A DNA stretch of 11,911 nucleotides from Herpetosiphon llansteffanensis (lineage in GTDB: Bacteria; Chloroflexota; Chloroflexia; Chloroflexales; Herpetosiphonaceae). The stretch lies in the NCBI RefSeq assembly GCF_003205875.1, contig NZ_PUBZ01000089.1, forward strand, positions 64,001 to 75,911. Reading direction: 5' to 3'. Shown here in pieces: positions 1 to 11,911 of this stretch. The position numbers and the translations under genes are program-made. Positions within the stretch are counted from its first letter, which is position 1, and each line of letters opens with the position of its first letter. The notes beneath the pieces were generated by a model. That model was not told where the DNA came from. It made no database searches and was given only the letters and a program-made list of their open reading frames with translations.

Positions 1-1
1 C

Positions 2-283
2 AGTGCCAGCGATTTTAGCAGTTTTGCCCGCGATTATAGAGCCAATGGCCAAGCCTTACCACTCTCTACCCACTACGCCAGCGTTGGCATTGACGGCATG
101 AATGTGCTCTACTATCAATGGGCCAGCTTTGTCGATTATTTGATTAACAGTTATGGCCGCGAAGCCTTCGATCAATTGTATATTTCTGGCGGCGAGCGTC
201 AGCCTGGCGCGGCAAACTACGCTGCAATCTACAATCGTTCCTTTGGTTTGTTAGAGGCCGAATGGCAGCAAACACTCGATTAG
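2..283 (+). CDS. 3' end of a protein-coding gene that starts upstream of the window (hypothetical protein, no family recognised)
   Basis: The reading frame is open from position 2 with no stop until TAG at 281-283, and the ORF-track fragment 98..283 is its in-frame tail. Composition is protein-like. lgt starts 42 nt downstream on the same strand. Confidence 0.4.
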   Translation, partial: SASDFSSFARDYRANGQALPLSTHYASVGIDGMNVLYYQWASFVDYLINSYGREAFDQLYISGGERQPGAANYAAIYNRSFGLLEAEWQQTLD

Positions 284-325
284 GCCGTGCTACAATGGCC
301 CAAGCAATTGTTCTAAGGAGAGTCT

Positions 326-1228
326 ATGCAACCGCCGTTTGGTCCGAATTTGCTTGAATTAGGCCCGATTATTATTCGAATGTATGCGATTGCCATTTTG
401 AGTGGCGCGATGATGGGTGGCTGGTTGGGTGCGTATCGCGCGCGCGCTCGTGGCTACAACCCCAATATCGTTTGGGATTGGTTGATCGTTGGCTTGATTT
501 TGGGCGTTGCCGGGGGGCGAATTTGGTACGTCGCCTCGTCGTGGCCCCAATATCGCGATGGCCCGTTCATCGATATGATCAACACCACCAAAGGCGGGCT
601 GGCAATTCACGGCGCAATCGTTGGGGCAGTATTGACGGTGATCATCGCCTCGTGGCGCACCAAAACCAATGCCCTAACATGGATGGACATAATGGCTCCA
701 TGTTTGAGCGTTGGCCAAGCCATCGGGCGTTGGGGCAATTTTTTCAATAACGAAGCCTATGGTGGCCCAGTTAATAATGGCTTGCCTTGGAACCTGAACA
801 TTCCCGCGCAATATCGGATTCGTGGCACCGAACAATATGATGCAGCAACCCGCTTCCACCCAACCTTTCTCTATGAATCATTCTGGAATTTGGGTGTGTT
901 GTTCGCAATTATTTTCCTTGAACGACGCTTCCGTGGCCGCTTGCGCAACGGCGATTCATTGCTGATCTACGGCGTGCTCTATTCAATTGGCCGCTTCTGG
1001 ATCGAAGATCTGCGGGTCGACAAACTGTGTACTGGTGGCGTTGGCGGCGCTGCATGTGGCGATAGCCTTTCAACCGCCCGTTTAACCAGCATTGTTTTGA
1101 TTGTTGGTTGTAGCAGTTTGTTTGTGTTGCGCCGTGCCTTGCAGCGCCGACCACCAGCCAGCAGCTACCAACAATGGGACAACCCTTGGCAACCAGAGCC
1201 AAGCGAACCAGCCAACGCAGCCGCTTAA
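326..1228 (+). CDS. lgt: Prolipoprotein diacylglyceryl transferase (Lgt)
   Basis: The 300-aa polytopic membrane protein carries the Lgt signature region GQAIGRWGNFFNNEAYGGP (G-x-W-G-N-x-F-N-x-E) and the conserved Y/R-rich hydrophobic helices. An AGGAG RBS at 316-320 sits 5 nt before the ATG at 326. The gene ends at TAA 1226-1228. Confidence 0.9.
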   Translation: MQPPFGPNLLELGPIIIRMYAIAILSGAMMGGWLGAYRARARGYNPNIVWDWLIVGLILGVAGGRIWYVASSWPQYRDGPFIDMINTTKGGLAIHGAIVGAVLTVIIASWRTKTNALTWMDIMAPCLSVGQAIGRWGNFFNNEAYGGPVNNGLPWNLNIPAQYRIRGTEQYDAATRFHPTFLYESFWNLGVLFAIIFLERRFRGRLRNGDSLLIYGVLYSIGRFWIEDLRVDKLCTGGVGGAACGDSLSTARLTSIVLIVGCSSLFVLRRALQRRPPASSYQQWDNPWQPEPSEPANAAA

Positions 1229-1232
1229 TTAC

Positions 1233-1268
1233 AAAAGAGCTTGGGGTTGCTGCCTCAAGCTCTTTTTT
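1233..1268 (+). terminator. Rho-independent terminator (or attenuator) after lgt
   Basis: Stem AGAGCTTG (1236-1243) pairs with CAAGCTCT (1256-1263). Flanking A/T base pairs and an inner GG/CC extension lengthen the stem. A T-tract TTTTT follows at 1264-1268. The hairpin begins 5 nt after the lgt stop. Confidence 0.6.
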
Positions 1269-1362
1269 CGCAACAATCAACCCCTAAACCACGTACCTTT
1301 TGCAAGATTTTCTCCCAATTCTGGCCATTTTCAGCAATGTTCTTTTTGAGAAAGGGCTTATT

Positions 1363-2742
1363 ATGTTTGGCGTTTTGCGTGGGTGCTCGCCGCACCTCGA
1401 TCAATCGACCCATGCCGCTTGGTGGAGCCATATTTGTGGCATGTGCCTCACCTTGCGCGACCAGCACGGCCAAGTTGCGCGCATCACCACGAATTACGAT
1501 GCAGCCTTGCTTTCGGCCTTGTACGAAGCGCAACGCCCTGAACAAGGCGCACGCCGCACCAGTGTTTGTGCCTTGCGCAGCTTTCGAGCGCTCGATGTAG
1601 TTGCTGCTGATGATCATGGGTCGCGCTATGCAGCAGCGGTCAGTTTGCTGATGGCAGCAATTCGGCTACGCGATAATGTGGCCGACCGCGATGGCTGGGC
1701 TGGCAAGGTTCCCTTCGTCGCCAATGGCGTAGCCAAACGCTGGGATAAGCAGGCAGAACAAACTGCCCGTGAATTAGGCTTCGAGCCAGCCTTGCTGCGC
1801 GAACAAGCAGTTGCCCAAGCAGCAGTTGAAGCCTTGCCGAACGCCGATTTTTGCACCTACTCGGCTCCAACCGAGGCCGCTGTCGGCGCAGCCTTTCGGC
1901 ATACCGCGATTTTGGCCAACCAACCAAGCAATGCCGAGCCGCTTGAGCAAATGGGCCGCATGTATGGCCGTATGATGTTGCTGCTCGATAGCTATGGCGA
2001 TTTTGCCGAAGATCAAGCGCGTGGCCATTTTAATGCGCTGGCTGCTACGCCCCAAGCTGAATTGCGCACCGCGGCACATAAAATTTTCAATGATGCATTG
2101 GCAACCTTGCGCCAACACTGGCAACGCTTAACCCTTTTGCAAGCCCATTTGGTTGAGGTGCTATTGCTGAATATGTTGCCAGCAATTGGATCAAAGGCCT
2201 TTGGGGCCTGCAAGCGCCATAGTTTGGCCTGCGCGACAGCCTTGCCGATTGCAGCGGCATTAATTCCAGCCATGGCCAGCGATTACGATGACGATCCATC
2301 GCGCCGCGACCCCAACCGCGCCTACACTGGGCCAACGCGGGCGCTCAAACCCCACGAAAACCCAGAGTACCAAGGCCAATACCCGCAACAACCACCTTAT
2401 CAAGGCCAACAATATCCATCGCAATATCCGCCGCAGTACAATCCAAATGATCCCACGATGTTACCACCAGGCACGTTGCCGCCTGCAAGCTCGCATCCTG
2501 CGCCGCAAGGCCATTATCAAGATAGCAAGCGTGATGTGGCGTTAGGTGCGGCCTTGTGTTGCTGCCAAAGCCGCCGCCATTCGCATCGCTCACGCAGCCG
2601 CTGTTGTGATAGCGATTGCTGTGATTGTTGTCAGTGTTCATGTTTATGTTGCGATGTAACCGATGCCTGTGAAGGCGGCTGTGGCTGTTGCGAATGCGGG
2701 AGTTGCTGCGAATGTGGCGATTGCTGTAGCTGCGATTGTTAA
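1363..2742 (+). CDS. Cysteine-tailed protein of unknown function: N-terminal Cys/His cluster domain, a Q/P/Y-rich linker and a 61-aa, 25-Cys metallothionein-like tail
   Basis: The ORF is 1.38 kb and continuous. The ATG at 1363 is preceded by GAGAAAGGG with a 6-nt spacer. The track's upstream ATG at 1300 has no SD and lies 32 nt after the terminator, so I rejected it. The N-terminus MFGVLRGCSPHLDQSTHAAWWSHICGMCLTL has Cys8, His11, His17, His23, Cys25 and Cys28. From memory only, this resembles an actinobacterial conserved-hypothetical family (possibly DUF5685). Residues ~330-390 read NPEYQGQYPQQPPYQGQQYPSQYPPQYNPNDP and look disordered. The last 61 residues, CCCQSRRHSHRSRSRCCDSDCCDCCQCSCLCCDVTDACEGGCGCCECGSCCECGDCCSCDC, contain 25 Cys mixed with Asp/Glu. 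There is no signal peptide or TM segment, so the protein is predicted cytoplasmic. Confidence 0.75.
   Translation: MFGVLRGCSPHLDQSTHAAWWSHICGMCLTLRDQHGQVARITTNYDAALLSALYEAQRPEQGARRTSVCALRSFRALDVVAADDHGSRYAAAVSLLMAAIRLRDNVADRDGWAGKVPFVANGVAKRWDKQAEQTARELGFEPALLREQAVAQAAVEALPNADFCTYSAPTEAAVGAAFRHTAILANQPSNAEPLEQMGRMYGRMMLLLDSYGDFAEDQARGHFNALAATPQAELRTAAHKIFNDALATLRQHWQRLTLLQAHLVEVLLLNMLPAIGSKAFGACKRHSLACATALPIAAALIPAMASDYDDDPSRRDPNRAYTGPTRALKPHENPEYQGQYPQQPPYQGQQYPSQYPPQYNPNDPTMLPPGTLPPASSHPAPQGHYQDSKRDVALGAALCCCQSRRHSHRSRSRCCDSDCCDCCQCSCLCCDVTDACEGGCGCCECGSCCECGDCCSCDC
2557..2739 (+). repeat. Low-complexity TGT/TGC (Cys-codon)-rich quasi-repeat DNA that encodes the poly-Cys tail
   Basis: Short units recur imperfectly in-frame, for example GATTGCTGT, GTTGCTGCGAATG and TGCGAATG(C/T)GG; compare GTTGCGAATGCGG with GCTGCGAATGTGG. 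This is a potential slippage substrate. Confidence 0.55.
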
Positions 2743-2750
2743 AATGCAAA

Positions 2751-2781
2751 CCCCGCCATGCGTCTAGGCTGCATGGCGGGG
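2751..2781. terminator. Bidirectional intrinsic terminator between the convergent genes 1363-2742 (+) and DoxX (-)
   Basis: The perfect inverted repeat CCCCGCCATGC (2751-2761) / GCATGGCGGGG (2771-2781) encloses a 9-nt loop. On the + strand TGTGTTTATCTG follows. On the - strand TTTGCATTTTAACAA follows. Confidence 0.65.
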
Positions 2782-2805
2782 TCGCTGTGTTTATCTGTAA
2801 GTTTT

Positions 2806-3258
2806 TTAGGCGCGAGCAGTAATTTGGCGGCCGGTCAAGCGTGGGCTGAGCAAGTTGTCCAGCGCCAATGAGCCTGAACCAAGCAAGACCAAGGCAAGGC
2901 TTGCCCCAATCAAAGCCAACACATATTCGTAGCCACCATTTTGTGATGAGAAACCATTTTCCAAGTGCACGGTTACCAAAGCCACAACCATGGCAATTGC
3001 TTCAGCCACTGCGACATAGCGCGTAAAGAGGCCGAGAATCAACATAATCCCGCCAATGAGTTCGGTCGCAATCAACAAAATCGCCATGAAATAAGGGGCT
3101 GGAATGCCAAGGCTGCCAAGGAACCCAGAAGTTCCATCAAGCCCACCTTCGCCAGTGAACTTATCCCAACCGTGCATAAAGAAAATAAAACCAACCACAA
3201 TTCGCAAAATAGCGATCCCAAACCCTGGCTTATCGAGTAATTTATTGATACTTGCCAT
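2806..3258 (-). CDS. DoxX-family integral membrane protein
   Basis: The 150-aa protein has four predicted TM helices and the DoxX-type N-terminus LRIVVGFIFFMHGWDKF. An AGGAG site (complement of 3268-3272) lies 9 nt upstream of the ATG, which is the complement of 3256-3258. Confidence 0.85.
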   Translation of the reverse strand: MASINKLLDKPGFGIAILRIVVGFIFFMHGWDKFTGEGGLDGTSGFLGSLGIPAPYFMAILLIATELIGGIMLILGLFTRYVAVAEAIAMVVALVTVHLENGFSSQNGGYEYVLALIGASLALVLLGSGSLALDNLLSPRLTGRQITARA

Positions 3259-3463
3259 GACCGTGTGCTCCTTTCAAGCAAAGGTGAATTTCAAACCTCG
3301 GCCACTATAAAGCTAGATAGTCCGAAACAACGTCCTTGCTCACGTCCCAAAGGTCAATAAAAGATTAATAAACGATGAAGTTGGGATGAAGATTGCTGAG
3401 AAACTTAGCTAACAAACTTAATTTTAGCCAAACGACGCATAAACATGGGCAAACAAGCTACAT

Positions 3464-3500
3464 AAAAAGCCCCTCGCACGCTAGGCATGCGAGGGGCTTT
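3464..3500. terminator. Intrinsic terminator serving the minus-strand FTR1 gene; also hairpin-competent on the + strand
   Basis: An A5 run (3464-3468) precedes the stem GCCCCTCGCA (3469-3478), a 9-nt loop, the stem TGCGAGGGGC (3488-3497) and TTT. On the minus-strand RNA the 10-13 bp GC-rich stem is followed by UUUUUAU. It sits 116 nt downstream of the stop at 3616. Confidence 0.6.
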
Positions 3501-3565
3501 AACCCCATGATTGTACCGCAATATGTTGATACATAATGGTCGGCTCCCCCTCGCCCGCGTTCAGT

Positions 3566-3590
3566 GGGAGAGGGGGTTGAGGGTGAGGGG
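3566..3590 (+). other. Canonical G-quadruplex-forming motif (G3+N3G5N4G3N3G4) in the 3' flank of the FTR1 gene
   Basis: The sequence is GGGAGAGGGGGTTGAGGGTGAGGGG, with four G-tracts of 3 or more separated by loops of 3, 4 and 3 nt. A complementary C-tract, CTCCCCCTCGCC, lies at 3544-3555. Confidence 0.4.
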
Positions 3591-3615
3591 ACGTTTGACT
3601 ATAACTCTAAATTAT

Positions 3616-5946
3616 TTACTTGGCAGTGGCACTTTGGCGTTTAACCGCAACATCGGTTTTGCGATGTTGCAAGTGTTCGGCAATCACATACGAGCCAATC
3701 ACGAAGGCCGCAGCTGCCACTTGCGAGGCAATGCCTTCCCACGTTGCGTAGAAGCCCAGCCACATATTGGCCCAATAGGGAATTTCGAGGCTGCGAATTG
3801 GGTGCAATGGCATCCAGCCAACCAATTGCATAATGTGGACCGTGTTGCCAACCATAATCAGCAGCACCGCGCCAATCATCACACCAGTAACGATCAGCAT
3901 CTTCTTATGCGGTAATTTTGCTTGCAAACCAAAGACCAGCACGCCAACCAAGGCCGTGCCGCCAAGCCCCAGTGCCACCCCACCAAGCACCACTTGGGTG
4001 CTGGCTTCGAGCACCAGCGCTTGCAAAAAGAGCACGGTTTCAACGCCTTCGCGATAGATGCTGGTAAAGCCCAAGGTGATCAAGCCCAGCCAAAGCCCAG
4101 CTTTGCCGCCGATAATTCGGCGTTTTTGGGCATGGAAATTGGCCATCCAGCCAGTCCAATAAACTTTGTGAAAAAACCAGTTGGTGATCAACAGCAACAC
4201 ACCAATCGCAATCAACGAAACAATCGCCTCGATCTTTTCTTGATCGCCACGGCGAATTAGTTCATTGATTAGGCCACGTGCCAACATCCAGGTTAGGGCT
4301 GTAGCAACCATAGCGAGGGCTGCGCCAATCCAAATTGGCTTGCGATAGCTGCGTTGTTCGCCAATTTTGAGGCTGGCGAGCAGCGAGGCCAAAATCAACA
4401 CAGCTTCTAAGCCTTCACGGAACACAATCACCGCAGCGCTGGTTGCCACAGCTTCTGGCGTGCTGGAGCCGCCAAGGGCATCTTGCGCCAAATCAAGTTG
4501 TTTATCCAAGGCTTGACGGCTGGCACGAATGTCGCTCAACGACGCTTTTTGGCGAATCAACTCGGCAAGGCCAGTAAATTCGTCTTTGCCATACCAAAAG
4601 AGATTTTCAATTGGGGCTTTGTATTCTGGCGCAAACACAATCAAACGTGCTTCTGGGCCAGATTCGAGCACAGCGTAGGCTTCCAAACGCGCCGATTCAG
4701 CCAGATCGTATTGATCGCCAGCAACCGCATTTTCCATCTGATCAAGCATTGAATCGATCACATCGAAATCGCCTTCGAGGCTCGATTTTTGCCACTCGGC
4801 GGGCATAATTGAGGCCAAGGTTGTGGTAATACTATCGACTTTGGCTTGCACTGCATCAGGATCGGCAACGCTGGTACGTTGGGCCGCAGCAGTCAAAATC
4901 GTTTCAAGATCGCGCAACTCGCCAGCAACTTGCTGGGTTTTGGTCGCATCAATTTCGACCAACAAGCTTTCGAGGTCGCTAAATGCAGCAGCAGCGCCAT
5001 TGCGGAAGGTCGTGGCTTCTTGAATTTCGAGATCAAGCGTTACTTGGCCGTTGCGCACGCCACGTTCATATTCAACTGGCACGAGGCTCAAGAATCGGCG
5101 CAATTGACCAGCACGGCGCACTTGCTCTGATGGGCTTAGTGGAGCTGCGCGAAAGCCGCTGAGCGAGCCTTCAAAGGTCGTAATTGCCGTTTCAAGGTTG
5201 GCGTTGCTCAGCGCTGCTTCGCGCAAGGCTTGGGCATTGGTTAATGCACTATCAGCCTTATCAGGGTATTGCCCACGATACGCTGGCTCTAAAATATTAA
5301 AATAGCCTTGAATTGCCGCGCCGGCCTCTGCTTGTTGAATGCGATTACCTTTTTGGGCGGCGCTGCGCAGAGTACGCAAACTTTCGTTAAGTTTGGCTTG
5401 GTAGGTATCCAACAAATCTGCATCGAGCGCAATGCGGGCATCGGCGGCGCTATAGGCTGCTTGTTTCCATTGCTCGATGGCGCGGGCTGCATCGCCGTTG
5501 GGGCGTGAAAAGCGCGTTGCATTGCGAAACTCGCGCACTGGCAGCCATTGCAAGGCTTGTTCTGGCTTGCCTGTATCGATTGATTGGCCAACGATGCCAT
5601 AGCTGGCTTTGAGCAAATCGATCCAGAGCAACGATCGCTGTTGAGCAAATGCCGCAACATCGTTGGCTTCCAAGGCTTTGGTTAAATCTGCCCAGCGCGT
5701 GGCGATTGTGCTCGCCTGTTGGGGAGCCAAGCTGGTCAAATCTTTGGCGAGGGCTTGATCATACAAGGCTTGGGCTTCGCTGACTAAACGTTTGGCGTTG
5801 GCAGCATCAGTTGTGAGCGATAATTGGGCTTGCACCAACAACGAACGCACCGATTCGCTGGCTTGGGCTGGTGATGGTTCGGCTGCCATGGCAGACCATG
5901 GCAATAAGGCAACGACCAACGCCAGCAAAAAACGACGCAACCACAT
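3616..5946 (-). CDS. FTR1/EfeU-family high-affinity iron permease fused to an N-terminal signal peptide and a ~490-aa extracytoplasmic helical domain
   Basis: The C-terminal ~270 aa has 7 predicted TM helices. REGLE lies in TM1 (encoded at 4405-4419) and REGVE in TM4, which is the FTR1 family's twin RExxE signature. I chose the start at 5946 (MWLRRFLLALVVALLPWSAMA|AEP, a signal peptide) because AGGAG lies 5 nt upstream. The track ORF extends to 6129, but that upstream stretch has no SD and overlaps stem-loops. The N-domain is Ala/Gln/Leu-rich and all-helical. Its C-terminal part (AEWQKSSLEGD ... PIENLFWYGKDEF) resembles the neighbouring lipoprotein (AAWLKSSPTYEQMEG ... PGNLFGVTESTLWG). Confidence 0.8.
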   Translation of the reverse strand: MWLRRFLLALVVALLPWSAMAAEPSPAQASESVRSLLVQAQLSLTTDAANAKRLVSEAQALYDQALAKDLTSLAPQQASTIATRWADLTKALEANDVAAFAQQRSLLWIDLLKASYGIVGQSIDTGKPEQALQWLPVREFRNATRFSRPNGDAARAIEQWKQAAYSAADARIALDADLLDTYQAKLNESLRTLRSAAQKGNRIQQAEAGAAIQGYFNILEPAYRGQYPDKADSALTNAQALREAALSNANLETAITTFEGSLSGFRAAPLSPSEQVRRAGQLRRFLSLVPVEYERGVRNGQVTLDLEIQEATTFRNGAAAAFSDLESLLVEIDATKTQQVAGELRDLETILTAAAQRTSVADPDAVQAKVDSITTTLASIMPAEWQKSSLEGDFDVIDSMLDQMENAVAGDQYDLAESARLEAYAVLESGPEARLIVFAPEYKAPIENLFWYGKDEFTGLAELIRQKASLSDIRASRQALDKQLDLAQDALGGSSTPEAVATSAAVIVFREGLEAVLILASLLASLKIGEQRSYRKPIWIGAALAMVATALTWMLARGLINELIRRGDQEKIEAIVSLIAIGVLLLITNWFFHKVYWTGWMANFHAQKRRIIGGKAGLWLGLITLGFTSIYREGVETVLFLQALVLEASTQVVLGGVALGLGGTALVGVLVFGLQAKLPHKKMLIVTGVMIGAVLLIMVGNTVHIMQLVGWMPLHPIRSLEIPYWANMWLGFYATWEGIASQVAAAAFVIGSYVIAEHLQHRKTDVAVKRQSATAK

Positions 5947-6010
5947 ACAAGCTCCTAAAATTGTGGTTTGCTGCTCCTCACAATGAGCAACAGCAAAATA
6001 AACCGACAAA

Positions 6011-6042
6011 GGACGTGAACTGTATGCCAACAGTTCACGCCC
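6011..6042 (-). terminator. Terminator/attenuator-like hairpin inside the 277-nt spacer between the lipoprotein and permease genes
   Basis: GGACGTGAACTG (6011-6022) pairs with CAGTTCACGCCC (6031-6042), giving a 9-bp perfect core plus 2 bp after one mismatch. On the minus-strand RNA it is followed by UUUGUCGGUUUAUUUUGCUG. Confidence 0.45.
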
Positions 6043-6223
6043 TTTGCTGCTTAAGTTTTGTGATGGAGGGACGCACACCCAAACTCCATCGACCTTGCTC
6101 CGTCGCAACTTCTTTCTCATTGATCGCATAGGTATAACTGTGATACAAGCAGTATACCTATTTTGGTTCGATTTGCGAATCAGTTCGTGAACCGATTTTT
6201 AGCCTAATCCTGTGTTTTTTTGC

Positions 6224-7303
6224 TTACTCGCTGATTTTCACGTTCAAGCGAGCAGCAATTTGGCTGACTTGGCCGGTAATTGCATCAGCACGATTTTGGG
6301 CTTCAGCACCGAGCAAATCGGCTTCTTCAGCAGTAAAGCGTTGGCCAGCTTGTTCTTTTTTGTGCACATCGGCAACAAAATCGCGGAGGCCTTGCAAGTT
6401 GGTCTTGATTTGGCGATCTTGGTCGGCATCGAGGGTGGCAATTTTGGGGCTAAGGCTATCGTAGACAACTTGCAAGCTGCCCAGAATATCGCCAATGTCG
6501 GCCAAGCGTGAGATGGCCACAAAATCGCGTTGGGTGCTGCTATCGCCAGCAACAAAGCGCGAATTCTTCCACGAATCGAAATATTCGTTCATGGTTGGCA
6601 CCATCACGACCAAGGCGCTGAATGCGTCGCTGTCGGTTGGTTCCCACGCTTTGGCGGCGATATCAAGCTCGGTTGCGGTAGCCTTGAGCTTTTGGGCTGC
6701 TGCCAATAAGACATTGGCTTCTGGCAACGATTCGCCAAATTCCACCGTGCCGTTGCCGTTGATGTCTGCTTCAACATCGGTGATGCGGAAGGCATCGTAC
6801 GTGCCCCAGAGCGTGCTTTCGGTTACGCCAAACAAGTTGCCTGGTTTGGCAACCGTGCGGCCATCAGCCAAGCTCAAATCATAATTGACCACGCTATCGC
6901 CGCCTTCTTCTGCAGAAGCACCAGCATCAAGCGTTACGTCGAAATCGGCCAAGCTGCTTACTCCTGCAACGATCCCTTCCATTTGTTCGTAGGTAGGGCT
7001 GGATTTCAACCAAGCTGCTTTGGCATCGTTCAAGGTCGTGCCAACCTCAGCTTGCTTGCTGCGCCAGAGCGTTGCATAATCGAAATTAGCAGCTTTTGCC
7101 AAATCATAATAGCGCTGGCTAGCGGTTTCCAAAGCGGTGGTACTGGTGATCAAATCGCCAGTTTTGCCCAAAAGATAGGTCTTGATTGCGCCAAGTTCGC
7201 CAGCGGCGGCAGCTTGGGTTGGTTGCGTGGTAGGAGCAGCCTGTTCAGCACCACAGCCGAAAAGCACTGCTACGAGAGTTAATGCACAAAGCCAACGATA
7301 CAT
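6224..7303 (-). CDS. Imelysin/EfeO-EfeM-like periplasmic lipoprotein; the His of the HxxE motif is apparently replaced; it contains an EF-hand-like loop
   Basis: I preferred the ATG at 7303 with GGAGG 10 nt upstream; the track's start at 7327 is a TTG. The signal peptide MYRWLCALTLVAVLFGC ends in an LFGC lipobox. The core AAWLKSSPTYEQMEG ...(~45 aa)... GNLFGVTESTLWG (6803-6841) matches the imelysin pattern aW..sP.YE..E ... G.H.iE.LLWG, except that His becomes Gly-Val. DINGNGTVEFGE (6731-6766) fits the canonical 12-residue EF-hand loop. Confidence 0.7.
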   Translation of the reverse strand: MYRWLCALTLVAVLFGCGAEQAAPTTQPTQAAAAGELGAIKTYLLGKTGDLITSTTALETASQRYYDLAKAANFDYATLWRSKQAEVGTTLNDAKAAWLKSSPTYEQMEGIVAGVSSLADFDVTLDAGASAEEGGDSVVNYDLSLADGRTVAKPGNLFGVTESTLWGTYDAFRITDVEADINGNGTVEFGESLPEANVLLAAAQKLKATATELDIAAKAWEPTDSDAFSALVVMVPTMNEYFDSWKNSRFVAGDSSTQRDFVAISRLADIGDILGSLQVVYDSLSPKIATLDADQDRQIKTNLQGLRDFVADVHKKEQAGQRFTAEEADLLGAEAQNRADAITGQVSQIAARLNVKISE

Positions 7304-7380
7304 GAGCCAGAAACCTCCAAATGCCAAGGTCTAGTTAAATCTGTTAGTACGGAAAAAACTGTTTTTATTGTGATTGGCAG

Positions 7381-7409
7381 AGTATACGTCGCGCTATTGG
7401 TTCTGTCAA
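7381..7409 (-). promoter_or_regulatory. Sigma70-type promoter of the lipoprotein-FTR1 operon
   Basis: On the minus strand TTGACA (complement of 7404-7409) is followed by a 17-nt spacer and TATACT (complement of 7381-7386). This puts the TSS near 7374 and gives a ~70-nt leader to the ATG at 7303. Confidence 0.55.
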
Positions 7410-7412
7410 ACG

Positions 7413-7423
7413 AGAATGATTCT
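7413..7423. promoter_or_regulatory. 5-1-5 palindrome AGAAT-G-ATTCT abutting the -35 element; candidate operator with weak Fur-box-like half (GAGAATGAT)
   Basis: It is a perfect inverted repeat 4 nt upstream of the -35, centred near -44 relative to the predicted TSS. It lies in the divergent intergenic region shared with the CNNM gene. Confidence 0.3.
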
Positions 7424-7568
7424 TAGATTTAAGCAGAATAATCACGCCGAAACATGCTTCAACGCGAGGTCAAGTCAATGGTACAATTTGTGATATTACA
7501 GCACAAGGAATCCCAATAAAATTTAACCTGTGCTGGAGCCATTCTATGTTTGAGAAAGGAACAATTGA

Positions 7569-8867
7569 ATGCTAAGTGACATAGCCAGCGAGCTAGGAAT
7601 TGTCTTGGTATTGCTGGTTGCCAACGGGGTTTTTGCTGCATCGGAGCTAGCCATGGTTTCGGCGCGGCGTTCTCGCTTAGAACAACAAGCCGCCGATGGC
7701 GATCTTCGGGCAAAGAAGGCCCTGCAACTCGCCGACCAACCTGATCGCTTATTAGCCACCGTTCAAGTTGGGATCACGTTAATTGGTACGTTTGCAGCAG
7801 CTTTTGGGGGCGCGAATATTAGCAAACCCTTTGCCGAATATCTGAAAACGATTCCTGCGCTCGAGAGTTATGCCGATTCAATTGCCTTTACGGTGGTTGT
7901 ATTGCTCATCACCTATCTGTCGTTGATTATTGGTGAGCTTGTGCCAAAACGCTTAGCCTTGTTGCATGCAGATACGATTGCCCGCAACCTTGCGCCCTTG
8001 CTTTCGTGGCTTTCGTGGCTCACCAGGCCAATCGTCTGGGTGCTGACCAATTCATCAACGTTGATTTTGATGTTGATTGGCCAGAACAAAAAGCCTGATT
8101 CTAGCATAACTGAAGACGATATTTTGTATATGACGCGTGAAGGGCGAGCTGGCGGCACAGTCGCCTTGCACGAAGAAGCGTTAATCTCACGGGTTTTCGA
8201 TTTTTCGGATCGCACGGCGCGCATGCTGATGACACCCCGTCCAGATGTGGTAGCAGTCAGCGCCAACACCCCGCTTGCTGAAATCACTCGCATTGCAGTT
8301 GAACATGGCTATTCGCGCATGCCAGTTTACGAAGGCGATTCGCTTGACCGCTCGATTGGCACGATCTATATAAAGGATGTGTTGCCATCGATGTTGGGCA
8401 ACGACCAACGCCAACTGCGTGAATTGGTGCGCCCGCCAACCTATGTATTGGAGCACGAGCCTGTTTCCAAAATGTTGAGTCTGTTTCGCCGCACTGGCTC
8501 GCACATGGCTTTAGTGGTCGATGAATATGGCCAGATTTCGGGGATTCTGACCCTCGAAGATGTTTTAGAAGAACTGGTTGGCGATATTCGCGATGAATAT
8601 GATTCCAACGAAGAACAAACCATGGTCAAACGTGATGATGGCTCATGGCTGATCGACGGCTCTGAATCCTACGCTGTGATTGCTGATCGCTTGAATATTG
8701 CGATTAATGATGCCAACGATTTTGTGACAATTGCAGGCTATGTGTTAAACGAGCTGCATCGCTTGCCAAATGTTGGTGATCATGTGGCTTGGGATGAATA
8801 CGATGTTGAAGTGATCGATATGGATGGGCGGCGGATTGATAAAGTCTTGATCAAAAAACGCGCCTAA
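7569..8867 (+). CDS. CNNM/HlyC-CorC family transporter (DUF21 TM domain + CBS pair + CorC_HlyC C-terminal domain); hemolysin-family protein
   Basis: The 432-aa protein has an N-terminal 4-TM DUF21-like region followed by two CBS-like segments. The C-terminus (DGSWLIDGSESYAVIADRLNIAI...DHVAWDEYDVEVIDMDGRRIDKVLIKK) is typical of the CorC/HlyC transporter-associated domain. The RBS GAGAAAGGA sits 9 nt before the ATG. Confidence 0.85.
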   Translation: MLSDIASELGIVLVLLVANGVFAASELAMVSARRSRLEQQAADGDLRAKKALQLADQPDRLLATVQVGITLIGTFAAAFGGANISKPFAEYLKTIPALESYADSIAFTVVVLLITYLSLIIGELVPKRLALLHADTIARNLAPLLSWLSWLTRPIVWVLTNSSTLILMLIGQNKKPDSSITEDDILYMTREGRAGGTVALHEEALISRVFDFSDRTARMLMTPRPDVVAVSANTPLAEITRIAVEHGYSRMPVYEGDSLDRSIGTIYIKDVLPSMLGNDQRQLRELVRPPTYVLEHEPVSKMLSLFRRTGSHMALVVDEYGQISGILTLEDVLEELVGDIRDEYDSNEEQTMVKRDDGSWLIDGSESYAVIADRLNIAINDANDFVTIAGYVLNELHRLPNVGDHVAWDEYDVEVIDMDGRRIDKVLIKKRA

Positions 8868-8885
8868 ACTGCTTGATAATTGGGC

Positions 8886-8921
8886 AATGACGAAGCTCGT
8901 TTGAGTTTCGTCATTTGCGTT
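8886..8921 (+). terminator. Rho-independent terminator of the CNNM gene
   Basis: AAUGACGAAGCUC - GUUU tetraloop - GAGUUUCGUCAUU forms a 13-bp stem with one G-U pair, followed by UUUGCGUU. It begins 19 nt after the stop. Confidence 0.7.
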
Positions 8922-8971
8922 AAGCCGTCGCTGATTGAAGCTAAAAGCGCATGTATATAGCAAGAGGTGTT

Positions 8972-9571
8972 ATGCTTGATTTAGATCGTGCTTTAGCCCA
9001 ATTTCCCGTGTTGGAAACCGAGCGCCTGCTATTACGCCAGCCAGTTTTAGCCGATCGCGATCCAATGTTTGCGATTATGGCCGACCCACAGGTATTGCGC
9101 TATTTTGGTCAATTGCCAATGGAAACGCCTGAGCAAGCAGAAAATCGCTTGAACAGTCTCAAACGATCGTTTGAGCAAAAAATTGGCGTGCGCTGGGCCA
9201 TTACCTTGCACGAGCATGGCGAATGGATTGGCTCAGCTGGGTTTTGGCGGTTTGAGAGCGAGCATGCGCGGGCCGAAATTGGCTACGAATTGGCAGCGCA
9301 CTCTTGGGGTAAGGGCATTATGACCGAGGCCTTGCAGGCGATTCTACAATTTGGCTTTGAAACCCTTAAATTACATAGCATCGAAGCCCAGATTCACCCC
9401 GACAATCAAGGCTCGCGGCGGGCGCTCGAAAAAGTTGGCTTTCATCAAGAAGGGCTGCTGCGCGAGAATTACTTTGATATTGTCGAAAACCGCTTTACCG
9501 ACACCGTGGTATTTGGCTTACTTGGCGCTGATTGGCGGGCGGCGCAGGCCAAAAAGATTAATAACGGTTAA
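8972..9571 (+). CDS. GNAT-family N-acetyltransferase, RimJ/RimL-like (Acetyltransf_3 type)
   Basis: The protein has the pattern TERLLLRQ ... WAI ... G.IGSAGF ... EIGY.L....GKG..TEA ... H.DN.GS...EK.GF that is typical of RimJ/RimL-type GNATs. The start is uncertain. The ATG at 8972 follows AGAGGTG, but the spacer is only 2-4 nt. The track ATG at 8951 has no SD. Confidence 0.75.
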   Translation: MLDLDRALAQFPVLETERLLLRQPVLADRDPMFAIMADPQVLRYFGQLPMETPEQAENRLNSLKRSFEQKIGVRWAITLHEHGEWIGSAGFWRFESEHARAEIGYELAAHSWGKGIMTEALQAILQFGFETLKLHSIEAQIHPDNQGSRRALEKVGFHQEGLLRENYFDIVENRFTDTVVFGLLGADWRAAQAKKINNG

Positions 9572-9580
9572 GCCGAAGCT

Positions 9581-9609
9581 TTGACTTTTTATCGGCGCTA
9601 CGGTAGCAT
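9581..9609 (+). promoter_or_regulatory. Candidate sigma70 promoter for the small lipoprotein gene
   Basis: TTGACT (9581-9586), a 17-nt spacer, then TAGCAT (9604-9609). The ATG lies ~28 nt downstream of the predicted TSS. Confidence 0.35.
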
Positions 9610-9644
9610 AGCGAGCGATTGAAAACCCATGGAGGTTCTTACAG

Positions 9645-9881
9645 ATGCGCAAACACATGTTGGCTAGCCTTGTTGTGCTAGCACTCTTGGCTGGTTGTTC
9701 AACCACCGGTTCAGCTCCAACCACTGCTCCGGTTAACAACCAACCAACCAATCCGGCCCCAGCCCAAACTCCTGCAACCTACCCAACGCCAGCAGATGGC
9801 AACGTGGTTGTTGAGCCAACCTTGGAGCCAGGCCAATACCCAGTGCCTAACTCGCAACCAACGGCCTACCCAACTCCCTAG
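9645..9881 (+). CDS. Small (78 aa) Pro/Thr/Gln-rich secreted lipoprotein
   Basis: GGAGG at 9631-9635 sits 9 nt before the ATG. The signal peptide MRKHMLASLVVLALLAGC has a canonical LAGC lipobox. The mature part is low-complexity, with the motif YPTP recurring (PATYPTPADG ... PTAYPTP). Confidence 0.55.
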   Translation: MRKHMLASLVVLALLAGCSTTGSAPTTAPVNNQPTNPAPAQTPATYPTPADGNVVVEPTLEPGQYPVPNSQPTAYPTP

Positions 9882-9883
9882 GG

Positions 9884-9912
9884 TTGCACGGCCTTAGTGG
9901 TAGTGATATACT
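9884..9912 (+). promoter_or_regulatory. Candidate extended -10 promoter of the nusA operon
   Basis: TTGCAC (9884-9889), a 17-nt spacer, then TG-n-TATACT (TG at 9904-9905; -10 at 9907-9912). A second TATAAT at 9912-9917 overlaps it. Confidence 0.5.
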
Positions 9913-9937
9913 ATAATCAGTATGAAGTACACAGACC

Positions 9938-9970
9938 GAAACGTGGGTGTCCCCCACGTTTCTTCTTGTC
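9938..9970 (+). terminator. Terminator-like hairpin in the nusA leader (candidate autoregulatory attenuator), or the terminator of the upstream lipoprotein gene
   Basis: GAAACGTGGG (9938-9947) pairs perfectly with CCCACGTTTC (9953-9962), a 10-bp stem with a 5-nt loop. An interrupted U-tract UUCUUGUC follows. The hairpin sits at about +19 from the predicted TSS and ~95 nt upstream of the nusA ATG. Confidence 0.5.
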
Positions 9971-10056
9971 AACAAGGTTAACCAACGCAGGGTGGCTCCA
10001 TCAAAGCAGGTATTATGTCGATACCTGACCCACTGCACCCCTAAGCGAGGCTAGAT

Positions 10057-11391
10057 ATGAAAAGTGATTTTTACGCAGCTATTTCACAGATTGCCGCTGA
10101 ACGCGGCATTCCCCGCGAGTCGGTGCAGGATGTGGTCGAGCAAGCCCTAATTTCTGCCTATCGGCGTTATTTGGGCAATAATCCGCCACCCGTCGATGTT
10201 AAGATTGAATTAGAGCCAAACACTGGCCGCATTCGGGTTTACGCCGAGAAGCAAGTTGTTGATGAAGTGATGGATGATCGCTTCGAGATCGACATTGAAG
10301 ATGCGCGTAACGTGCGTGCCGATGTTGAAATTGGCGAAACCGTCTATGTTGAAAGCACGCCCGACGATTTTGGCCGGATTGCCGCCCAAACTGCCAAGCA
10401 AGTTGTGCTCCAACGGATCAAAGAAGTTGAACGCGACCATATTTATGGCGAATACTTTGATCGTGAAGGCGAAATTGTAACTGCCACCGTGCAGCGTACC
10501 GCCAAAGGCAACGTCATTTTGGAAGTTGGGCGTGCAGAAGCGATTCTGCCGCAAAAAGAGCAAATTAGCCACGACAACTATCGCCATGGTCAGCGGCTTA
10601 AAGTCTATTTGATGGAAGCCCGCCGTGATGATCCCCGTGGCCCGCGCTTGGTGGCCTCGCGCACCCACAAAGATTTGATCAAACGCTTGTTTGAGATGGA
10701 AGTGCCAGAAATTTATAACGGCACAGTTGAAATTAAATCAATTGCCCGCGAACCAGGCTTACGCTCGAAAGTAGCCGTGCATGCCCGTCAAGAAGGCATC
10801 GACCCGGTTGGCTCGTGCGTGGGGATGCGCGGGATTCGGATTCAAAATATTGTCAATGAGCTGAACGGCGAGAAGATCGACGTGGTGCAATGGGGCGCTG
10901 ATATGCGGGTATTTATTGCCAACGCCCTCAGCCCAGCCCAAGTCGTCGAAGTTCATCTTGATGAAGGCGAGAAAACGGCCACCGTGGTCGTGCCAGATAA
11001 ACAATTGTCGTTGGCAATTGGCAAGGAGGGCCAAAACGTTCGTTTGGCAGCCAAACTGGTTGGTTGGCGCATCGATATTAAGAGCGCATCTTCACTCCTC
11101 GAGGAAGAACGCGCTGCTGCCGAAGTGCGCGAAGCTGCCGCGTCGGAACAAATGCTGCAAGAAGCAGCGCTTTCAACCGCTAAAGTCGAAACCCGCAAGG
11201 TCCGTGTCGATTCCTTGGTTACCTATCAAGGGCGACAATATGGCCCATTGCCAGCAGAGATTATTGGCGAAGAAGTCGCGTTGCGTGCCGCCGCCCAAAA
11301 ACTCAATATTTATTTCAATGACAAGCTCATTGCTAGCTATATCATCGAAGATGAAGCTGGCGAGAGCGACGAGACGGATACCGAGGCATAG
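10057..11391 (+). CDS. nusA: Transcription termination/antitermination factor NusA, with a ~100-aa C-terminal extension
   Basis: The N-terminal domain, S1 region ([21 protein letters not shown]) and tandem KH domains ([15 protein letters not shown] ... [23 protein letters not shown]) are all present. GAGG lies 6 nt before the ATG. The gene is followed by ylxR, as in the conserved nusA operon. Confidence 0.92.
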
Positions 11392-11394
11392 CCT

Positions 11395-11718
11395 ATGGCT
11401 GCTCAAAAGCAGTCGCCGCGCCCACGCCATGTGCCACAGCGCATGTGTGTTGCTTGCCGGCGTACCGATAATAAACGTCAGTTGGTACGTCTTGTACGCT
11501 TGGCCGACCAAAGTGTTGTGGTCGATCCAAGTGGCAAGCAAGCGGGCCGCGGTGCATATCTCTGTGCTGAACGCCCATGTTGGACCAATGCGCTAAAGCG
11601 CGGGGCCTTAGAGCGAGCCTTGCGCGTCGAATTGAGCGCGATTGATCAGCAGGCTCTGCAAACAATTGCTGATCAATTTCCCGATGCTGACCCAGCGGTG
11701 GAGGCTGCGATGAACTAA
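11395..11718 (+). CDS. ylxR: YlxR/DUF448-family RNA-binding protein (RnpM-like) of the nusA-infB operon
   Basis: It carries the signature R.CV.CR.....L.R.V ... GRGAY.C....C. It starts 3 nt after the nusA stop, with GAGG 8 nt upstream. Confidence 0.85.
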   Translation: MAAQKQSPRPRHVPQRMCVACRRTDNKRQLVRLVRLADQSVVVDPSGKQAGRGAYLCAERPCWTNALKRGALERALRVELSAIDQQALQTIADQFPDADPAVEAAMN

Positions 11719-11801
11719 GCCGCATCACTGCCTTCGCCTCTGGCTTCAGCTTCCCAAGCCCTTAAACACAAACTTCGTGTTGGGCATTAGGAGGACCATA
11801 G

Positions 11802-11911
11802 ATGCCAGTTTCTCAAAAAAATACCCGCGATGGCGTAAGTGATCGCGCAAACAATCGCAAATCTAGCCGTGAAGGCTTCTCTGCTAGCAGCGGCGGCAGC
11901 GGTGGTAACCG
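11802..11911 (+). CDS. 5' end of a gene continuing beyond the window; by synteny probably translation initiation factor IF-2 (infB) with a low-complexity N-terminus
   Basis: A strong RBS, AGGAGG at 11789-11794, sits 7 nt before the ATG. The ORF (MPVSQKNTRDGVSDRANNRKSSREGFSASSGGSGGN...) is open to the window end. The position after nusA-ylxR is where infB usually sits. The visible 36 aa are not diagnostic. Confidence 0.4.
   Translation, partial: MPVSQKNTRDGVSDRANNRKSSREGFSASSGGSGGN

Follow-up and report, generated by a model that had tools for sequence, protein, structure and literature searches.

A DUF5685 family protein of Herpetosiphon llansteffanensis joins a predicted prenyl-synthase-like domain to a cysteine-dense C-terminal tail

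The DUF5685 protein of Herpetosiphon llansteffanensis belongs, as an ordinary member, to a widespread bacterial family in which a three-part layout is already standard: an N-terminal domain with a predicted isoprenyl-diphosphate-synthase-like fold and invariant Asp and Cys/His residues, a disordered linker, and a Cys-rich C-terminal tail, which in this protein has 25 cysteines among 61 residues. Our leading but tentative reading is that of a cytoplasmic, three-part protein of an uncharacterised family whose Cys/Asp tail would bind metals as thiolate clusters, attached to a domain whose ligand would be a Mg-diphosphate. An earlier note, made from the letters of the sequence, had correctly described a multi-domain protein (it comprises the DUF5685 domain, the linker and the tail) and had proposed a metal-storage, metal-sensing or redox role, which remains plausible; it missed the prenyl-synthase fold with its conserved Asp motifs, and with that fold the set of functions to be considered shifts.

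The gene and its locus

The window, meaning the whole stretch of 11,911 nucleotides that was analysed (contig NZ_PUBZ01000089.1, positions 64,001 to 75,911 of the forward strand), carries the DUF5685 family coding sequence at 1363-2742 on the forward strand, from an ATG at 1363 to a TAA at 2740-2742, encoding 459 amino acids according to the open reading frame list and its translation. An upstream TTG at 1300 was considered as the start and ruled out, because all homologues begin with MFG, which favours the ATG at 1363. Identity is 97% to a 'DUF5685 family protein' deposited for Herpetosiphon sp. NSE202 and 90% to ABX03117.1 of H. aurantiacus, and dN/dS within Herpetosiphon is 0.03-0.06 across all three regions (domain, linker and tail). 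Direct reading of the N-terminus of the window protein revealed no signal sequence.

The gene lies, as first described, between lgt on its 5' side (326-1228, forward strand; Pfam LGT, E 4e-58) and a convergent DoxX gene on its 3' side (2806-3258, reverse strand; E 7.5e-26), a context that is kept only within Herpetosiphon. There, the DoxX gene and an FTR1/imelysin iron-uptake pair adjoin the DUF5685 gene. The terminators that had been proposed for both sides are recognisable as terminator-like hairpins. The first (1233..1271, forward strand) stands between lgt and the DUF5685 gene and has a 15-bp stem with UUUUUU directly after it; the consensus terminator scan missed it, and RNA folding gives the hairpin at 1233-1266, ahead of the U run, -22.6 kcal/mol (z -5.4). 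The second (2750..2782, forward strand), between the convergent DUF5685 and DoxX genes, was found both by the consensus scan (13-bp stem with 9 GC pairs) and by folding (-28.1 kcal/mol, z -4.4).

An N-terminal domain with a predicted isoprenoid-synthase fold

The N-terminal domain comprises residues 1-280 (1363..2202, forward strand), of which residues 1-261 match Pfam DUF5685 (PF18937) at 95.1 bits against a cut-off of 26.7 (E 6e-27, model positions 1-254 of 272). All 47 aligned relatives match it too, and this is the conserved-hypothetical family that the earlier note half remembered for this part of the protein. The 272-position Pfam model spans the domain only, with the tail outside it. 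NCBIfam gave zero matches for the window protein, and a search of the 47 relatives against Pfam families other than DUF5685, at E up to 5, left polyprenyl_synt unmatched.

The predicted model of residues 1-280 is an all-alpha isoprenoid-synthase fold with one beta hairpin (residues 64-80), and MoeN5, the moenomycin prenyltransferase, is among the best structural matches of the modelled domain. The sole match in a profile search of PDB sequences was the polyprenyl synthetase 4lob (E 0.015), with both Asp motifs in register, and the same register was returned by an hhalign alignment to E. coli IspB of low confidence; hhalign probabilities for E. coli IspB and IspA (6.5% and 1.5%) fall below significance and were used for register only. 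Because sequence similarity is below significance, the equivalence of the Asp motifs with those of prenyl synthases rests on fold and register; we read this first part as a diverged trans-isoprenyl-diphosphate-synthase fold.

Conservation was scored across 111 representatives. The first Asp motif, D104-N-V-A-D108 (1672..1686, forward strand), sits at the C-terminal end of helix 85-107; D104 is conserved in 100% and D108 in 99% of representatives, and their aligned counterparts in 4lob and IspB are Asp 1 and Asp 5 of the first Asp-rich motif (DDxxD). The second, D209-x3-D213-x3-D217 (1987..2013, forward strand; D209 and D213 100%, D217 99%), aligns with Asp 1 and Asp 5 of their second Asp-rich motif, and its D-x3-D-x3-D spacing is shared with the NSE/DTE triad found in class I terpene synthases. 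D46 (100%) and E156 (99%) are similarly conserved in the same set. The canonical DDxxD (DDx2-4D) pair is absent: the motifs read D-N/H-x-x-D and D-S/A-x-x-D-x3-D, with positions 1 and 5 kept and position 2 lost. The RRG after motif 1, the Lys of KT and the FQ before motif 2 are unconserved in the low-confidence alignments, and the invariant Arg residues R40, R72 and R203 might be stand-ins for the synthase basic residues. We suggest that D104/D108 and D209/D213/D217 would correspond to the carboxylates that in synthases hold prenyl-diphosphate-bound Mg2+; the residues with which synthases bind isopentenyl diphosphate, their second substrate, appear to be missing.

Across phyla, conservation is 95-100% at the five metal-position Asp and at some 25 further polar residues, which would be unusual for a dead enzyme and argues against a reading that we consider improbable, in which the protein has lost catalysis and acts as a scaffold or regulator through protein-protein contacts, its tail serving oligomerisation or membrane association. 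Such a protein would be akin to the small subunits and recruiting proteins of geranyl- and geranylgeranyl-PP synthases, in which catalysis is lost. The failure of the protein to match Pfam polyprenyl_synt would suit this reading, as would the UniRef labels 'Expression regulator', 'Regulator' and 'Regulatory protein' borne by some members; however, no experimental source for these labels could be traced in the literature searched, and profile searches of the window protein and 47 relatives found no DNA-binding domain.

The N-terminus also carries a compact cluster, C8-x2-H11-x5-H17-x5-H23-x-C25-x2-C28 (C8...H23-x-C25-G-x-C28, 1384..1446, forward strand), the motif being exactly as the earlier note had read it. 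Not all of it is constrained: in the 111 representatives H23, C25, G26 and C28 are 100% conserved, making the core H-x-C-G-x-C invariant, and a Cys lies within 22 residues ahead of this core in 107 of the 111, near position 8-13, but H11 and H17 are unconserved. A further invariant Cys had been overlooked, C69 (1567..1569, forward strand; 100% conserved), which is located in the beta hairpin (E64-69/E75-80 in the model) and is a probable further ligand of the Cys/His site. Thus constituted (Cys at 8-13, H23, C25, C28 and C69), the added site would most likely hold structural Zn or an Fe-S cluster. The window protein has all of the family invariants, namely the MFG start, H-x-C-G-x-C, C69, D104/D108 and D209/D213/D217 (99-100% in the 111 representatives).

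A variable linker

Residues 281-398 (2203..2556, forward strand) are a disordered linker, with pLDDT mostly below 50 in the AlphaFold2 model, that would act as a flexible spacer of variable length. Its composition is P 20, Q 11 and Y 9 of 98, and it contains a P/Q/Y-rich run from Y340 to Y359 (YPQQPPYQGQQYPSQYPPQY; residues 340-359, nucleotides 2380-2439). A 12-nt tandem repeat is located at 2410-2435. The linker dN/dS is 0.04 within Herpetosiphon. The 'prion-like' Q/P/Y linker of the earlier note is present and disordered but specific to Herpetosiphon; linker length and composition differ between lineages, the others being P/G-rich or having almost no linker.

A basic or short hydrophobic stretch occurs in the linker ahead of the tail, and in the window protein an Ala/Pro-rich hydrophobic stretch covers residues 287-305 (2221-2277). 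A hydrophobic 19-mer (Kyte-Doolittle at least 1.6) is present in the Streptomyces type and weak at residues 287-305 of the window protein. A transmembrane segment was ruled out as a family trait, since this 19-mer is missing from most Chloroflexi-type relatives.

A poly-Cys tail under purifying selection

The tail, residues 399-459 (2557..2739, forward strand; CCCQSRRHSHRSRSRCCDSDCCDCCQCSCLCCDVTDACEGGCGCCECGSCCECGDCCSCDC), ends in CSCDC. Its 25 Cys in 61 residues (41%) are arranged in 9 CC, 9 CxC and 2 CxxC units and accompanied by 10 Asp/Glu and an HSH triplet, a count that agrees with the one originally given. The seven neighbouring proteins together have 10 Cys in 2736 residues (0.37%), and the binomial P of at least 25 Cys in 61 residues is ~1e-44. 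The tail ranks with the most Cys-dense bacterial sequences known. Its coding sequence contains an 18-nt tandem duplication (2689-2726).

The tail is under purifying selection, with its Cys codons turning over synonymously: dN/dS against NSE202 is 0.058, and all 25 tail Cys are kept in H. aurantiacus, 11 of them via synonymous TGT/TGC changes. An assembly artefact or frameshift in the TGT/TGC region, a concern of the earlier note, can be ruled out because independent assemblies share the tail (the complete H. aurantiacus genome CP000875, strain NSE202 and several MAGs), with length differences that are in-frame and dN/dS of ~0.06. Defined as at least 8 Cys within the last 50 residues, a tail was found in 79 of 80 species genomes with a relative and in 226 of 238 long-enough relatives. 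The other doubt raised at the outset, that orthologues might lack the tail or show no selection on it, likewise fails to refute it, since orthologues keep the tail under purifying selection.

The closest homologue, P0001 at 97% identity, is one Cys short and has 22 among its final 50 residues. Across 153 representatives, family tails consist of 32% C, 15% G and 15% D, with a median of 18 Cys (range 8-28), CxC units that are mostly CDC, and few aromatics (a median of 2 among the final 50 residues). The C-terminal residue is Cys in 85 of the 153, and 69 have a CxC end (CDC, CSC, CGC or CNC); a basic stretch often lies just ahead of the tail in relatives. Tail length and sequence drift freely between relatives while composition stays. 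Among the relatives examined the tail is always the C-terminus of a 320-500-aa protein and never free-standing, and fusion of domain and tail is essentially obligatory (79/80 species genomes).

AlphaFold2 predicts the tail to be disordered, and in a second run on a short-linker homologue (P0013) the tail had a pLDDT of about 40 and was undocked. Neither the tail alone nor linker plus tail gave any match in Pfam (E up to 10) or NCBIfam (E up to 1), and the tail left the metallothionein family models of both collections unmatched.

Family distribution and gene neighbourhoods

At least 560 confirmed DUF5685 matches are present in the species-genome collection, and the same three-part layout occurs in Streptomyces, Kitasatospora, Amycolatopsis, Nocardia, Nonomuraea, Chloroflexota and Desulfococcaceae. 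The architecture, which the earlier note had not recognised as a described one, is in fact standard for a catalogued family, with a 97% identical protein already deposited; the locus is one more copy of that family and not new in itself. Carriers are mycelial actinomycetes (among them essentially all sampled Streptomyces), filamentous Chloroflexota and some Desulfobacterota, and the S. coelicolor orthologue is presumably SCO1748. The genes are found in one copy at core-genome positions and under strong purifying selection, and tblastn against plasmids returned only four actinobacterial copies, DUF5685-annotated or unannotated. A distant member is a Clostridioides difficile protein mentioned in PMC9403866. 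No functional study of the family was found in the literature searched.

Neighbourhood clustering across 80 related loci found no functional partner gene, only lineage synteny, such as a SepF paralogue, an acyl-CoA dehydrogenase and an MFS gene in Streptomycetaceae or coaE/uvrB in Pseudonocardiales. In Streptomyces the gene is oriented divergently from the SepF paralogue. No metal-homeostasis gene is a conserved neighbour in the related loci compared, isoprenoid genes are absent from the vicinity, and no comQXPA-type neighbourhood with a separate precursor peptide occurs in the window or the 80 related loci. A quick scan upstream of 73 loci found nothing convincing for Zur, IdeR/DmdR, CsoR or SigR boxes, the Nur pattern at 4 mismatches being non-specific.

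These data bear on the idea that the tail is the modified, cleaved core peptide of a natural product, the N-terminal domain being a very long leader or a fused tailoring enzyme. A Cys-rich C-terminus after a linker formally resembles some ribosomal peptide precursors, but the single copy at core-genome positions, the free drift of tail length and sequence with composition kept, and the lack of any conserved protease, transporter, radical-SAM or cyclodehydratase neighbour in the related loci compared make this reading very improbable indeed.

Possible functions of the domain-tail fusion

We favour, tentatively, a role in metal binding. A Cys-rich, aromatic-poor composition with CxC units is metallothionein-like (PMC10612145, PMC7387436), and the C-terminal Cys run of DUF5685, set with Asp and Gly and made up of CDC, CC and CxxC units, would most likely bind soft metals (Zn, Cu(I), Cd and perhaps Fe) in thiolate clusters, in the manner of a metallothionein or a gene-encoded phytochelatin. 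It may be that the tail buffers or senses metal or thiol redox state on behalf of the tethered ligand-binding domain. A pure metal store leaves unexplained the constant fusion to a domain of prenyl-synthase fold whose metal-carboxylate site seems intact.

An unlikely alternative to metal storage is a redox or sulfur module, in which the tail would carry Fe-S clusters or act as a thiol/persulfide buffer or electron relay, and the N-terminal site would hold a [4Fe-4S] cluster for reductive chemistry on an isoprenoid or other diphosphate. Consistent with this are four Cys of the N-terminal domain, three of them invariant and one nearly so, and its invariant His, as well as the very dense Cys and carboxylates of the tail, the occurrence of the family in anaerobic Desulfococcaceae and in aerobes alike, and the adjacent DoxX gene and FTR1/imelysin iron-uptake pair in Herpetosiphon. 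That neighbourhood, however, is unconserved beyond Herpetosiphon; profile searches of the window protein and relatives detected no Fe-S family; and the variable Cys number and spacing (8-28) suits loose thiolate clusters over defined Fe-S sites.

Quite unlikely, in our estimate, is self-lipidation, by which the domain would ionise a prenyl diphosphate on Asp-bound Mg and prenylate Cys of its own or a partner's tail, yielding a membrane lipid anchor. Both motifs have an invariant Asp 1 and Asp 5, and the residues aligned with RRG, the KT Lys and FQ appear not to be kept, which fits a different acceptor; the fusion of domain and tail is, moreover, essentially obligatory. The terminal Cys and CxC ends counted above resemble the CXC ends of Rab proteins, which are geranylgeranylation sites, and the basic stretch that often precedes the tail points the same way. 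Some relatives also match Pfam CYSTM, and yeast members of the CYSTM module are membrane-bound through S-palmitoylation and not a transmembrane helix (PMC10840359); a precedent for peptide prenylation is ComQ, which prenylates the ComX peptide (PMC5331326). Against all this, at least 20 Cys interleaved with Asp far exceed the needs of an anchor and make the tail strongly acidic; AlphaFold2 leaves the tail undocked, even in the short-linker homologue; a single-turnover enzyme would be costly; and there are no isoprenoid genes near the locus. Furthermore, we know of no Cys S-prenylation by an enzyme of the prenyl-synthase fold. The specific proposal that DUF5685 proteins are self-modifying prenyltransferases, with the isopentenyl diphosphate site swapped for a peptide acceptor and the CC/CxC units of their own tails S-prenylated into a multiply lipidated anchor, is a long shot.

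Whichever reading is preferred, DUF5685 becomes a concrete object: a domain of predicted prenyl-synthase fold that has an added Cys/His site and a metal-carboxylate site which looks intact, always joined to the tail. The combination of such a domain with a flexible poly-Cys tail (8-28 Cys) was found in no paper among the literature searched. If the tail stores or senses metal, the family would be an unrecognised component of metal/thiol homeostasis in antibiotic-producing bacteria; if it is a prenyl acceptor, it would represent a new kind of protein lipidation. Self-prenylation, were it true, would be the first Cys prenylation by this fold and the first endogenous bacterial protein S-prenylation system, the prokaryotic equivalent of CXC geranylgeranylation in Rab proteins and of CYSTM tails that carry palmitate.

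Comparison with known systems

Compared with DUF5685 itself (PF18937; NCBI name 'DUF5685 family protein'), the window protein is a member that differs in nothing of substance. From the trans-isoprenyl diphosphate synthases (FPP, GGPP and long-chain polyprenyl-PP) its domain is distant, with 10-17% identity only and no polyprenyl_synt match; position 2 of each motif has another residue in place of Asp (N/H in the first, S/A in the second), and the protein adds an N-terminal strand with the Cys/His site, the beta hairpin, the linker and the poly-Cys tail. ComQ and MoeN5 have the same fold and transfer the prenyl group to an acceptor other than isopentenyl diphosphate. ComQ, an FPP/GGPP synthase homologue, modifies ComX at a site 3-4 residues before the end of the peptide, and its activity depends on the first-motif residues Asp 1 and Asp 5 (PMC5331326). 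In Bacillus, however, the ComQ substrate is a separate peptide, the acceptor is Trp and the genes lie in comQXPA, and no such neighbours are found at DUF5685 loci.

For the tail, the metallochaperones SlyD, HypB, UreE and CooJ similarly bear a disordered, ligand-rich C-terminal tail on a folded domain. Their tails are His-dominated, shorter in Cys and encoded in Ni or urease/hydrogenase maturation operons, unlike the context of the DUF5685 locus. The small eukaryotic stress proteins of the CYSTM/CYSPD type (PF12734) share with DUF5685 a C-terminal hydrophobic stretch, rich in Cys, that comes after a P/Q/Y- or P/G-rich region. One of the 47 relatives in the alignment matches CYSTM (E 1e-4), as do a few Streptomyces members; the window protein does not match it at E up to 10. 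CYSTM proteins are 60-150 amino acids long and close with a single short helix that contains 5-6 Cys, whereas DUF5685 has at least 20 Cys with Asp, placed after any hydrophobic stretch.

Metallothioneins (SmtA/BmtA, MymT and the eukaryotic proteins) share with the DUF5685 tail a high Cys content, CC, CxC and CxxC units, few aromatics, a metal-free state with no predicted fold, and variable length. DUF5685 tails differ in giving no family match, in a Cys density (32-41%) above that of typical metallothioneins, in being Asp/Gly-rich and not Lys/Ser-rich, and in always being carried on a 280-residue domain and never free-standing. The alternation of acidic residue and Cys in the tail recalls the (gamma-Glu-Cys)n of phytochelatins or synthetic (Glu-Cys)n peptides.

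Gene and family

The protein under study is encoded on the forward strand from an ATG at 1363 to a TAA at 2740-2742, an open reading frame whose translation has 459 residues. A longer reading from TTG 1300 was considered and rejected; the ATG is favored because every homolog begins with MFG at that position. As the earlier note had described, the gene lies between lgt (326-1228, forward strand) and a DoxX gene (2806-3258, reverse strand), with a strong, terminator-like hairpin on each side, one at 1233-1266 with a U run behind it, the other at 2750-2782. Residues 1-261 match Pfam DUF5685 (PF18937) at 95 bits against a cut-off of 26.7, while no NCBIfam model matches the protein. It is a DUF5685 member, showing each defining feature that we tested.

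A search of 1.84 billion cluster representatives with the N-terminal domain only, the tail being left out of the query, returned 1925 clusters at E<1e-3, 148 of them at E<1e-30, and a one-genome-per-species scan gave at least 560 confirmed matches. Among the species-genome matches listed are mycelial Actinomycetota (Streptomyces, Kitasatospora, Amycolatopsis, Saccharothrix, Nocardia, Nonomuraea, Actinomadura, Thermobifida and others) and Chloroflexota; Desulfococcaceae and Tsukamurella are further carriers. Nearly all full-length matches to the domain carry the Cys-rich tail, even though it was not in the query. At least 8 Cys occur in the last 50 residues of 226 of the 238 relatives that are long enough, the exceptions resembling fragments or frameshifts, and orthologs keep the tail at 79 of the best 80 species-genome loci, the sole exception running off its contig. 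Because the tail is near-universal across relatives, domain-linker-tail is the normal architecture of the clade and not a peculiarity of this locus; the suggestion that the architecture was undescribed therefore does not hold.

In the literature searched, only one paper mentions the family, merely listing DUF5685 in an inventory of C. difficile domains (PMC9403866). The locus is thus another member of a catalogued but uncharacterized family, and carries less weight as a discovery since sequence and family are already in databases. What is of interest is the family more than this one locus: judged against the literature searched, a prenyl-synthase fold with conserved Asp motifs, an invariant Cys/His site and a near-universal poly-Cys/Asp tail are possibly new.

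Most hosts are filamentous or mycelial (actinomycetes, Herpetosiphon, Ca. Hadersleviella, Ardenticatenaceae, Desulfococcaceae), with Tsukamurella also having a copy, an anecdotal pattern drawn from the taxa of 80 species-genome loci (L010-L089) and three homologous proteins (P0022, P0188, P0264). Streptomyces has two paralog types (homologs P0037-P0120 and P0265-P0276 were compared), of which the shorter (~410 aa) combines a CDC-rich tail with a hydrophobic CYSTM-like segment, whereas the longer (~459 aa) has a long Gly/Ser-rich insert after the Cys cluster and ends CCNPCKCCCDCCD; strain SKN60 has both.

The N-terminal domain

AlphaFold2, run with a 47-sequence alignment, predicts residues 1-280 at pLDDT >90 as a helical bundle with one beta hairpin (64-80), and leaves residues 283-459 mostly at pLDDT <50. 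In the structural comparison MoeN5 (15.8) and non-catalytic small subunits (~15.5) come below the leading matches, with squalene synthases (~10) and terpene cyclases (~9) lower still, and Foldseek agrees with this comparison in pointing to a prenyl-synthase fold. Pfam polyprenyl_synt matches none of the 47 relatives, and the profile alignments are all sub-threshold: hhalign gives a probability of 6.5% against E. coli IspB and 1.5% against IspA, and the sole PDB profile match is a polyprenyl synthetase (4lob, E 0.015). These sub-threshold alignments agree on register: Asp 1 and Asp 5 correspond to D104 and D108 in the first DDxxD motif and to D209 and D213 in the second, and the next conserved Asp corresponds to D217. 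In the prenyl-synthase fold Asp 1 and Asp 5 bind Mg2+ directly, and D-x3-D-x3-D is also the spacing of the NSE/DTE triad of class I terpene synthases. Across 111 representatives F2, G3, H23, C25, G26, C28, D46, C69, D104, G198, D209 and D213 are 100% conserved, D108, D217 and E156 99%, and R40, N44, R72, R203 and N224 at least 95%. In the same sub-threshold alignments the RRG, KT-Lys and FQ residues of the synthases have no conserved counterpart. Since the Mg-ligand Asp are kept and those residues are not, we infer that the domain would still bind a Mg-diphosphate ligand, probably a prenyl diphosphate, and would perform no IPP chain elongation. It seems improbable that the protein is a non-catalytic scaffold or 'regulator', as no basis could be traced for the names 'expression regulator' and 'regulator' used in databases, and the protein showed no DNA-binding domain.

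The earlier note had also drawn attention to an N-terminal metal-ligand cluster, and the pattern C8-x2-H11-x5-H17-x5-H23-x-C25-x2-C28 is present as described. Its conservation is partial: the invariant positions are H23, C25 and C28, and 107/111 representatives have a Cys somewhere at 8-13, but H11 and H17 are not conserved, and the equally invariant C69 had been overlooked. Judging the geometry from the helix topology of the model, these residues would staple together the N-terminal strand, helix 1 and the hairpin, and probably form a structural Zn or Fe-S site. That the function of the protein is itself an Fe-S or redox one we consider unlikely.

Linker and Cys-rich tail

The tail (residues 399-459, nt 2557-2739, forward strand) has 25 Cys in 61 residues (41%), arranged as 9 CC, 9 CxC and 2 CxxC units, as well as 10 Asp/Glu and an HSH triplet. 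The observation which singled out this gene is borne out. Seven neighboring proteins in the window have 10 Cys in 2736 residues (0.37%), relative to which the tail is enriched ~110-fold (binomial P ~1e-44); beside such Cys-poor neighbors the 32-Cys protein as a whole is more conspicuous still.

The protein shares 97% identity with its counterpart in Herpetosiphon sp. NSE202 and 90% with H. aurantiacus ABX03117.1, which assigns the window to a Herpetosiphon genome. Nei-Gojobori dN/dS on codon alignments with these two genes indicates purifying selection throughout (versus NSE202, 0.03 in the N-terminal domain, 0.046 in the linker and 0.058 in the tail). Against H. aurantiacus 25/25 tail Cys are kept, 11 of their codons being swapped between TGT and TGC, and both tail length differences are in-frame insertions. 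In-frame indels, retained Cys and low dN/dS together rule out an artifact. An 18-nt tandem duplication inside the tail (2689-2726) suggests that it grows by slippage, its composition being held by selection. In 153 representatives Cys makes up 32% of the last 50 residues and Gly and Asp 15% each, the last 60 contain 8-28 Cys (median 18), 432 of 818 CxC units are CDC, and the C-terminal residue is Cys in 85 (a CDC end in 41). That such a protein serves as a peptide precursor is very hard to credit. A 134-aa opposite-strand ORF (2345-2749, reverse), rich in His, Asn and Arg, spans both linker and tail; rather than being a gene, it most likely arises from the low-complexity TGY/GAY make-up of the coding sequence.

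The linker contains the run YPQQPPYQGQQYPSQYPPQY (residues 340-359, forward strand) as first described. Its make-up differs by lineage, being P/Q/Y-rich in Herpetosiphon, P/G-rich in Streptomyces and, in many short proteins of the Chloroflexi type, no more than a few basic residues. The Streptomyces type has a transmembrane-like hydrophobic stretch ahead of the tail, some of these proteins matching Pfam CYSTM, and this stretch is absent from most other lineages. Although the P/Q/Y linker (2203-2556, forward strand) is predicted to be disordered, its dN/dS within Herpetosiphon (~0.04) is as low as that of the folded domain, which suggests that in this genus it is more than a passive spacer.

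Gene neighborhood

The lgt/DoxX/FTR1/imelysin neighborhood is kept only within Herpetosiphon. In Streptomycetaceae (L001-L003, at 7249-7692 on the reverse strand, and ~20 of L010-L089) the gene is divergent from a paralog of SepF, a cell-division protein family, and also adjoins acyl-CoA dehydrogenase and MFS transporter genes; in Pseudonocardiales it is flanked by coaE and uvrB, and neighborhoods in other Chloroflexi and Nonomuraea differ again. No conserved isoprenoid, metal-homeostasis, protease or transporter partner appears across the compared neighborhoods, and a scan upstream of the gene at 73 loci for SigR, Zur, IdeR and CsoR boxes saw none. The DUF5685 gene behaves as a stand-alone core gene, here framed by terminator-like hairpins.

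Elsewhere in the window, an FTR1-type iron permease (3616-6129, reverse; Pfam match at residues 564-760, none in the fused N-terminal ~550 residues) and an adjoining imelysin gene (EfeO-like, Peptidase_M75; 6224-7327, reverse) look like an iron-uptake pair. A 78-aa Pro/Thr-rich ORF (9645-9881, forward) with a signal-like start, a lipobox-like LLAGC and no Pfam match may be a small lipoprotein. Next come nusA (10057-11391, forward), whose C-terminal extension (residues 370-428) weakly matches Mu-transpos_C_2 (E 1e-7) and has an acidic run at its end, and ylxR (DUF448; 11395-11718, forward).

Function and comparison with known systems

Because the composition, motifs, scarcity of aromatic residues, disorder and variable length of the tail are metallothionein traits, we tentatively read it as a metal-thiolate module, whose role beside a ligand-binding domain would be the buffering or sensing of soft metals or of thiol redox state. 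Metallochaperones commonly bear ligand-rich C-terminal tails. The interpretation in the earlier note is supported in part, and the metal or redox role it proposed is plausible. The weak points of the metal-thiolate reading are that the tail matches no metallothionein family and that the neighborhood is without metal-related genes, and it leaves the obligatory fusion of domain and tail unexplained.

That fusion would be accounted for if the domain prenylated its own tail. Its fold is that of prenyl-transferring enzymes, with donor-side carboxylates intact and the acceptor side remodelled; MoeN5 is among the top structural matches; and ComQ, a synthase homolog that modifies the C-terminal end of a peptide (PMC5331326), provides a precedent. 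The eukaryotic CYSTM module, matched by some relatives, is a lipidated Cys patch and not a transmembrane helix (PMC10840359). The chain, too, often ends in CxC or Cys, frequently behind a basic stretch. However, far fewer Cys would suffice for an anchor, the tail is strongly acidic, and AlphaFold2 leaves it undocked even in the short-linker case; nor do we know of a precedent for Cys prenylation by the prenyl-synthase fold. We regard self-prenylation as quite unlikely, and retain the metal-thiolate module as the working interpretation.

The protein falls outside the polyprenyl synthase family, whose fold it shares but whose profile match and canonical DDxxD motifs it lacks, and outside CYSTM. 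It likewise belongs to no metallothionein family, having the composition of one but neither a family match nor the size of a free-standing metallothionein. In its alternation of acidic residues and Cys, the DUF5685 tail resembles the phytochelatins.

Follow-up and report, generated by a model that had tools for sequence, protein, structure and literature searches.

In Escherichia coli, constitutive leaky terminators inside the rplL-rpoB and rpsU-dnaG operons reduce transcription of the distal gene. Hairpins can also act on stability: the malE-malF and hisJ-hisQ REP hairpins of E. coli, like the pufA-pufL hairpins of Rhodobacter capsulatus, are stable structures between a strongly expressed upstream and weakly expressed downstream cistrons that shield the upstream segment from 3' exonucleases. 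REP elements are repeats present in many copies per genome. In Clostridia, internal terminators after substrate-binding-protein genes set transporter stoichiometry; they have long stems and U-tracts paired to 5' A's, and some carry mid-stem mismatches that tune their efficiency (PMC9045158).

The locus described here, a spacer between the two genes of a Herpetosiphon iron-uptake pair with one dominant hairpin (H3), most resembles the ABC importer operons of Ruminiclostridium cellulolyticum (PMC9045158). In both, a stem-loop lies between a binding-protein gene and a translocator gene, the stem is long, 5' A's pair with part of the U-tract, and the mid-stem mismatch of some R. cellulolyticum variants has a counterpart as well. 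The proposed outcome is also the same, an excess of binding-protein transcript, which for Herpetosiphon is a prediction from sequence. The two differ in that the genes here belong to an EfeO/imelysin-FTR1 system of Chloroflexi rather than to an ABC importer, and in that H3 lies amid six other conserved helices. Its position differs too, and this counts against a leaky stop: H3 lies ~177 nt past the stop codon, whereas the Clostridium hairpins lie directly behind the binding-protein gene. The rplL-rpoB and rpsU-dnaG attenuators concern other genes in another taxon. Unlike E. coli REP, the core of H3 occurs only once in H. aurantiacus, and the sequence conservation of the spacer is far above what is usual for REP or puf elements. 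The element is plausibly a genus-restricted intercistronic array of terminator or stabiliser hairpins in a transporter operon, real but ordinary and of a kind already known.

The spacer occupies positions 5947..6223 on the minus strand of the window (the whole 11,911-nt stretch of DNA that was analysed, to which all positions refer). The upstream cistron (6224..7303, minus strand, stop codon at 6226..6224) encodes an imelysin/EfeO-EfeM-type lipoprotein of 359 aa, starting at MYRWLC and with the lipobox LFGCG. Its product matched imelysin (Pfam PF09375, E = 4.9e-19) and was 99% identical to an EfeM/EfeO family lipoprotein of Herpetosiphon llansteffanensis; the spacer differed from the H. llansteffanensis genome at one base. 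The downstream cistron (3616..5946, minus strand) begins with an ATG at 5946..5944 behind the Shine-Dalgarno sequence AGGAG (5956..5952) and encodes an FTR1-family iron permease of 776 aa with the signal peptide MWLRRFLLALVVALLPWSAMA. Residues 503-699 of this protein correspond to FTR1 (Pfam PF03239), and the long N-terminal part is without a Pfam match. On the evidence of both Pfam matches and of the adjacency of the two genes in 61 distant relatives, the assignment of the imelysin/EfeO-like lipoprotein and the FTR1 permease to one iron-uptake pair is supported. The gene boundaries and the 277-nt spacer hold as the original prediction had given them.

Upstream of the lipoprotein gene we found a candidate operon promoter on the minus strand (TTGACA-17-TATACT, 7381..7409) with 11 of 12 consensus matches, and both of its hexamers were unchanged across seven species. 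The palindrome AGAATCATTCT (7413..7423, minus strand) adjoins the -35 hexamer and is a candidate operator of the operon; in the same number of species it was unchanged except for its central base, which was C or G. A search of the spacer for a second copy of this promoter-proximal palindrome, AGAATNATTCT, found none. At the other end of the operon, ~120 nt past the permease stop, lies a canonical intrinsic terminator (AAAGCCCCUCGCAUGC-CUA-GCGUGCGAGGGGCUUUUUAUG, 3462..3499, minus strand) with a UUUUU tail and a folding energy of -30.8 kcal/mol (z = -6.2). A near-consensus promoter is present only upstream of the lipoprotein gene, and a canonical terminator only after the permease gene.

As minus-strand RNA, the whole spacer folded to -104 kcal/mol compared with -78 +/- 5.5 for dinucleotide-shuffled sequences (z = -4.7), a value that none of 100 shuffles equalled. 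The plus strand gave a similar z of -4.6. Both strands fold alike, as hairpins should, and strand assignment therefore requires comparative data. The three stem-loops that had been pointed out at 6011-6042, 6128-6161 and 5969-5997 were all present, and the strong folding anticipated for the minus-strand RNA was borne out. Four further helices, H0, h, H2 and H5, were found in addition. At the 5' end of the RNA, H0 is a weak 5-bp hairpin (UGAUU-CGCA-AAUCG, 6169..6182, minus strand; RNAalifold, alignment columns 53-57/62-66) whose closing pair covaries between GC, UA and UG. It is followed by H1 (UAGGUAUACUG...CAGUUAUACCUA, 6129..6160, minus strand, -9.4 kcal/mol), which corresponds to the second stem-loop of the original prediction, ATAGGTATA/TATACCTAT. 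One of its pairs (78/103) occurs as G-C, G-U and A-U, and its loop is variable, with a 5-nt deletion in H. geysericola. The small hairpin h (UUGC-GACGGA-GCAA, 6095..6108, minus strand; RNAalifold 127-130/137-140) was 100% paired in the alignment with one G-U change. H2 (GAUGGAG-bulge-GGG...UCC-CUCCAUC, 6062..6090, minus strand, -9.7 kcal/mol) showed two one-sided changes, each yielding G-U, and its loop takes the 3-nt insertion of orthologue L156.

Between H3 and the permease start lie H4 and H5. H4 (UGCUGUU-G-CUCA...UGAG-G-AGCAGCA, 5969..5995, minus strand, -14.4 kcal/mol) is the third stem-loop, predicted as TTGCTGCTC/GAGCAACAGCAA (5969-5997); its pair 251/261 changes from C-G to U-A in two sequences and its loop is fully variable. 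H5 forms by pairing of AACCACA with UGUGGUU (5939..5968, minus strand; RNAalifold 270-276/293-299; -5.6 kcal/mol). The Shine-Dalgarno AGGAG lies in its loop and its 3' arm takes in the U and G of the start codon. A C-G pair of H5 becomes U-G in five sequences, and the two outer pairs are missing in orthologues L159 and L160.

H3 is the dominant structure of the spacer and the longest inverted repeat of the 11.9-kb window. A terminator scan placed it at 6006..6047 (minus strand) as a terminator-like 18-bp hairpin, GCAAAGGGCGUGAACUGU-UGGCAU-ACAGUUCACGUCCUUUGU. The stem-loop originally described, GGACGTGAACTG/CAGTTCACGCCC (6011-6042), is present but was drawn too small, being the core of the larger hairpin that runs from 6047 to 6006. 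The stem-loop alone folded to -29.4 kcal/mol and with its flanks to -32.2 kcal/mol (z = -6.0). All 12 orthologues have it, with energies from -25.1 to -29.4 kcal/mol, and eight of its 18 base pairs are G-C, giving the stable, G+C-containing stem-loop of intrinsic terminators. The loop never varies and the 5' arm hardly does, its two variable columns of 18 lying at the stem base. Five of the 12 sequences carry an A-G mismatch at one stem position, which counts against a leaky stop.

We compared the sequence behind H3 with that of other terminators. In the window, the minus strand reads CGGUUUAUUUUG after H3, and the U-rich tail CGGUUUAUUU(U) spans 5996..6005 (minus strand), with the final stem bases UUUG belonging to the same U-rich run. 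At the base of the 18-bp stem the 5' AAA pairs with the 3' UUU. H3 (AAA-stem-UUUGUCGGUUUAUUUU) is preceded by an A-tract and followed by a U-tract with interruptions. Beyond the G+C-rich stem portion the RNA sequence is UUUGUCGGUUUAUUUU for the window and UUUGUCGGUUUACUAU for H. aurantiacus, and only three proximal U's are consecutive. After H3, the aurantiacus clade has the tail CGGUUUACUAUG and L159 has GAGUUUAUUAUG, and most other species have fewer distal U's. Within the window, the terminator at the end of the DoxX gene has a stem and a similar tail, UUUGCAUUUU, and a hairpin at 9938-9962 (GAAACGUGGG...CCCACGUUUC) is followed by UUCUUG. Judged by sequence layout, H3 resembles these gene-end terminators. 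Of the original claim of an intrinsic terminator or attenuator, the likeness of H3 to local gene-end terminators is supported; the U-rich tract is present in the window but poorer in other species. A tract of three U's, poorer still in most species, counts against a leaky stop, whose efficiency could approach zero. Among the promoter-like matches in the spacer, no convincing one was found between H3 and the permease gene. The sole promoter-like site of the spacer lies upstream of H3, so every permease transcript would pass H3, and since these transcripts must cross it, H3 could be only a partial, leaky stop. A full-text literature search gave no Herpetosiphon transcriptome paper among the matches listed.

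Twelve distinct orthologous spacers (261-278 nt) served to examine conservation; they came from several metagenome assemblies and from H. llansteffanensis, H. aurantiacus, H. giganteus, H. geysericola and H. gulosus. The two main clades had an identity of 0.82-0.90 over the 3' 174 nt, compared with 0.55-0.71 at four-fold degenerate sites of the flanking genes and 0.58-0.64 over the 5' 103 nt; in summary figures, the 3' 174 nt reached 89% and the four-fold sites 56-68%. The region downstream of the operon, including the surroundings of the operon-end terminator, had a mean column identity of 59% and many indels. Because its identity exceeds that of both the four-fold sites and the post-operon region, the 3' two-thirds of the spacer is under purifying selection. 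The same rate contrast rules out an inert relic.

The pattern within the spacer follows the helices. RNAalifold found seven local helices common to the 12 sequences (H0, H1, h, H2, H3, H4 and H5), and standard pairs made up 98.2% of the 768 pair cells. Compensatory double changes were present in three pairs, one each in H0, H1 and H4, and the covariation score was 0.084 compared with at most 0.040 for controls in which the partners were slid by 1-3 columns. Between 11 and 33% of columns varied in the arms of H1-H4, and 40-100% in most linkers and loops (78% in the H1 loop, 93% in the H2-H3 linker and 100% in the H4 loop); the H3 loop, which is invariant, and the loop that holds the Shine-Dalgarno sequence, which is nearly so, depart from this. 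The covariation looked for in orthologous spacers was therefore present: stems are kept, linkers vary and three pairs change in a compensatory manner. Changes on one side of a pair nearly always yielded G-U on the sense strand. Read in the sense direction, 74 cells were G-U compared with two in the antisense direction, a count somewhat biased because the sense strand had supplied the structure, and overall pairing was 98.2% in sense and 88.8% in antisense. Despite that bias, so large an asymmetry has hardly another explanation than that the selected object is the operon-strand RNA and no DNA palindrome. By these comparative criteria the spacer is a selected RNA structure within the operon mRNA.

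The stretch 6123..6062 was almost invariant. Within it, about a third of the columns varied in the mostly unpaired part 6123..6091. In the well-conserved and mostly unpaired GAGAAAGAAGUUGCGACGGAGCAAGGU, five of 27 columns were variable. In the H3 loop, the H3 5' arm and 6123..6091, conservation is stricter than an ordinary terminator needs, and the operon-end terminator itself is not conserved. One explanation for this strictness is stabilising selection on a tuned termination efficiency. Another, a specific trans-acting partner, we regard as unlikely.

Outside the genus the gap is usually short. The lipoprotein and permease genes were adjacent in 61 metagenomic relatives outside Herpetosiphon, with an approximate median gap of 27 nt and often ~5 nt, and only four of these gaps were at least 254 nt long. 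Among 79 metagenomic imelysin loci, including these 61 with adjacent FTR1, neither nhmmer with the spacer alignment as query nor a covariance model (R1) built on H2-H3-H4 found the element outside Herpetosiphon, and nhmmer on 60 further loci returned only three Herpetosiphon loci and marginal palindrome matches. By this distribution, the element is an insertion specific to the genus, in an operon whose genes were ancestrally close together. The H3 core pattern, GCGTGAACTG-N4-8-CAGKTCACGY, matched once in the complete 6.35-Mb genome of H. aurantiacus and once each in H. geysericola and H. giganteus; the ~57 other matches were scattered, unrelated palindromes from other phyla. A repeat of the REP or MITE type was rejected on the single copy in H. 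aurantiacus, by an exact-pattern test that diverged copies would escape. In other lineages, unrelated and very stable hairpins (z <= -4, rough shuffles) occupy the same gap in many cases, among them loci L017, L022, L026, L028, L034, L035, L084 and L093. L017, for example, has a perfect 18-bp GC-rich hairpin, and a U-tract follows some of these hairpins and is absent from others. A hairpin at this position has thus arisen repeatedly.

With moderate confidence, and on the basis of these sequence comparisons, we read the element as a leaky internal terminator and/or a 3' stabiliser that would uncouple lipoprotein and permease levels. The nearest competitor, which we consider rather unlikely, is that the hairpins do not terminate at all and are only determinants of RNase processing and stability, giving the segments of the operon mRNA different half-lives in the manner of the malE-malF REP or puf hairpins. 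It agrees with the hairpins of L017, L024 and L026, which fill the same gap without a U-tract, and with the U-run after H3, which is short and degraded in most species; H4 would then be the protective 5' hairpin of a processed permease message. That gap hairpins of other lineages often have no U-tract likewise favours stability or processing over termination. However, H3 has the A-tract, stem and U-tract layout of the local gene-end terminators. This alternative and the terminator/stabiliser reading differ only in the step that makes the 3' end, on which the sequence cannot separate them. An improbable alternative places a separate transcription unit in the spacer, with a promoter at 6179..6151 that drives the permease gene behind a 195-nt structured leader, or a small RNA of ~140 nt that ends at H3. 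The site (TTCGCA-17-TATACT, 6151..6179, minus strand) has 9 of 12 consensus matches and keeps its 17-nt spacing in all 12 orthologues, and small RNA genes are typically built in this way, from a promoter, ~140 nt and a terminator hairpin. But matches of such strength occur in the window at about the chance rate (13 found, 10.3 expected), and the hexamers differ between species (TTAACA, TTCGTA or TTCGCG; TATGCT or TATTCT), the third -35 base never being G. The site overlaps the loop of H0 and the 5' arm of H1. Where its hexamers are conserved, the stems of H0 and H1 account for it, their opposite arms being just as conserved. H1 moreover evolves via G-U pairs, and selection as RNA therefore already acts upstream of the putative start. 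By comparison, the true operon promoter is near-consensus and invariant, and the site at 6151..6179 is probably not a promoter.

The strict conservation would fit a regulated leader, in which the conserved 174 nt act as a signal-responsive attenuator (a riboswitch, or a binding site for a protein or sRNA) that switches termination at H3 or occlusion of the start codon by H5 according to iron or some other signal. We think this unlikely. The invariant H3 loop and the limited variation of 6123..6091 go beyond what a plain hairpin requires, and the spacer, lying before a transporter gene, shows the order usual for riboswitch expression platforms (a terminator plus a helix that sequesters the ribosome-binding site), with a terminator-like hairpin and then a helix in contact with the start codon. 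Unlike such platforms, the spacer has no aptamer, no Rfam match and no conserved antiterminator, and it is confined to a single genus. At the gathering score, no Rfam family was matched anywhere in the window, and at E <= 10 there was only noise in 5800-6400 (best E = 0.13, 25.6 bits compared with a gathering score of 50). No conserved antiterminator or anti-sequestrator pairing of either H3 arm was found with RNAalifold on truncated sub-alignments or in constrained folds of the window, and a tRNA/tmRNA scan found none. The architecture is one of separate hairpins with freely varying linkers, without a multi-helix junction carrying conserved unpaired bases, and the candidate operator lies at the operon promoter, with none in the spacer. 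The earlier suggestion of a riboswitch or metal-responsive RNA therefore finds no backing in family matches, alternative pairing, architecture or distribution. Strict conservation also counts against a plain terminator, a more specific function being conceivable. We give a low probability, slightly below that of the regulated leader, to the block at ~6123..5949 being a genus-specific regulatory RNA, either a trans-acting intra-operonic sRNA (H1 to H3) or an attenuator by which iron supply, through a protein or sRNA, controls permease synthesis; the H3 loop UGGCAU and the stretch GAGAAAGAAGUUGCGACGGAGCAAGGU would then be recognition sequences. Very improbable is the absence of any functional RNA, with the spacer a DNA operator built on CGTGAAC, an inert relic of a mobile palindrome or an N-terminal coding extension of the permease. 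For it speak the three occurrences of CGTGAAC, the state of the spacer as an insertion relative to other Chloroflexi, and a frame open to 6129 that is used in some public annotations with permeases of 797-835 aa. The recurrence of CGTGAAC, noted originally as a hint of a protein operator, is real but weak: its three copies in the window all lie in the spacer (6014, 6033 as complement, and 6186), two of them are the two arms of H3, and 21 of 200 shuffles contained at least three matches. The operator itself did not hold up, since the third site (6186-6192) reads GTTCACG, GTTCGCG, GTTCCCG or GTTCGTG across species and the stems change through G-U pairs, which are mismatches in DNA. A relic is opposed by the strong purifying selection, the G-U asymmetry and the single copy of the hairpin core in H. 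aurantiacus, and a coding extension by the substitution pattern given below. An IdeR/DtxR-like sequence, TTAGGCTAA, at 6201..6209 was also rejected, by eye only; H. aurantiacus lacks it, and the 5' part in which it lies evolves neutrally.

Under the favoured reading of a leaky terminator and/or stabiliser, the spacer would be transcribed within a single imelysin-FTR1 operon mRNA and fold into a string of independent hairpins, H0-H5. A fraction of RNA polymerases would terminate at H3, acting as a leaky internal stop, and any 3' end there would be shielded from 3' exonucleases, so that lipoprotein transcripts would outnumber and outlive permease transcripts. On the read-through RNA, H4 and H5 would probably tune initiation of permease translation and 5' stability. 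The net outcome would be a fixed excess of the periplasmic iron-binding lipoprotein over the membrane permease. Because the two genes form an operon pair, the RNA is conserved on the sense strand and H3 resembles gene-end terminators, the setting of the lipoprotein:permease ratio, as first proposed, is the most economical reading; termination, stabilisation and the effect on the ratio would each follow from it. If it is true, this Chloroflexi EfeO/imelysin-FTR1 importer shares with ABC importers the leaky-hairpin route to excess binding protein, and the stoichiometry rule would reach a further class of transporters and a further phylum. In practical terms the gain is modest, namely a well-defined and strongly conserved RNA element for Term-seq in Herpetosiphon, and the finding opens no long-standing question.

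The comparison also bears on the start of the permease. Its frame is open upstream to 6129 in the window, and some public gene calls start upstream of the ATG, giving proteins of 820, 797 and 835 aa. We considered an N-terminal extension or a leader peptide and rejected both. Orthologues L159 and L160 have an in-frame stop 19 codons before the ATG, and for a longer extension from 6129 a 1-nt indel upstream of the GTG breaks the frame in the aurantiacus clade. In the 44 codons that precede the ATG, ten nonsynonymous and two synonymous changes separate the window from H. aurantiacus, and the relative L017, outside the genus, begins at the equivalent signal peptide. A leader peptide from the ATG/GTG at 6129 would be without a Shine-Dalgarno sequence. 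The in-frame stop, the frame-shifting indel, the 10:2 ratio of nonsynonymous to synonymous changes and the start of L017 together show that the spacer is not coding. The permease start is fixed at 5946, and several public annotations run 21-59 codons too far into the spacer.

The -35 hexamer of the promoter candidate for the imelysin-FTR1 operon (window 7381-7409, minus strand) is immediately preceded by an 11-bp palindrome, AGAATCATTCT (7413-7423, minus strand), that abuts the promoter and is unchanged across seven Herpetosiphon species save for its central base, which is either C or G. Its core, AATCATT, is similar to the centre of the Fur box. The palindrome is a candidate operator for a putative iron regulator of the operon. 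Downstream of the promoter, the ~70-80-nt 5′ UTR of the lipoprotein gene shows almost no variation over its entire length when the species are compared, and within it lies a second conserved palindrome of the form A5C-N-GT6 (AAAAACAGTTTTTT, 7352-7365, minus strand).

Further palindromic elements were found after the permease gene and in the gap between the imelysin and FTR1 genes. A C-rich/G-rich palindromic element, CCCCTCACCCTCAACCCCCTCTCCC...GGGCGAGGGGGAG, is positioned 3′ of the permease gene in the window (~3535-3592, minus strand) and is also present in the orthologous Herpetosiphon locus L002 (6680-6780); H. aurantiacus has two copies and H. geysericola none. In L034, an unrelated metagenomic locus, the imelysin-FTR1 gap is occupied by a sequence resembling it. 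The element looks like a mobile REP-like repeat. In two related metagenomic operons, L026 and L028, the same gap contains perfect ~40-nt palindromes of the type GTTCGTTTTTTCGCTC-NNN-GAGCGAAAAAACGAAC, with one copy in L026 (spacer after 1321) and two in L028 (spacer after 1612). These copies suggest that the imelysin-FTR1 gap is a site of repeated palindromic-element insertion.

The public permease gene calls in three orthologous Herpetosiphon loci start 21-59 codons early, within the structured spacer, giving proteins of 820 aa (L002, 4216-6678), 797 aa (L008, 1663-4056) and 835 aa (L156, 2675 onward) versus 776 aa. Comparative data assign the start to the ATG equivalent to window position 5946. 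When relatives were searched by tblastn, conservation of the permease N-terminal region began at residue 1 in most of those from Chloroflexi. This extracytoplasmic region spans ~480 residues (window ~4440-5946, minus strand), and a Pfam search returned no match within it.

Elsewhere in the window, a small ORF (9645-9881, plus strand) lies between nusA and a GNAT acetyltransferase gene; every Herpetosiphon locus has a gene call for it, at 76-79 aa. Its product had no match in a Pfam search; 3′ of the ORF lies a clean terminator-like hairpin (9938-9962, plus strand).

Follow-up and report, generated by a model that had tools for sequence, protein, structure and literature searches.

According to our analysis, the hairpin that precedes nusA in Herpetosiphon (positions 9938-9962 of the window, by which we mean the whole 11,911-nt stretch of DNA that was analysed), together with the U-rich tail behind it, is probably the Chloroflexi copy of the attenuator known as 'rimP-leader' from the leaders of (rimP-)nusA-infB operons, with NusA as the likely factor that acts on it. 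Judged from the comparison of related loci, the hairpin is a real and conserved part of the nusA leader, and it is this comparative evidence, not the consensus scans, that gives the decisive support. The element is less novel than the preliminary description of this DNA had supposed, as the family was described in 2010 and the mechanism was shown in B. subtilis.

The layout of the leader is collected in Table 1. The TAG stop of the upstream ORF lies at 9879-9881, 17 nt separate the TTGCAC hexamer from the TG of the extended -10 element, and transcription of nusA is predicted to begin at approximately 9919-9920, about 7 nt past the -10. With a start at about 9919, the hairpin would occupy positions ~+19/+20 to ~+44 in a leader about 138 nt long, the end of the stem being 94 nt away from the nusA ATG. 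In DNA letters the stem arms read GAAACGTGGG (9938-9947) and CCCACGTTTC (9953-9962) around the loop TGTCC (9948-9952), with the conserved core GUGGG at 9943-9947 and CCCAC at 9953-9957, and at the base of the stem three A-U pairs follow directly on the closing G-C pair. Directly 3' of the stem the letters TTCTTGTC follow (9963-9970), and the tail UUCUUGUC is broken by C, G and C; it is the expected region of release, which would yield a transcript of about 50 nt. All of this agrees with the preliminary description, which had read a TTGCAC-17-TGaTATACT promoter 3 nt past the upstream stop codon (here located at 9884-9912), a perfect 10-bp hairpin with an interrupted U-tract, and a hairpin position at ~+19 of a ~138-nt leader, as a start about 7 nt past the -10 would give.

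Table 1. Features of the nusA leader and of its neighbourhood in the 11,911-nt window
Feature	Positions	Strand	Description
Upstream ORF	9645-9881	+	78-aa proline-rich lipoprotein, signal peptide with lipobox LLAGC; from the ORF list
-35 region of the nusA promoter	9882-9889	+	GGTTGCAC; hexamer TTGCAC 9884-9889; from the sequence and the Herpetosiphonaceae alignment
Extended -10 element	9904-9912	+	TGaTATACT; TG 9904-9905, TATACT 9907-9912
Attenuator hairpin (probable)	9938-9962	+	perfect 10-bp stem GAAACGUGGG/CCCACGUUUC, loop UGUCC
Interrupted U-rich tail	9963-9971	+	UUCUUGUCA; 5 U in 9; from the sequence
Second small hairpin	10007-10027	+	CAGGUAU/AUACCUG; arms 10007-10013 and 10021-10027
Shine-Dalgarno region	10045-10050	+	GCGAGG, 6 nt before the nusA ATG; GAGG 10047-10050
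nusA, first gene of the operon	10057-11391	+	444 aa; Pfam NusA_N, S1, KH
ylxR (DUF448), second gene of the operon	11395-11718	+	Pfam YlxR

Taken by themselves, the consensus scans are not significant, since the number of sites returned by the terminator scan is at shuffle level and the promoter is not called. The generic terminator scan does list the hairpin, with two such sites per 1.5 kb, as in shuffled sequence, and the nusA promoter is missed by the generic promoter scan because its -35 matches in only three of six positions. Folding of the hairpin gives -15 kcal/mol with z = -4.85, and none of 200 shuffles folds better. The whole leader has z = -1.78, and we looked for a larger structured RNA in the 86 nt at 9971-10056, which fold like their shuffles (z = -0.35). 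An ordinary terminator with an uninterrupted U6 tract is present in the same window, at approximately 1235-1268 after lgt.

For a specific promoter pattern the window contains a single match where 0.01 would be expected, and GGTTGCRC-N17-TGnTATACT is the best conserved intergenic block among the Herpetosiphonaceae and their Chloroflexales relatives. In our alignment of Herpetosiphonaceae and near relatives (A3), TGnTATACT is invariant in 10 of 10 sequences, and the conserved blocks are GGTTGCRC, TGnTATACT 17 nt further on, the hairpin with its tail, and GCGAGG, the remainder being variable. The last of these blocks is kept in seven Herpetosiphonaceae sequences; a purine-rich GAGG/AAGG-like motif remains in two others (L002 and L005), and one (L009) is gapped in the Shine-Dalgarno columns. 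Herpetosiphon geysericola DSM 7119 (L001) differs from the window at three of the 189 nt that run from the promoter to the ATG (9906, 9976 and 10044), all of them outside the conserved blocks, 9906 being the unconstrained 'n' of TGnTATACT. Neither a promoter-like match nor a conserved block was found at 9963-10044 by the promoter scan and the A3 alignment.

The footprint extends beyond the order. TTGCR-N15-TGnTATACT is found exactly once, on the nusA strand and 5' of the hairpin, in 21 loci that include the Bacillus cereus group, and 48 of 76 loci have a looser extended -10 pattern 5' of the hairpin. From the end of the -10 to the GUGGG core there are 27-48 nt in 38 of the 48 loci with a promoter, in Chloroflexi and Firmicutes alike. 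As judged from this pattern of conservation, the promoter in front of nusA is real and conserved, and the earlier suggestion that nusA has its own promoter is borne out by a footprint in the relatives, once per locus in those 21 loci.

Conservation of the hairpin itself was the check that the preliminary description had proposed, and it turned out positive. In ten Chloroflexales relatives whose NusA is 61-76% identical (L002-L011), GAAAAGTGGG-N5-CCCACTTTTCTTnTTGT forms the strongest block before nusA apart from the promoter, and it does so at varying distances from the promoter and from the ATG. The core expression G[TC]GGG-N3-9-CCC[AG]C, run on 80 fetched nusA loci, is found once before nusA in 75 of them, where about 0.03 sites per locus would be expected by chance (our own arithmetic, assuming equal base frequencies). 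The invariance of GUGGG/CCCAC in the alignments is partly by construction, as the expression required this core, and 75 of 80 is the unbiased figure. The shared form consists of a GUGGG-loop-CCCAC core, an A/U-rich lower stem and an interrupted U tail; its distance to nusA is 15-129 nt among the Chloroflexi, against 509-844 nt in the Firmicutes, the Nitrospirae and other groups.

The five lower pairs of the stem, which lie outside the expression, are 95.9% paired, compared with 44-69% in slid controls, and changes on both sides in four of them point to covariation. Herpetosiphon itself shows a compensatory replacement of A:U by C:G, where most relatives have A:U; C:G is also found in one Thermomicrobiales genome. 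The U-rich tail is kept along with the stem in every lineage, with a family-wide mean of 4.4-4.6 U in 9 nt and the consensus UUnUUGU.

Covariance models, whose E-values are rough by design, place the same site at the top. A model built from 39 Chloroflexi copies with Herpetosiphon left out (R2) finds 9931-9971 in the window with 33.8 bits and E = 2.3e-6, and otherwise only the reverse strand of the palindrome. On 233 kb of non-Chloroflexi loci outside the model, all 54 of its 54 matches with E < 1 fall at the site before rimP. A second model, made from Firmicutes only and from rimP-linked copies (R1), ranks the hairpin first in the window with 17.2 bits and a marginal E of 0.018, and it also reports the ordinary terminator (1225-1272). 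Search for the exact Herpetosiphon variant in the whole metagenome collection returned 11 matches, 10 of which lie 26-93 nt before nusA, with Pfam NusA_N confirmed for six of these ten. The remaining match (L090) is placed inside a coding ORF (peptide ..ETWGHPTF..), away from nusA, and was set aside as chance.

Among the ten main ORFs of the window Pfam identifies nusA and ylxR and no RimP domain, so the earlier statement that rimP is absent holds. The NusA of the window is residue-for-residue identical to that on the 5.78-Mb chromosome CP188824.1 (GCA_050106595.1), where the called genes give the operon nusA-ylxR-infB-rbfA and no RimP was found within 3 kb. In all Chloroflexi loci examined the hairpin directly precedes nusA and rimP is missing from the operon; in the Firmicutes and Nitrospirae loci the ORF between the hairpin and nusA is RimP. 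The 78-aa lipoprotein upstream has no match to a Pfam family.

The rimP-leader was introduced by Naville and Gautheret (2010, Genome Biol 11:R97) as a terminator of small size with a T stretch and a GGG...CCC stem that is conserved to an unusual degree. It precedes the first gene of rimP-nusA-infB operons by 4-130 nt and lacks an antiterminator; NusA was named the best candidate sensor, RimP was weighed too, and sequence-specific recognition of the conserved GGG/CCC stem by a protein was proposed (PMC2965389). Their set of species included one Chloroflexi genome, that of Dehalococcoides, which is absent from the rimP-leader list (PMC2965389). In our literature search for later work on the conservation of the stem sequence we found nothing after that paper. 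What the preliminary description had put forward, a candidate NusA autoregulatory attenuator, coincides with the published proposal for the conserved motif (PMC2965389), the dependence on NusA being extrapolated to this genus.

The element in the window has the G-rich 5' arm, the C-rich 3' arm and the GGG...CCC core of this family, with a U stretch directly 3' of the stem in the form of a Rho-independent terminator. It lies on the coding strand in the leader of an operon with nusA and infB, at a distance (94 nt) that falls within the 4-130 nt, and it has no antiterminator, as the approximately 19 nt upstream are complementary to neither arm and are not conserved. The difference is that the first downstream gene of the published family is rimP, while here nusA follows directly. 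Presence of rimP served to collect and name the family and is not a property of the RNA, and we treat it as a difference in gene order only, since the RNA motif can be shown to be identical in kind: the Chlorobi examples of the rimP-leader (GAAAGTGGGG..CCCCACTTTTTTGTTTT) are almost identical to the Chloroflexi consensus, and covariance models made from rimP-linked copies find the nusA-linked sites and vice versa. Compared with the proteobacterial examples, the U tail has more interruptions here.

Rfam knows a narrower relative, RF01770, the 'Gammaproteobacteria rimP leader', which belongs to the leader of the same operon and in which the GGG/CCC motif takes its proteobacterial form as the 3' hairpin CUGGGCU..GGCCCUUUUUUU; it differs in being a composite of 102 positions with an upstream CCCG..CGGG terminator/antiterminator. 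With this model, whose threshold is 47 bits, neither 9880-10060 nor 9400-10300 has a match at E <= 10, and Bacillus has none either, while the E. coli positive control scores 102 bits; a scan of the whole window at gathering thresholds yields no Rfam hit. The element of the window is outside RF01770, and as that model is silent both on the window and on Bacillus, Rfam has no model for the general motif.

[quoted passage not shown] 2016, as summarised in PMC12288461); distal interruptions of the U tract and/or weak pairs at the stem base typify NusA-dependent terminators (PMC8060035, citing Mondal 2016). Both points, leader termination by NusA in B. subtilis and weak U-tracts as the mark of the NusA-dependent class, had been named in the preliminary description, and these two sources agree. 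In the window a terminator-like hairpin likewise lies in the leader of a transcription unit encoding NusA, with an interrupted U tract and A-U pairs near the base of the stem, and the Bacillus-group loci have the same GUGGG/CCCAC hairpin 3' of the same extended -10 promoter type. Bacillus leaders, unlike that of Herpetosiphon, precede rimP. At least in the B. cereus group they also contain a second hairpin of terminator-like form (L050, 2399-2425), where the window has only one; moreover, the mechanism is experimental in B. subtilis, whereas the Chloroflexi element is known from sequence alone. In E. coli, genetic work has shown that NusA represses the metY-rimP-nusA-infB operon (Plumbridge 1985; Nakamura 1985; both cited in PMC2965389). 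Negative feedback of NusA on its own operon and terminators in the leader would be common to both cases; a tRNA gene and rimP before nusA and tandem terminators are found in E. coli, and Herpetosiphon has neither.

From the considerations above, we propose the following course of events. Transcription would begin near 9919, driven by the conserved extended -10 promoter, and RNA polymerase would reach a sub-optimal intrinsic terminator within the first 45-50 nt, where some polymerases may stop, most plausibly at the tail of the hairpin, and free a transcript of about 50 nt, while others would continue into nusA-ylxR-infB-rbfA. A trans-acting factor, with the elongation complex or the hairpin as its target, would decide the ratio of termination to read-through, as only about 19 nt lie 5' of the hairpin and none of them is able to pair with it, so that an alternative RNA fold is excluded and such a protein factor is required. 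By homology with B. subtilis and E. coli the factor would most likely be NusA, a dependence that we carry over by analogy from a different phylum; more NusA would mean more termination, with negative feedback on the essential gene nusA as the outcome.

Two further ideas were considered and dropped. An antiterminator is impossible in the 19 nt upstream, and GGGTGG (9990-9995) and CCCAC (10030-10034) lie downstream of the terminator and so cannot pre-empt it. A boxA-like 3' arm (GCUCUUU) was noticed, by eye only, in some Firmicutes and is absent from Chloroflexi (ACUUUUC/ACGUUUC).

The simplest competing explanation is that the hairpin serves solely as the 3' terminator of the lipoprotein gene and that nusA transcription starts downstream of it. 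The stop codon of that gene is only 57 nt from the hairpin, which is the sole terminator-like site on the + strand between the two genes according to the scan, and similar small co-directional lipoprotein ORFs stand upstream of nusA in L001, L002, L003 and L005. Against it, the hairpin is still there in L004, L006, L007, L010 and L011, where the upstream gene is divergent, and in phyla with wholly different neighbours; the conserved promoter is always 5' of it, with none promoter-like at 9963-10044. In four loci (L003, L004, L006 and L010) the ATG follows the core after only 28-29 nt, a gap that fits no promoter, so the nusA mRNA must run through the hairpin. We therefore hold this explanation to be very improbable, and the loci with divergent neighbours also speak against the scenario that the preliminary description had itself named as its refutation, leaving its assignment of the hairpin to the nusA leader in place. 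A dual role in Herpetosiphon, in which the hairpin would stop the transcripts of the lipoprotein gene as well, is likely, because it is the only terminator-like site after that gene. Equally slight are the chances that the hairpin is no terminator at all and acts as an mRNA-stabilising 5' stem-loop, a site of RNase processing or a translational operator. Its nearness to the 5' end of the predicted transcript would suit such roles, and the nusA leader of E. coli is processed by RNase III; but the U-rich tail, conserved with the stem in all lineages, would be left unexplained, the hairpin begins at ~+19 and not at the 5' end, and as a substrate of RNase III a 10-bp stem is short. Occlusion of the ribosome-binding site is made unlikely by the spacing to the Shine-Dalgarno sequence, which varies between about 15 and 130 nt within Chloroflexi and exceeds 500 nt elsewhere. 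As for control of the terminator by a leader peptide, there is a 19-codon ORF (ATG 9922 to TAA 9979-9981) in the window, L001 and L087 that starts 3 nt past the predicted start and spans the hairpin. It has no Shine-Dalgarno sequence, though; its ATG is missing in L088 and L083, the ATGs of L085 and L089 are out of frame relative to the hairpin, and nothing comparable is seen in other lineages. With both start codon and frame unconserved in the A3 alignment, this idea is barely credible and was dropped.

A more serious competitor keeps the attenuator family and replaces the sensor, so that the hairpin would be a constitutive damping terminator or would respond to a factor other than NusA, with NusG, YlxR, IF2 or a protein reading the GGG/CCC stem as candidates. 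We regard this, all these candidates included, as unlikely. The core of the stem is kept in sequence and not in pairing alone, which a generic effect of NusA on weak terminators would not need; NusG also stimulates terminators with an interrupted U tract in B. subtilis (PMC8060035); and RimP was likewise considered by Naville and Gautheret (PMC2965389). On the other side, the termination in the B. subtilis leader is assigned to NusA and E. coli genetics shows repression of the operon by NusA, and the motif persists in a Chloroflexi operon that has no RimP gene, which makes a cis-encoded RimP sensor unlikely.

Conservation of the stem in sequence is an observation in its own right: NusA-stimulated termination does not explain it, and it leaves room for a different sensor. 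We may even suggest, rather speculatively and with more doubt than belief, that the extended -10 promoter TTGCA..TGnTATAcT and the attenuator form one conserved module, a kinetic sensor of free NusA that possibly reads the stem sequence, NusA loading in the short interval between the release of sigma and the terminator. This suggestion takes its start from the spacing of 27-48 nt between the -10 and the core, from the position of the terminator at ~+20 to +50 and from the sequence-invariant UGGG/CCCA core; if it were true, presence of the motif without rimP in the operon of a whole phylum would exclude RimP as the sensor.

NusA is an essential and universal factor of elongation and termination. 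To our knowledge, B. subtilis is the only organism in which the control of its level has been worked out; for E. coli there is evidence from genetics. What is new here is modest: an instance from Chloroflexota in which the attenuator would stand directly on nusA without rimP, and a spacing between promoter and hairpin that is conserved across phyla. This instance indicates that the deep-branching Chloroflexota use, or have at least conserved, the same leader attenuator, about 19 nt from the predicted start, which strengthens the view of an ancient NusA-linked feedback device and argues against RimP as the sensor. The promoter, the 19 nt and the hairpin together would make a minimal natural template for studying the conservation of the GGG/CCC stem. 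As Rfam covers the gammaproteobacterial form only, the general motif is left unannotated in most genomes.

The second small hairpin of the leader, which the preliminary description had also pointed out at 10007-10027, is indeed present in the sequence, folding at -9.3 kcal/mol with z = -2.77, but finds no support outside the genus. No compensatory change was seen in it, and the leaders of other Herpetosiphonaceae differ at this place in the A3 alignment. It is found only in Herpetosiphon sequences (the window, L001 and L087), of which L087 has a single change, leading to a U.G pair, and from this distribution it is probably lineage-specific.

The extended -10 promoter of the nusA/rimP operon (TTGCA..TGnTATAcT) is kept across phyla, and we found it in 48 of the 76 loci. 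In 38 of these 48 promoter-bearing loci the end of its -10 element lies 27-48 nt ahead of the GUGGG core of the hairpin, which in most lineages makes the attenuator promoter-proximal, at about +15 to +35.

Coordinates of leader elements and neighbouring genes
Feature	Locus	Coordinates	Strand	Remark
Promoter and 5' part of hairpin	window	9884-9947		example of the conserved promoter/core arrangement
Promoter and hairpin	L050, Bacillus thuringiensis	2196-2296		example of the same arrangement
GUGGG/CCCAC hairpin	L050	2265-2296		
Site in the leader insertion, Chloroflexaceae	L004; L010	2831-2863; 2850-2880		insertion also in L003, L006, L007
Small proline-rich lipoprotein gene	window; L002; L003; L005	9645-9881; 977-1210; 2491-2703; 2628-2870		
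837-aa ORF	window	3616-6129	-	FTR1 iron permease domain

In the B. thuringiensis locus a second terminator-like hairpin, CCCUGCUUAACGGCAGGGGCUUUUGUU (2399-2425), is located between the GUGGG/CCCAC hairpin and rimP, and the leader of the Bacillus cereus group therefore comprises two tandem terminators, whereas that of Herpetosiphon has one. In the Chloroflexaceae the attenuator hairpin is separated from the conserved promoter by an insertion of 115-211 nt. Within this insertion Oscillochloris and Chloroflexus have in common a block, CAGGCCGTTCAGGG..GCGATGAACCGTC, from which a small hairpin can be formed by CGTTCA/TGAACG pairing; a search of L003, one of these loci, gave no Rfam match. The insertion could be an extra regulatory domain of the leader.

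Two other hairpins were considered. Among the metagenome sequences that match the Herpetosiphon hairpin exactly, a single one does not adjoin nusA (L090, 588-614). It falls within an ORF of 126 aa encoded on the opposite strand, whose peptide includes ..KETWGHPTFRV..; we rejected this match as an attenuator copy, as it is a chance palindrome in coding sequence. The palindromic hairpin AAAAGAGCTTGGGG..CCTCAAGCTCTTTTTT (window 1225-1274), immediately 3' of the lgt stop codon (1228), was matched weakly by the covariance model derived from Firmicutes; with its unbroken U6 tract, this hairpin resembles an ordinary intrinsic terminator.

As for the neighbouring genes, in several lineages of the Chloroflexales the proline-rich lipoprotein gene (70-80 aa, with no Pfam family found) keeps its position just 5' of the nusA promoter, and a promoter-like TTGACT-17-TAGCAT occurs at 9581-9609 of the window. 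The imelysin (Peptidase_M75) gene (6224-7327) adjoins the 837-aa ORF, whose FTR1 match is confined to residues 564-760, its N-terminal ~560 residues receiving no Pfam assignment.
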